Origin: Rhodospirillales bacterium
GTDB taxonomy: Bacteria; Pseudomonadota; Alphaproteobacteria; Bin95
Length of the DNA stretch: 64,000 bases
Assembly (NCBI GenBank): GCA_038143065.1
Contig: JAYQLI010000035.1
Span: forward strand, 416,001-480,000
Direction: 5' to 3'
Of the stretch, positions 1 through 64,000 are shown piece by piece. Each line of letters begins with the position of its first letter. Positions within the stretch are counted from its first letter, which is position 1. The position numbers were made by a program, and so were the translations under genes. The notes under the pieces were generated by a model, which was not told the DNA's origin, ran no database searches, and was given only the letters and a program-made list of their open reading frames with translations.

Positions 1-3
1 TGC

Positions 4-804
4 TTATTCCTGCAAATGTGAGGCGCCTAGGTAGGCGCGTATGACGGCAGGATCAGCTTAGACCTGCTCCGGCGTTCCATCAGAAATTTTCTCACCCTGA
101 TCAAGGACAACAATGTGGTCTGATATATCCATGACCACGCCCATGTCGTGCTCGATTAGAACAATTGTGGTTCCAAATTCTGCATTCACATCCAGAACAT
201 AGCGAACCATGTCCTCTTTTTCTTCTTGGTTCATTCCTGCCATCGGCTCATCAAGAAGAAGAAGGGTAGGGTCTAATGCTAGGGCTCGGCCCAATTCTAC
301 CCGTTTTTGCAGTCCATACGCCAACTCACCGGTGTTTGCTCGACGGAGATCCGAAATTCTAAGGAAATCAATGATTTCCTCAGCACGCTTCCGGTGGTGA
401 ATTTCTTCTTTTTGGGCGGCTCCCCAATACATAAAGCAAGAGAGCACACTCGATTTCATCCGGACGTGGCGGCCCAACATAAGATTGTCTAACACCGTTA
501 GGCCGCGAAAAAGAGCAATGTTTTGGAAGGTCCGTGCGATTCCGAGCTCAGCTATACCGTTTGGCTTCCGACCTATAAGCTCAGTCCCATCAAATTTAAT
601 TGAGCCTTGGTCTGCTTTATAGAAACCACTGATCATATTCACTAACGATGTTTTACCTGCGCCGTTAGGTCCAATAATTGAGAAAATCGAGCCACGCTCG
701 ACTTGAAGGCTCACTTCACGAACGGCCTGCACGCCGCCAAAGCTCTTTGCTACTTTATCGACAGTCAATATCGGGTCGCTGACGCCCCCGCTCGAGTCGA
801 GCAT
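4..804 (-). CDS. Branched-chain amino acid-type ABC transporter ATP-binding protein (LivG-like); C-terminal frameshift near 58
   Basis: Walker A GPNGAGKTS, ARTFQN, LLLLDEP and IEHDM motifs. The typical tail ADPAVIRAYLG continues in another frame to TAA at 4-6. GGAGG lies upstream of the ATG at 804. Confidence 0.9.
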
Positions 805-900
805 GGACTGTTCCTCCACCTGTCAAATTTATAAATACAGACTTGAGCCTGTTTTTTTTGTTGGGTGAAAGCGTAGTACTAGAAATTTAAAAAGCGCAAC

Positions 901-2337
901 CTAAATCAAGAAATATTTTTTCCCCAGTAGCATACGAACTATCCACCGAATTTTGGGGCTATAGATTTTGGGCTTGAAAAACTCATGTGCTGCGCTTTTA
1001 GAAATTTCTGACCGTGTTGGATACGCCGCAATGACCTGTGTAAATATTTTAATATTTTGTTTTTTTTCAATAGCCTGAACCCACGGCAAGATCAGTTCGC
1101 CGGCACTTTGGCCTACAATAGATGCGCCATAAATTCTGCCCTTTGAATTTGTTATTACCTTCAAAAATCCTTCAGTTCTGCCCTCAGCCACTGCTCGATC
1201 GTTATCGGAAAAGCCTACTTTAAGAATTCTAGAATTTTCCTTAAGAAATTCTTTAGCTTGTGTTTCGGACATGCCCACATGCGCTAATTCTGGGTCGGTA
1301 TAAGTGATTCGGGGCACAGATTCATAGTTTGTTTTAGAAGGAAGCAGAAATAGCGCATTTTTTGATGACTACCCCAGCATGATAACCTGCAACATGGGTG
1401 TATTGTGGTCCTCCTGAAGCATCTCCAACGACAAACACACGATTGTTTGTCTTACTACGCAATCGCCTATCTACCAGAATTGCGCCATTAGCAGTGGCAA
1501 CATGCGCTTGTTCTAGCTCAAGGTTTTCGAAGTTTGGACGTCGACCCGCTGCAACCAGGAGATGGCTTCCATGTAGTACTCGACCATCTTGCAGTTCTAC
1601 TGAAAAGGTTTTGTTGTTTCTGCTAATGAGAGAAATTTTTGCATCTGATAAGACTTCAACGCCTTCTGCCTTAAGGGCGTCTATTACTACCTTCGATACT
1701 TCGAGGTCCTCTTTTTAAGCGGCCTAGATGAGTCTAGAACAGTTACTTTAGAGCCTAGTCGGCGGAAAGCTTGAGATAGTTCCATACCAATTGGGCCGGC
1801 TCCAATAATCAGGAGATGCTCTGGCAATTCTTGGTTTTCAAAAATTGTTTCGTTGGTGAGGTAAGGAACTTCCGAAAGTCCCTTAATATGTGGAACTACA
1901 GGTCTAGACCCTGTTGCTATTACAAAGCGCTTGGCCTGTACTCTAATTCCAGCAGCATCGACAGTCTTGCGGTCCAGAAATTTTGCATGTCCTCGTACAA
2001 CTCTTACACCTAAACTCTCAAAACGCTCCTGACTATCATGCGGTGCTATCTGCGATATTACCTCGTTTACGTGCGCCATCACCGTGTCAAAACTAATTGC
2101 GGGCTCTACATTAGAAATACCAAACTTAGCCCCTGTTCGGAGAGTTTGTGCTTGTTTCGCTGCAGCTAGCAGTGCTTTTGAGGGGACGCAGCCAGTGTTT
2201 AGGCAATCGCCTCCCATTTTGCCCTGTTCTATTAGGGTTACAGATGCTCCCATCTGAGCAGCACCCGCGGCAATAGATAGCCCGGCAGAGCCACCGCCAA
2301 TTATGCAGAGGTCTGAATACCAGGTCCCATTTACCAT
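901..2337 (-). CDS. FAD-dependent pyridine nucleotide-disulfide oxidoreductase (MerA/Lpd-like family); frameshifted
   Basis: GGGSAG FAD motif, redox-active GGDCLNTGCVPSK and GAGPIG NAD motif. The dimerisation domain is in ORF 901..1317. Confidence 0.85.
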
Positions 2338-2426
2338 TGGCTATCTTTCCAAAGCATGCTGAACACGCTTAGGGTTCCCCAATAAAAAATATTAAATGTC
2401 CAATCTTAGAGCTACGACCTAATATT

Positions 2427-3982
2427 CTAGATCTCTAGCTCTATCAAATATGGGCCATTGCTCGCCAGACCGTGCCGCAGCGCGCGAACAAGACTGTCGC
2501 AATCATTCGCGCGCGTTGCTTCAACCCCCAGGCTTTTGGACATATTCATCCAATCAATTGTAGGTCTATCTAAGCTTAACATATCTACTGCACGCGGACC
2601 TGGGTTCTGAACACCAACATTGGTAAGTTCACCTTGAAGAATTTTATACGCGCGGTTTGCAAATACGATGACTGTCACATCAAGATTTTCGCGGGCCATG
2701 GTCCACAAAGCCTGCACCGTGTACATCCCGCTACCGTCGCCCTCCAATGTGACGACTTTGCGGTCAGGCTGAGCTACCGCGGCGCCAATGGATACTGGTA
2801 ATGCATATCCAATGGATCCTCCCATCCCATTTAACCAGCAATGCGCAGGCGCATGAGAAGTTAAAGGGAAGAAGCCTCGACCAGAAGTTACAGACTCATC
2901 AACAACAATTGCATTTTCTGGAAGCGTTGCTCCAAGTACTGCCGCAATCTTATCAAGAGTTATCTCGCCAGTTGGCGCTTCTGGGCGATCAAGAGGGGCA
3001 ACATGGGCTGGGTCGAGGTTAATACAACCAAGCTCGATGGCTAGTGCCTCGAGAGCTCCTTCGAGGTCATCTTCTGCGCTAGCCAGATGGGTAATTTGGC
3101 AACCTTCTGCCGTGAGTACTGAGGGCTTATTGGGATAGGCAAAAAAAGCAACGGGCTGCTTGGCTCCACATAAGACCATATGCTGAGTGTCTTTGAGAAC
3201 ATTTCTTGCTAAGTCGACAACGTATGGAACGCGTTCTACCTTTACCCTGCCAGCCCCTCGTTGAAGGCGCGCGTTTTGACCCTCTGATAGTAGACGGCAC
3301 CCAGTCTTCGCAGCTATTCGACCAGCATATTCAAGAGCTTTCTCGCGAAGAGCGACACCGCCTAGCATGAGCATGCCTGCTTCGCCTGAGCTTAATAATG
3401 CCTTTGCGGCGGCAGTAACTTTCTCTCCAGATACTTTTGATCGTGGTGCTGGTGGCTTAGCAGTTACTGGGCTTCCCCTGCATTCCATGCTGTATCAGCA
3501 GGTAAGATTAAGGTAGCTATTTGACCAGGGGCAGTGCGAGCGGCTTCAACTGCTAATGCACCATCTGCTGCAATCCCCTCAGCTCTAGGGGATGATTTAA
3601 CCCAGTTGGACATGGGAGCAGCTACCGCTTCAATATCAGAAGTCAGGGGTGCATCATGTTCAAGGTGATATGTTGCATGATCTCCTACAACATTAACAAT
3701 GCCAGACTTAGCCTTTTTGGCGTTGTGTAAGTTTGCAAGGCCATTTGCTAATCCTGGGCCCAAATGAAGCAAAGTTGAGGCAGGACGGTCGGATAGTCTG
3801 TAATATCCATCTGCAGCGCCGGTCACTACACCTTCAAAAAGTCCTAGGACACAGCGCATACCCGGGACGCTGTCTAAGGCTGCAACAAAATGCATCTCGG
3901 AAGTGCCAGGATTTGTAAAACAGACGTCTACATCACTTGCAACTAGAGTGCGCACGAGGCTTTCAGCACCGTTCATGCTCAT
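2427..3982 (-). CDS. ThDP-dependent acetolactate synthase large subunit-like enzyme; frameshift near 3480
   Basis: N-terminal [10 protein letters not shown]...NPGTSEMH...HLGPGLANG and the C-terminal ThDP motif GDGS...N. Confidence 0.85.
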
Positions 3983-4088
3983 ACTTTAATTCCCATATTA
4001 GCTATTTTCCGAAAATAGACGTTTAAAGATTGAGGCTCTGAAATTAACACATATACTCTAAGCAACAATTAAATAAGAGGACAGTGGC

Positions 4089-5276
4089 ATGGATGGTGTC
4101 CTAAACATGGCTAGCTTTGAAGCATCTCCAGGAGCCCGTGCTGCACAAATTGCTCCCTTGATAGATCAACTTGCTAACGAGATTGAGGCTAAGCGCAGGC
4201 TTCCGCCAGAGCTTCTCAAAGCGCTGCACGAAAATGGTCTTTATAAAATGCTTCTTCCGAAACCTTTTGGTGGCGAAGAGGCATCGCCATTGGAGTTTAT
4301 GGACGCAATCGAGACACTTGCTCGCCACGACGCTAGCGTGGCTTGGTGCATTGGTCAGGCGAATGGTTGCGCTATGACGGCTGCTTATTTGGAGCCACGG
4401 ATTTCAGAAGAAATTTGGAAGCACGATTCAGCTGGTGTGTTGGCCTGGGGGCCAGGTAAGGCGGAAGCGCAAGTTGTTGAGGGCGGTTACAGGCTTTCAG
4501 CGTCATTGATGTTTGCAAGCGGTGGAAGGCATGCCTCTTGGTTAGGTTGCCACACTATCGTGAAAGATGAAGATGGAACGGTTATTAACGGTCCCGATGG
4601 AACTCCCGAAGTTCGCACCTTCTTAATGCCAGCGGCAAACATAGAAATGTTTGATGTTTGGGATGTAATGGGTTTACGAGGAACAGCTAGCGATGGCTAC
4701 AGCGTTAAAGATGTATTTGTGCCAAATGCGTATGTAACAGCGCGCGACAAGGCACACGCTCGTGTTTATCAGTCACCGCTATATATCTATCCGTCTATGA
4801 CGATTTTTGCTCAGGGCTTTGCCTCCGTAGCACTGGGGATAGCGCAAGGTGTGCTTGGTGATTTTCTGGCCTTTGCAGGAGCCAAAACGCCCCGCTTAGC
4901 TAAATCGACCATTTCTGAAAGTGCAGTAGCGCAAACGGAAACAGCTCTTGCCTCTGCGCGTATTATGGCTGCGCGAGCATTTCTTCGTCAGGAAGCTGAA
5001 GCAATCTGGGGCGAAGTCTGTTCTACAAATGAATTAACCATTGCTGCGCGCGCTCGAATTCGCTTGGCATCAACATATGCAATTCACGAGGCGAAAGCTG
5101 CAGTTGATAGCCTTTTCGATTTAGCTGGCGCTGATGCAATTTTTAAATCCAAACCATTTGAACGCCGTTTCCGTGATATTCATACTGTCACGCAGCAACT
5201 ACAAGGACGTAAGACGCATTTGCAGTCAGTAGGAGCTTGGATGATGGGGAAGGATGCGGATCTGTCAGTAATGTGA
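4089..5276 (+). CDS. Acyl-CoA dehydrogenase-fold flavin-dependent monooxygenase (HsaA/NcnH-like oxygenase component)
   Basis: RRLP..L, FASG, WDVMGLRGTASD and FERRFRDIH motifs. Confidence 0.8.
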   Translation: MDGVLNMASFEASPGARAAQIAPLIDQLANEIEAKRRLPPELLKALHENGLYKMLLPKPFGGEEASPLEFMDAIETLARHDASVAWCIGQANGCAMTAAYLEPRISEEIWKHDSAGVLAWGPGKAEAQVVEGGYRLSASLMFASGGRHASWLGCHTIVKDEDGTVINGPDGTPEVRTFLMPAANIEMFDVWDVMGLRGTASDGYSVKDVFVPNAYVTARDKAHARVYQSPLYIYPSMTIFAQGFASVALGIAQGVLGDFLAFAGAKTPRLAKSTISESAVAQTETALASARIMAARAFLRQEAEAIWGEVCSTNELTIAARARIRLASTYAIHEAKAAVDSLFDLAGADAIFKSKPFERRFRDIHTVTQQLQGRKTHLQSVGAWMMGKDADLSVM

Positions 5277-5304
5277 TTTAGCAAATGAATTAAGGGCGTT
5301 CGAT

Positions 5305-5794
5305 CTAAGGCATCCTGTGACGTTCGTTGTAGTCTTGTAGATAATCTAGATATCCCTGCAAGATAAATGCGGCAGCAGATGAGTCTATTACTTCCCCGCG
5401 CCGTTTTCTGCTCAAATCTGCTTCCAGTAATACGCGTCTCGCTGCATTTGTAGACATTCGCTCATCCCAAAACGCTAAGGGAAAGTCTCGGATTTTAGTC
5501 AGATTTCGCGCAAATGCTTTAGATGCTTGTGCCCTTGGGCCAGGCTTTCCGGACAGATCAAGTGGTAGTCCTATGATAAGGGCACCGACTTCAGCTTGAT
5601 CAAAAAAGTTCAAAGATCTGCGTGGCAAAGTCCTCAAATCCTTTGCCTCGTCTTAAAGTTTTTCTTGCGGTTGCAATGGTAAGGTTAGGATCCGAGATTG
5701 CTATACCAACAGTAGCGCTCCCAACATCCAAGCCGGCAATGCGTGATAATTGAGGAGTTGTCTCATATAGTTCATTAGGCTTGCAGATAGGCAT
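5305..5794 (-). CDS. ruvX: Holliday junction resolvase-like protein RuvX/YqgF; frameshift near 5615
   Basis: GLDVG..TVGIAISD, IIGLP, WDERMST and IDSSAAAFILQG motifs; divergent from gatC as in other Alphaproteobacteria. Confidence 0.9.
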
Positions 5795-5865
5795 ATGCGA
5801 TGCTAATCGCCCTGCGCCGAATGTGGCAAGAAAAGTATTAATTTTTAGGATGTGAGGGAGCTGAT

Positions 5866-6153
5866 TTGTCCCTAGATCGAGAAACAATAGTTCGCATAGC
5901 GAAATTGGCTCGTATTGATGTGGAAGACTCCGAGATAGACGGTCTTGCCAGTGAGCTAAATAATATCCTGGACTGGGTAGAGACTTTGAACTCCATATCA
6001 ACAGAAGGCGTAGAGCCAATGGTTGGCGTTGGTGTCAGTAAAGCACCTCTTCGGATGGACAATAACAATGATGGGGACATCGCAGAAGCTGTCCTCGCAA
6101 ATGCTCCAGATCCTACTCCTCCATATTTTACAGTGCCCAAAGTGATTGAATAG
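5866..6153 (+). CDS. gatC: Asp/Glu-tRNA amidotransferase subunit C
   Basis: IAKLARI...VLANAP...YFTVPKVIE; upstream of gatA. Confidence 0.95.
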
Positions 6154-6155
6154 AA

Positions 6156-7644
6156 ATGTCAAAGTCAGAATTATTGCAGCTTGATATTGCGACTGCTGGT
6201 AAGGGACTTCGAGATGGAGACTTTACTGCTATCGAATTGACCGAGTCATATTTGGATGCCGTTGAGGCCAGTCGCGAACTCAATATCTTTATTACTGAAA
6301 CGCCTGACCGTGCCATGGCGGATGCAGTAGCTGCTGATAAGAGCATAAAGGCAGGTACATCCAGCAAAATGACTGGAATGCCGATTGGAATGAAGGACCT
6401 ATTTTGTACGGAAGATATCAAAACAACAGCCGCTTCAAATATTCTTGGGGAGTTCGTCCCACCATATGAGTCAACGATTTCAGCTCGATTAAAAGCTGCC
6501 GGTACAATCCTTTTGGGAAAGACCAATTTGGACGAGTTTGCGATGGGCTCATCCAATACAACTAGTGCCTTCGGCGCAGCATTTAATCCTTGGGAATTAA
6601 CGGAAGATAAAAAGCCTTTAACGCCAGGTGGTTCCTCTGGAGGCTCTGCTGCTGCTGTAGCTGCTGGAGCTGCCATCGCGGCTACTGGAACGGACACGGG
6701 TGGGTCAATTCGGCAGCCTGCGGCTTTCTGCGGAATTGTTGGAATGAAACCAACTTATGGTCGCTGCTCTCGGTGGGGGTTGTAGCTTTTGCATCCTCTC
6801 TTGATCAGGCTGGACCTTTCGCTCGAACCGTTCGCGATGCAGCTATTATGTTAGAGACAATGGCGGGGCATGATCCAAAGGACTCAACTTCAGCTGCGCA
6901 AGCAACGCCGAATTTTGAAGCGCTAATAGATGGGGGCGTTAAGGAATGCGCGTTGGTATTCCCAAGGAATACCGTGTTGAAGATATGCCAGAAGAAATAG
7001 ACAGTATCTGGCGGCGTGGTATCGATATGGTTACCGCTGCTGGCGCGGAGGTGGTTGAGGTCTCATTGCCGATGACGATGTCGGCTCTGCCGACATATTA
7101 CATTGTAGCTCCTGCTGAAGCATCTGCTAACTTAGCTAGGTACGATGGTGTTCGATACGGTGCACGCGTTGAAGGCGACGATCTAAATGGGATGTACAGC
7201 GCAACGCGAGGACAGGGTTTTGGTAAGGAAGTTCGACGTAGGATAATGATCGGTACCTACGTACTTTCTGCTGGGTATTACGATGCCTATTATAAAAAAG
7301 CGCAGCGCGTTCGTACTCTAATATCTCAGGACTTTGACAATGTATTTCATTCGGTTGATGCATTGCTAACACCAACCACACCTGGTGCAGCTTTTCCTAT
7401 CGGTGAAAAAGAGGACGATCCAATTTCAATGTACTTGAATGACGTCTTTACTGTACCAGCAAGTCTGGCCGGGTTGCCTGCTATATCAGTGCCAGTTGGG
7501 TCTAATGAAAACGGCTTGCCGTTGGGGCTTCAGATTATAGGGAGACCTTTCGATGAAGGAACCGTCTTTAGGCTCGGTCAGGCTTTAGAGGATGCAGCTC
7601 AATTTGATAAACGGCCACGTTTAACGGTGGAAGGCTTCAAATGA
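6156..7644 (+). CDS. gatA: Asp/Glu-tRNA amidotransferase subunit A; two apparent frameshifts (near 6780 and 6945)
   Basis: Amidase signature [33 protein letters not shown]; [11 protein letters not shown]; [19 protein letters not shown]. Confidence 0.95.
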
Positions 7645-9095
7645 GCACTTTAATAGAAGGTAGGGAAGGTCAGTGGGAACTGGTTATCGGTTTGGAGACC
7701 CATGCCCAGGTAACTTCTGAGGCTAAGCTTTTCTCTGGAGCTTCGGCTTCATTTGGAGCTAAGCCAAACAGTCATGTCAGCTTTTTAGATGCTGGGATGC
7801 CGGGCATGTTACCAGTTATAAATCAACGCTGTGTAGAAGCCGCAGTTATGACTGGTATTGCGCTCAATGCGCAAATTAATTTGGTCTCGATTTTTGACCG
7901 AAAGAATTATTTTTACCCAGATCTACCCCTTGGGTATCAGATTTCACAATTTTCCGATCCTATTGTGGGTAAAGGTTGGTTAGATATTGAGTTAGACGAA
8001 GGTTCTACTAAGCGGGTTGGAATTACTCGCCTCCATTTAGAGCAGGACGCAGGAAAGAGTCTGCACGATCAAGACCCATTTCGAACGTTTATTGATTTAA
8101 ACCGTGCTGGCGTAGGACTTATGGAAATTGTAACGGAGCCAGATATTCATTCTGCTGATGAGGCTGCTGCCTACGTAACAAAACTGCGCGAAATTCTTCG
8201 GTATTTAGGCGTTTGTGATGGCAATATGGAAGAGGGTTCACTGCGTTGTGATATAAATATTTCTGTCCGAAAACCTGGCGGCGCTTTGGGTACTCGAACC
8301 GAAATAAAAAACGTTAACTCAATTAGATTCATGCGTGAGGCCATTGCTTTTGAGGCCCGGAGACAGGTTGAGATCATCGAGGATGGGGGAAATATAGATC
8401 AAGAGACAAGGCTGTTTGATCCAGATCGCGGTGAGACTAGAGCTATGCGCTCAAAGGAAGATAGCCACGATTATAGATATTTTCCAGACCCTGATCTCCC
8501 TCCTCTTGTTCTCGATACAAATTACATCGCTGAAATGAAAAGCCAGATGCCCGAATTGCCAGACGCGAAACGTTCGCGTTTCGTAAATGAATTGGGGCTA
8601 ACTGAATATGATGCAAATGTAATAGCTGCGGATAAGAGTAGTGCTGCTTACTTTGAGAAGGCGGCAGAGAAGGCCGAGCCAAAGTTGATTGCCAATTGGA
8701 TCATGGGGGAAGTATTTGGGCGCTTAAATAAAGACGGCTTATCTATTGATGAGGCAAATGTTGCGCCTGAAGAGCTCGCAGCCTTAGTTATGATGATCCA
8801 GGATGGAAAAATTTCTGGGCGCCAGGCGAAAGAAGCGTTTGAAAAAATGTGGTCAGAGAGCATGGGTGCCCTCGAAGTAATTCAAGAACTTGGGTTGGAA
8901 CAAATATCTGACGATGGAGCGATAAGAGAATTGGTTGACGCTGTTATCTCTGCTAACCCAGATAAAGTGACGGAATTTAAAGCTGGTAAGACTCAGCTTT
9001 TAGGGTTCTTTGTTGGACAAGTCATGAAAGCCAGTAAAGGAAAGGCTAACCCAAAAGCGGTGAATGCAATTCTTCAGGAGAGTTTGGGGCAGTAA
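7641..9095 (+). CDS. gatB: Asp/Glu-tRNA amidotransferase subunit B
   Basis: [26 protein letters not shown] and [10 protein letters not shown] motifs. Confidence 0.97.
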
Positions 9096-9187
9096 AAATT
9101 TATCTGCGCTGTAGGTTGCTGAGGCGGGTATTCTTTATTTTTGGCTTATTGAAATATTAAATTTCCATCGATGCGAAAGTTCTTGGA

Positions 9188-9216
9188 TTGACAGTATCTC
9201 TATAGGCTCATATCAA
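9188..9216 (+). promoter_or_regulatory. Putative sigma70 promoter of the tRNA-Ser gene
   Basis: Perfect TTGACA at 9188-9193 and a weak -10-like TATCAA 17 bp downstream, shortly before the tRNA. Confidence 0.5.
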
Positions 9217-9234
9217 GCCGTTACAATTTATTAT

Positions 9235-9326
9235 GGACAGGTGGGTGAGTGGCTGAAACCAGTGGATTGCTAATCCGCCGTACCTTTAATTGGGTACCGA
9301 GGGTTCGAATCCCTCCCTGTCCGCCA
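9235..9326 (+). tRNA. tRNA-Ser (anticodon GCT)
   Basis: Acceptor stem GGACAGG/CCTGTCC, anticodon loop TTGCTAA, long variable arm, T-loop GGTTCGAATCC and encoded GCCA end. Confidence 0.97.
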
Positions 9327-9530
9327 CTCTTTCATTAGTTTTTCACTAATTCTCACGCTGCACTTTTAAAAATGCCGCGTACATCAATGCTTATTGCTGT
9401 TTTAATACAAGCTCTCAAGATAGAGTATACCTGTTTTTTAGCGATTTTGTATCCTAGGCTTTATCAACTTGTGGCGCCAGCGTTGTAAATCAAAGACAAT
9501 TATTCTACCCCGATCTATTAGGTTGCAGGA

Positions 9531-12500
9531 GTGACGCTGTTGTCTCTAACGACCCTTCAGGAAAAGTTCTTGTCTCGTGCGCTCGACGTGGAAGAAGATG
9601 CACTATCTGAACAAATTTTCGAGATAAGAGACTATCTTGAAAACGAGATTGTTGTTGTTGAGGGGACTTCCAACGACGAGGCATATGTGGTCGTTGAGGG
9701 CTCTGTGCGGGTTACCACATTTAATCACCAACAAAATCTATAGTCTTAGAATTAAAGGGAATTTCATCACTTGTTGGTGAAGAAGCTTGTTATTCATTTA
9801 ACAGCGCTCACAGAAACACGATTAAGGCAGCAGAAAAATTAAAAGTCGTCGTGATCCCAGGTTCCTTCATTAGAAAGTTATTTCGACAGAGAAGGAATTC
9901 TTCAAGTTTTATGTCTCAAGATGATCGTTCGGAGGCGCTTAGTAAGCTAAGTAACCAATCCTCAATTGGAAAGGATATTGCTGAACTTTTACAAAACGAA
10001 AGTGAGATCGAAACAAAATCCCTCAAACCAGGAGAAATTTTGTTCTCCGAAGGTGATAAGGCAGAGTTTTCTTGTTTGATTTTGGCTGGAAAAATAGAAG
10101 CACTAAAATGGGAAAAAAGTTCTCAAAAAATTGTTGGTAGTTCTGGTGTTGGGACCTTTGTAGGCGAGCTGGGTGTCCTGGAAAACGCACCCAGAGCGGC
10201 AACTGTACGCGCTATTGAGAACACCGACCTTTTGATAATACCTGCTGCAGTTGTTCGGAAAATTTGCACTGTATCAAAAGCACAAGCTCTGACTTCAGCT
10301 TTGAAGGCGGGTTATAATTTTTCAGGGCGAGGGACCACATTCAGTGTGGTCATTCCCGGAGAAACGGAAGACAGAGTTTCAACAACAATAAAGCTACCTG
10401 GCAATCGTCAGATAGCAATATCACGAACCCTTATGTCTGAGATGGTTGTCGCCCATGATGGGCAAGTTTCTGACAAAAAATTAATTTCTCATGATGGCAG
10501 ATATCGCATTGAGGTTCTTGATGGATTGCCAGTCCGTATTGAAGGGGCTCAAGACTGGCCTGATCTCCCAAAGCTTATGGATCGGATGCTTTCTGGAGAT
10601 GTTCTAGAGCCATGGCGATTGGTTGCATTTGAGGCACATGGAACGTTGATGTTTTCTGAAGAGGACGAAACATCAACCGATGCAGTAGTGTGTGCATGCA
10701 CGGGTGTCACCAAATCTGGAATTCGAAACCACGCACTTTCGGGCGTCACGACATTACAAGAAATTGGAGAAGCTTGCGGCGCTGGCAGTATTTGTGGCGG
10801 CTGTAGAAACAGGCTCTCGAATCTTTTAGGCCGTGAAAATTTTAATATGTGTCAGGCTAATGTTGAACCATTGAGTGAGGGTTCGGTTAAAGTAGTTCTT
10901 CGTTCAATACGTGACAAAATACATAAACCTCTTCCAGGACAACATGTATCCATTGATGGCCTTATCAAAGGCAATTGGGTTTCTAGGAGTTACACTGTCG
11001 TAGATGGCGACGAAAATCATATCGAGCTTGGCGTAAAGATTGAAGAACAGGGAACGTTTTCGCGCTGGCTATCAAAAACGGGTGATGGCTCACTGGTTAG
11101 GGTCTCTAACCCACAAGGTGAAGAAATTCCAAAGGCGGGGGAAGGGCTTCTATTTGTTGTTGCGGGGATAGGAGTTACGCCTGCTGTAGCTGCTCTAAGA
11201 AATCTAAGAAATCATAGAAACCTTCATATTTGTTACATTTTCCGTGGAGAAAAAACGGCCGCGTTTTTATCAGAACTAAAATTAGCAGAAGAAGAAGGAT
11301 TATCAGTCTCTCCCTTTGGGATTCTTCCATTCAAGGCCGTCCTGACCTCTCTGCTTTCGTTAATGCTGGAGTTGCTGACAGTAAAGCAAAAGAGGCAATA
11401 GTTTGTGGGCCTGTATCTTTTGCCGAGACAACGGCTGAGATATTAAGATCTGCGAACCTTAATGTTCGCACTGAGACTTTCACACACACTGGAATTGCAA
11501 ATGGGCCACCTCTCATTTGCCCTGGCTCTTGGCGCAATGAAACTAATCGAACCCCGCCTAAGGCGTGGAACCAGTACTCCATTGCTAAGCCAGGTTCTAA
11601 AAAAGATGAAGCAGAGGCATTTCTAAGGCAGTTTTTTTGTGAGAATGGGGTGGAAGCTGCCTTTGAAAGCAGGTGGAATGAGGTTCAGGAAGAGATCAAG
11701 GAAACTGGAACTTATTGGCAAAGCATTGAGGAATTAACCTTTTGGTGCAAAGCTTAGTTGGCGTAATGCCTCCCGCTGCATAGGCCGTCTCTATTGGTCA
11801 GGACTAAGAGTTAGGGACTTCCGGCATTTAACTCATCCGGATGATATGGCTCAAGAATTAATAAGACACCTTGAAATAGCTTATAATGATGGCGACCTCA
11901 GCCCTACAATGACCGTTTTCAATCCTGGCGCCCCTGGAGCGCCCGCGGTGAGAATTTGGAACCCTCAGCTAATGCGATATGCCGCATATCGCGATGAAAA
12001 TAACGAAATAATTGGAGACCCCGCTCAATTACATCTTACCAAAGAGATAGAAGCTCTTGGTTGGAACGGTCCAAAAACAAAGTTCGATATGCTGCCTATC
12101 GTAATTCATGTTAATGGACAAAAACCCCGTTATTATGAAATCCCAAATTATGAGCGTTATGAAATTGAGATCCGTCACCCGGAATATCCTGGGATTAATG
12201 AGCTTGGTCTAAAATGGTACGCGATCCCAGCGGTGTCTGATATGGCACTTGATTGTGGAGGAGTGCTTTATCAATGTGCCCCTTTTAATGGTTGGTACAT
12301 GGGGACCGAAATTGGTGCTCGGAATTTCACCGACGTAGAACGCTACAACCTTTCAGTAAAAATTGCTGAAAAAATGGGTCTTGAAACTAAACGTGAAAAT
12401 AATCTCTGGCGGGATAAGGCCTTAACAGCAATGACAGAGGCAGTGTTAGATAGCTTTGAGGCAAAAGGAATAAAAAATAACCGATCATCACTCTGCAGCG

Positions 12501-12686
12501 CTCGAGTTTCTTCAATTTTGTGAAAATGAGCAGGACCAGACCCGTGAAGTGTATGGAGATTGGACTTGGCTAGTTCCCCCAATTGGGGGGTCAGCAACAC
12601 CTCTGTTTTTAGATGGTTGGAAGCACGAAGAATTAAAACCCGCTCTCAGGATGCAGGAACCAGATTATCCATTGCCAGACCCCTAA
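9531..12686 (+). CDS. nos: Multidomain nitric oxide synthase: 2x cNMP-binding - BFD-like [2Fe-2S] - FNR-type FAD/NAD(P)H reductase - NOS oxygenase (about 4 apparent frameshifts near 9738, 11302, 11742, 12475)
   Basis: CNB2 motif FVGELGVLENAPRAATV. BFD motif CAC...CGGC. FNR motifs PGQH...RSYT, AGIGVTP and VCGP. NOS heme ligand WRNASRCIGR from 11759, in frame with ORF 11846. Also RIWNPQLMRYA, PFNGWYMGTEIGARNF, and after the last shift DHHSA and DWTWLVPP, ending at TAA 12684-12686. Confidence 0.88.
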
Positions 12687-12897
12687 CCCTTGGAGTTGTT
12701 CTCAAAAAAACTTGAGCTACGTGGTTCGCGGCATTTATAGCGCTCCCGGCTTTGCTGGCCGAGGACTGTGGATACTTAGGTCTCTAAAGAGCATGCGTGA
12801 ATTAAATTCTATGCTAAACAAGAGTGATTATCGGTGGAACAAGAAAAAGCTTTTGCTTGAGAAATTTACCTCAGGAAAAACACCTTGGAGATATGAA

Positions 12898-13644
12898 ATG
12901 GCATTTTCACCTAGAAAAGTTTTGAAATTTATTGGTCTACCGTTGCTAATCTCCGGAGTTAGCTTTTCTTCAGCACAGGCAAAAAATGATGGTGGCTATG
13001 TCGCTTCAATTGAGGCTGGATACGCGTACACCAAGGTCGATGGAAAAGATCAAACCTTTCCTTTAGACGGCGAATTAAACGGCTTGGATATTGATATTGA
13101 AATTAGATCTTTTGAAAATGTGGTGTTGGAGTTTGGTTATCGAAGAGATGAAGGCGAGTTCACAAGAACTGACGGACTCAAGACTGACTATAAAAGAGAT
13201 ATATTCAATATAGATGCCGGGTATAATTTTGCTCCCAAAGAGGCAACTAACGAAATTATTCCATTCATAGGTCTTACCTTAATAGATGCAAAAAACAGAG
13301 TAACTGTTGGTGGTGTTAACATCTTATCTACCCAAAATGCTCAAAAAGGACACTTAGGCCTTAGAGTTGGAAAGCGATGGGAAAAGGCATATGCATCGAT
13401 TTCAGGTGGGTGGGAATTAACCATTGATGAAGATCAAGAGGTGCCAACCGTTGGAATATCTCAAAAGGGTGAGGTGGAGAATTCATTTTTTCTAAAGGCT
13501 AAGATGTCCTATCAACTTACTGATATGCTGAGTATCGGGATCAAGCCTGAGTTCAGATATGATGATTTTGATCAAAAAAATGGTGCACGAAATGTGACCC
13601 AGGAAGAATATTCAGTGACAGTATTTACTGGGCTAAATTTTTAA
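12898..13644 (+). CDS. Putative outer-membrane beta-barrel protein
   Basis: Signal peptide ending SSAQA, alternating aromatic/Gly beta-strand pattern, C-terminal Phe (FTGLNF), GGAG RBS before the ATG at 12898. Confidence 0.7.
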   Translation: MAFSPRKVLKFIGLPLLISGVSFSSAQAKNDGGYVASIEAGYAYTKVDGKDQTFPLDGELNGLDIDIEIRSFENVVLEFGYRRDEGEFTRTDGLKTDYKRDIFNIDAGYNFAPKEATNEIIPFIGLTLIDAKNRVTVGGVNILSTQNAQKGHLGLRVGKRWEKAYASISGGWELTIDEDQEVPTVGISQKGEVENSFFLKAKMSYQLTDMLSIGIKPEFRYDDFDQKNGARNVTQEEYSVTVFTGLNF

Positions 13645-13805
13645 TCTTCTAAAAGAACGGTAGTATTACAACAGCAATGTTTTGTTGCTATGACGACCTC
13701 GCGGTGACCAATTTTTTCTGATTGAAATTGCGGCGTGGCTGATTAGTTGAATTTTCTATTGTGAGTCAGCACTGAACATATGTGTTGTCTGAGGAACAGT
13801 AACGC

Positions 13806-14415
13806 ATGGTTGTTTTTAAATCCTCTATTGATCTCAAGATTATATTGGCGGTGGACAAGTTACTTAAATTGATTGTCTTGAGCGCTATGTGTCTGCTCCT
13901 TGTTAGCAATATAGCGTTAGCAGAAAGCAGACATAGCCACGCTTCTTCAAAGCATATGCACCATCATGATGAAGTTAATATGCCTGGGCTTCGCGGCGAA
14001 AATGCTTCGGCTGAAGAGACTTCTGATTTGGCTGTCCTATTTAGGAACTTTGAGACCTTAAGTCGTGAGGTGGGAGAATCTTCCAAATGGGATCAAAACT
14101 GTAACACGCTCCTCCAATTCGAAGGTTATGGAAGTACTTGTGCGACATGCTGTGGGTATGATTGGGCGCGTGGAACGGAAAGATGATCCAAAGATTTTTA
14201 TCCAAAGTCCAACGCTCAATGCATTTTTCTTACATGGTGACCAAATAGACTCTGAGATTGAAATAACAGATGAGGGATTAGTTATCGTTCAGACTTCAAA
14301 TAATCCTGCACTGGTCAAGGCGCTACAGGTTCATGCTGCTGAAGTCAGTGCAATGGCTGATCGAGGTATGGCTGCTGTTCACGAGATGATGATGAAACAG
14401 CAACGCGGTCATTAA
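13806..14415 (+). CDS. Uncharacterised exported His/Met-rich protein; frameshift near 14072
   Basis: Signal peptide (IALA/ES), HSH..KHMHHHDEVNMPG, continuing as ENLPNGIKTVT...AVHEMMM in the next frame. Confidence 0.65.
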
Positions 14416-14481
14416 AAGAATATATCGTTTTCTTCTAGATTAAGTTACTAATCGCAACATAACTAACTAAACAGATCGAAT

Positions 14482-15221
14482 TTAGTATTTTAACGCGTAG
14501 AAAATTCTTCCAGCCATCTCCCGTACGAAAAAACTAGTGTCTTTGAGTGCCTCTGCGGTAGGAATGAAGTCAATCACCGTTAGCTCCTCGTTTCTTGTCT
14601 AAAGTCGACCGCAAAGGGTTCTACGTTCAGCCCGGCAGCTTCGAAAACCTGCTTGGCGCGCGGCATGTGAAAGGCTGATGTGACAAGGATTATGGTGGGA
14701 TTGGATTTCACAAGAAGCCTTGCTGTTTGAAATGCCTCTTGTTCCGTATTTTCAACCTTTCCTGTTAATATAATTTTTTCTGCATCTACTCCTTGGTCCA
14801 TTGCGATTTTCTTCAGAAAGCTGCCTTCCGGTTCGCCTAATGACCAAGGAAGTTTTCCCTGGGTTAATACCAGCCTTGGAGATTTACCTTTCTTCACGAG
14901 TTCAATGCCCGCAAAGATCCTATCGGATGCATCCGTCCATTCGTAATGAAGGCCCTCTTTAGCGTTTATGGTTCTAACCATGCCACTCAATACAACAATA
15001 GCATCTGCATCTGGCATCAGATCAATTTTTTCTAATCGATAACCTCTTTCTAAAAAATGGATGAGATTATTTGAAACAAAGGGCATTGAGAGAGTAATTG
15101 TTATAATTAACGTAAATATAGATATCCTTTTTGAATTCAAAAAAACCCCTATTAACATTAACAATATAATAAAAAATATAGGACTTATGAAAAAGGGAAG
15201 AATCTTATTTAAATAAATCAT
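14482..15221 (-). CDS. YdcF/ElyC (DUF218) family membrane protein; C-terminal frameshift near 14585
   Basis: N-terminal TM helices, DAIVVLSG, NTEQEA and LVTSAFHMPRA. The tail DFIPTAEAL..VREMAG..FY ends at 14482. Confidence 0.85.
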
Positions 15222-15228
15222 AAAATAA

Positions 15229-15828
15229 TTAACTCATGCTTGAAATTATTTTCACGCCAGGGCTTTGGGGCCACGCTACCATCTTATCATTAGCCACCCT
15301 ATGTCGCCCTAGGATCAACCATGGATCATCAACCGAACCTATAAATTTATCGACGCGGAAATAACCAGGGTTAGTTTCTGCAATATCGAGAGTGGTCAGT
15401 CCACTGTCATATTTTGATTGCAGGAGTCCTTCAGCAACAAGCATTATTGAATTAACAAAAATATGTTCTGGCCAATCTGATAGATCTGTATAGGCACGAG
15501 TAGCTTTTTGAAGAGCGAGTGTTTGAGGTTTTTCGATGGAGGAACGGGTTAATATTGCGAGGTCTTTGCTGGATGAAATGAATGTGTCCATGACATGGAT
15601 GCCATAATCAAAATGGGCTTTCGCCACGACATCGGAACAGTCTGGGTGGACAGCAGCTTGAACCAAGTAATCAGCGCTTCCTTGAGCGATCATTTCTAGA
15701 CCTTTAAAAAAATCGGTAATTAGATCTAGCTGTCCGTTAATGCCGTGAAAATTCATAAATCGTTGGGTTATTAGTTCGTGGTTAGTGCCAGAAGGGCCTA
15801 GTGTTACAAATATCGGTTTGCGTACCAT
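15229..15828 (-). CDS. Hypothetical protein with a prephenate dehydratase/BacA-like N-terminal motif (type-2 PBP fold)
   Basis: TLGPSGTNHE resembles the PDT start motif LGPxGT; no ACT domain is evident. Confidence 0.45.
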   Translation of the reverse strand: MVRKPIFVTLGPSGTNHELITQRFMNFHGINGQLDLITDFFKGLEMIAQGSADYLVQAAVHPDCSDVVAKAHFDYGIHVMDTFISSSKDLAILTRSSIEKPQTLALQKATRAYTDLSDWPEHIFVNSIMLVAEGLLQSKYDSGLTTLDIAETNPGYFRVDKFIGSVDDPWLILGRHRVANDKMVAWPQSPGVKIISSMS

Positions 15829-15904
15829 TGATGTTCCCTTTCGATTCAAACCAATTTACATTTTGGTTAAGCTTTTTAAACAAAGGTGATTGGGGGACGG
15901 ACTA

Positions 15905-16706
15905 GTGCGACAAGCAGATTGGTATTTTGATTTCATTTCACCTTGTAGTAATGAAACCGCATCGGGAAGGACGGGTGGTTTTTAGTTGCGGTAGTGACGC
16001 TGAAGTATTTATTAAAATTGGCTTTTCGTATCACTTTCCTTGCATACCTGCAATTCCATCAGTTATCGCGTCTACCTGAAGATGTCGAAGTAAGACTTAA
16101 ACCAACACTGTTCGCCGGCCTGTTAAATTTTTGGGGGCAATTAGGTCCAGCTGAAATCCCGGAAAAAAAAGGCATACGTTCCAATTGTGTCGCTGGAGAG
16201 CTGCCAGGACGGGACTAAAGTTCAAGGCGCCCCCAAGACATCCTTTTAATCCTCTTGCTACTCTTCGTTTAGCTATCGCAACTGGAGCTACAATGAAGTC
16301 AGTTGGAATTATATTCGATTATCTATGGTCTGAGGGACAAGACGCTCAAGATCCAGATAGTCTGAGAATTTTGGCCGATCGTCTTGGCGTTCAAGATTTG
16401 AAAACAGCTACTGGTGACGAAGCAGTCAAAATGGCGCTGAGATCAAATACCGAAGAAGCGTGCGCTGCGGGTGTTTATGGTGTGCCAAGCTTTGTTATTG
16501 ATGGTGTCTCCTTTTGGGGCGATGACATGATGGAAATGATGTTGGAGTGGTTAGATGATCCAAATATTTTGGATGATCCTGAATCACACCGCATCGCAAA
16601 TTTGCCAGCAGCTGCAGTGAGGCCGCGTCGTGGAGTTTCAGGTAACTCAAAAAACCATGCGTCTCAAGCGGTTGAGGGCATGGAACTAAAATCGATTGGT
16701 TTGTGA
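15905..16706 (+). CDS. 2-hydroxychromene-2-carboxylate isomerase / DsbA-like (GST kappa) protein; interrupted by a ~95-bp insert and a frameshift
   Basis: WYFDFISP at the start, AYLQF...PTLFAGLL, HPFNPL and NTEEA..GVYGVPSF...FWGDD motifs. Confidence 0.8.
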
Positions 16707-17919
16707 CGGTCTAATTTTTCTCCATTTTGGGGAGGGGATATTTTAGTCCAGTTGCACAATTGAATAACACGCATGTTTCATCTTTTGAGATTCTACCGTC
16801 GGCCCTTGCATCCTGATATGCCGCATAAGTCGCAGCTCCTTCTGGACATAGAAGAAAGCCTTCAGATTTTGCTGCTTTTTCGAGTGCAGCTTGTATTTTG
16901 GTGTCCGATACCGCGATTGCGAACCCATTTGATTCTCGCACGGCATCAAGAATAAGAAAATCACCAACAGCCTGCGGAACCCGGATGCCCATAGCGATAG
17001 TTTGAGCATCTTCCCAGCGTTTTGCATGCCGCTCATTAGCCTGAAAGGCGCGCACCATTGGAGCACACCCTTCCGCTTGTACAGCAACCATTCTCGGTCG
17101 TTTGGAACCTATGAACCCAATCTTTTCAAGCTCATCGAAAGCCTTCCACATGCCAATGAGACCAGTGCCTCCACCTGTAGGATACAAGATGACATCTGGT
17201 AACTCCCATCCGAATTGCTCTGCTAATTCTAGACCCATCGTTTTTTTGCCTTCGATGCGGTAGGGCTCTTTTAGGGTGGATGTATCAAACCAATCCATCT
17301 CCTCTTTGCCGTCACCCACAATTTTACCGCAATCGTCAATGTAGCCATTTACACGCCATGTTTTTGCGCCTTGTACCGCTATCTCGCGGAGATTTACTTC
17401 TGGAGTGTCTTCTGGTGCAAAAACATATGATTCAATTCCCGCCCTGGCACAGTAAGCCGCGAGAGCAGCACCAGCATTGCCGTTGGTTGGCATAGCCATT
17501 CTTTTTACGCCAAGTTCTTTAGCCATGGAGACTGCCATGACAAGTCCTCGAGCCTTAAAAGAACCAGTTGGGAGTCGACCTTCATCTTTAACGAAAAGTT
17601 GAGCAGAAGCACCTTCTGCTTTTTGCAAGTTTGGCATTGGTAGGATGGGCGTCATTATCCCGCCAATAGAAACGCAGTTTTCTTGATGGCGTACAGGTAA
17701 TAGTTCCCTATATCGCCAGAGGGTTTGTTCCCTTTTGAGAAGTGTCTCTTTAGTGAACGACCTTTTTACTTCTTCTAATTTATATCGGACCAGGAGGGGC
17801 TTACCCACTCGTGAAAGATTGTGAAGTGTATCCGCTTCATATTGCTCTCCTGTGTAGCTACACTCGAGGTGGCTTACAAAGGTTTGAGTTTTAGGAGCCG
17901 AAGCTAGCATCATTGTCAT
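16664..17919 (-). CDS. Threonine synthase-like PLP enzyme; C-terminal frameshift near 16715
   Basis: KDEGRLPTGSFKARG (PLP Lys), EGKKTMG, YPTGGG and CPEGAA. The tail KLDRHKPIDF reads in the shifted frame to 16664. Confidence 0.85.
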
Positions 17920-17961
17920 GGGTCTGAGTTCCTGAGCTTGGTCACAGAAGGAGAATACCCT

Positions 17962-19428
17962 TTGCGGATTGCGTTAGCGGGTTTTTGGTTAGAATCGGTT
18001 ACTTTTTTACCCGATCAAACCGGAATAGTGGAGTTCGAAAGAAGCGCAAAGCGCGGTAAAGAGTTAGTTGTAGGATTTCAAAATACCGCAACTCCACAAG
18101 GTGGGTTAATTGATGTATTAATTTCTGAAGGCGCGGAGGTTATAGGTATAGTCGACGCCGGTGTAGGTGCTGCGGCATCAGCTAGTGATGCTGCTTATAA
18201 AAAATATCTCTCTGAAATCATTGTAGGTCTTGATTCCATTAAGGAAGAAATTGATGGCGTGGCATTGCACCTTCATGGCGCACTTGCAACTCCCTCCAAT
18301 CGCAAAGCGGATGCTCATATATTAGAGGCTATTAGAGAAGTTGTTGGTCCTAAGATCCCAATTGCCTGTGCTATGGACTATCATGCAAATTTGGCACACG
18401 AGAGCATCACTGCGGTGGATATCATCACAGGCTTTAGATACTCTCCTCATACTGACATGTGGGAAACTGGAGCGCGGGCTGCTCGGCTTTTGGCAAGAAC
18501 TATACGGGGTGAGATTAATCCCGTCATGGCAATGGCAAAGCCAGGTATTGCGCTTCCATCAGTTTTCAGTGCCACACAACTAGAACCTTTATCAGAACTT
18601 GTTGCGTTCGCCGAAACATCTACTGGCGACGGGACTTTATTGGATTGTTCCTTCTTTGGCGGTTTCTCTTATGCCGATACCCCCGATACTGGAATCTCTG
18701 CACTTGCTGTTGCCGATAGTGATGCTGAAGTAGCCAATAATTGGGTTCAAAGCATGGCGGCAAAGTGCTGGGAATTGAAAGACCAATTATTTAGAGAAGA
18801 CTTAATCCATGACGTTGAGAAAGGAGTAGAATATGCGCTGAAGCTCAAGCAATGCAGTAATAAACCTGTCTGTATTCTTGAACATGCTGATCGATTGAAC
18901 GATAGCACATACGTTTTAAAGGAATTACTAAAGAAAGGTGCAACAAAAGTTTACGCACCTTTCATGTTTGACCCCGACTTAGCTGATTTAGCTAATCAAG
19001 CGGGAGTAGGAGCTAGAATAGAACAACCCATGTTCGGTAAGTCTAGCTCACGTGCAGGTGGTGCAATCAATGCATCGGCCAGAGTGCTTTGGGCTGGCCA
19101 GCTTAAATTTCCGATTACGGGCCCTTTAAAGACTGGAATGGAAATTGATCTCGGGCCAACAGCTTTAATTGAATTACAAGGTATTCTTATCTCAGTAATA
19201 TCTGTTCAGTGGTCGGCCATCGATATGGATTGTTTTTATCAATTTGAGGGTCTGAAGCCCGAAGATTTCGATATCATTCTTTTGCGGTCTAAGACCCATT
19301 TCAGAGAAATATACGAGCCAATGTGTTCTGAAATCGTTATTATAGATACTCCTGATTGGGGCCCAGCAAAACTGAGTGCATTGCCCTATGAATTCCTTCC
19401 TAAAGGAGTTTTTCCTGTAACCATTTAA
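17962..19428 (+). CDS. M81 family metallopeptidase (MlrC-like)
   Basis: LHGA, DYHAN, YSPHTD, GFSYAD and SKTHFR motifs typical of the MlrC family. Confidence 0.85.
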   Translation: MRIALAGFWLESVTFLPDQTGIVEFERSAKRGKELVVGFQNTATPQGGLIDVLISEGAEVIGIVDAGVGAAASASDAAYKKYLSEIIVGLDSIKEEIDGVALHLHGALATPSNRKADAHILEAIREVVGPKIPIACAMDYHANLAHESITAVDIITGFRYSPHTDMWETGARAARLLARTIRGEINPVMAMAKPGIALPSVFSATQLEPLSELVAFAETSTGDGTLLDCSFFGGFSYADTPDTGISALAVADSDAEVANNWVQSMAAKCWELKDQLFREDLIHDVEKGVEYALKLKQCSNKPVCILEHADRLNDSTYVLKELLKKGATKVYAPFMFDPDLADLANQAGVGARIEQPMFGKSSSRAGGAINASARVLWAGQLKFPITGPLKTGMEIDLGPTALIELQGILISVISVQWSAIDMDCFYQFEGLKPEDFDIILLRSKTHFREIYEPMCSEIVIIDTPDWGPAKLSALPYEFLPKGVFPVTI

Positions 19429-21023
19429 GCGCCAGCTAAGATTGCAGCGGAAATTTTTCAGCAATCATAATGGTGGGCGCGTTCGTATTTCCTGAAATAA
19501 CGGTTGGCATAACGGACGCATCAACCACACGAAGCCCAGCAATACCTCGAACTTTGCAGGTAAGATCTACAACGGCCATGGGATCAGAGTCTGCTCCCAT
19601 GCGACACGAGCTTGCTGGATGCCAATTTGAAGCTCCTATTTCTTTTGCATAAGCTAAAAACTCATCATCGGTTTTGACATCTGCGCCTGGTGTCATTTCG
19701 TAGCCAAAGAATGGTTTAATAGCCTCTGTTTCCATCAACTTACGGCTAAAACGCATTGCTGTTACGGCTGACTTTTCATCTTCAGGGGTACCCAATACGT
19801 TTGTTAGAATGGACGGTGATTGCTTAGGGTTTGATGACGTGGCATGCACGGATCCACGTGCTTCTGGCCGAAGTAAAGTTGGTCCTAATGTTACACCTGG
19901 TTCTTTATCTAAAGTTCGGTCACGAATTGAAACATAAGTTCCCGGAAAGAATTGAAGTTGTACATCTGGTGTTGCAATTTCAGGTCGTGTTTTAAAGAAA
20001 GCATTCACTGGATTAGTGGGATTTGTAAGAACACCTGTTCTTGAAAAAATATATCTAGCCCCTTTAAAGAGCCCTGAGCCCATGAACTCTTTCATTGTAG
20101 GTATTCAGGTTTCCTTTTTTAGGCGCCAACGCATCCGAAAAATTTGATGGTCATGCAGATTTTTCCCAACGCCTGTAAGAGAATGTAATGGTGTTATGCC
20201 GGCAGACTTAATTATCTGTGGATCGCCAATGCCGGATAGCTCCAGAAGGTGTGGGGAGCCATATGCACCACATGAAACTATAACCTCACGGCTGGCATGT
20301 TGAACGCCCTTAATTTCATAAACTAAACCGGTCGCTTGTTTATCGTTAAGGATAACGTGATGTGCGAGTGCGCCAGTAGCTACTTGAAGATTTGGCCTTT
20401 TTGAGCTGGCTTTAAAAACGCTGCCGCGGTCGAATTCTCTTTCCTTTGGAAATTGTAACTTGAGCATAGCCAATTCCTTCTTGCTCTGCCCCGTTAAAAT
20501 CGGGATTTTCTGGCAAGCCTAATTCCTTGCCAGCAGCGATCATAGCCTTTGAGAATTCTGTTTGCTCGGTAAGGTCTGATACTGTGAGAGGGCCGCCGAT
20601 ACCATGATAGTCATCAGCTCCGCGCTCGTTATTTTCTGCTTTCTTAAAATAAGGTAAGACATCTTCATAAGCCCAGCCTCGGCATCCAAGCTGGGCCCAA
20701 TGATCGTAATCCGCAGCCTGACCGCGCATATAGATCATCCCGTTGATTGATGAAGAGCCTCCTAGAGTTTTCCCGCGTGGCAGGAAGTCTTTTCTTCCAT
20801 TGAGGTTAGGCTCAGGTGCACTCTCAAATAGCCAATTCACATTTGGATTTTGGAGTGTCTTTCCAAATCCAAGAGGCGTATGGATCCAAAAATTTTTATC
20901 TTTGGGCCCAGCCTCTACCAGTAGAACGTTATTGGCTGGATTTTCTGAAAGGCGATTTGCTAATACACAGCCAGCTGAACCCGCACCGACAATAATAAAA
21001 TCAAATTCTTCAGCCAATTTCAC
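19425..21023 (-). CDS. GMC oxidoreductase (choline dehydrogenase-like); several frameshifts
   Basis: GAGSAG, RGKTLGGSSSINGM, GVGKNLHDH and LRVVDASVMP..GNTNAP motifs. Confidence 0.9.
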
Positions 21024-21030
21024 CAGCTTT

Positions 21031-21903
21031 TCATGCTGCGATGACCGGCCCATCACCAACAATGGTCGTTCGGTGCATTACACGCCGTTCCATTGGGTCA
21101 TGAGGGGTGACGAGATGCATAGTGCATCGGTTGTCCCAGAGCACCATATCATCTGTTGTCCAAGAATGACGGTAAACGAAGCGATCTTGCTCTGCGAAAG
21201 CAGTTAATTCTTCGATTAAATCCGAAGCTTCTGCGTTATCCATACCTTCAATTTCGTCATTGTATATAGGACTGATAAATAGTGACTTTTTCTGAGTAAT
21301 TGGGTGCCGTCTGACCATGGGCTGCCAGACAGGGGGCATAGCTTCGCGCTCTTCTGACGATGCTTTTTTTGCATGCGCTATACGACTTAGTTTGTCGAAA
21401 TCATGGCAAGCACTACGCCCCTCAACTTTTTCTTTTAAATGGGGCGGGAGTTCCGAATAGACCGCATACATGATTATAAAACAGGTTACCCCACCAGTTC
21501 TTGAGATTTCTATCCCATGTAAAAGGGAGCCCATTGCTGGGTTTTGACGATAGCTTGAGTCTGTATGCCATTTTCTCGCACTACCCAGCTGCTGCATAGT
21601 GGGATGTTGAGGCATCATAAGATTTCCGTCGTCATCTACATTGGAAACACGGAAGATTTCAGGGGCTTTACGTGATTTAATAATGTTTTGATGAAATACC
21701 TCGGGTTCACCAAACGCACGTGTTGCCGCAACATGTTCTTCATCAGTTACCGGTTGGTCTGGGAAGACTAATACAAGGTTATCCATCCAAATATGATTTA
21801 ATTCTTCCATGACGTCAGCAGACATCGGCTGACGAAAATCCACACCGCGCACTTTAGCGCCAATTAATGGATGCAATTTTTCAACGTCTAAGGTCATTTC
21901 CAA
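21031..21903 (-). CDS. TauD/TfdA Fe(II)/2-oxoglutarate dioxygenase
   Basis: WHTD, RRHP and WDNRCTMH...R.MHR motifs. Confidence 0.9.
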   Translation of the reverse strand: MEMTLDVEKLHPLIGAKVRGVDFRQPMSADVMEELNHIWMDNLVLVFPDQPVTDEEHVAATRAFGEPEVFHQNIIKSRKAPEIFRVSNVDDDGNLMMPQHPTMQQLGSARKWHTDSSYRQNPAMGSLLHGIEISRTGGVTCFIIMYAVYSELPPHLKEKVEGRSACHDFDKLSRIAHAKKASSEEREAMPPVWQPMVRRHPITQKKSLFISPIYNDEIEGMDNAEASDLIEELTAFAEQDRFVYRHSWTTDDMVLWDNRCTMHLVTPHDPMERRVMHRTTIVGDGPVIAA

Positions 21904-21909
21904 AGTCTC

Positions 21910-22857
21910 TTACTCGTCAACAAACTCAAAGCCCATAGCGCGGGCGTGATAATAGAAGCCCCCATCTTGTACTATGAGAAAGAAGCAACGCTCATCACCT
22001 GCGTTGGTATGGCTATGAACGGATACGGGTGGGGTGATGGTCGTCGCAAAAGGGGACCAGTCCTTTCTTTTGCCATCTACTGTTGAGTAGCAATTTTTTC
22101 CTTTGACTACGAGCGACACAGCTACTGAATTGTGCCTGTGTGGTCGCTGCGTAACGCCTGGATCCAGGGTGTTCATCGCGACGGTTAAAGTTGGTAGCGC
22201 GTTCCGGCTCGCTTCTTGGACATCTGATGAAATTATTAGTGCCGTCCCAGGTATTTCGGCATCTTTACCGATTTCATAAAGATAATCGATCTGCCGCTCT
22301 ATTTCTTCGGCCGTGCAATGAACGACGGGTGTAGGTGCGTCTCCAAGAGCAGGGGGCTGTGCATGCTCATGTCTAAATTGCGGCTCATTAGTCACTATCC
22401 ATAGGACAGCATCATCGTTTGCCGAGTGGGCGTGGTGTACGCCTCCCGGTGTGATAAATAAATCTCCGGTATTCCATTCGATTATTTCATCACCAATAAT
22501 AGTTTTTCCGGAGCCTTGAATAACATACTGCACGGCTCCACTCGCCCGTGGCGTAGTTTCCCACGTATCCCCCGCCTTTATCTTTGCATACCCAGCCAAT
22601 ACAAGGGGGGAGGTCGCCGGAAAGCCACATTCCATTACATTTGAGGCATCGCAGGGAATAAAACCTGTTGCTGTTTTGGAGCTAAGGGCTTTTTCAGGTT
22701 CCGCGCTGAAAGCTGTATCCGGCACTGGCGGTAGGATCACATTGAAGGCATTCCCGGGGTTAAAAAACCGCGCTCTGGCTTGTGCTTCTGTCTTTGGGGA
22801 TTGTGCGTGCTGAGCTGGCAGATCACCGATTGTAATTGGGGTAGTGCTGTCGGGCAT
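21910..22857 (-). CDS. Bicupin, gentisate 1,2-dioxygenase-like
   Basis: GDLFITPG..HHAH in the first cupin; QRPHRHN...HSH in the second. Confidence 0.75.
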   Translation of the reverse strand: MPDSTTPITIGDLPAQHAQSPKTEAQARARFFNPGNAFNVILPPVPDTAFSAEPEKALSSKTATGFIPCDASNVMECGFPATSPLVLAGYAKIKAGDTWETTPRASGAVQYVIQGSGKTIIGDEIIEWNTGDLFITPGGVHHAHSANDDAVLWIVTNEPQFRHEHAQPPALGDAPTPVVHCTAEEIERQIDYLYEIGKDAEIPGTALIISSDVQEASRNALPTLTVAMNTLDPGVTQRPHRHNSVAVSLVVKGKNCYSTVDGKRKDWSPFATTITPPVSVHSHTNAGDERCFFLIVQDGGFYYHARAMGFEFVDE

Positions 22858-22901
22858 GTTTAAGCTCCAAAGTTTAAGAAGAAATACTGTTGCAAAGCAT
22901 A

Positions 22902-23879
22902 CTATAACGTCAACACCAGTTTTCCGATGACACTTCGATCTTGAATTTTCATTAGTGCTTCTTTTGCGTGTTCGACAGGATAGGTCTCTTGTACGCGAGG
23001 TTTAAGTTTACCAGCGCTCACGAATGGAAGTAGTCCTTCCAGTCGTTCTCGAGTTTCTGAGGGATAGCGCCAAGAGTGTTCACCGAATACTACACCCACC
23101 ACCGAAAAATTTTTCACCAAAATCATATTAGTGGCAACTTTCGGGATATCACCTGAAGCAAATCCGATAACTAAAATACGGCCTTGCCAGGCAATGCAGC
23201 GGACGGCTTGGGCAAAAGCATCCCCACCTACGGGGTCAAAGACTACATCGGCGCCTTTGTCCCCTGTGATTTCCTTCACCCGATCGCGAAGGTTTTCTTC
23301 TCTATAATTAATCACTTCATCGGCTCCTACCGACGCAGCAACTTTTAATTTTTCTGACGTGCCCGCCGCAGCGATTACTCGAGCACCAAGTAGTTTTCCA
23401 ATTTCAATTGCGGCAATTCCAACTCCTCCTGTTGCTCCTAAGACGAGTAAGGTTTCCCCCGGCTGAAGTTGTCCTCTATGTGTGAGAGCGAAATGGGCAG
23501 TGCCGTAGGCAACTGGGAATGCAGCGGCATTGGTAAAATTCATATCGTCCGGAATTGGGGTGACAATATCTCCTGGAACTACACATTCAGCGGCAAATGC
23601 ACCACCTCGACGCGCAAAGGCGAGTACACGATCACCGACCTTAACGTGCGATACGCCTTCTGTTACTTCGAGCACGTGACCCGCACATTCTAAGCCTGGC
23701 ACAAATGGCAGCTCTGGCTTCACTTGATATTTACCTTCAGCCATTAAGATGTCAGGAAAATTGATGCCAGCTGCACGTACGCCTATGCGGACTTGCCCCC
23801 TTTCTATTTGGGGTGGGGAGATTTCAGAAACAGTTAAATTGTCAACTGAGCCTAACTCAGGGCAAATCAATGCTTTCAT
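22902..23879 (-). CDS. NADPH:quinone oxidoreductase family (MDR) protein
   Basis: GINFPD..GKYQ, PFVPGLE, GATGGVG and DPVGG motifs. Confidence 0.9.
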   Translation of the reverse strand: MKALICPELGSVDNLTVSEISPPQIERGQVRIGVRAAGINFPDILMAEGKYQVKPELPFVPGLECAGHVLEVTEGVSHVKVGDRVLAFARRGGAFAAECVVPGDIVTPIPDDMNFTNAAAFPVAYGTAHFALTHRGQLQPGETLLVLGATGGVGIAAIEIGKLLGARVIAAAGTSEKLKVAASVGADEVINYREENLRDRVKEITGDKGADVVFDPVGGDAFAQAVRCIAWQGRILVIGFASGDIPKVATNMILVKNFSVVGVVFGEHSWRYPSETRERLEGLLPFVSAGKLKPRVQETYPVEHAKEALMKIQDRSVIGKLVLTL

Positions 23880-25446
23880 GAAAGTTCTCCGTCAGCGACA
23901 GCATTTATTGCTAAATTTCTCAAATCCCTGCGCATTAACTTACCTGTTGGAGTGAGTGGTAACTCTGACACGAAGAATATGCGATCTGGTAGTTTGTATG
24001 ATGATAGAAGTTGCTTGCAGTGGTCGCGGAGTTGAATGGCATTCCGTTCTGTTCCAGGCCGAAGGATGACAAAAGCTACAATTATTTCACCCTTGTCTGG
24101 GTCTGGTACTCCTGACACTCCAGCTAGGCCAACGTATTCATCTTTTTGCAATGCTTCTTCGACTTCTGCAGGTGATACGTTAATCCCAGAACGTTTAATC
24201 ATCTCAGATGATCGCCCCGCATAAGACACTGTGCCATCTGAATTTAATGACCCAAGATCTCCAGTTCTAAAAAACCGTCTTCTGTAAATACTTCATCGTT
24301 ATGAATTGAACTCTGTCCACCATATCCGGGCGTGAGGTATCCATGTACCTGTATTTCACCAACATCATCGCTAGCCATAGGTTGGCCTGTTTTGGGATCT
24401 GTTATGCGAATTCTAACTCCAGGTAGGGGAGGGCCTTGGCAGTGGGCTCGACGCTCTAGAGGCCAATGATGTGGAGTTACGCTGCAGTTACCGTAACTCT
24501 CTGTTTGTCCATAAATATTGCAAATTTCATTTGCACCGAGCTCATTTGCGGCTCTTATGATATCCTGCGGCGAGCCTATTGTAAGGCCGGTCCGAAGGCT
24601 TTTGGTCCGCTGTGGTGTAAAGCTTGGTTCGGCAAGAAGAGCATTTGTCATAGCAGGTAAAGTATAGAGAGCAGTTGCCCTACGCTCTTCTATTAATTCA
24701 AGCGCGCCCGCAGGTTCAAATTGTTGCTGAAGGATCATTGAAGATCCATGGCTTAAGACTGCAATCAGAGCATTTGCTGCTCCGTATGACCAAAAAAGAG
24801 GGATTGATATTAGAACTCTATCAATCCCAGAAAGCCCCATCCGCTCGCCAATATTAAAACCATTTTCTATAGATGCCCAATGGGTGAGTGGCACGCACTT
24901 AGGTCGACTTGAGGAACCAGAAGTATATAACACCACGAAATTGTCACCGGCGCTTCGGCCATCTCCAGGAGGCTTTGAAGCCAAGACCGGTCCTTTCAGG
25001 TATTCATCGAATTCGTGAGTATCTAAGGCTATAATTTTAGTCAGGTTTTGAAGCTTTCCAGCTTTTTTGAGCTCTTGAATGCCCTCGTGGAAATTTTGAC
25101 GTCCATATTTGGATAGTGTGAATAGGGTGCAGGCTCCTGCGTCCTCAAGTAGGAACTCAAGTTCAGAGGTTGTTGACCAAGTGCTAAATGGAGCTAGCAC
25201 TGCGCCAACTCCAGCTGCACCAAAACATATATCCAACCACTCAATTCGGTTGTTACACAGAAGGCCTATTACATCTCCCCGCGTGATGCCATCTTCCTGA
25301 AGTCGTCCTGCTACAGCTGCTGAACGATCTGCCATCTGCCGATAGGTGATTTCTTCACCACCAATGAATGCAAACGGCGCATTTGGCGTTTTCTCAGCAA
25401 TTTCATGGAGCAAATCATATACTGTTCTAGCAATGGGACTTTGCAT
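23876..25446 (-). CDS. AMP-dependent acyl-CoA synthetase; frameshift near 24270
   Basis: YTSGSSSRPK, YGQTE, GRSSEMIKRSGINVSPAEVE and TPTGK motifs. Confidence 0.9.
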
Positions 25447-25498
25447 GATTATTCCAATGTTGGACTATCTTAGGAATCTAACGCTAAGGGGCGAAGCT

Positions 25499-26257
25499 AT
25501 GCCACTCAATATTCGCACGCCAGAAAAATATGTCACTCTTATAGAGCTCGATGAACAATCCAAAATGAATGCTATGTCCCGCCAAATGTTAGGGGAGATA
25601 GCAGATCTTTGGGAGAAACTTGATGCTGATCCAGGATGCCGGGCGATAGTACTCACAGGCGCGGGAGATCGCGCTTTTTGTGCAGGAGCCGATATAGGAG
25701 GTGACCTCACAGCCAGTGAGGAGATGGCTGAAATGATTAACCGAGCGCTATTAAAAACACACGCGATTTCTAAGCCTGTTATTGCTGCAGTTAATGGTGT
25801 CTGTGCAGGTGGAGGAGTGGAGTTACTTCTTTCAACAGATATAAGAATAGCAGCTGAGCATGCCCGCATTGGGTTGCCGGAAGTACGGTACTCTATCTAT
25901 CCATTTGGTGGCGCGGTTTTGAAGCTTTTTAAGCAAATTGGTTATACACATGCGATGGATTTGCTTCTTACGGGGCGACTGATTAGCGCTTTAGATGCTG
26001 CTAATTTAGGTCTTTATACCCGGGTGCTGTCTAAGGATAAAGTCTTAGATAACGCCATAGAGACAGCAGCTGTTATTGCTGAAAATAGTCCACCAGCGGT
26101 GCAAGCTGTTAAGAAGCAGGTGGCACAAATGATCGCCTTTGATGCAATGCAATGGGAAGAGGAGGAACAATCGCTTGGGGATATGGTCAGGGCAAGTAAC
26201 TCTTTCAAAGAGGGGGTAGCCGCATTCCTGGAGAAGCGTCCCCCTAAATACGATTAG
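25499..26257 (+). CDS. Enoyl-CoA hydratase/isomerase (crotonase)
   Basis: AFCAGAD, KPVIAAVNG.C.GGG.E and EGVAAFLEKR motifs. Confidence 0.9.
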   Translation: MPLNIRTPEKYVTLIELDEQSKMNAMSRQMLGEIADLWEKLDADPGCRAIVLTGAGDRAFCAGADIGGDLTASEEMAEMINRALLKTHAISKPVIAAVNGVCAGGGVELLLSTDIRIAAEHARIGLPEVRYSIYPFGGAVLKLFKQIGYTHAMDLLLTGRLISALDAANLGLYTRVLSKDKVLDNAIETAAVIAENSPPAVQAVKKQVAQMIAFDAMQWEEEEQSLGDMVRASNSFKEGVAAFLEKRPPKYD

Positions 26258-26721
26258 AGTGGAAGCGGTGCTGACGTTTTTAAAGTCTCCATGGAAAGCT
26301 GAGACGTAACCTTATAAATTTGTATGCGCTCGATAAGGCGGCGATAAAATTCATCGTAATCTCTAGCCGTTGCAACTTGGACTTTCAAAATATAATCGAT
26401 CTCACCAGCAAGGCGATGAGCTTCAACGATCTCGGGCATATCACTCACGGCAGCGGAAAAGTGTTCTAACCATTTCTTATCGTGCTGATTTGTGCTGACC
26501 ATGACAAAAAAGGTTTGGCCAAGACCAGCAAGTTCAGGATCAAGTAACGTTTGGTATCGAATTATTAGACCACTTGCCTCAAATTTTTTTATCCGGTTCC
26601 AAACAGCAGTTCGAGAAGCACCAACAGTTGATGCTATTTGGTCCAAAGGAAGGTTCGCTTCCGATTGCAGAACTCGGAGGATCCTGCGATCCAGATCTGA
26701 GAGGTTAGGGTTTTGCTGCAT
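26254..26721 (-). CDS. Lrp/AsnC family regulator (DecR-like)
   Basis: DRRIL..LQ HTH; EAHRLAGEIDYILKV...YDEFYRRLI. Confidence 0.88.
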   Translation of the reverse strand: MQQNPNLSDLDRRILRVLQSEANLPLDQIASTVGASRTAVWNRIKKFEASGLIIRYQTLLDPELAGLGQTFFVMVSTNQHDKKWLEHFSAAVSDMPEIVEAHRLAGEIDYILKVQVATARDYDEFYRRLIERIQIYKVTSQLSMETLKTSAPLPL

Positions 26722-26761
26722 GAGCCGGCACTTTCAAACTTCATTCAATTTGTATATTGGA

Positions 26762-26779
26762 AAAATATTCTAATATTTT
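26762..26779. promoter_or_regulatory. AT-rich palindrome, possible Lrp-family operator
   Basis: AAAATATT-CT-AATATTTT inverted repeat inside a very AT-rich stretch upstream of the Lrp gene. Confidence 0.35.
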
Positions 26780-26926
26780 AAGGATAAATACTGCTATAAA
26801 GAAAAAATGTTATAAATATTATAAAAATATTGAATAAATTTCAATTTCGCGAAAATTTTTACGACTTGTGTTTTACGTCCACATCAGTCCATCTAAGACC
26901 GGTAAAATGCTGGTCTTCTGGTAGAT

Positions 26927-28345
26927 TTAACTTCTCTTTCCAGCATGCCATTGCTCCGTAAAACTTTTTTTGCCGGGTAGAGTAAGGTCCCTATCTTTTG
27001 TCCAAGAAGTTGCAAATGGTGCCTGCTTTAAGCGGTTATTTTTTCCTTTGAATAATCGGAGCGTTGGGAGAGCAAGCTTAACAGCAAGTCGATATAACCA
27101 TGGGCGTAAAGCAAAGTATGCCCAGGCGGTCATAATCCAGCGAGTACGTTGGCTGCCTGTCTTCTCTCTCCACTGGCGTTCGCGTAAAGCTCTCATCATG
27201 TCTGGTAAGGGTATGTCCACCGGACATACTTCCCGACATCTTCCATTTAACGTGCATGCATTAGGCAAGTCCCCGGCCTGCTCTAGGCTATTTAGGGCAG
27301 GGGTTAAAATTGACCCCATCGGCCCTGGATATGTTGAACCATATGGATGACCGCCAATCACTGAATAAACAGGGCAATGATTCATGCAGGCACCGCAACG
27401 AATGCAGCGGAGCATTTTTGCCATATCACCGCCCAACATTGATGTCCGTCGATTGTCTACTAAAACAATGTGCATTTCTTCTGGACCATCTCTATCACCA
27501 GAACGTTTAGGTCCGTTGAAAAAAGTTACATATTGGGTGAATTCACTACCCAATGCGGATCTGGATAAAAGTCTAAGGAAAACTGCTGTGTGCTCTAAGC
27601 TTGGGACAAGTTTTTCGATGCCCACTGTAACGATGTGGCAGGGAGGTAGTGCTGTTGTTAGCTCTGCGTTTCCTTCGTTTGTTACTGTTAAAACCGAGCC
27701 GCTATCAGCAGCGAGAAAATTTGCTCCAGAAATGCCTACATCGGCAGAAATATATTTTGGCCTAAGCTCGTGTCGGGCGCTTTCGACCAAAGCTTCGACA
27801 GTGTCAGATGATCTTTGCCTTGTATGTTTATCAGTAAACAGGTCAGCCACTTCCTCCTGTGTCTTATGAAGGGCCGGGATCACTATGTGTGAGGGGCGCT
27901 CACCTGCTAATTGAATAATGTGCTCCGCGAGATCTGTTTCAACACGCTCAATTCCCGCCGCTGCAAGAGCGCCTGGTAGGCCAATTTCTTCGCCTAGCAT
28001 TGATTTCACGCGCGTGGCTGTTTTTGCCTCTCGTGCCTTGCATATATCTACAACGATTCCCGTCGCTTCGTCAGGGGTTTCGGCAAAGTGAACTATAGCA
28101 CCTGAGGCTTCAGCAGCGGCCGTGAATTGTTCTAAGTAGTAATCAAGATTTTCTAACGTATGATCTTTAACCTGCACTGCTAGCTTTCGGGCTTCTTCGA
28201 ATTCAGGGTAATTAGTAATTACCTCCGTTCGCCTGCCTTGAAGTAAGTTAGTTGCCCGATCTAATGCTATTTTTAGTTGAGGCTTTTTTAGTGCGTGAGC
28301 TGCCTCTGTTTTGAAGGCAGAAGGTGAAGCGGCGTGAGAGGTCAT
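26927..28345 (-). CDS. lutB: L-lactate utilization Fe-S protein LutB/LldF
   Basis: ETDLAE.I.QL...PSHIV, TNEGN, CIRCGACMNHCPVY and CTLNGRC.EVCPV motifs. Confidence 0.92.
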   Translation of the reverse strand: MTSHAASPSAFKTEAAHALKKPQLKIALDRATNLLQGRRTEVITNYPEFEEARKLAVQVKDHTLENLDYYLEQFTAAAEASGAIVHFAETPDEATGIVVDICKAREAKTATRVKSMLGEEIGLPGALAAAGIERVETDLAEHIIQLAGERPSHIVIPALHKTQEEVADLFTDKHTRQRSSDTVEALVESARHELRPKYISADVGISGANFLAADSGSVLTVTNEGNAELTTALPPCHIVTVGIEKLVPSLEHTAVFLRLLSRSALGSEFTQYVTFFNGPKRSGDRDGPEEMHIVLVDNRRTSMLGGDMAKMLRCIRCGACMNHCPVYSVIGGHPYGSTYPGPMGSILTPALNSLEQAGDLPNACTLNGRCREVCPVDIPLPDMMRALRERQWREKTGSQRTRWIMTAWAYFALRPWLYRLAVKLALPTLRLFKGKNNRLKQAPFATSWTKDRDLTLPGKKSFTEQWHAGKRS

Positions 28346-29094
28346 ATGCCTTCTCCATCTGCCATGCCAGCAAGAACTTCCGCGATATGAAAACAGCGGA
28401 TGTTTGAATTTTCGCGCGATAGCTTTCCTGCCATATTCATTAGACAGCCTAAATCACCTGCAAGAAGTACATCTGCACCACTGGCCTTTATTGTCTTAGT
28501 TTTGTCGGCCACGATTGCTGAAGAAATTTCTGGATATTTGATGCAGAAGGTGCCGCCAAAACCGCAGCATGCCTCTTCACCTTCGAGTGGATGAATTTCC
28601 AATCCTGAAATTTCAGATAAAAGAACACGAGGCTGTGCCTTAACGCCAAGCTCCCTTAGTCCCGAACAACTATCATGGTAGGCAACTTTGGCTGGGAATA
28701 CGGTCGAGGTTGGTTTCCAACCCATGATATCAACAAGAAACTGGGTGAGCTCAAATGTTCGAGCAGCTAGATCTTCTTGCCTGAGCCGCCAACCTGGGTC
28801 TTCCGGAAAAAGGTCTGCGTAGTGTACTTTGATCATTCCTGCACAAGAGCCGGATGGTGCCACTACATAGTCATATGTTTCAAATGTTTTAATTACTTGC
28901 TCTGCTATTGCGCGACTTGCACTTTTTGCGCCTGAATTAAAGGCAGGTTGCCCGCAGCAAGTTTGTGCCTTTGGGACTATCACCTCACAACCTGCTAATT
29001 CTAAAAGGCGAACAGCGGCAAATGCCACGTTTGGCCGCATTGTGTCAGCCAAGCAGGTTACAAAGAGCGCGACGGAAGGCTTAGATCTTGTCAT
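28342..29094 (-). CDS. lutA: L-lactate utilization CCG-domain protein LutA/LldE
   Basis: LFVTC, QTCCGQP, YHDSC and CCGFGGTF motifs; adjacent to lutB. Confidence 0.92.
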   Translation of the reverse strand: MTRSKPSVALFVTCLADTMRPNVAFAAVRLLELAGCEVIVPKAQTCCGQPAFNSGAKSASRAIAEQVIKTFETYDYVVAPSGSCAGMIKVHYADLFPEDPGWRLRQEDLAARTFELTQFLVDIMGWKPTSTVFPAKVAYHDSCSGLRELGVKAQPRVLLSEISGLEIHPLEGEEACCGFGGTFCIKYPEISSAIVADKTKTIKASGADVLLAGDLGCLMNMAGKLSRENSNIRCFHIAEVLAGMADGEGI

Positions 29095-29233
29095 ACCACA
29101 AAAATATCGCCGGTGTATCTTCGTAGCGATGCGCGCCGCCGCCGCAGCGCGCGAATGCCGCAATTTTCCTTGCCGTTAGGTTGGTGCAGGTGGCCGAAGC
29201 ATGAATGCCTTAGAGACTGCTTGGGAACTTCTT

Positions 29234-30393
29234 TTAAAGATCCTTCAATATTTCGTTCCAAAGAGTAGACTTAAGTTCAAAGCCGACGCCTGGAGCATCT
29301 GGCAGGGTAATTTCCCCGCTTTCAACCTTTGTATCGTCTGCGAACCCACCAAAGGGCTGAAACACTCCCGGGTAACTTTCGTTCCCTCCCAGTCCAAGCC
29401 CAGCGGCTATGTTTAAGGCAAACTGGTGGCCACCATGAGGAATGCAGCGTCGCGGTGCCCAACCTAACTCATGCAGCATTTTAAGTGTGTCGAAATATTC
29501 AACTAAACCATAAGAAAGAGGGGGTCGAATTGAAGCCAATCGCGATCACTGCGCATCCCTGCGTACCTGATTAAGTTACGAGCATCTTGTACCGAAAATA
29601 AATTTTCTCCTGTAGCCATTGCGCCAGGATAGATTTCACTAAGGACTGCCTGTAGTTGATAATCTAGGGGATCTCCAGCCTCCTCATACCAGAAGAGGTC
29701 GTAAGGCTTCATCATTTCGGCATAGGCAATAGCTGTTTGCAGATCAAAGCGACCGTTAGCGTCTACGGCTAACCTCTGGCCGTCGCCAACCACCTCAAGT
29801 ACTGCCTCTATGCGTTCTTTATCAAGATCGATACTTTCGCCACCAATTTTCATTTTAACGATATCGTAGCCGAGGTTAAGGTAGCTCTTCATCTCCTCTT
29901 TAAGAGCATCTAAACCTTTTCCCGGATAGTAATAGCCGCCAGCGGCGTAGACAAAGACCTTGCGGTCAGCTTTGCCAGCATTAAACCGGTCGGCCAATAG
30001 CTGCCACAAAGGTACTTGATTGGCCTTTGCGAGCGCATCCCAAAGGGCCATATCGATCGTTCCAACTGCCACAGACCTCTCTCCGTGTCCTCCTGGCTTT
30101 TCATTTACTCTCATCGACTTGTTTACTTTTGCTGGATCGATAAAGCCGTCTTCATCAATCCATTCGTTTTGGTCCGCGGCTTGGATCCGAGGAATAAATC
30201 GGTCACGCATTAATGCGCCCTGGCCATAGCGGCCGTTTGAGTTAAATCCGTAACCAATGACCTGTTTGCCATCTATATAAACATCGGTTTTAACGGAAAC
30301 TACGGTGCAGGTCATTTGGCTAAAGTCAACATACGCGTTTCGGATATCTGACTTTAGCGATACGGTTTTTTCAACGATGTCTATAATTTTCAT
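29234..30393 (-). CDS. tarD: D(-)-tartrate dehydratase-like enolase-superfamily enzyme; frameshift near 29520
   Basis: IRNAYVDF, GYGFNSNGRYGQG, NEKPGGHGERSVAVG, KMKIGG and CIPHGGH closely resemble Bradyrhizobium TarD as I recall its sequence. Confidence 0.8.
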
Positions 30394-30513
30394 ACCAGCT
30401 TTACTTTCAAATCAATCAAGGAATTACTCCTAGTGAAGTAATCCTTTACTTTGCAAGAGGTCCCTTTGGTGTTTTGCAAAAAATTATTTGGTTCATTCAA
30501 TAATTCAGCAGAA

Positions 30514-30540
30514 ATAGGACTTGATTAAATACCCAAGATG
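30514..30540 (+). promoter_or_regulatory. Possible Rrf2/IscR-type operator upstream of the SUF operon
   Basis: Imperfect inverted repeat CTTGA-TTAAATAC-CCAAG about 50 bp upstream of the Rrf2 start. Confidence 0.35.
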
Positions 30541-30588
30541 ATACAAATCCAATTCGTACATGATTAGTACTAATTGGATTTTGGGTAC

Positions 30589-31041
30589 ATGCTGCGCTTA
30601 TCAAAAATGACCGATTATGCGGTTGTAGTTATGGGGCAATTAGCTTCCAGACCTGATTGCCGTCAGTCCGCTGCTAGTATAGCTGAAAATACTGGTTTAC
30701 CGACCGCTACAGTCGGGCAAGTACTTAAAGCTCTCAGCTTTTCAAACCTAGTTGATGGCACCCGCGGCGCATACGGTGGCTATTTATTGTCTCGCTCTCC
30801 TTCTGCCATTTCAGTTGCAGAGATTGTGGTGGCAATGGATGGGCCCGTTGCGATTACCGCTTGTGTGGATGGAGCGGACGACCCCTGCAATGTTCAGGCT
30901 GGATGTTTGCTTCGTGGTAGTTGGGATGCCGTGAATTCAGCAATTGAAGGTGCTCTGAAGGGTGTAACTCTTGAAGAAATGCTAGCTCCCTTATTTAGAT
31001 TTTCTGTATCCAAATCCTCTGAATTGGAGGTCCGCTCATGA
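30589..31041 (+). CDS. SUF system Rrf2/IscR-like Fe-S regulator
   Basis: [14 protein letters not shown] and three Cys (C-x7-C-x5-C); heads the SUF operon. Confidence 0.9.
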
Positions 31042-32499
31042 GTGCTACAGCAGAAACTATTGCTGATGTCGAGAAGTTAGGCGATCGTTACAAATACGGC
31101 TTCGTTACTGAGATTGAATCAGAAACTGCTCCTAAGGGTCTGTCTGAGGACGTAATTCGTTTTATTTCGGCCAAGAAGGAAGAGCCGGCGTGGCTCCTGG
31201 AATGGCGGCTGCAAGCCTATGCAAAATGGCAAAAAATGAATGAGCCTAATTGGGCTAAATTGGGTTACCCTCCGATAGATTACCAAGACTCTTATTATTA
31301 CTCGGCACCAAAACAAAAAGATGCCCCCAAAAGCCTAGATGAGGTTGATCCAGAGTTACTAGAAACATACGAAAAACTTGGCATTCCACTAAAAGAACAG
31401 GAAATGCTGGCAGGGGTGAGAAACGTTGCCGTTGATGCAGTATTCGATAGTGTCTCGGTTGCTACTACCTTCAAAGCAAAATTAGCCGAAGCTGGTGTCA
31501 TTTTTTGTTCGATATCTGAAGCGGTTCGCGAATATCCAGACCTGGTCAAAAAGTACCTCGGCTCAGTAGTGCCGCAGGATGACAATTTTTTTGCCGCCTT
31601 GAATTGTGCAGTCTACACCGATGGCTCATTTGTATACGTACCCAAGGGTGTGAAATGTCCGATGGAACTCTCTACCTATTTTCGAATAAATCGCTGAAAA
31701 TACGGGGCAGTTTGAGCGCACATTAATTATAGCGGATGAGGGGTCTTACGTCAGTTACTTGGAAGGGTGTACAGCTCCGATGCGGGATGAAAATCAGCTG
31801 CACGCGGCTGTTGTTGAGCTTGTTGCGCACAAGGATGCGGAAATCAAATATTCGACTGTTCTTAATTGGTATGCGGGTGATGAAAATGGCAAAGGCGGGA
31901 TTTTCATTTTTGTGACGAAAAGAGCCCTCTGTCAGGGCGACCGTTCAAAGGTCATGTGGACCCAGGTGGAAACGGGTTCTGCAATTACATGGAAGTACCC
32001 GAGCTGCGTTCTGCAGGGGGACGATAGCCAAGGTGAGTTCTATTCGGTTGCAATCGCGAACAACATGCAACAGGCCGATACTGGAACTAAAATGATCCAT
32101 ATGGGCAAACGTACGCGCTCTCGCATTATCTCCAAGGGGATTTCTGCTGGTCGCGCTCAGAATAGTTATCGTGGGCTGGTGAAAATGTTGCCTTCTGCTG
32201 ACAAAGGCAGAAATTTTACCCAGTGTGACTCACTCCTTATAGGCGATAAATGCGGCGCGCATACGTTCCCATACATTGAGAGTCAGAACCGGTCTGCGCG
32301 AGTTGAGCACGAGGCAACTACGTCAAAAATTAGTGAAGACCAGTTATTTTATTGTCGGCAGCGTGGCATTGGTGAGGAAGAAGCCGTTGCGCTAGTCGTT
32401 AATGGTTTTTGTCGAGAAGTATTGCAGCAACTTCCAATGGAGTTTGCGGTTGAGGCGCAAAAGCTTGTTGGAATTAGTCTTGAAGGTTCGGTGGGTTAA
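31038..32499 (+). CDS. sufB: Fe-S cluster assembly scaffold SufB; frameshift near 31692
   Basis: [40 protein letters not shown] and EHEATTSKI motifs. Confidence 0.97.
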
Positions 32500-32503
32500 A
32501 ACA

Positions 32504-33256
32504 ATGCTTGAGATCAATGATCTACGGGTAAGCGTAGAGGGTAAACAAATTCTGAAGGGCTTGAACCTATCGGTGCCAGCTGGTGAGGTCCATGCAATTA
32601 TGGGCCCGAATGGAGCGGGAAAATCAACTCTAGCTTACGCTTTAGCAGGGCGAGACGGTTACGAGCATGAAGGTGGTTCAGCAAAGCTGCTTGGGAATAG
32701 CATTATCGGATTAGATCCAGAGGATAGGGCCGCTTTGGGCCTCTTCCTTGCATTCCAGTATCCGGTTGAAATTCCAGGCGTTGCAGGAATGACATTCTTA
32801 AAAACTGCTCTGAACTCTATGCGAGTTGCGAGAGGCCAAGAAGAATTGTCAGCCCTCGACTTTTTGAAGCTTGTTAGAGAAAGGTTGAAGAGCCTTGGAA
32901 TAGACGAGGCTATGCTAAAGCGTCCGGTGAATGTTGGATTTTCTGGCGGTGAAAAAAAACGCAACGAAGTTTTACAGATGGCAATGCTTGAGCCAAAATT
33001 CTGTGTTCTCGATGAAACAGATAGTGGTCTTGATATCGATGCTCTCAAAGTTGTGGCGGATGGTGTCAATGCTCTCAGGTCTCCAGAACGTGGCATGCTA
33101 GTCATCACCCATTATCAGCGATTATTGGATTACATTAAGCCTAATCGAGTGCATGTCCTTGCTTCTGGCCAAATAGTAAAGTCTGGTGGTCCGGAACTAG
33201 CGCTGCAGCTTGAAGCAGAGGGTTATGGAGAGCTGTTAAAAGAGACTGCAGCATGA
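32504..33256 (+). CDS. sufC: Fe-S assembly ATPase SufC
   Basis: GPNGAGKST, FLAFQYPVEIPG, GFSGGEKKRNE and LDETDSGLDID motifs. Confidence 0.97.
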   Translation: MLEINDLRVSVEGKQILKGLNLSVPAGEVHAIMGPNGAGKSTLAYALAGRDGYEHEGGSAKLLGNSIIGLDPEDRAALGLFLAFQYPVEIPGVAGMTFLKTALNSMRVARGQEELSALDFLKLVRERLKSLGIDEAMLKRPVNVGFSGGEKKRNEVLQMAMLEPKFCVLDETDSGLDIDALKVVADGVNALRSPERGMLVITHYQRLLDYIKPNRVHVLASGQIVKSGGPELALQLEAEGYGELLKETAA

Positions 33257-34542
33257 GTGCTGGTTTACAGACTTCAGGCCCAGGGGTGGATGCATTTCGC
33301 ACTGCTTTTCGCCAGCCCTCTGAGGAACCTCTATGGCTATCCCAATTTAGGCTTTCTCAAACAGAACAATTTTCACACTCAGGTTTGCCAACTACGAAGG
33401 ATGAAGGTTGGAAATACACTAGTTTGAGACCTCTGGCTCGAGCAAAATATCAGATCGTTGAAGCCTGTGAGGGAGGTTCTGTATCGCCTGTCTTGGAAGG
33501 GGCTGCGCAAGCGGTCTTCGTCAACGGTTATTTTAGAGCAGAGGCGTCAGATATCTCTGGTCTTGAGCAGTTTCTTGGGCCGTTCAATGGTTTCTTAAAA
33601 GAGCCGTGGTTGGAAGCCTTAATCACAGACACGTCCTTTAAATATCAAACGATGTACTCCTTAAACGCCGCCGCTTTTAACGATGGGTTTGCGTTGAAAC
33701 TGGGGGCGGAGCAACAGCTTCCAAGGCCTCTTGAGCTTGTTTTTCTCTCAGTTCCTGGTGATGTGCCAGGGATGTGGCATCCGCGCGTTGCTATTGAGCT
33801 TGGTGCGAACGCTTCGGCGACTGTCATTGAGCGCCATCTATCAATTGGGGAGGGGGCTTATTTAGCAAATCATGCTGCCGACATACGGGTAGGTAAAAAT
33901 GCTCGGTTAGTGCATGTTAAGATACAAGACGAAGGATCTGATGGGCGACATCTTTCGATGACGCGGGTAAAAGTTGGAGAGAAATCTTTATATGATGGTT
34001 TTACCCTAACTTTAGGCGGGGCTTTAAGTCGTAGCGAGACGGAGGCACGCATTGAGGGAGTGGGAGCTGAAGTTCGCTTAAACGGCGCATACTCTATTAC
34101 CGGTAAACAGCATGCTGATCACACCAGTCGTATTAACCATTTAGCTCAAGGTACTAGATCACGCCAAGTTTATGCAGGCGCGATAGATGGAAATGGCCGC
34201 GGCGTTTTTCAAGGCCATATTGTTGTTGAACAGGCAGCGCAGCAAACTGATGGCTACCAGATGAATAGAGCTCTGCTTTTATCTGATACCGCAGAAATTG
34301 ATTCTAAGCCCACTCTCGAGATTTATGCTGACGATGTAAAATGTAGTCATGGCGCAACAGCGGGCGATATTGATGAAGACCACCTGTTTTACTTAAGGGC
34401 GCGGGGTATTCCAGCACCAGCTGCTCGAAGTCTTGTTGTGCGCGGGTTTTTAGCCGATCCCGTTGAAAATATTTCTGACGATGATGCGAGGGCAACTGTT
34501 CTCGATGTACTCGATGCTCATCTCGGATTGGAACGCTTATGA
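33253..34542 (+). CDS. sufD: Fe-S assembly protein SufD
   Basis: E.WKYT, KPTLEIYADDVKCSHGAT and LFYLRARGI motifs. Confidence 0.95.
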   Translation: MSAGLQTSGPGVDAFRTAFRQPSEEPLWLSQFRLSQTEQFSHSGLPTTKDEGWKYTSLRPLARAKYQIVEACEGGSVSPVLEGAAQAVFVNGYFRAEASDISGLEQFLGPFNGFLKEPWLEALITDTSFKYQTMYSLNAAAFNDGFALKLGAEQQLPRPLELVFLSVPGDVPGMWHPRVAIELGANASATVIERHLSIGEGAYLANHAADIRVGKNARLVHVKIQDEGSDGRHLSMTRVKVGEKSLYDGFTLTLGGALSRSETEARIEGVGAEVRLNGAYSITGKQHADHTSRINHLAQGTRSRQVYAGAIDGNGRGVFQGHIVVEQAAQQTDGYQMNRALLLSDTAEIDSKPTLEIYADDVKCSHGATAGDIDEDHLFYLRARGIPAPAARSLVVRGFLADPVENISDDDARATVLDVLDAHLGLERL

Positions 34543-35783
34543 TTAATCCTGAAAAGATTTCAAAAACTAATTTTAACGTTGACGCTATTCGCGCTGATTT
34601 TCCAATTTTGCATCAACAGATGAATGGTCATGACCTCGTATTTTTAGATACAGGGGCAAGCGCTCAGAAGCCAAAACAGGTTATTGAGGCCATGGTGAGC
34701 GTGATGCAGAAAGATTACGCTAATGTTCATAGGGGGGTTTATTCACTATCTCAGCGGTCCACAGACCTTTTCGAAGCTTCGCGAGAGAAGGTTGCGCGCT
34801 TCATAAATGCGCCGAATGAGGATTCTGTGGTATTTACCCGAGGGGCTACCGAGGCGATAAATCTGGTAGCTTTCTCGTATGGGCAAAGAATAGGCCCCGG
34901 TGACGAAATCTTAACAACCGAAATTGAGCATCATTCCAATATTGTCCCTTGGCAAATGATTGCTGAACGCCAAGGAGCCAAGGTTGTTTTCGCGCCAATT
35001 ACAGATGATGGCGAATTAGATATGGAGGCGGTAAGAGCCCTTATTACAAATCGGACCAAGATTGTTGCCGCGGCCCATGTTTCCAACACAATGGGTACTG
35101 TTTTAGCGATAAAGGAACTAGCAGAACTAGCTCATAGGGTAGGGGCAGTAATGATTGCGGATGGATGTCAGGCAGCTCCGCACTTACCCGTCGATGTACA
35201 AGATCTCAACGTCGATTTCTATGCTTTTTCTAGTCATAAAGTTTATGGCCCGACTGGAATTGGAGTTTTGTATGGGCGTCCTGAGATCTTGAAAGATATG
35301 CCTCCATACCAAGGAGGTGGCGAAATGATCGAAACAGTCGAAAAGACTGGTTCTACCTTTAAGTTGCCGCCACATCGCTTTGAGGCTGGTACCCCTGCAA
35401 TTGTAGAGGCCGTTGGATTTGGAGCGGCAATTGACTATGTTACGTCGGTTGGCATTGAGGCAGCTGGAGCGCATGAAACGGAAGTTTGTGCTCATGCTGA
35501 AAAACTTCTTCGTTCAATGCCAGAAGTTGAAATTTTAGGGCGGCCAAATTCTAAAACATCGGTTTTATCCTTCAATGTTAAAGGTGCACACGCTCACGAT
35601 GTTGGGACGATCTTGGATCAACAGGGTGTTGCTATTCGTGCTGGTCAACATTGCGCTCAAACTGTAATGGATCGATTTGGTCTACATGCGACAGCAAGGG
35701 CAAGTTTTGGGATGTACAATACCTTGGCTGAAGCTGAAGCATTAGCGAGAGCTGTCTCCAAAACAATTGAAATTTTTGGGTGA
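34539..35783 (+). CDS. sufS: Cysteine desulfurase SufS
   Basis: ANVHRG, EHHSN, SSHKVYGPTG, FEAGTP and RAGQHCA motifs. Confidence 0.95.
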   Translation: MINPEKISKTNFNVDAIRADFPILHQQMNGHDLVFLDTGASAQKPKQVIEAMVSVMQKDYANVHRGVYSLSQRSTDLFEASREKVARFINAPNEDSVVFTRGATEAINLVAFSYGQRIGPGDEILTTEIEHHSNIVPWQMIAERQGAKVVFAPITDDGELDMEAVRALITNRTKIVAAAHVSNTMGTVLAIKELAELAHRVGAVMIADGCQAAPHLPVDVQDLNVDFYAFSSHKVYGPTGIGVLYGRPEILKDMPPYQGGGEMIETVEKTGSTFKLPPHRFEAGTPAIVEAVGFGAAIDYVTSVGIEAAGAHETEVCAHAEKLLRSMPEVEILGRPNSKTSVLSFNVKGAHAHDVGTILDQQGVAIRAGQHCAQTVMDRFGLHATARASFGMYNTLAEAEALARAVSKTIEIFG

Positions 35784-35793
35784 GTTCAAACCA

Positions 35794-36219
35794 ATGAGTG
35801 ACCGTATGGATAGACCGTTTCCCATGTTTCATGACATGGATATCCCAGGCGTCGGAAGCGATCCTTCGGAGTTTAGAGCTAACCGAGGGGCACCTCTGCC
35901 AGAGGGACGGCCCGTTGGCAGCAGAGATGACGCTATTGCAGCCTTAAAAACAGTTTATGATCCTGAAATTCCTGTCGATATATGGGAATTAGGGCTCATT
36001 TATGAGATCGATATTGATGAAGCTACTGGTGGGGTAAATATTGAGATGACTCTCACTGCTCCTGGGTGTCCAGTGGCTGGTGAAATGCCAGGTATGGTAG
36101 CAGACGCACTTGTAGCTGTTCCGGGTTTCGGTGAAATCGAAGTTACTTTAACATTCGACCCGCCATGGACAGCAGAACTTATGTCCGATGAAGCTCGGGT
36201 TGCCCTTGATTGGTTCTAA
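35794..36219 (+). CDS. sufT: SufT/DUF59 Fe-S assembly protein
   Basis: YDPEIPVDIWELGLIY, TLTAPGCPVA and FDPPW motifs. Confidence 0.9.
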   Translation: MSDRMDRPFPMFHDMDIPGVGSDPSEFRANRGAPLPEGRPVGSRDDAIAALKTVYDPEIPVDIWELGLIYEIDIDEATGGVNIEMTLTAPGCPVAGEMPGMVADALVAVPGFGEIEVTLTFDPPWTAELMSDEARVALDWF

Positions 36220-36233
36220 AAGGTTATAGTCGT

Positions 36234-36611
36234 ATGAACGAACGTCCCCCAATGATTTCTCTTACCGAGACTGCTGTAGCGCGTGTAAAGGAGCTTGTGT
36301 CCCAAAGTTCAGAACCGGTTCTTGGGCTCCGAATTGGGGTTTCAGCCCGCGGATGCTCGGGACTATCGTACTCTGTTGAGTATGCCTCTGAGGCAAAGCG
36401 CTTTGAAGAAATAATAGAGCAGGATGGAGTTAAAGTATTAATCGATCCCGCTGCAGTAATGTTCTTAATTGGGTCTGTTGTTGACTATGAGGAGAGTAAA
36501 TTCACTTCTGGCTTTACATTTAATAACCCAAACGCTGTGGGTGCCTGCGGATGTGGCGAAAGTTTTTACGTTGAAAAAGAGCAACTATCGAGTCAGACTA
36601 GCAAATCTTAA
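36234..36611 (+). CDS. sufA: A-type Fe-S carrier (SufA/IscA)
   Basis: GCSGLSY and NPN...CGCGESF motifs. Confidence 0.9.
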   Translation: MNERPPMISLTETAVARVKELVSQSSEPVLGLRIGVSARGCSGLSYSVEYASEAKRFEEIIEQDGVKVLIDPAAVMFLIGSVVDYEESKFTSGFTFNNPNAVGACGCGESFYVEKEQLSSQTSKS

Positions 36612-36630
36612 AACATAAAGTGTTTAATTA

Positions 36631-37836
36631 TTATACTGTTCCTCGGGCCAGCGCTTCCGCTTCCTCAGGTGTGTATCCAAGTTCACCGAATATCTCTGTT
36701 TGATCTGCCGCAAGGGATGGAGCAGGTTCCGCTCTGGGTTTGTTATCGGGCTGACGAACTCCAGTGCCGATCGATTTTATGCTAAGACCGTTCGAAGTTT
36801 TGTATTGGATTATCTGACCAGTTGTATTCAAAAATTCACTGTCAAGCGCCTGAGCAACATTATTGACAGGTGCTGCGGGAACTGTTCCTGCAAATATTTT
36901 CATCCATTTGGCAGTTGTTTTGGTCGATAATACCTCATCTAACAATTCTGTGATGAGGTCACGGTTACTCAGTCGGTCTGAAAAAGACGCAAATCTTGGG
37001 TCGTTACCCCATTCTGGATGTTCAATGCAGTTGCAGAGAACGGGCCAGAATTTTTCCTTGTTGCACATCAGAAAGATCCAACCATCCTGTGTCTTATATA
37101 GTTGGCTGGGCACTAAATTGGGGTGGGCGGACCGTTTCTCACGTCCAATCATTTCATCGAGATTTAAATACCAAGAACCGGCGTAGCAAAGGTTGGTCAT
37201 AGCTACGTCGTACAAGGAAACATCGAAGTCTCCTCCTTGACCACTCGCTCTTGCCCCTAAAACTCCAGATACCAGTGCTAGGGCTGCCTGAAGGCCGGTC
37301 GAGAGATCAACAATAGATAGCCCCATCCGAGATGGAGGACCACCTTTTTCTCCAGTTACGGAAAGGTATCCACATTCTGCCTGCATTAGAAAATCGTACC
37401 CAGGCCAATCTGCCCTAGGCCCTTCACGTCCATAAGCAGATAGATGCACGCATACGAGGCGAGGATTTACTTTTTTTAGACTCTCGTAAGTAAGTCCCAA
37501 CTTGGCTGGTATGTCTCCCCGAAGATTATTGAAGACAGCATCTGCTGTGGCGGCTAAGCGACGGAGTGCTTCCTGGCCAGATTCAGTTTTTAAATTAAGG
37601 CATGTAGACCGCTTGCCTCGGTTGAAGGATTGAAAAAAGAGACTGTCGCCACTTGGAAGGACTTCATTAGCATGTCTTACATGTCGTCCTACGTCACCTC
37701 CATCAACAGCATTTTCAACTTTGATAACCTCCGCTCCAAGGTCAGCAAGCTGCATGGTACTATGGGGTCCGGCACCATATTGCTCTACTGCAATAATGCG
37801 AATGCCTTTCAATGGTCCACTGGACGGTTTGCTCAT
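36631..37836 (-). CDS. CaiB/BaiF family III CoA-transferase
   Basis: LADLGAEVIKVE, NRGKRS and GYDFLMQAE motifs. Confidence 0.9.
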   Translation of the reverse strand: MSKPSSGPLKGIRIIAVEQYGAGPHSTMQLADLGAEVIKVENAVDGGDVGRHVRHANEVLPSGDSLFFQSFNRGKRSTCLNLKTESGQEALRRLAATADAVFNNLRGDIPAKLGLTYESLKKVNPRLVCVHLSAYGREGPRADWPGYDFLMQAECGYLSVTGEKGGPPSRMGLSIVDLSTGLQAALALVSGVLGARASGQGGDFDVSLYDVAMTNLCYAGSWYLNLDEMIGREKRSAHPNLVPSQLYKTQDGWIFLMCNKEKFWPVLCNCIEHPEWGNDPRFASFSDRLSNRDLITELLDEVLSTKTTAKWMKIFAGTVPAAPVNNVAQALDSEFLNTTGQIIQYKTSNGLSIKSIGTGVRQPDNKPRAEPAPSLAADQTEIFGELGYTPEEAEALARGTV

Positions 37837-39005
37837 ATTGGGTTTCTCTCAATGAGCTGGCGAGCAATTAGAATTTTTTGTAGCTCATTTGTTCCCTCTC
37901 CAATGGTGAGGAGAGGAGCATCACGATAAAAACGTTCAACTGGGAATTCTTTGGAATACCCATAACCGCCATGAACGCGCATTGACTCCATGGAATTGGT
38001 GAGTGCGGCTTCGGTCGCAAAGAGCTTTGCCATTCCAGCTTCCATATCGCAGCGTTCGCCTCGATCAAATGCTTCCGCTGCTGCACGGGTTAGGTGTCTT
38101 GCGGCTTCTACATTGGTAGCCATGTCTGCAAGTTTTATTTGGATTGCTTGATGCTGGGAAATGGGTTTACCAAAGGTCTCACGCTGTTGGCTGTACTTTA
38201 CGGCTTCTTTCATAGCAGCTGATGCCACGCCTACACCGCGAGCAGCAATGTTTATGCGTCCAAGTTCAAGTCCGCCAAGCGCGTGCCGAAGGCCTAGTCC
38301 TTCCTGGCCGCCAATTAACCTATCTGCATGGATCTTGAAGTCTTCGAATACTAATTCAGCGGAATCAATGCCTTTATAACCAAGCTTTTCTAATTTTCGA
38401 GATACGCTAAATCCTTCACCTTTTTCAGCTAAAAATAAGCTTGTGCCTGCGTGTCTAGGCTGTTTCTCTGGGTCAGTTTTTACGAGAAGTGCAAAAACCG
38501 TTCCATGTATACCGTTAGAAATCCAAGTTTTTGTTCCATTAACTACGTAATGATCTCCATCTCTTTTAGCAACTGTTCGAATTGCTTGGAGATCGGTTCC
38601 ACAATTAGGTTCGGTGAGGGCTAGACCTCCACGAATTTCTCCAGTGGCAAACTTAGGCAACCACTCGCGTTTTTGTTCCTCAGTTCCGTGACGAATAACT
38701 GCTGAAGCCATGATTAAGTGAGAATTAAAAATGCCAGACAAGGACATCCAAACTTCAGATACAGTCTCAACAATCTTGGCATAAGTTGTTGTTGGTAAAC
38801 CAAGACCACCATACTCTTGGGGTATAATTGCTCCAAAAAGGCCAAGCGCCTTCATGCCTTCAACCATGTCAACGGGGTATTCATCGGCATGTTCTAAAGC
38901 CATGGCATAAGGACGAACGTCTCTATCTAGAAACTTATTAATGGCTTCTAAAATTTGTCGCTCATCTTCTGCTGTAATTCCATTGTGGGCCGGTGTGGAG
39001 CTCAT
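37833..39005 (-). CDS. Acyl-CoA dehydrogenase
   Basis: ALTEP.CGTD, NGTKTWISN, R.TFGKPI, HGGYGY and IGEGTNE motifs. Confidence 0.93.
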   Translation of the reverse strand: MSSTPAHNGITAEDERQILEAINKFLDRDVRPYAMALEHADEYPVDMVEGMKALGLFGAIIPQEYGGLGLPTTTYAKIVETVSEVWMSLSGIFNSHLIMASAVIRHGTEEQKREWLPKFATGEIRGGLALTEPNCGTDLQAIRTVAKRDGDHYVVNGTKTWISNGIHGTVFALLVKTDPEKQPRHAGTSLFLAEKGEGFSVSRKLEKLGYKGIDSAELVFEDFKIHADRLIGGQEGLGLRHALGGLELGRINIAARGVGVASAAMKEAVKYSQQRETFGKPISQHQAIQIKLADMATNVEAARHLTRAAAEAFDRGERCDMEAGMAKLFATEAALTNSMESMRVHGGYGYSKEFPVERFYRDAPLLTIGEGTNELQKILIARQLIERNPI

Positions 39006-39106
39006 TTTTAATGTTAGCCTTTCCATTCATGCAGCTAAAAAAGGTACCAAGGTTTAGGTTCTTTTTGTGTGAATTTATACTTAAGAATCATAGGTCTAAA
39101 AAATTA

Positions 39107-39131
39107 TAGAACCAGACAAAGCTTGGTTCTA
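39107..39131 (-). terminator. Putative intrinsic terminator after the aminotransferase
   Basis: TAGAACCA...TGGTTCTA inverted repeat followed by a T-rich run on the minus strand. Confidence 0.45.
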
Positions 39132-39141
39132 AAATATTAAG

Positions 39142-40518
39142 CTAATGAGGAATGTCTTCTTCTTGCAAAAGAACAAGAGACTGTCGAAACGCCAAAACTG
39201 TTTCCTCTAATTCTCTGTCTGTATGCGATGCCGAAATAGTGCCTCCCGGCCAACCATTGAAATCAACACCATTTAACAACATTGCCTGTCTTAATTTTTG
39301 TACTACGCCTGGTGCGTTTCCTTTCAATTCCATAAATGGAATGGACAGAGCATTAAAAGTTCCTGGTGATACGGATCGGTTTGCAGGATTTGTAAAAATG
39401 TGAATGGTTGAGTGTTCTCCATAAGCGGCCCAATTTAGTCCGGCTTGGGCAATTTCTTGATTAAGCCTTTGGCGTAAACAAGAACCAAATAAATTAGCCT
39501 TTTCGCATATTCCATCAGTTTCAATTATTTTCAGCGCTGCGATCCCAGCAGCCGCGGCAACCGGGTTTGCGTTGTAGGTTCCTTGGTGGCCTATTTTTTC
39601 GAAACCTTTTGACGCGGCAGCCTCAAAATCTAACAATTCAAATATATCTGCTCTGCCAGCAACTGCGCCGCCTGGTAATCCACCTGCAACAATCTTAGCA
39701 AAGGTTGCTAGATCAGGTGTGACGCCAGCTTCTGCTTGCGCGCCGCCAGGAGAGACACGAAACCCAGTCACAACCTCATCAAAAATTAAAAGTGTGTCTG
39801 CAGATTTTGTTTCATCACGTAAAAAGCTCAGGAAACCTGGTGCTACAGGCACCATTCCTGTTGAAGAACCAGTTGGTTCAAGAATTACAGCAGCAATATC
39901 ATCTGATGAAAGTGCTGCGATCACCCCAGCTTTATCGTTTGGGTCAACTAGTATGACATTTTCCGCTATCCCATTTATGACGCCTGTTGTTGGTGTCCCA
40001 TCAAAATGATTGGCCTGACCTGGGGCCATATGGTCATTCCAACCGTGAAAATGCGTGCGGAAACGCAAGATTTTGGAGCGATTGGTATAAGCTCGCGCTA
40101 AGCGAACGGCCATTAATGTCGCTTCAGTTCCAGATGAAGTGAATCGTACTTTTTCAGCGCATGGAACCATGCGAATGATTTGCTCTGCCCATTCAATCTC
40201 TAACGCATGACTTGCGCCAAAATGTGTACCTTTACCGTAAGCGTTTTGAACTGCAGCTGCCACGCTGGGATGATTGTGGCCAAGGATTAACGCGCCATGG
40301 CCGCCAAAGTAATCAATGTACTCATTGCCATCTACATCCCATTTTCTTGGTCCTTCTGCATGTTCAATGTAAATGCCGTAAGGATTCATATGACGGGAAT
40401 CATGAGTTATTACGCTCGGGAATACATGCTTGGCTTTCGCAGCAAGTGCTGCCGAGCCTTGAGTCTTGCTGCGATATGCTGACTCAATTCTTGAATTAGA
40501 CAAGATTGATGTACTCAT
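39142..40518 (-). CDS. Class III aminotransferase (glutamate-1-semialdehyde aminomutase-like)
   Basis: WDVDGNEYIDY, SSGTEA, FHGW, LIFDEVVTGFR, AKIVAGG and GTYNANP motifs. Confidence 0.88.
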   Translation of the reverse strand: MSTSILSNSRIESAYRSKTQGSAALAAKAKHVFPSVITHDSRHMNPYGIYIEHAEGPRKWDVDGNEYIDYFGGHGALILGHNHPSVAAAVQNAYGKGTHFGASHALEIEWAEQIIRMVPCAEKVRFTSSGTEATLMAVRLARAYTNRSKILRFRTHFHGWNDHMAPGQANHFDGTPTTGVINGIAENVILVDPNDKAGVIAALSSDDIAAVILEPTGSSTGMVPVAPGFLSFLRDETKSADTLLIFDEVVTGFRVSPGGAQAEAGVTPDLATFAKIVAGGLPGGAVAGRADIFELLDFEAAASKGFEKIGHQGTYNANPVAAAAGIAALKIIETDGICEKANLFGSCLRQRLNQEIAQAGLNWAAYGEHSTIHIFTNPANRSVSPGTFNALSIPFMELKGNAPGVVQKLRQAMLLNGVDFNGWPGGTISASHTDRELEETVLAFRQSLVLLQEEDIPH

Positions 40519-40603
40519 GAAGACCTCGCTCTATTCCGTCTCAACCAGATTCAGTAATTAAAAGACATTTCCGGATCATCTTAACCGAAAAACAATCGTT
40601 TTG

Positions 40604-43600
40604 TCAGTTTGGAAATTCGGGAGGTGGCGATGGTGGTGAGGGCTCGTCTTGGGTACTCGTAGGGGCCGGTAAAACATCTCGCAAAATACCAGGGGCAAAA
40701 GTGCTTAGGGTACTGATTGTAAATTCTGGATCTTCCAATGGGCCAAATGCTCTGTAATTTGTGGCAAAAATTCCTTCTTCTCCTGTTCCTGTAACTATTT
40801 GGCGAAGAAGGGGAAGTTGATCAAAAAGAGGTAAGCTATCGATTGTTCGAGTGATTACATAGGCTGGAGATATTGCTCCCTCAATTTCAAAAGTGTCGTT
40901 GCGAATATCAATTTCACCTTTTGCAGAGATTGCTAATGCGTTTCCTTCAGCTCTTCCACTTTTAATTTCTATAAGTCCCAACTTGTATGTACCGTCGAGC
41001 TCCAGGTGGTCAAAACGTATTGCGTCTCCGCCATCAATTATTGAAAGGAGAAGGGTGCCTGTTAATCCTCCAACATTTCGAAGCTCTGATAGTAAGCTGG
41101 TGTCATCGTCTCCAATTAGTTTTCGGATTGCTGTTTTTTTAAAGTCAAATTCATCTGCTTTGAAATTTATTTTTAAATTCGCGTTTTCATTTTCCTCTAT
41201 AGTGAGGAGTGCAGTTCCCGCCTCCGCGGCCGAAGTTATTCCCATGGCATCAAGCAATCGACCAAAGTTACTTGCACTGATTAGGACTGCTGGAGGATTG
41301 CTCGGCAGTGAACTTGCTTTAATAACGCCTCCTTTATAATAGGCTTCAGCATCAAGAAATTTAGGCAGTCTAGGGTCATCCAAGAAAACTACATGCACGT
41401 CATCGATTGAAAAGTTTTCAGAGACCCTCACGCGATCAAGATCAATTTCAATCGTGTGGTCGCCTTCAAAGTTTTCAGGTTTTTTTTCTCTTGATCGATT
41501 TGTTTCTTCATAGAGATCACTGGCCGGTAATCGAAACTTTTTCCCCAAATTCTCGTGCGCTCTTTACCATCTGATGATGCTATAAAATTCATCTTAAGAT
41601 TATGGCCGAGGCCCACTAGCCGGCTAATCTCTGCAACTTTTATTGAGTTATTTTCTTTTTGAAATTCTACTCGTGCAGATAAATCGAAGTCTTGCGAAGA
41701 AAGTTGAATATCTTCCAGTTTCTCAAGTTTACCATTGTTCAGCATCAAAACAGCACGGAAATTACCAGGGACCTTGGGCTCTTTATGATAGCCAAGTTTT
41801 TCTATGGAAACTTCGGAAGGTTCGATATCCGCTTCAATTTTAATCTCCATACGATCATCTTTTGCAGCAATGACATTAAAATTTGTGGGACTTAGGCCCT
41901 TAACCATATCTTTTAAAATGGATGCTTGATCGCTAAGGGCACTCCTAACTTTTTCGTCGAGTAACCAAGTGCCATTAAAAAGACTTTTCTGATTCTTTGA
42001 GTCAAAAGGTATAAAACCGTCAAACTTGATCGGGGCTTCTAATAGTTGGCCTTTCCCCGCTAGTCGCAGGTCATCCTGATTTACTGAAATATTTAATATT
42101 TCAGCAGTTAAATCCCAACCGTTTATGCTTCTAGGAAAAAGACCATTCGATACCTCACCATCCGCAGAAATCGCGACATCACTTAAGGTAAGGTCCTTTT
42201 TTAATGGGAAAGAAATTTTAAGTTCGCCCTTTACCAAGCCATCGGTTTCTTCGGCTTTAACCCCTAACCAACTTGCATATCGAAGAGGATCCGCTTCCAG
42301 AACATGTAATAAATCTGGTATGGGCCCAGTAATATTGCCAACTATGGACAATGCGCTGTTTGCACTTCCGAGTTCAGTAAATTTTAAGTCTATTTTATTG
42401 GAGGTCTGCTCGCTACTGGTGGCCGCATTTACGTGAAGGTCTAGCGTATCACCTTCAAAATACCCGGTGCCACTTACTTCTGTAGCTACAGGCATCGGCT
42501 CCCAGTAACGTACAGTGAGGCTTTCTGCCGAAAAGCTACCTGAAACCTTCGCCGGCTGGTTGTTTGTTTTGCTGATACTGAAGTTACTGTTTGTAACTTT
42601 GCCTAAAGATAGATTTTCTTTCACCCAGAGACGGCCGCCACTTGCTAGGTTCTGAGGCCATATTTTGGATAATTTTTCTACAGGAAAACTTCCGGTTTGA
42701 ATATTTCCCAAGAAACCAAAAAGATTTCCATTTTTTCCAAGTTTTAGATTGGCTTCACCCTGAGCATCTATGCCAGAAATAATTGATTTTACGTCGTAAA
42801 CTAAAATTGAATTAGAATTTGCGTCGAATTGGAGCTTGGCTTCAGTTTCGGTGAATTCGATTTTTTCACTAAATTCTTTTGAATTCGTATATTGGCCATA
42901 TGCTTGAATACGGCTACGTGCAGTCGTCAATTTGTTTTCTGAGATACCGAAATTGAAGTCAGCTTTGATATTTCCACCCAGACCACTTAACTGTTGATTG
43001 TCGACGTCTAGAATGTTGAGAAAATATTGAATATTGCCGCTTTTGACTTGGCCAATAATATCGTAGGTACCTGATTTTTGGGCACTGTTGTTTTGGATGA
43101 TATTAGCTTCCAGAACAACATCAGAAAGTTCTTTGCCCAATTTGAGGCTTTTTACAACTATCTGCCCGGCTCCAAAATCAGCTGATATTTCAGCTGAAGC
43201 ATCACCAACTGCTATTTTTTCTTCCCTCAGGCAGGAATAGATGAGTACTTAGTGTTGAGATGGATGCATTGGCGGTTGAGCCGTTCAAATCCTGGTCAAA
43301 GTCAAATCGCACATCACCTGAGATTTTTCCCGTGAATTCTCCAAGTTTATAATCGAGGAGACGACCTACTTGTGAAACAGAACCTAAGTCATTGTTGTTT
43401 AGACTAACGGTAAAAAAGCCGCCTTTTCCTTTGGATAGAGACACAGTGGCTTTCAGAGGACCTGAAGGAATATCTAGATTTGGGACAATATCTGTCCAAA
43501 ACACTATGTGTTCGGGTGTTAGCGTGAGTCCTAAATTTGTTTTTGCAGAGAATAATTCATCGTTTGTAGTCTCATCAACGACTGTTAACGATGCTTCTTC

Positions 43601-44089
43601 TAAAAGGATTTCTAGCGGGTCGTTTATTTGGATTTTATCGGCAATCCATTCTTTTGCGATGCTAAACAAGTCATAGGATGTTTGCTTTTGTCTAAAGTCA
43701 TTTTTTGATTTCAGAAGGTTTAGCGTTACAGCATTATCTTTGTTCTTGGTAAAAAGTAGTGACGCCTTTTCGATATCTAGTCTTGAAGGTTTGATATCTC
43801 CCTGAAGGAGGGCGGCTAAATCAAGGCGTATTTCGACGCTATCTGCTGATGCAATTGTAAGGCCATTTTCGTTGGCAAAATTTGCTCCAAAACCAACAAG
43901 TGCAGGTCTGTCGCCATAGACTCCCAACCTAAGGCTATTAAAAGACGCCTTGAGTCCGGTACTTGAGTTTATCGACTTTTCTAACTTTGGCTTTAAGAAG
44001 GAGACATCGACTGGACCGCTGCCAATACGCACGGCAATGCCTATCGCCAATACCGCAGCAATAGCTAATGTTCCAACTATTATACGCAA
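40604..44089 (-). CDS. YhdP/AsmA-like (DUF3971) envelope protein; two frameshifts, start uncertain
   Basis: N-terminal TM then GPVD, WP....GR.WV.ENL..G, and the C-terminal G.ISPAY...EGIFA.NY...G...P...LS..APGILR. Divergent from glnE. Confidence 0.8.
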
Positions 44090-44175
44090 AGCGCTAAAGA
44101 TAATATTGTCTCCTTAACGAAACATACCCAATTCGACTCTTCGTTAATCTTACATGATCTATTATCCTGCAGACG

Positions 44176-47070
44176 ATGCAGTTCATAGACCTAATCAAAA
44201 AGTCTCCACTTGTTTTCGAAATGTTACAAGCGAGAGAAGCGCTCGAGAGTGTAATGGATCTCAATGAAGGTACCATTTCTTCTTTTGCACGTGTTCCACT
44301 TGGAAATGATTTTTTATTGGGGGTCTTTGGGGGCAGTCCATTTCTTACGCAAGCCTCAAGAGTAAGGCCAAGCACTCTGGCCCATGTATTAAATGAGGGT
44401 CCTGAAGCCTCGCTTAACGATTGCTTAAACTTATTCAGTGAATCAGTGCATATTATGGACCAGCGACAGTTTATGTCTGCTTTGAGAAAGGCGCGCACAT
44501 CGACGGCTTTAACTGTAGGTTTGGCCGACCTTGGTGGAGTTTGGGACACTTTAAGGGCTACCCGCTACCTTTCTGAGGCTGCCGACGCAGCAATTTCTGC
44601 GGCGGTTAATTGGCTTTTTATCGATGGCTTTCGTCGAAAAATTTTTACTAGTGCTGATCCATCAGGATTAATCGTACTGGGTATGGGAAAGCTTGGTGCC
44701 TGGGAATTAAATTATTCCAGCGATATCGATCTTATTCTGTTGTATGACCCGGATAAAATTCCGATATCTAATCTAGATAACATCCAGAATGAGATGACTA
44801 GATTTGCTCGTGGTTTGGCGCAGCTTCTAGAAGAACGAACCTCAGATGGATACGTGCATCGCACAGATCTGCGTTTAAGACCTGACCCTGCCTCTACACC
44901 TCCCGCTATCAGCGTTGAGACAGCGGCTGTTTATTACGAAAGTATCGGCCAAAATTGGGAACGTGCAGCGATGATTAAAGCGCGGCCAGTTGCTGGCGAT
45001 ATAGAAGCGGGTCAATCGTTTATTGCTTCTCTACGCCCTTTTATTTGGCGCAGGACACTCGACTTTCATGCGATAAAGGACATCCAGTCGATCAAACGGC
45101 AAATTGATCGCCGAGGTGGGTACAAACCATTAAGTGTAGAAGGTCATGATGTAAAACTCGGCAGGGGTGGTATTAGGGAAGTAGAATTTTTTGCCCAAAC
45201 TCAACAGTTAATATGGGGTGGTAGAAATCCCTCATTGCGCTCATCTAGCACAGTTGATGCCCTCAAATCATTGAATGCAGTAGGTTTGATTACACCTTCG
45301 ACATGCAAGGAAATGTCAGACTGCTACTTGAAGTTGCGCGACATAGAGCATCGTCTTCAGATGGTTGATGATCGACAAACTCATACGATCCCGGGATTAT
45401 CTGGCATTGAGAAATTTTCCCGGTTTGCTGGCTATCAAGATGTCAATGATTTTTGCACAGAACTCCTCAACACACTGCAAACCGTTGAGCGCAACTTTGC
45501 AGAGTTATTTCCTGATCAAGAAGGACTTGGGGGTATTGCTGGTGGTGCATTAGTCTTCACAGGAAACGAAGATCATCCAGAGACAATTAATACTCTTTTA
45601 GAGATGGGCTTTGCCTCACCCTCCAGAGTGATTGGCATTATCCGCTCATGGCATCACGGCCGAGTACGTGCTTCTCGAGCCCCCCGTGCAAGAGAAATCT
45701 TAACAGAATTAACTCCAGTTCTTTTAATGGAGTTTTCAAAAGCACCTAATCCTGATGTAGCTTTTCTAGCTCTAGATGGGTTTGTGCAAAAGTTACCCGA
45801 GGGCGTGCAATTCTTCTCTCTACTTCAAAGTAACCCTCATTTGATGGCGTTTTTGGCAAGAGTGCTTGGTCAGTCGCCGTATCTCGCAAATCTGATTAGC
45901 CATAGGCCGAATGTGCTTGATGTGGTTCTTACGGAAGAATTTGAAAAGGCTCCAGGAAATAAGAAAGCTTTAGAAGCCCAAATAGAGCAAGAAATATCGG
46001 ATGTGGACGACTTTCAAGATTTATTGGATAGCTGCCGTAGGTGGTTGAATGATCTACGGCTCAGGCTTGGTGTTCAGACTTTAGAAGGTCATTTAGAGCC
46101 GAGAAACTCGAGTATCGCTTTATCTGACGCGGCCGACATAATTTGTTCAAAATTATTGAGCTCCATAATGAACGAGTTTAGCGATCAGCACGGAGATCCT
46201 CCTGGAACGTTTGCGATCATAGCTTATGGTAAATGGGGCAGTCAGGAGTTAAGCATTGGTTCGGATTTAGATCTTGTTGCAGTTTATGATGCTCCAATGG
46301 ATGCCATATCACTCGGAAGAAGACCTCTATCAGCGCCTGTTTATTTCATGCGGCTTACTCAACGACTTGTTAGTGCATTAAATGTACCGACGGCTGAGGG
46401 CAGGTTATTTGAGGTTGATCTGCGCTTAAGGCCATTAGGGTCGGATGGGCCATTAGCTACCCAGATAGAAAGTTTTGAGAAGTATTTGATGGGGTCAGCA
46501 TGGACTTGGGAGTGGATGGCATTAAGCCGCGCAAGGCCGGCTATTGGCGATCAAAAGCTTCTTCAAAAGTTTGAGGAGCTTCGTGCCCGAACATTGAGAG
46601 CCGCTTCAACAAAGCCCTGTTTAATCTCCGATGTAATTGAAATGCGTACACGAATTTTATCGGAGAAAGGCCGCGGTGGAGTATGGGATATAAAGCAGAG
46701 ATCTGGAGGGTTGATTGATCTTGAATTCCTTACTCAGGCGTTAGTCTTAGTACACGGAGAAAATAACCATGTATTGGCTTCTAGGTCCCCGTGGGAACAA
46801 GCAAGAGCATTGCGCTCCTTAGATGACTATTTAAATACTGAGGAATTACTAAAAGCGGCCGAATTTTGGCAAAAACTTCAATGGTTACTGCAACTTGTTG
46901 GTCACAATGAAGTTGTTGGAGACGAAATTTTACATAAGGAAACCCAACAAGTTCTTGTTAAAGCATTAGGCCTGGAAGACTATGAAGAGCTTACCCATAT
47001 TAGGGAGGAAATAAGCGCAGCAGTAGCTGCTTCTTTTGAAACGCATATTGTTGGCCGAGAGGCCTCGTAA
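44176..47070 (+). CDS. glnE: Bifunctional glutamine synthetase adenylyltransferase/deadenylase
   Basis: Two NT domains: MGKLGAWELNYSSDIDL/DLRLRP and YGKWGSQEL..GSDLDL/EVDLRLRP; also VKLGRGGIREVEF. Confidence 0.95.
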   Translation: MQFIDLIKKSPLVFEMLQAREALESVMDLNEGTISSFARVPLGNDFLLGVFGGSPFLTQASRVRPSTLAHVLNEGPEASLNDCLNLFSESVHIMDQRQFMSALRKARTSTALTVGLADLGGVWDTLRATRYLSEAADAAISAAVNWLFIDGFRRKIFTSADPSGLIVLGMGKLGAWELNYSSDIDLILLYDPDKIPISNLDNIQNEMTRFARGLAQLLEERTSDGYVHRTDLRLRPDPASTPPAISVETAAVYYESIGQNWERAAMIKARPVAGDIEAGQSFIASLRPFIWRRTLDFHAIKDIQSIKRQIDRRGGYKPLSVEGHDVKLGRGGIREVEFFAQTQQLIWGGRNPSLRSSSTVDALKSLNAVGLITPSTCKEMSDCYLKLRDIEHRLQMVDDRQTHTIPGLSGIEKFSRFAGYQDVNDFCTELLNTLQTVERNFAELFPDQEGLGGIAGGALVFTGNEDHPETINTLLEMGFASPSRVIGIIRSWHHGRVRASRAPRAREILTELTPVLLMEFSKAPNPDVAFLALDGFVQKLPEGVQFFSLLQSNPHLMAFLARVLGQSPYLANLISHRPNVLDVVLTEEFEKAPGNKKALEAQIEQEISDVDDFQDLLDSCRRWLNDLRLRLGVQTLEGHLEPRNSSIALSDAADIICSKLLSSIMNEFSDQHGDPPGTFAIIAYGKWGSQELSIGSDLDLVAVYDAPMDAISLGRRPLSAPVYFMRLTQRLVSALNVPTAEGRLFEVDLRLRPLGSDGPLATQIESFEKYLMGSAWTWEWMALSRARPAIGDQKLLQKFEELRARTLRAASTKPCLISDVIEMRTRILSEKGRGGVWDIKQRSGGLIDLEFLTQALVLVHGENNHVLASRSPWEQARALRSLDDYLNTEELLKAAEFWQKLQWLLQLVGHNEVVGDEILHKETQQVLVKALGLEDYEELTHIREEISAAVAASFETHIVGREAS

Positions 47071-47086
47071 AATTAAGGATTTTGCA

Positions 47087-47545
47087 ATGCTTGATGTCGG
47101 TGATGTTGCTCCGGACTTTACCCTTCCAACCGATGGTGGAGGGGAGATAACGCTGTCCAGTATGCGTGGAAAGAAGGTTGTTCTGTACTTCTATCCAAAA
47201 GATGATACCTCAGGTTGTACCAAGGAGGCCTGCGATTTTAGGGAAAAAATATCAGAATTCGAGAAGGCTGGAGTAGTGGTTCTAGGTATGTCACCTGATG
47301 GTGTTAAAAAGCATGACAAATTTAAAGCAAAATATGACCTTCCATTTTCTTTGGTCGCAGATGAAGAAAAGACAGCCTTGGCAGCTTACGGTGTTTGGGT
47401 CGAAAAAAGTATGTATGGACGAAAGTATATGGGCGTAGAGCGTTCAACATTTTTGATTGATGTGGATGGTTCAATCCAGGCTACTTGGCGCAAGGTAAAA
47501 GTACCAGGTCATGTTGATGCTGTACTGGATGCAGTTCAGGCCTGA
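47087..47545 (+). CDS. bcp: Peroxiredoxin Bcp/PrxQ
   Basis: YFYPKDDTSGCTKEAC and ERSTFLID motifs. Confidence 0.95.
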   Translation: MLDVGDVAPDFTLPTDGGGEITLSSMRGKKVVLYFYPKDDTSGCTKEACDFREKISEFEKAGVVVLGMSPDGVKKHDKFKAKYDLPFSLVADEEKTALAAYGVWVEKSMYGRKYMGVERSTFLIDVDGSIQATWRKVKVPGHVDAVLDAVQA

Positions 47546-47697
47546 TCAGGTTTTCTAATGGTTTTAGTTTAGAAGGTGCATAAAAATACAATCTTCGCGT
47601 GAAAATTAGGTTAGACAAAGATTGGCCATATAAGGTCGATCGAGTTCATAATAGAGAAAAATACATTTCTGTGCGCGAGGTAATGGGAGAATGGATC

Positions 47698-48676
47698 ATG
47701 CAATTAAAGACTTCGCATATGAACGGTGATTTCGGCATTGTAATCCATGATGTAACTCGAGCAGATCTTAATGATGCAGATTTTCAATCTGGGGCTTTCG
47801 ACTTGTGGACTAGGCACGGTGGGTTATTGGCGGTGCGTGGTAACGACCTGGTTAACACATCACCACAAGAGTTGATGGCGTGGTCTGAGGTTTTTGGGTC
47901 CATTGAGTATGGGAATTTTGTTGCTCGAGAAGACAAGATGGTGGAAGGATTGCCAATTTTGCGGATTGGTAATGTCCGTGACGAGGGGGAAGTTAAAGTC
48001 TTCTCTTGCCCGCGTGCCGCAACTTAAAACCGACGCGGACATTCGGTACAATCCAGAGACACGTCGTCCGGTTTGGCATACTGATTCCACCTTTCGCCAA
48101 AGTCCGCCAATTGGATCAATTTTTCACTGCAAAATTGCTCCTGGATCTGGTGGTGAAACATTATTCGCCAACATGCGCGCAGCGTACAACGACCTCGACG
48201 ATGCAACTCGCGTGAAGCTAGACGGTTTAGAGGCAGTATGTTCGTTGGCGCACCATGACAAGAAAATCAACAAATATTCGCCGGATTATCCAATTCTGAC
48301 ACCTGAGCAGCGGGCTGCTAATCCGCCAAATAGGGTGCCGCTGGTTCTTAGGCATCCTGTAAGCGGGGAAAAAGCTCTATATGGCCTAAATAGCTCTACT
48401 TGCGCCATTCTTCCAAAGGATGAAGAAATTACTGCAGAAACCCTTGATATCTGCGACCTTGAGGGCGATGAGCATGAATCTGTTCAGATCTTGCGCGGGT
48501 TACTTCCTACAATAACTGGTCCAGAATACACGGTGAAATGGTCCTGGCAGCCTGGAGATATCGTTGCTTGGGACAACCGGTGTACTATCCATTCAGCCAC
48601 TGGATATGACTATGAAAACCAAAGCCGAGAAATGTGGCGCCTTACGCTGCTAGATCGCGCACAGGCTGAGAGCTAA
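47698..48676 (+). CDS. TauD/TfdA dioxygenase; frameshift near 47985
   Basis: [20 protein letters not shown] and WDNRCTIH...REMWR motifs. Confidence 0.88.
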
Positions 48677-49780
48677 CGATCCATTCCAGCTTTCTCAGCA
48701 AGTGAAGCTGCAAGAAAATCTCCAAGATCACCATTCAGGACGGCATCTGGGTTACCGGTTTCTACCCCCGTTCTAAGATCTTTTACCATCTGGTATGGTT
48801 GTAAAACATAAGAGCGAATCTGATGTCCCCACCCAATCTCTGATTTCTGTGCTTGTTCCTCCGCAGCGGCTTCCTCACGTTTCTGCAACTCATATTCGTA
48901 TAGACGTGACTTAAGCATATCCATCGCTGTAGCTCGGTTGCGGTGCTGTGAGCGATCATTCTGGCATTGCACCACTATTCCAGTAGGGGCATGCGTTATC
49001 CGGACTGCCGAGTCGGTTCTATTAACATGCTGTCCGCCGGCGCCAGACGCGCGATAGGTATCAATGCGCAGGTCTTTTTCTTCAATTTCTACTTGGATTG
49101 AGTCATCAACCACAGGATAAATCCAAGCAGAAGCGAAACTGGTATGCCTTCTAGCTTGGCTATCATATGGAGAAATCCGAACAAGTCGGTGTACTCCGGA
49201 CTCTGTTTTTAACCAGCCGTAAGCATTATTGCCTGAAACCCTAATAGTCGCTGATTTTAAGCCTGCTTCTTCGCCTGGGCTTTCTTCAAGAAATTCTAAT
49301 TTATATCCTTCCTTTTCAGCCCAGCGGGTATACATTCGAAGCAACATTTCGGCCCAATCTTGTGCCTCGGTCCCTCCAGCACCAGCGTGCACTTCGAGAT
49401 AACAATCGTTACCATCAGCCTCGCCAGATAAAAGACTTTGTAATCTAGCTCTTCTAGCATCAGATAGAAGTAAATTTAGTGAAGCTAATGCTTCTTCAAT
49501 AATTTCTTCGTCATCCTCAGCCTCGCCCATCTCAATAAGCTCAGCATTATCTGTTGCTCCATTTTCAAGTGCCTTGCAGGCTTCAATAGAGTCTGCAAGT
49601 TGTGTGCGTTCCCGCATTACTTTTTGAGCGGCTACAGGATCATTCCAGAGATCAGGGTTTTCTGCTTCTGCATTCAGTTCATCAAGTCGGAGAAGAGCAT
49701 TTTCCCAGTCAAAGATGCCTCCGTAATAAGGCAACAACTTCCTGAATTTCATCAATAAGAGTTTGGGCTTCAGCGCGCAT
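48673..49780 (-). CDS. prfB: Peptide chain release factor 2 with programmed +1 frameshift
   Basis: Frame 0 MRAEAQ...LLRRHL, then CTT-TGA-C, then DWEN. SPY stop-recognition loop and GAGGQHVN. Confidence 0.97.
49708..49722 (-). other. prfB +1 ribosomal frameshift cassette
   Basis: Minus strand reads GGAGG-CAT-CTT-TGA-C: internal SD, 3-nt spacer, slippery CTT and the UGA stop. Confidence 0.95.
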
Positions 49781-49941
49781 CTTTAAGTCTCCGATTGAAC
49801 TGGTAAAGAATGTATTAGCCTGAGATTGAATTGCTGCCAAACCTAGCATTGCGACGCATCATGACCAAATAAAATGTTGCGCTCTAAGGACTGTCAGGAG
49901 CATGCTAGGCTTATTGCGTTAGGAATTGTCACGAGGTTGCT

Positions 49942-50725
49942 ATGTATGCGGTAAGTAGCCATGAAGCTAGAGAAGTAAAAACAGAAACGCCAGAAGGCAC
50001 AAACCGGCGAATTGATTATATCGGTAGCGGGCGTAATAGATGCGCACCCACAGGCCTTTTATGTTGACCGTTTATATAAAAATGCGCGAATTGATCCCCA
50101 TTTTCATGACATAGACCAATACCAAGTTGTGGTCGATGGTTCATGTAAGATGGGTAAACAAGCTGCAGACCCAATTACTTTTCAATACGCAGATGCCTAC
50201 ACACCTTACGGTCCAATCATAGAGACTAGTGGAGAGGGTTTCGCATTCTTTACGCTTCGCCCGATCGCTAGTGGCGGCTTTTTTGCGATGCCTGGAAATA
50301 AACATAATATGCCTGGTAGAGCGGGGCGTAATATCGCTGGGCGATTCGATACGACGAGACCTTTGCCTAAAGAGGGGCAAGCGGTTTTGGAAAAATTAAT
50401 GGACGATCAACTTGACGGTGTAGCTGCATTTGGTCTTCGCCTTGGGCAGGATGCTTCCCTTGCGGGGCCTCCATCAAATGCTGGCGGGCAATATTATCTG
50501 GTATGTGAGGGAGATGTTTTAATTGGTGATAAAAATTTAGACCGACGCAGTCTTGTTCATATGATGCCCGGCGATGCAGCTCCTGTTTTTCAAGCTGGAA
50601 AACATGGGGCAGACATTTTGTGTCTGCAATTTGCGACACCATCGGATCGTCCAGGATCTGATCCCGTAGAGCGAGCTAACCGAGATCCAAATGCATATAT
50701 GCGTCGGCCTGATGAACAAGGCTAA
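49942..50725 (+). CDS. Hypothetical cupin-like protein; frameshift near 50030
   Basis: GAGG RBS before the ATG at 49942; PHFH..DQYQVVVDG cupin-like metal motif. Confidence 0.6.
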
Positions 50726-50730
50726 TCAGA

Positions 50731-51656
50731 ATGCAGCAAGTTCGATTGCATGAAAGTCTAAGAGCTGTTTTTTATACGCCGTATTATGCGGCACTGGAGC
50801 GGGGAGGGCATCAGAGAGAGGGTTTAGACGTAGTTTTAACTCAGCCGAGTGGACCAAATAGGGCCGCAAGCGATTTGTTTGACGGTTATGCCGATGTTAC
50901 TTGGGGCGGCCCGATGCGGATGCTCCAATGTATGAGTCAAAATCCAAGTATAGAAAATCGCCTAGTAGCATTTGGTGAGGCTGTAGCTAAAGACCCTTTT
51001 TTATTGATTGGAAATCGCCCGTTTCCTGATTTCCACTTTAGTGACTTGAGAGATTGTCGCTTGGCAACAGTTTCCGAGGTACCAACTCCTTGGCTTTGTC
51101 TTCAGGAAGATCTGAGACGCGCTGGGATAGATCCAAGCAGCATTGATCGTGTCTCTGATAGAACTATGGCAGAAAATGCAGATGCTCTCCGTGCTGGTGA
51201 AGTTGATGTTATTCAGGTTTTTGAGCCATTTGTGCAGACCCTTGTTGCTGAAGGCGCCGGACACATTTGGTATGCAGCTGCCTCTCGGGGATTAACCAGT
51301 TACACTACGTATTATGCTCCGCTCTCCTTCTGCAAATCGGAGAGAAATATCCTTCTTAGTCTCACAAGAGCTCTTTATGACGTTCAAATTTGGCTTCATG
51401 AAGCACCCATTTCTGAGGTGGCTAAGACCGTCCATAAATATTTTCCAGAACTTTCGGACTCTATTTTAGAAGGGGCTATCCATCGGTATTTAAATCTAGG
51501 AATTTGGGGCGGGACCCCTTGTTAGATATGTCTGGATATTTGCGTCTCAAAATGGCTCTTATTTCGGGAGGCTTCATAGAGCGCGATACACCTTATGAAG
51601 AGTGCGTTGACCCGAGCATTGCAAAAACCATTATTTCCGAACGCGAGACAACTTAG
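50731..51656 (+). CDS. NitT/TauT (NMT1/THI5-like) ABC substrate-binding protein; frameshift near 51518
   Basis: RAVFYTPYY.A, WGGPMR, DPFLLIG and FEP motifs. The shifted tail ends at TAG 51654-51656. Confidence 0.8.
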
Positions 51657-52120
51657 GGTCTTGGAGCGTCCGTGCGCACTGAAAAATCGACGATAGTGTC
51701 AGCAGTCGCAACTGCGACTGATCCATAAATAGGTCACCGTTGTTTCCATGCTTTTACAAAGTACTTTGCGGCTTCACTTGTAACACCCCAAAGCTCAAAA
51801 TTCACCCTGACAGCGTCATAGAGTGCCACCTTGCCCGAGGGTTTGTCTTTATTTCGATATAGCGAGACGTTTACTTCCAGTCCGGCAAGATCTTTGCCTT
51901 CATTTTTAGCTATCGTCTCGACCATATTCACAGCACAGGCAGATATAGAGGCGCAAAAGAGTTCGCCTGCACCAATACTTTCGCCACCAGAGTTTTCAGC
52001 CACCCAGTGATGATTTCTAGCGTTGCACACAGAGCGTCCTGGAATTCCAATACTATAGCTTCGTGCTGCGTACGCTAAATCTAATCCGTCCATCATATTT
52101 CCCGACTGCTGGTCGTTCAT
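51653..52120 (-). CDS. OsmC/Ohr-like protein, probable selenoprotein (in-frame TGA at 51734-51736)
   Basis: GELFCASISAC first-Cys motif. Read-through gives WKQR-U-PIYGSV (OsmC C-P motif) and 26 more codons to TAA. Confidence 0.78.
51703..51733 (-). promoter_or_regulatory. Putative bacterial SECIS element
   Basis: On the minus strand, 13 nt after the UGA: 7-bp stem CAGUCGC/GCGACUG with an AGUU loop (G at loop position 2). Confidence 0.65.
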
Positions 52121-52197
52121 GAACTCATTTATACGAAACACTACCGAAAAGAGTGCGGTGAAATAACTTTTTAATTGTCCCGGGGGGCAACATTTTA

Positions 52198-53859
52198 TTA
52201 TCGTGGAATGAAACGAGATCGGCGATCTTCCACGTTGGCAGCCACCTCTATCAAAACAGCTTTACCTGACGCATTTAGGCGCTGTGCTTCAACCAGAGCT
52301 GGTTCCAATTCTGATATTTTAGATACTTTAATGCCAACAGCCCCCATACCCTCGGCTATTTTCGCATAATCGCCATGCATTGTTGAAACCCCATAGATTT
52401 CACGGGCTTCTTTACCAATGGTACCTTGGGTTGGTCCTGAGTAGGTTGCCATTGCACTATTATTTAATAGAACAGTCGTTATTACTGCGCCCGATCGAGC
52501 GGAAGTCTCTATATCGGTGCCTGACATTCCAAAAGCCCCATCTCCCATAAGGTTCAGGCAAAACTTTTCGGGCTCTGCCATTTTCGCCCCAATCATTAAA
52601 GGAATTCCAAACCCTAAATGAGTTGTTTTACCCCATCCAATATAGCTATGAGGGGTGGTTGCTCTATAGAACGGTACAATCGTATCCCTTGGTGCCCCTG
52701 CATCATGGGTTACGATGCTTTTATCTGGATCGAGTGCATCATTTAAAGCTTGAATCACTCTATAATAGCTAATTGGTTCTTCATTTCCTTCAAGGATTGG
52801 GCTCCATTCTGCCATCCATTTTGCCTTAGCGTCAGAAACAGCGCTTTCAACTTGTGTTCGGTTACCGCAGCCCGTTCCATTAGTCTTTGTTTTTATCGTA
52901 GCGATTAGAGCTTCTATTGTAAGTTTTGTGTCGCCTACCAATCCGATGTCGGCAGCCTCATCCTTGTTTAGATCATCTGGATTATTGGTATTGTGGATTA
53001 TCGTTTTTCCCGCATGTACCTTTTGAGCATAGGGTGAGCGGGTCAGGCTTGAGCCTAAAGCCACTAAAACATCACTTTCAAGTAGCCATTCATGCGCGGG
53101 GTAGGTTGTTGTCCCACTACCTGCACCTAAGCTCAACGGATGGCGTTCATCAATCGCTGATTTTCCAGGCATTGTGCAAAATACGGGTATTGAAGTTAGT
53201 TCAGCTAATTCGCGAAGTTCATTAGTTGCTTGTGAAAAGAGAACCCCAGCTCCAGCCCATATTACTGGCCTTTTAGCGGCGATAATTGCGTCTGCTGCCG
53301 CCTCAATATCTACCAACTCCGGTACTTGACGGACTAATTTCGGGGATTTGTAAGACTGGGCAGCCTCAGGCACTTCCTGTGAGCAGACATCAGCGGTCAA
53401 CTCAACAACAACCGGACCTGGGGCTCCATTGCGTAGAGCATGAAAAGCCCTGCGCATCACATCAGCAACCTGGTTAGGAGTATAAATTGCCTCAACGTGC
53501 TTTACCCAGCCATGGTAATTACGAGCTGCACTGAAGTTTGGCTTAACAGAAATCCGATCAAGTGTATTTCCACCGACAAAAGCCAAAATTGGAATATTGT
53601 CGGCGTAAGCTTGTGCCAATCCTCCCATGGCATTCTCTGCCCCCGCTTGGCTTTGGACAGCCACGACGCCAAATTTCTGGCGATCACTAATGCGACTATA
53701 TCCATCAGCTGCCATTACAGCGCCGCGCTCATGGCGGAAGGCTATTGGTCTAATGCCTACCTTAGCCGCTGCCGTAATAAGCGGGTTGCTTGGGAAACAT
53801 GACATCCACTCAACACCTTCTTGTTTAAGAATTTGAGCGATGTAATCAATGCCATTCAT
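52198..53859 (-). CDS. ThDP-binding acetolactate synthase-like enzyme
   Basis: RHERGAVMAADGY, GAPGPV and GDGAFGM...LLNN motifs. Confidence 0.88.
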   Translation of the reverse strand: MNGIDYIAQILKQEGVEWMSCFPSNPLITAAAKVGIRPIAFRHERGAVMAADGYSRISDRQKFGVVAVQSQAGAENAMGGLAQAYADNIPILAFVGGNTLDRISVKPNFSAARNYHGWVKHVEAIYTPNQVADVMRRAFHALRNGAPGPVVVELTADVCSQEVPEAAQSYKSPKLVRQVPELVDIEAAADAIIAAKRPVIWAGAGVLFSQATNELRELAELTSIPVFCTMPGKSAIDERHPLSLGAGSGTTTYPAHEWLLESDVLVALGSSLTRSPYAQKVHAGKTIIHNTNNPDDLNKDEAADIGLVGDTKLTIEALIATIKTKTNGTGCGNRTQVESAVSDAKAKWMAEWSPILEGNEEPISYYRVIQALNDALDPDKSIVTHDAGAPRDTIVPFYRATTPHSYIGWGKTTHLGFGIPLMIGAKMAEPEKFCLNLMGDGAFGMSGTDIETSARSGAVITTVLLNNSAMATYSGPTQGTIGKEAREIYGVSTMHGDYAKIAEGMGAVGIKVSKISELEPALVEAQRLNASGKAVLIEVAANVEDRRSRFIPR

Positions 53860-54017
53860 GGATGTGTTCCCTTAGGTGGTTGCGGTGCAAAAAAGCAATT
53901 AAGCCTTCGTTTAATATTAAAAAGTTCTTTTTAAAATTTACTCGACGTCGATCGCATACAGTGCCAGGCTACTATAAGTTTAACGGAAAATTCATCCATA
54001 AATATACAGAGGTTTTT

Positions 54018-54785
54018 ATGCGTAAGAATAAAATTAAGGAGATGTGGCGCGATGGGAAACATGCGACGCTTGGTTGGCTATCGGTTTCTCATGGTTTTAC
54101 AGCTGAAGTGATGGCCCGACAGGGGTTTGATGCCTTGTGTGTTGATTTGCAACACGGTTTATCGGAGATGAAAGATGTCGCTCCAATGTTGCAAGCGATT
54201 TCTCAAACAGAAACGGTTCCTGTGGTACGAGTCGCTTGGAACGATCCCGCTGCAATAATGAAAGCGCTCGATCTTGGCGCATATGGAATCATTGTGCCGC
54301 TTGTAAATAATGCTGAAGAGGCAGCAGCTGCCGTGTCAGCCTGCAGGTATCCCCCAATAGGAATGCGGTCTTCTGGGCCGGTGAGGGCTCTGCACTATGG
54401 AGGGTCAGATTATTTTGATCATGCTAACGACGAAATAGTCGTAATGGCAATGATTGAAACAAAGCAGGGCATCGAAAATTTGGATGAAATTTGTGCGACC
54501 CCTGGGCTTGACGCGGTGTACATCGGGCCAGCGGACTTATCGTTCGCTTTGGGAATGCCTCCACGAGCAGATAACCCAGATGAGCTTCATTTAGAAACCT
54601 GTGACAGGATTTTGGCTGCAGCTCATAAACATGGGATTAAAGCTGTAATGCATTGCGCTAGTGGAGAATTTGCTGCGGGTGCTGTCAAACGTGGTTTTGA
54701 CATGGTTATGCTCACATCTGATATCGCTAGTATGGCTGCAGGTGCAAAAAACCAACTTGATACTTTTAAGACCAAAACAGCCTAA
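54018..54785 (+). CDS. HpcH/HpaI family class II aldolase
   Basis: VDLQHG, KALDLGA.GI.VP, AMIET and YIGPADLS motifs. Confidence 0.9.
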   Translation: MRKNKIKEMWRDGKHATLGWLSVSHGFTAEVMARQGFDALCVDLQHGLSEMKDVAPMLQAISQTETVPVVRVAWNDPAAIMKALDLGAYGIIVPLVNNAEEAAAAVSACRYPPIGMRSSGPVRALHYGGSDYFDHANDEIVVMAMIETKQGIENLDEICATPGLDAVYIGPADLSFALGMPPRADNPDELHLETCDRILAAAHKHGIKAVMHCASGEFAAGAVKRGFDMVMLTSDIASMAAGAKNQLDTFKTKTA

Positions 54786-54837
54786 CTTTGCTTTGAGTAC
54801 AAAAGTACGATGACACCACATAGTATGGTGGCCAAGT

Positions 54838-54867
54838 TATCCGGGTGGCAGCGTCGTCATCCGGATA
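54838..54867. terminator. Hairpin between convergent genes (putative terminator)
   Basis: TATCCGG...CCGGATA stem with further G-U/G-C pairs. Confidence 0.45.
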
Positions 54868-54868
54868 C

Positions 54869-55660
54869 TTATTGTGTTAAATGATCTTTTAACAACTTAT
54901 TGAATGCGTCGACATGTTCGAGAGACGCTAAATGATGCGCAGGATCAAGCCATTCAAGCTTTGAATTCTTTATTTTTGTGGCGAGTAAGTTACTTGTTTC
55001 AATGGGCACGCCAGGATCATTTTGCGATGCGCATACAAGCGTTGGGATTCTAAAATTTGGAAGATATTCCAAGGTGTTCAATTCGCACATGGCATCGGTG
55101 ATTGATGCAAAACTTTTTGGGTGCATATCATCAAGTTTTGAAGACATGTAAGAGTAACCATCGATCTTCTTTTCGATAGCTTCATCAGTAAACCAACGTT
55201 TCAAAAGGTCCTGCTTTATAGATTTCATTCCTTGTTTCATTACTAAAGCTGAGCGTGTCTTCCACAGTTGTTTTTGATCCTCAGAATAGATTGGGGTTGT
55301 ATTCAGCAAACATAATGATTGAACGCGTTTAGGATGATGAGCGGTAAGCATTTGGCTTATCATTCCACCCATTGATACTCCTACAATGTGCGCTTGAGAA
55401 ATATTGAGGTAGTCCATTAGTCCTACCAAATCAGAACATAATAAATTCAGAGAATAGGGGCCTTCTGTTCTTGTGCTAGCACCATGGCCTCTCACATCAA
55501 TGCAGATGGTATGAAAGCCCTCTGTAGCAGGTATATGAGGGCGCCAATATTTATGGTCTGCACAAAAGCAATGCAGCATAATAACGGTTGGGGAGCCTTG
55601 TGATCCGTGTTGTGAATAGGCGAGTTCTATCCCATTCGTGGTGGCATATTTGATGGACAT
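54869..55660 (-). CDS. Alpha/beta hydrolase (3-oxoadipate enol-lactonase PcaD-like)
   Basis: DVRGHGAS, nucleophile elbow GVSMGG and HHLASLE. Confidence 0.8.
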   Translation of the reverse strand: MSIKYATTNGIELAYSQHGSQGSPTVIMLHCFCADHKYWRPHIPATEGFHTICIDVRGHGASTRTEGPYSLNLLCSDLVGLMDYLNISQAHIVGVSMGGMISQMLTAHHPKRVQSLCLLNTTPIYSEDQKQLWKTRSALVMKQGMKSIKQDLLKRWFTDEAIEKKIDGYSYMSSKLDDMHPKSFASITDAMCELNTLEYLPNFRIPTLVCASQNDPGVPIETSNLLATKIKNSKLEWLDPAHHLASLEHVDAFNKLLKDHLTQ

Positions 55661-55686
55661 CGAGTTTATCTGCTTAGTTTTAAGAC

Positions 55687-56501
55687 TTAGGTGCTACTTA
55701 TTCGATCAATATGTTTTTTGAGGAGTGAGTTGAATTCTCTTGGTCTCTCAACGTTCGAGAAATGCTTCTGGCCATCGATAACATGAATGCTGGAGTTATT
55801 TATTTCTCTGTGCATCAGTTCTGATAAGGCCGGAGGAGTTACTTCATCATCTCCTGCTGCAATTATAGTAGTTGGGCATTTAATTTCCCGCAGTTTCGGT
55901 AGATAGTTTAGATCGCAAACTGCTGAAGTCCCACCAAGATAACCAACAGGGTTTGTGGATACAAAAATTTCGCGAATTTTTTCATACTCTTTTGAAGCTT
56001 TGTTTATGAAGTCATCCGTAAACCAAAGTCTTTTGGTCATTTCCCAGACTGGTGCCATTCCCTCTTTTCTTACTACCACTTGACGATCTGCAACCCATTG
56101 TCTGTACCCATCGGAGGCTTGGGGGTCGTATTACACAAACATAAACTATTAACCCTATTCGGAAATTTTATGGCTAATCCTTGTCCAATCATTCCACCCG
56201 TAGAGATACCAACCCAATTTATGGTTTTTATATTTAAGGCATCCAAAACGGCGACAGCATCATCAACAAATTCTGATAATGTGTAAGGGCCAGGTGGGGC
56301 TGACGAGTGACCATGTCCTCGCCAGTCATATGCAATTACCCTGAAATTTTCGGATAGCACAGCAATTTGTTGATCCCAAATGCGTAAACTTGTTCCCATT
56401 GCGTGCGCGAGTAAAATTGGTGGCGCTGAGATAGGTCCATGCTCTTCATAGTGAAATCTCAGATCGCCATTTGAAATAATTTTTCTATTTTGATCATCCA
56501 C
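55687..56501 (-). CDS. Second PcaD-like alpha/beta hydrolase; frameshift near 56120
   Basis: YDWRGHG, GISTGG and HFSNVERP motifs. Confidence 0.8.
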
Positions 56502-57526
56502 TATATAGCCTCCTCACCATCAAAATATTTGACAATTACTTTGCCCTGATGGGAGCCGGAAAGCATTCCATTTAATGCATCTACAGTGTTGCGAAGACCA
56601 GAAATTACCTGGTGATGACTTGTAATTAGTTTTTGTTCACAAAGAAGTTTCATCTGCTTTTGGGCAAATTTCCAACGCTCTGGATATGAATATCGCGAAA
56701 ATCCATAGACCGTTGCTTCTTTCGCCCATAGTTGCCGCATATTTACCATATCAATTTCAGGGTTCTCAGAAATATTTGAAATAGTTCTGCCAACTACAAG
56801 TACGCGGGCGTGTTTTGCGAGGTATTCAAAGATCGTGTCTGTAACTGGGCCCCCTGTTGTATCAAAGACCTGATGGATCCCGTTAGTGCAAATATCGCTA
56901 AGGTGGTTCACAAAAGATGGGTTGTTATAATTCAAACAAAAATCTGCCTTTAAATTTTGTTCAACAAATTTGCACTTTGAATCAGATCCGCAAACACCGA
57001 TAACGTTCATGTTTGCCAACTTGCCGAGTTGGACTGCATACATTCCAACTGCGGCAGCTGCCGACGTTACGACCATAGTTTGACCAGGTGTATTTCTGCC
57101 AAAAAGGTCAAGGCAAGTATAGGCTGTTAGCCCCGGGGAACTAAGTGCAGTTAGTGATAAAAGTGGGTCATTTAGTTCTGGAATTGGTGAGATTTCAGCG
57201 GGGGAAACATCGGCATATCTCTGCCATCCAAGTCGGCCAACTACATGCTGACCAATTTTTAACTTACCTGTATATGAGGAATGTATTTGAATAATCTCAC
57301 CAAGAACATCACAATCGATCAACTCACCAATTTCGAATGGTGTTGTATAGTTCTTGAAGTCCTTCATTCGTTGCAATTGCCATGGAGAAAGCGCAACGTA
57401 ATTTATCCGTATTCTGATAGCGCTATCTCTTAATTCTCCCATAACTATCTGAGAAATTTCAAAATCATCTGGTGCCGGCAAGCCTACTGGCCGTTTTTTG
57501 AGGATGATTTGTTCATTTAACAACAT
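56501..57526 (-). CDS. NADP-dependent alkenal/prostaglandin reductase-like MDR oxidoreductase
   Basis: KRPVGLP..DDF, GWQRY, PGLTAY and GKVIVK motifs. Confidence 0.8.
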   Translation of the reverse strand: MLLNEQIILKKRPVGLPAPDDFEISQIVMGELRDSAIRIRINYVALSPWQLQRMKDFKNYTTPFEIGELIDCDVLGEIIQIHSSYTGKLKIGQHVVGRLGWQRYADVSPAEISPIPELNDPLLSLTALSSPGLTAYTCLDLFGRNTPGQTMVVTSAAAAVGMYAVQLGKLANMNVIGVCGSDSKCKFVEQNLKADFCLNYNNPSFVNHLSDICTNGIHQVFDTTGGPVTDTIFEYLAKHARVLVVGRTISNISENPEIDMVNMRQLWAKEATVYGFSRYSYPERWKFAQKQMKLLCEQKLITSHHQVISGLRNTVDALNGMLSGSHQGKVIVKYFDGEEAI

Positions 57527-57697
57527 GAGTTTGAAGCACCTTTTAATTTTGGAATTCTTAAATAACTCATAGAGCGCCGCAAGTGTCAGACGAGGAATTT
57601 TTGTTTGGGCTCAATGGTTTGGGAACTTTGAGAGTGGCCCTTTTAGTTTATGAAGCGTCAAGCTGACTTAAAAGTTTGAGTATATATGCACACCCTT

Positions 57698-58630
57698 TTA
57701 TGAGCTCAGACGGCGGTCCTTGGCCTGCTGATAATAGGTGAGATCAAGATATTTGGATGGATCATTAAGCTGGCGTCCACCATATTGGCTTCGAAGCTCG
57801 AGAACGGTGTTAAACCCGTTTTGATCTATGCTAGCGAATGGGGTTAATCCGGTATCCGGAGAAAGTAGTTTGTCCATTACTTTATCGATAGCTTTAGCGT
57901 TGATGTTAGGCATATTGCGGAGAAGAATTTCAGTCGCAGTCTGTCTGTTTTCAGAGTCCAATGTCCATTCCAGACTATTCAGATACCCTGTGATAAAACC
58001 AAGAAGCGCTTCACTATTTCCTTTTGCCCAATTCTTTCGCGCTGCAAAGCTACCACCCTGATAGGCTTTTACTGTTTGTAGGCTCGATTCCAGAATTTTG
58101 AACCCGGCAGCCTTGGCCATGGCAGTGAAGGGTTCAATGGTTAGGGTCCCTATATGTTCACCAGTTTTTACAGATTCCCATCTCTCAGGTGTTGCCCCAA
58201 CGGCAACCATAGTTATGTCGTTTAGATCGACACCAGCATTTTCCAGCATCCGATATAAAATAAAGGCAAAGCCCGTGGACAAAGCATCCAAGGCAATAGT
58301 TTTGCCTCTTAAGTCAGCGAAGCTTTGAATATCTGGCGAGACAACGAAAGACAGTTCCAACTGTGTTGCGCCCATAAAGGCAAAAATATCCGATTTCTCG
58401 CTTAAAGTAATAGCTCCCTGATTTTCTGTGTAGGCTACAACGTTATCGATGGCCGTGCCTGCGATTTGATACTTTCCCTTCATGAGGTGCTCAATCTGAT
58501 AGACCGAACTAGGCGTTGTATTCAAATTTGCTCTAACCCCTGCGGCTTCAAAAAATCCCAATTCTTGGCCGACAAAAATTGGTAAATTTGGTGCGCCTGG
58601 AAAATTGATTAATTGCAAATCAATAGTCAT
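57698..58630 (-). CDS. NMT1/THI5-like ABC substrate-binding protein
   Basis: P.FVG...GFF..G, AIDNVVAY, DLRGKTIALDA..TGF and GAT.ER motifs. Confidence 0.8.
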   Translation of the reverse strand: MTIDLQLINFPGAPNLPIFVGQELGFFEAAGVRANLNTTPSSVYQIEHLMKGKYQIAGTAIDNVVAYTENQGAITLSEKSDIFAFMGATQLELSFVVSPDIQSFADLRGKTIALDALSTGFAFILYRMLENAGVDLNDITMVAVGATPERWESVKTGEHIGTLTIEPFTAMAKAAGFKILESSLQTVKAYQGGSFAARKNWAKGNSEALLGFITGYLNSLEWTLDSENRQTATEILLRNMPNINAKAIDKVMDKLLSPDTGLTPFASIDQNGFNTVLELRSQYGGRQLNDPSKYLDLTYYQQAKDRRLSS

Positions 58631-58643
58631 CGAAAAATCCTTT

Positions 58644-61033
58644 TTAATGGTCTTCTGGTCGATGGATTGCTTGCCAGACTTTTAATGGGGTAATTGGCAT
58701 CTTTAGATCGCGCACCCCATAAGGCCGGAGCGCATCTACTAAAGCATTAACGACTGCGGCTAGTGCGCCCGTTGTACCGCCTTCGCCGCCAGCCTTGACC
58801 CCAAGCGGGTTAGTGGGTGAGGGGACCTCGTTAAGTGCAGTAATAAACATGGGGAAGTGGTCGGCTCGTGGCATGCCGTAGTCCATAAAACTTCCACACA
58901 TTGGCTGACCAGTTTTTGGATCAATGGCACATTGCTCGAAAAGAGCCTGACCAATTCCTTGTACCGCGCCTCCGTGGGTCTGACCTTCAACGATTAGAGG
59001 GTTGATTGCACGGCCTACATCATCGATGGCTACATACTTGGTAATAGTCATGCAGCATGTTTCGGGATCTACCTCTATCTCACAGACTTGGGCGCCGTTA
59101 GGAAATACTTGGGTATGCATCTCGTTACTGAGGCGCACTTGCAAAGGACCTTTTAAATTGTCTGGTAGTCTGGCCTGAAATGCTGGATCAGTCAGAGCAG
59201 ATGCTATTTCAAACAGGTCGAGTGTTTTGTTTCCATTAATTGTTGAGAAAATGCCGTCAGAAAACTCGATTTTGTCTCTGTCCACATTCATTAAAAAAGC
59301 AGCAATTCTTTTGCTGCGGTCAATCAATTCATCGGCGGCTTTTACAATCACTGTTCCAGCCATCCGCATGGACCGTCCGGAATGAGATCCTCCGCCATGT
59401 TTCACAATTTCTGTATCGCCTAGAATAATGTTTATCCTGTCCACGGGAATGCTTAGCCAGTCTGCTGCAACTTGAGCAAAGCTAGTTTCATGTCCCTGAC
59501 CGCTAGGCTGAGTACCAATGATGACTTCAGCATAACCGGGAGAGTTGGAGTTCGGCGCTTTGATATTAATAACGGCCTCTTCAACTGGCGATCCGGTTGA
59601 TGACTCAACGTAGTTGCAAAATCCCCGTCCCAATAGTTTGCCGCGTGCTTCTGCTTTTGCCCTGCGGTCGTCAAAATTATCCCAATCAGCCAGCTGTATG
59701 GCGATTTCCATATTACGTTTGTAGTCTCCAGAGTCATACTGTGCGCCAATTGGATTGCGATATGGCATCTGGCAAGACTGGATCAAATTGCGCTGCCGAA
59801 GTTCGATAGGATCGAAGCCAAAATCATGAGCTGCTGTATCGATTAGACGTTCAATTGCAAAGGTTACCTCTGGCCGACCTGATGAACGATAAGCCTGAGT
59901 TGGAACAGTATTTGAGAAAACTGCGCGGGCACGGACCGTTGCCGCCGGAATGTGGTAATTTCCAGAAACCAGTGCGGAGCCTTTGCCTAAGGGTGAGAGA
60001 GAAACGATGCGTGCACCAACGTTAGAAATGTTGTCTGCACGCATTGCCAGAAACCTCCCGGTATCATCCATGGCAAGTTCAACTTTGGTCACCAGGTCAC
60101 GCCCTTGATAATCAGATAGAAAAGCTTCCGATCGATCACAGGTAAATTTTACCGGTTTGCCGAGAACTAAGGCTGCATGAACAACTAATGGGAAACTCCA
60201 CGTAAACACGATTGCGGGTTCCAAAATTTCCGCCGACATCTTTGGAGATAACCCGAAGTTTATCGGCCTCTAATCCAAGAGTTTTTATAATCTCATTTTT
60301 TTGGCGTACGGCACCGCCGCTACCGGCGTAGAGAGTAATTGTTCCTGTTGCCAGATTAGGAACCGCCAAGAGCACTTCTTGGTTCTAAGGGTACTCCGGT
60401 CACGCGATCAACATGAAAGTCCATTTGTATTATGTGTGCAGCATTGGCAAATGCCCTGTCGGTAGCTGCTGGATCACCGAAAATCTTATCGACGGGAGTA
60501 TTTCCTGGCACTTCCTCCCAGATTGCTGGCTTATTAACTTCCGCTGCTGAGATTGTGTTTGTCACCCAAGGCAGTTGCTCGTATTCGATCTCTAATGCTT
60601 CTGCTGCGTCTTTGGCTTGGTGGCGTGTATTTGCAACAACCATTGCAACGGCCTCTCCCACGTGCCGCGCCTTATCATAAGGGAGAGGAATATGTGGACC
60701 GATAAATATATCGCTATCATTAGGGCCGCGAAGTTTTAGATCATTGTCAGTCTTGGGAATAGGATTGTGCGGAATTCCCTCCATGTCCGCTGATTGACAG
60801 TCGGCGCCCGTGATGACTAAGCGCACACCATCCATCGCCATAACAGCATCTTTTTTAATCGAAACGATGCGCGCATGCGGATAGGGTGACCGAACCATGA
60901 CGGCATAGAGCTGTCCCGACAACGAAAAATCATCACTGAACGAGCCTCTGCCCGTGACCAGCCGAAAATCCTCTTTCCGCTTGTTTGGCCGCCCAATTTC
61001 CCGAAACTTGGCTACCAAGGGCTCATTGGGCAT
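58644..61033 (-). CDS. Xanthine dehydrogenase-family molybdopterin-binding large subunit (CoxL/CutL-like); two frameshifts
   Basis: RKED.RLVTG.G, VRSPYPHA, DVGGNFG, AYRSSGRPE, GQGHET, GQTHGG..QG.G and KAGGEGG motifs. Confidence 0.9.
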
Positions 61034-61059
61034 TTATTCTACTCACCAGATTGATGGTC

Positions 61060-62027
61060 TCAAACAGAGAAGACTGTTGAGCCTGTTGTCTCTCTAGCTT
61101 CAAGCGCTCGGTGGGCCTCTTTAACCTCACTCAGAGCGTATGTTTGATTTATTTCAATCTTTACGCCATCACGCACAGCTGTGAACAAAGCGTTAGCGAT
61201 TTCGAGGGTTAGTTCGCGCGTGGCTGTGTGTGGTGCCAGTCCAGGGCGTGTGAAATACAAGGCCTTGCTGGCAAGTGATGCTCCCGACACTGGTGCTATA
61301 GCTCCAGATGCCGCACCGAAGTTCACATAAGTGCCAAAGCGCCCTAGGCAGTCTAGGGAACCTTCTTGGACTGCTGCCCCAACGCCATCATATACGACTG
61401 GTAGGCCATCGCCGCTGGTCAACTCCAAAACTTGTTTTGTAAAATCCTCACGAGTGTAAACAATTGGGTGATCACAGCCATAGGCTTTGGCTAGTTCTGC
61501 CTTTTCGTCGCTGCCAACCGTACCAATTACCCTAACGCCTCTTTGCTTGAGCCACTGACAGGCAATCAAGCCAACACCGCCAGCTGCTGCGTGTACTAGA
61601 GCAGTCTCGCCAGCTTGAACTTTATAGGTTCGATTAATCAGGTAGGAGACCGTCAATCCTTTCAGCAGCATACCTGCGGCTTGCGTGTCACTAACGTCGT
61701 CTGGCAGTGGGATAAGTCGCTCCGCAGGGTATACGCGTTCTTCGGCATAGGAACCTGGGGGCCCATGACATATCCGACCCTACTACCCACCTTAACGTGG
61801 TCTACTCCTTCACCAATCGCTTCGACAACGCCAACGCCCTCCATGCCAATGCGAGCAGGTAGGTCTAATTTGTATCCTCCAGAGCGTTGATAGACATCAA
61901 TATAGTTTAAGCCTACAGCTGTTTGTCTGATTAAGGCCTCACCGGGCTTAGGGTTTACCTCGGCTACTTTTTCCCAGCGCATCACCTCAGGACCGCCTTG
62001 TTCATAGACTTGTATTGCATAAGGCAT
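61060..62027 (-). CDS. qor: Quinone oxidoreductase (zeta-crystallin-like); frameshift near 61755
   Basis: GGPEV, GLNYIDVY.RSG, LKGLT, HAAAGGVG and R.TTGS motifs. Confidence 0.88.
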
Positions 62028-62228
62028 CGAAATTAACCCTCCAGAGAATAAGACAGATAGTTTTTGCAACTAAGCCGCTATGAATACCAAGTAATTTTTG
62101 TCATCCGCAAAAATCATAGCAATCTTATTATGCAAAGAAGATTTACCTGCTGAGCGCTTTTTGGATAGGAGAATGTGATAAAAAATCTGTTGATAGGCGT
62201 TCTTCAGTGACATGGCGGCAGTTGAGGC

Positions 62229-63404
62229 TCATTTCTGTAGCGTTAGACGTATAAGCTGCCCGTCAGGCGAGTCCGTCAGGATATATAAATAGCCGTCTGG
62301 TCCTTGGCGAACATCACGAATGCGTTCCTCTAGATCCGTCAGAATCCTCTCTTCACCGACGACTTTTTCTCCACGAAGGGTAAGGCGCACTAACATCTGG
62401 TCCTTCAAAGCACCGATAAAGAGATTGTCTTTCCAAGCTGGAAAGACAGCCCCTGTATAGAACGCCATCCCCGATGGCGCGATGGACGGGTCCCAATAGT
62501 AGATGGGTTGTTCCATGCCGTCTTTGTGCGTGCCCTCACCGATCTTCAGTCCGGAATAATGACGCCCATAGGATATAATGGGCCAGCCATAATTCCGCCC
62601 GGCGCGTGGTATGTTGATTTCGTCGCCGCCGCGTGCGCCATGTTCGACTGTCCATAATTCGCCTGTGGTTGGATGTAGTGCGGCGCCTTGTGGATTGCGG
62701 TGTCCCATGGACCAGACTTCGGGGCGGTGACTCGGCCTACCGAAAAATGGATTATTCTTTGGAACAGTACCGTCCGGTTTGATCCGGTTGATTTGGCCGC
62801 GATTGATTTTTGGATTTTGAACCTGGTCTCGTTGTCCCCGGTCACCGGTCGTGATGAACAAATTTCCGTCGCGCGCGATCACGATACGAGAGCCGAAATG
62901 CCGCCCGTCGTCTGATTTCGGGTGTTGGGAAAACAGAACACGCACGTCCCTCAAAGACATGGTCGGCAGGTCTAATACAGCGCGTGCCAAAGCCGTGCCG
63001 CTGCCATCGGGGCCTGGCTCAGAATATGTAAAATAGATGAGGCCGCTCTCAGAGAAGTTAGGGCTGAGTGCGATGTCCAACAGCCCACCTTGTCCTTCGG
63101 CTATAATCTTGGGCAATCCGGAAATTGGATCAGATAAGGTGCCATTGGCAGAAACGATGCGAAGCAGCCCGGACCGCTCGGTTACCAAAAATCTGTTGTC
63201 AGGCAAAAACGCAAGGCCCCAGGGGTGATCCAAGTCGCTGGTGATTGCCTGAAGCCTTACGGTGTAATGTTTTGTTGGAATTAGCGTTTTGGCGGAAAGA
63301 GATGCGCCATTCCAAAGAGAGCAGGTTAACAGGGAAATAAAAAACACAAGCATGTAGCGTTGATCGTCTAAAGTCCTGCGCTTCATTGCCTTTCTCTCCG
63401 CCAT
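62229..63404 (-). CDS. PQQ-dependent aldose sugar dehydrogenase (YliI/Asd family)
   Basis: LDHPWGLAFLP, GQGGLLD, HFGSRI, GHRNPQG, EHG.RGGDEIN, NYGWP and RIRDV motifs. Confidence 0.92.
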   Translation of the reverse strand: MAERKAMKRRTLDDQRYMLVFFISLLTCSLWNGASLSAKTLIPTKHYTVRLQAITSDLDHPWGLAFLPDNRFLVTERSGLLRIVSANGTLSDPISGLPKIIAEGQGGLLDIALSPNFSESGLIYFTYSEPGPDGSGTALARAVLDLPTMSLRDVRVLFSQHPKSDDGRHFGSRIVIARDGNLFITTGDRGQRDQVQNPKINRGQINRIKPDGTVPKNNPFFGRPSHRPEVWSMGHRNPQGAALHPTTGELWTVEHGARGGDEINIPRAGRNYGWPIISYGRHYSGLKIGEGTHKDGMEQPIYYWDPSIAPSGMAFYTGAVFPAWKDNLFIGALKDQMLVRLTLRGEKVVGEERILTDLEERIRDVRQGPDGYLYILTDSPDGQLIRLTLQK

Positions 63405-63508
63405 AAATTGGCGATAACCATCTGATTAATGCAAAGAGTGTGAACCAGATGGATTGCGCTGGTTCACGCCTAAGCTTGTACTGGTAATTAAATCCGAACC
63501 ACGCGGAC

Positions 63509-63904
63509 TTATTTTTTAGGTGTCAAAGTAATGTTTACCGGTGAGGTGTATTTGTTATCAGCACCGGTTGCAGAGTCTATTCCCCAACCAACTACACCTC
63601 CGAGAAGAATGTTTCCTAAAGTTGCTTTAGCGTTTCCGGATTTGTTTATGTAGGTGGTTTCGTCATAACCATCTTTGTTACATCTAATCGTAATATCTTC
63701 TTTCGTTTTAGAAACTAATGCTGCTCCGGGTGTTGGATTGACACGAGCAATGTTTGTTCCCTTTCGTTCTACTCCACAATCAGCACCTGAAGGATTTGTA
63801 TTGATTACAATTTCCTGACTGGTGCCATCCACAATTGTTGAACACGCTCCTAAAGATAGAGACGAGACAACTAGAGCGAGAGACAAACCCTTCTTGAGAT
63901 CCAT
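63509..63904 (-). CDS. Hypothetical lipoprotein
   Basis: Lipobox LSLGA-C, paired Cys, and the glycine-rich GNILLGG.VG.GID..TGA segment. Confidence 0.75.
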   Translation of the reverse strand: MDLKKGLSLALVVSSLSLGACSTIVDGTSQEIVINTNPSGADCGVERKGTNIARVNPTPGAALVSKTKEDITIRCNKDGYDETTYINKSGNAKATLGNILLGGVVGWGIDSATGADNKYTSPVNITLTPKK

Positions 63905-64000
63905 TTTTAATTTCCATCAAACTTATCAATTTAGGAGATTTCAAACCCATTTTGACCAACTGTCAAACCGCTATCTTCTTAATCAATTCATGCCATTGGA

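Follow-up and report, generated by a model that had tools for sequence, protein, structure and literature searches.

The bacterial nitric oxide synthases (NOS) that come closest to the protein considered here are those that carry their own reductase. For the NOS of Sorangium cellulosum (scNOS; Agapie et al. 2009, cited by both PMC4436077 and PMC3701330), the citing accounts place a BFD-like [2Fe-2S] and FAD/NAD(P)H reductase on the N-terminal side and the NOS oxygenase (NOSox) on the C-terminal side. SiliNOS of Silicibacter sp. TrichCH4B is described in PMC4436077 as having the same architecture, with 2Fe-2S, FAD, and NAD(P)H sites followed by NOSox, and that account also reports that scNOS and the oxygenase domain of SiliNOS make NO. 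As for what governs such enzymes, the same account gives the physiological inputs of bacterial NOS as unknown.

The gene described here occupies positions 9531..12686 on the plus strand of the 64-kb window, that is, the whole stretch of DNA that was analysed, and its host is a marine alphaproteobacterium. As assembled, it consists of five plus-strand ORF pieces, at 9531-9743 (frame 0), 9851-11401 (frame 2), 11230-11757 (frame 1), 11846-12523 (frame 2), and 12549-12686 (frame 0), which are colinear with an intact protein of 1051 aa. Read in the frame of its orthologue, the gene has 1051 codons and encodes, in order, two cyclic-nucleotide-binding (CNB) domains, a beta-rich adaptor, a BFD-like [2Fe-2S] domain, an FNR-like FAD/NAD(P)H domain, a flexible hinge, and NOSox. 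By Pfam, cNMP_binding falls on pieces 1 and 2, the second of which also carries Fer2_BFD and FAD_binding_6; NO_synthase is spread over the last three, with profile positions 7-56 on piece 3, 88-297 on piece 4, and 323-360 on piece 5. These placements, with the intact orthologue, bear out the order CNB-CNB-linker-BFD-FNR-NOSox that an earlier note had read from the DNA, and the same order confirms its view of the core as Sorangium (scNOS)-like, with the reductase before the oxygenase. Of the Pfam families that the note expected, cNMP_binding (twice), Fer2_BFD, FAD_binding_6, and NO_synthase were found; NAD_binding_1 was absent at E ≤ 0.01 from both the window copy and the orthologue. Both the GIGVTP and the CGP motif occur in the protein, and NAD_binding_1 is matched by relatives.

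The note had further taken the pieces for a single gene split by one-base shifts. In fact, nucleotide alignment to the intact gene of a congener, genome G008 (3156 nt, 87% nucleotide identity to the window copy), shows length differences at exactly four sites, of one base each. The orthologue in G008 occupies the same place, adjoining gatB/gatA. The window was also compared with near-identical Logan contigs of four runs from four metagenome studies; the best share of words among these runs is 0.85, and they need not be the source sample. At break 1 (9738), in a C run, the window has one C, the contigs of all four runs have one C more behind 9737, and G008 is one base longer. Break 2 (11297..11298) reads GG in the window, with one G more in the contigs of four of four runs and, again, one base more in G008. 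The TTTT of the window at break 3 (11740..11743) is one T shorter in all four runs' contigs and in G008, and the AAAAAA at break 4 (12472..12477) is one A shorter in G008 and in the three covering runs (3/3, run X9 having no coverage there). All four breaks, numbered along the plus strand, are thus one-base differences in homopolymer length, and at each covered break the frame is open in the Logan contigs (4/4, 4/4, 4/4, and 3/3). The shifts that the note saw are present in the assembly but do not extend to the species at large, as G008 and the four metagenome studies are without them. In G008, in the contigs of the four studies, and in intact members of the protein's cluster, the product is one uninterrupted polypeptide, reductase first; in the window copy as assembled, the reductase-NOS chain is interrupted by the four frame breaks.

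The first sensor domain, CNB-A (9627..9883, plus strand, residues ~33-118, placed by Pfam), spans break 1. Its fragment in the window scores 21.3 bits, under the PF00027 cut-off, and this is only because break 1 cuts the domain; the G008 orthologue has two PF00027 stretches at 100.2 bits. The phosphate-binding cassette of CNB-A is degenerate in the clade, with a His at the family's Arg column and an Arg one place on. CNB-B (10016..10273, plus strand, residues 163-248) is matched by Pfam at E 2e-17 with 63.4 bits, and a match in the strain's own genome falls at the same coordinates. Its cassette is canonical, GE...PRAATV, and aligns letter for letter with that of the PKA regulatory subunit 3of1. 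This PKA-like cassette, with its ribose-contacting Glu and phosphate-contacting Arg, is kept in 19 of 19 clade proteins; outside the clade, 42 of 95 family members have a CNB-B without the Glu or the Arg. Across the family, Glu and Arg are found together in at least one of the two CNB sites in 111 of 114 members and in both sites in 62. The closest solved sequence relatives of residues 1-260 are the tandem CNB domains of PKA regulatory subunits (for example, 3of1 and 1rgs; E 7e-14 to 8e-9).

The adaptor (10316..10669, plus strand, residues 263-380) comprises eight beta strands and two helices, is conserved, and has no Pfam family; alignment shows it to be common to EF-hand-type NOS proteins. 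Its AF2 model (pLDDT 88.8, pTM 0.79) gave no match in the PDB at E ≤ 0.001 with Foldseek and only Z scores below 7 with VIA-align, among them a weak likeness to the C-terminal domain of ferredoxin reductases of the BphA4/putidaredoxin-reductase type (Z 5.3-6.9), which we treat as a weak lead. The BFD-like [2Fe-2S] domain (10685..10828, plus strand, residues 386-433; Fer2_BFD 1.3e-9, 38.7 bits) is N-terminal to the flavin domain, and its four Cys ligands, C388, C390, C422, and C425, are invariant in 114/114. The FNR-like FAD/NAD(P)H domain (10841..11478, plus strand, residues 438-650) spans break 2 and matches FAD_binding_6 above the cut-off; its RxYT, GIGxTP, and CG columns vary little or not at all among the 114 relatives. 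The hinge that follows (11479..11598, plus strand, residues 651-690) is poorly conserved, with 63% amino-acid identity to G008, and is modelled with low confidence at residues 653-659.

The oxygenase domain (11599..12683, plus strand, residues 691-1051) spans breaks 3 and 4 and was located by Pfam on the pieces, where PF02898 scores 28.8, 291.9, and 30.1 bits against a cut-off of 22.7. A six-frame search of the strain's own genome recovered NOS profile positions 52-297 in one stretch, and the orthologue's domain covers profile positions 7-360 at 474 bits (E 3.5e-142). The motifs WRNASRCIGR, FNGWYMGTEIG, and DWTWLVPP, given as intact in the note, were found in the translations of the window; the haem-thiolate C750, the substrate Glu E927, and the Trp pair W1011/W1013 are present there and invariant in 114 of 114 relatives. 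The cofactor and catalytic residues of the protein are all present. The AF2 model of the orthologue's NOSox, for which the G008 protein was used and not the broken window copy, superposes on B. subtilis NOS with a TM of 0.96-0.97 and an rmsd of 1.0-1.1 Å over 357-358 columns at 44% identity. The full-length AF2 model reaches a pTM of 0.57, so domain packing in it is not established.

The note did not know this architecture as a described system. This stands for the literature, where our search, with most subscription journals outside its reach, found no paper joining a bacterial NOS or P450 reductase to a CNB domain and no assay of any CNB-type NOS member. It does not stand for the databases: CNB plus NOS occurs in 118 of the 120 homologues listed, spread over many phyla, and JGI's automatic name for the design is NOS/ferredoxin-NADP reductase/CRP-like cAMP-binding protein. 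Polyangium sp. (locus L035) is a carrier in culture. A tree of the reductase-NOS core sets the CNB and EF-hand types on opposite sides of one well-supported branch (SH-aLRT 98); where the CNB type has its sensor, ahead of a shared adaptor, the sister clade has a pair of EF-hands. The CNB-adaptor-BFD-FNR cassette is also found on its own, as a separate protein, and joined to P450s and to a desaturase; because it recurs with such other partners, the sensor belongs to the electron donor. One relative of 705 aa (L032) is without any sensor. Two loci were left outside the analysis, L023, whose called ORF has no Pfam family, probably through a wrong choice of frame, and which enters none of the counts, and L022. 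A tblastn search of 72,556 plasmids gave 51 records, none covering 80% of the query, and the matches listed are NOSox-only or FNR-only partial matches alone.

The surroundings of the gene were surveyed at 15 loci (13 CNB-type loci plus L025 and L024; 60 proteins), taking on either flank the two closest ORFs that reach 100 aa. No neighbour family recurs across them, except between two near-identical Sericytochromatia loci, so the operon context gives no function. One of the 13 CNB-type loci is preceded, 68 nt upstream on its own strand, by a gene for a GAF-GAF-PAS-cyclase; in the other 12, none of these nearest ORFs is a cyclase. The note's statement that the window holds neither a cyclase nor an H-NOX proved correct. 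The strain's own genome has five to six class III cyclase domains, all elsewhere than the window; a search of it for NO receivers turned up no H-NOX and, for FIST, only a match below threshold, so none is known there. A genomic island at tRNA-Ser was considered as the setting of the gene and rejected, no tRNA-end direct repeat and no integrase-like match having been found among the flanking ORFs scanned. Six metatranscriptome runs contain 0.06-0.14 of the sampled words and are uninformative on expression. The genome includes a 2.86-Mb contig, which was counted in favour of the reading of the breaks as assembly errors.

As a whole, the findings are in our judgement best explained, with a chance moderately better than even, by one self-sufficient NOS with a CNB sensor, a candidate for gating by cyclic nucleotides, whose breaks are most likely errors. 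By analogy with the family chemistry of scNOS, electrons would pass from NAD(P)H to FAD, then to the [2Fe-2S] cluster, and then to the haem, and L-arginine would be turned into NO and citrulline. Cyclic-nucleotide gating of this electron supply is a plausible prediction. In the specific form that we propose, to which we assign roughly equal chances of being right and wrong, a cyclic nucleotide at CNB-B, probably cAMP, would reposition the sensor-adaptor unit and so open or close electron delivery from reductase to haem. NO output would then track a cAMP/cGMP signal, in a manner comparable to the gating of the animal NOS reductase by Ca/calmodulin. Counted for sensing are the CNB-B cassette, the Glu and Arg kept in 111 of 114 members, the EF-hand sister clade, the portable cassette, the cyclases of the genome, and the cyclase-adjacent locus; the points against the proposed explanation include the degenerate CNB-A, the CNB-B losses in 42 of 95, the unconserved neighbours, the lack of a known NO receiver, and the full-length pTM of 0.57. 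It is tempting to go further, to a generalization that we hold tentatively and at somewhat less than even chances: CNB-CNB-adaptor-BFD-FNR may be a second-messenger-operated electron valve plugged into haem and di-iron oxygenases in many phyla. NO synthesis would here answer directly to cAMP (or cGMP), in an order opposite to the animal one, which runs from NO to cGMP, and in parallel with the EF-hand sister clade, in which it would be an output of Ca2+ without calmodulin.

These proposals have to be weighed against other readings, beginning with that of the gene itself. Slipped-strand changes in four homopolymers could recently have inactivated it in this strain alone, the species otherwise keeping the gene. 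Some features suit such a private pseudogene: the breaks, four in ~3.1 kb, are denser than the window average and exceed most of the window, in an assembly that is the strain's only one; the gene is accessory, carried by only one of 40 relatives' genomes searched; and ~10 substitutions separate the window from all four metagenome runs, which makes it a distinct strain. Yet four other genes within the same 64 kb, those for SufB (31038-32499), a GMC oxidoreductase, TauD, and YhdP, are split likewise, and every event is a homopolymer-length difference. Read in frame, moreover, the window copy has no stop codons and no other decay, dN/dS against G008 is 0.15 overall (0.05-0.28 per domain), and intact proteins of 1051 aa from its 90% cluster (P0003 and P0129) match the in-frame parts at ~96-98% identity; JGI and ENA are the sources of intact members of this cluster. 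Given the homopolymer sites, the intact relatives, the split SufB and three other genes, and the dN/dS of 0.15, we regard the four breaks as most probably consensus or assembly errors rather than decay, and recent inactivation as improbable. The practical message for this genome is that homopolymer indels in the assembly break real genes.

If the gene is whole, the enzyme could still be an active self-sufficient NOS whose CNB domains do not bind cAMP or cGMP and instead give the reductase a scaffold, structural or dimerising, or bind another small ligand. CNB-fold domains in other proteins do bind ligands other than cyclic nucleotides, and such sensors would serve as a precedent; the decay of CNB-A in the clade and of CNB-B in those 42 members outside it, the sensorless 705-aa relative, and the 12 of 13 CNB-type loci without an adjacent cyclase point the same way. 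On the other hand, retention of Glu and Arg in at least one site in nearly every member is what selection for nucleotide binding would be expected to leave, the key positions of the clade's CNB-B cassette are the same as those in the PKA regulatory subunit, both CNB domains have a dN/dS against G008 (0.12-0.13) as low as that of NOSox, and the sister clade has another recognised second-messenger sensor at the same place. We consider a scaffold or foreign-ligand role rather unlikely. A further doubt, to which we give similarly little credence, concerns the output: NO may not be a signal at all and may protect against oxidative stress or antibiotics, or feed a nitration or nitrogen-recycling reaction, with the sensor only matching output to metabolic state. 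The lack of H-NOX and of an above-threshold FIST match in the genome would fit this, as would a CNB-type locus that adjoins a flavohaemoglobin gene (L033) and the protective roles that PMC4436077 gives as proposed for Bacillus and Staphylococcus NOS. However, a dedicated second-messenger input suggests a regulated rather than a housekeeping output, the window flanks contain no P450 or nitration partner, and a non-CNB relative (L024) has a hybrid kinase and a FIST protein of the NosP type for neighbours. In the account that PMC4436077 gives of the one marine alphaproteobacterium to have been studied, NOS-derived NO acts via H-NOX on c-di-GMP and biofilm.

If the preferred reading of a cyclic-nucleotide-gated NOS is right, a NOS with a built-in cyclic-nucleotide sensor would offer a direct and testable input, and the two best-known small-molecule signalling systems would be linked in an order opposite to that in animals. 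Because P450s and a desaturase draw on the same sensor-reductase cassette, a positive result would define a general second-messenger gating of oxygenases, as well as a ligand-switchable redox partner of use to biocatalysis. The EF-hand sister clade, for its part, suggests that bacteria may have brought NOS under Ca2+ control without calmodulin.

Among known systems, scNOS shares with the present protein, as far as its published descriptions go, a single polypeptide with a BFD-like [2Fe-2S] and FAD/NAD(P)H reductase followed by NOSox. Whether the Sorangium N-terminus is also of the CNB type, a question that the note had raised, is answered in the negative: in the NOS of Sorangium sp. So ce388, the sensor position is taken by a pair of EF-hands (EF-hand_7 at residues 182-238), in line with what PMC7400543 notes for Sorangium, whereas the present protein has two CNB domains, and Pfam finds no EF-hand ahead of the adaptor in the window protein or its orthologue. 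The adaptor upstream of BFD is common to both, and our protein and that of Sorangium sp. are 37% identical over residues 322-1043. SiliNOS, as described in PMC4436077, resembles our protein in its marine alphaproteobacterial host and scNOS architecture, and we count as a further likeness that its NO output is set off by an outside cue; its organism has an H-NOX partner in that account, whereas none was found in this genome. On the sensor side, the PKA regulatory subunits (3of1, 1rgs) likewise have two CNB domains in tandem and the same CNB-B cassette, and Bd1971 (6hq2), a cAMP-sensing EAL enzyme in the description of PMC6717892, provides an earlier case of a bacterial enzyme with a fused CNB domain. 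The output in those proteins is a kinase or phosphodiesterase, whereas here it is an electron-transfer chain, and CNB-A is degenerate in our clade. Animal NOS is alike in that a second-messenger sensor, Ca2+/calmodulin, switches electron transfer from reductase to haem, and the oxygenase fold and catalytic residues are common to both (38-40% identity). The N-terminal Zn/pterin hook of the animal enzymes lies outside the match, the modelled domain fitting the short bacterial form best (TM 0.96 versus 0.82-0.87). The animal reductase is of the FMN/FAD P450-reductase type and C-terminal, in contrast to the N-terminal Fe-S/FAD reductase found here, and the animal sensor is a separate protein, whereas the present one is built in and of the CNB type.

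The gene at window 9531–12686 (+) is read as five open pieces on that strand, at 9531–9743, 9851–11401, 11230–11757, 11846–12523, and 12549–12686, in frames 0, 2, 1, 2, and 0, respectively. Pfam analysis of the window ORFs places a cyclic-nucleotide-binding (CNB) match in each of pieces 1 and 2, the second of which also has Fer2_BFD and FAD_binding_6, and positions 7–56, 88–297, and 323–360 of the NO_synthase profile follow one another on pieces 3, 4, and 5. This is the sole NOS locus of the genome (4.63 Mb, 52 contigs searched). Since only one of the 40 relatives' genomes searched, the congener G008, has a NOS, the gene fits the description of an accessory gene. The G008 frame is unbroken over 1051 codons and, as it does in the window, lies immediately beside gatB and gatA. 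Both genes span 3156 nt and are 87% identical in nucleotide alignment. They show exactly four length differences of one base each; at two of these the window lacks a base and at two it has one more, and each falls in a homopolymer run of the window sequence.

Four public metagenome runs, each from a different study (marine, estuary, and seawater; sampled-word shares 0.85, 0.80, 0.69, and 0.61; the source sample is not necessarily among them), were compared with window 9331–12886 through their Logan contigs. Every contig covering a break has the run length that restores the frame. On the plus strand, these are an extra C behind 9737 at the C of 9738 and an extra G behind 11296 at the GG of 11297–98 (4/4 runs each), one base fewer at 11740 in the TTTT of 11740–43 (4/4), and one base fewer at 12472 in the AAAAAA of 12472–77 (3/3 covering runs; run X9 has no cover there). 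Furthermore, the fragments of the window gene itself, of 225 and 496 aa (100% identical to the window; on an NCBI contig of 2.86 Mb), share their 90% cluster with intact proteins of 1051 aa (JGI) and of 1050 and 1048 aa (ENA). Because the metagenome contigs restore the frame and intact proteins share this cluster, the species has a whole NOS gene. The proposal of the earlier note, that one gene had been split by single-base shifts, is thus borne out by the G008 alignment, the metagenome contigs, and the intact cluster members, and the haem, substrate, and pterin-site motifs that it named are present in the window translations.

Are the breaks errors of the assembly, or has this strain privately inactivated its NOS gene? 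The breaks are dense, four in 3.1 kb, and some ten substitutions set the window apart from all four metagenome runs, which need not include the source sample; inactivation would accommodate these observations. Against it, other genes within the same 64 kb are likewise split. SufB is cut in two (31038–31697 and 31759–32499, +), a GMC oxidoreductase is in three pieces (19436–21062, −), and YhdP forms adjacent ORFs (40604–43140, −), the pieces in each case matching consecutive parts of one Pfam profile; TauD is split as well (47599–48676, +), its piece 47894–48676 being without profile positions 1–83. Because these four are each divided into adjacent ORFs, indels seem to be spread over many genes of the assembly, and stops also occur inside some own-genome matches elsewhere. 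In addition, each of the four NOS breaks amounts to a change in homopolymer length, the frames carry no further damage, and the in-frame parts are about 96–98% identical to intact cluster members. The dN/dS ratio against G008 is low, at 0.15 for the whole gene and 0.05–0.28 per domain (gatB, 0.05). We consider assembly error the probable origin of the frame breaks and a strain-private inactivation unlikely.

As for the start of the gene (window 9527–9542), AGGA abuts the GTG listed at 9531. The real start may instead be a TTG at 9540, 8 nt after AGGAG (9527–9531), which would yield 1048 residues, as many as several ENA cluster members have. A tRNA-Ser(GCU) gene (9235–9326, +) separates gatB from the NOS gene, 205 nt ahead of the NOS start and about 140 nt beyond gatB. 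In three of five NOS-less congeners (G001, G003, and G006), it is on the same contig about 3.3–3.5 kb beyond gatB; it is on another contig in G007 and has no match in G002. Since the gatB–tRNA-Ser spacing varies in this way, the local gene order differs among congeners; no att-like repeat was found at the tRNA. Downstream, 26 nt past the NOS stop, comes a gene (12712–13644, +) whose 310-aa product matches an OMP beta-barrel profile below threshold (26.2 bits vs. a cut-off of 28.7); the G008 contig ends before it.

Residues are numbered here as in P0001, the intact G008 protein. Pfam finds in it cNMP_binding twice, Fer2_BFD, FAD_binding_6, and NO_synthase (3.5e-142), confirming the order CNB-CNB-BFD-FNR-NOS oxygenase (NOSox) previously read from the window. 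In the alignment of 114 near-full-length relatives on which conservation was scored, the BFD cysteines C388, C390, C422, and C425 are invariant, as are R486, Y488, T489, G546, I547, G548, T550, C626, and G627 of the reductase and W744, R745, C750, E927, W1011, and W1013 of the NOS domain. The domain order, cofactor ligands, and catalytic residues are all in place, and the frame is intact in the population. A full-length AlphaFold2 model built on this alignment has a mean pLDDT of 88.8; since its pTM is only 0.57, the single domains are modelled confidently and their mutual packing is not. The modelled NOS domain superposes on B. subtilis NOS with TM 0.96–0.97 and rmsd 1.0–1.1 Å (44% identity), whereas animal haem domains fit it less well (TM 0.82–0.87). 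The hinge, residues 651–690, is poorly conserved and of low model confidence.

Between the second CNB domain (CNB-B) and the BFD domain is a conserved adaptor of about 118 residues (263–380) without a Pfam family. Modelled alone, it has eight strands and two helices (pLDDT 88.8, pTM 0.79), and a Foldseek search against the PDB found no significant fold match. VIA-align gave only weak matches, and in 8 of the first 23 rows the matched structure is the C-terminal domain of a ferredoxin reductase of BphA4/putidaredoxin-reductase type (Z 5.2–6.9, rmsd 2.6–3.2 Å, 73–82 residues). Because the Z values are so low, this modelled likeness is no more than a weak lead; should it hold, the adaptor may serve to dock a ferredoxin.

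Among solved structures, those nearest in sequence to residues 1–260 are the tandem-CNB regulatory subunits of PKA (3of1, E 7e-14), followed by PKG, Epac, and Bd1971, a bacterial EAL enzyme that senses cAMP. The PKA subunits share with the NOS protein the tandem CNB arrangement and the phosphate-binding cassette of CNB-B (GE, then PRAATV), which aligns position for position. The 19 rows closest to P0001 (51–97% identity) all keep the Glu and Arg of this cassette in CNB-B and do so in 11 of 19 in CNB-A, which is degenerate; in the window's own clade, His occupies the family's CNB-A Arg column, with Arg one place on. The other 95 rows keep the pair in 53 (CNB-B) and 90 (CNB-A). Overall, it is kept in at least one site in 111/114 and in both in 62/114. 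Such complementary retention would be expected under selection for nucleotide binding at one or more working sites. Thr or Ser after the CNB Arg accompanies cGMP preference. Since the residue after the CNB-B Arg is Ala, as in the PKA subunits compared, our guess is that cAMP would be the ligand in the window's clade.

The sensor and reductase are not confined to NOS. When residues 1–690 were searched against 1.84 billion representatives, 202 clusters matched at E ≤ 1e-30, most of the best 150 across roughly residues 30–655. A Pfam scan of 32 clusters sampled from those 150 gave fusions to NOS (8), to cytochrome P450 (9), and to a fatty-acid desaturase (1), with the cassette standing alone, at 660–703 aa, in three. 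Seven proteins of 837–916 aa (P0187, P0190, P0197, P0209, P0185, P0210, and P0215) have a C-terminal extension of about 170–250 residues without a Pfam family, two (P0184 and P0208) carry about 500 such residues ahead of the cassette, one of 1056 aa has no further Pfam match, and one has three CNB stretches. Because the cassette recurs alone and fused to P450s and a desaturase, its distribution argues that the CNB domains, whatever their role, would act on the electron donor.

The earlier note had suggested looking for the same architecture in other genomes. Among 80 loci kept from species genomes, the match in 19 extends from the first CNB domain through the whole of NOSox, and these full-length loci bear titles spread over phyla: Sericytochromatia, Planctomycetaceae, Pirellulales, Opitutae, Opitutaceae, Verrucomicrobiaceae, Prosthecobacter, Polyangiaceae, Polyangium sp. 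6x1 (a cultured strain), Terriglobia, Gammaproteobacteria, Pseudomonadales, Henriciella, and Actinomycetota. NO_synthase and cNMP_binding occur together in 118 of the best 120 of 200 homologous proteins matched; of the remaining two, one is a 705-aa partial and the other, P0121, an EF-hand form. The design is already recognised by annotation pipelines, since automatic source names spell out the combination (JGI: 'nitric oxide synthase oxygenase domain/subunit/ferredoxin-NADP reductase/CRP-like cAMP-binding protein').

The Sorangium N-terminus, for which a CNB domain had also been considered, is of another kind. The 1157-aa protein of Sorangium sp. So ce388 matches from residue 322 onward only, and Pfam places an EF-hand pair at 182–241 where the CNB domains would be. 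EF-hands likewise replace CNB in a Flavobacteriaceae protein and in P0121; the 705-aa relative starts straight at the BFD domain, and a Bacteroidota relative has an N-terminus without Pfam assignment. In a quick tree of the BFD-to-NOSox core (27 selected rows), a branch with SH-aLRT 98 parts the 22 CNB-type rows from the five others; three rows have long branches, and one CNB row, L027, is weakly placed. Given this branch, the two sensor types mark two sister clades, and the scattering of CNB-clade organisms across phyla points to horizontal spread.

The genome itself (97.6% complete) encodes class III cyclase domains, five of them above the cut-off with E ≤ 1e-18 and a sixth that is short; no H-NOX match was found in it. 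Its only FIST-like match is sub-threshold (contig C35, 1324901–1325427) and divided between two neighbouring frames, open over 161 and 235 aa; here too an indel may have split a gene. Neighbour genes were not found to be conserved across the loci compared. An adjoining cyclase occurs in 1 of 13 CNB-type loci, a Terriglobia MAG (L018), where a GAF-GAF-PAS-class III cyclase gene (3510–5837, +) ends 68 nt upstream on the same strand. In an Actinomycetota MAG (L033), a flavohaemoglobin with globin, FAD, and NAD domains (9208–10470, −) stands tail to tail with the CNB-NOS gene, followed by a histidine kinase. In a Bacteroidota MAG (L024), a reductase-NOS of 1212 aa, whose first ~470 residues have no Pfam match, is closely followed downstream by a FIST N+C protein, which we take to be a NosP-type NO sensor, and a hybrid histidine kinase (8638–11316, −). 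These neighbours are suggestive as single cases.

How might such a protein work? By analogy with S. cellulosum NOS (scNOS), electrons would pass from NAD(P)H through FAD and the [2Fe-2S] cluster to haem, with NO and citrulline as output; PMC4436077 and PMC3701330 describe this path and the oxidation of L-arginine with O2. On this analogy, enzyme function is likely. Binding of cAMP or cGMP to CNB-B would shift the CNB-adaptor unit, freeing or blocking the path of the BFD domain between flavin and haem, with either sign conceivable; to such gating we give an even chance.

Self-sufficient NOS proteins with an Fe-S/flavin reductase are an established kind. scNOS has been characterised (PMC4436077, PMC3701330), and the oxygenase domain of SiliNOS, from the marine alphaproteobacterium Silicibacter sp. 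TrichCH4B, has been assayed (PMC4436077); in the accessible parts of these papers, the N-terminus is described only as a reductase. A figure legend in PMC7400543 notes the EF-hands of Sorangium and Microcoleus NOS, and no mention of a CNB form was found in the accessible part of that paper. No paper joining a bacterial NOS or P450 reductase with a CNB domain was found in full-text searches of a literature with few subscription journals. The CNB-type design is real, widespread, and database-listed. What this copy adds is a marine clade within the Alphaproteobacteria, the complementary retention of sites between CNB-A and CNB-B, and the core-tree evidence for the CNB and EF-hand forms as sister clades. 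The protein shares its reductase-NOSox core with the scNOS type and differs in its sensor, an EF-hand pair in Sorangium and two CNB domains here. In animal NOS, Ca/calmodulin controls the FMN domain, to which the putative control of the BFD domain by CNB would be a parallel.
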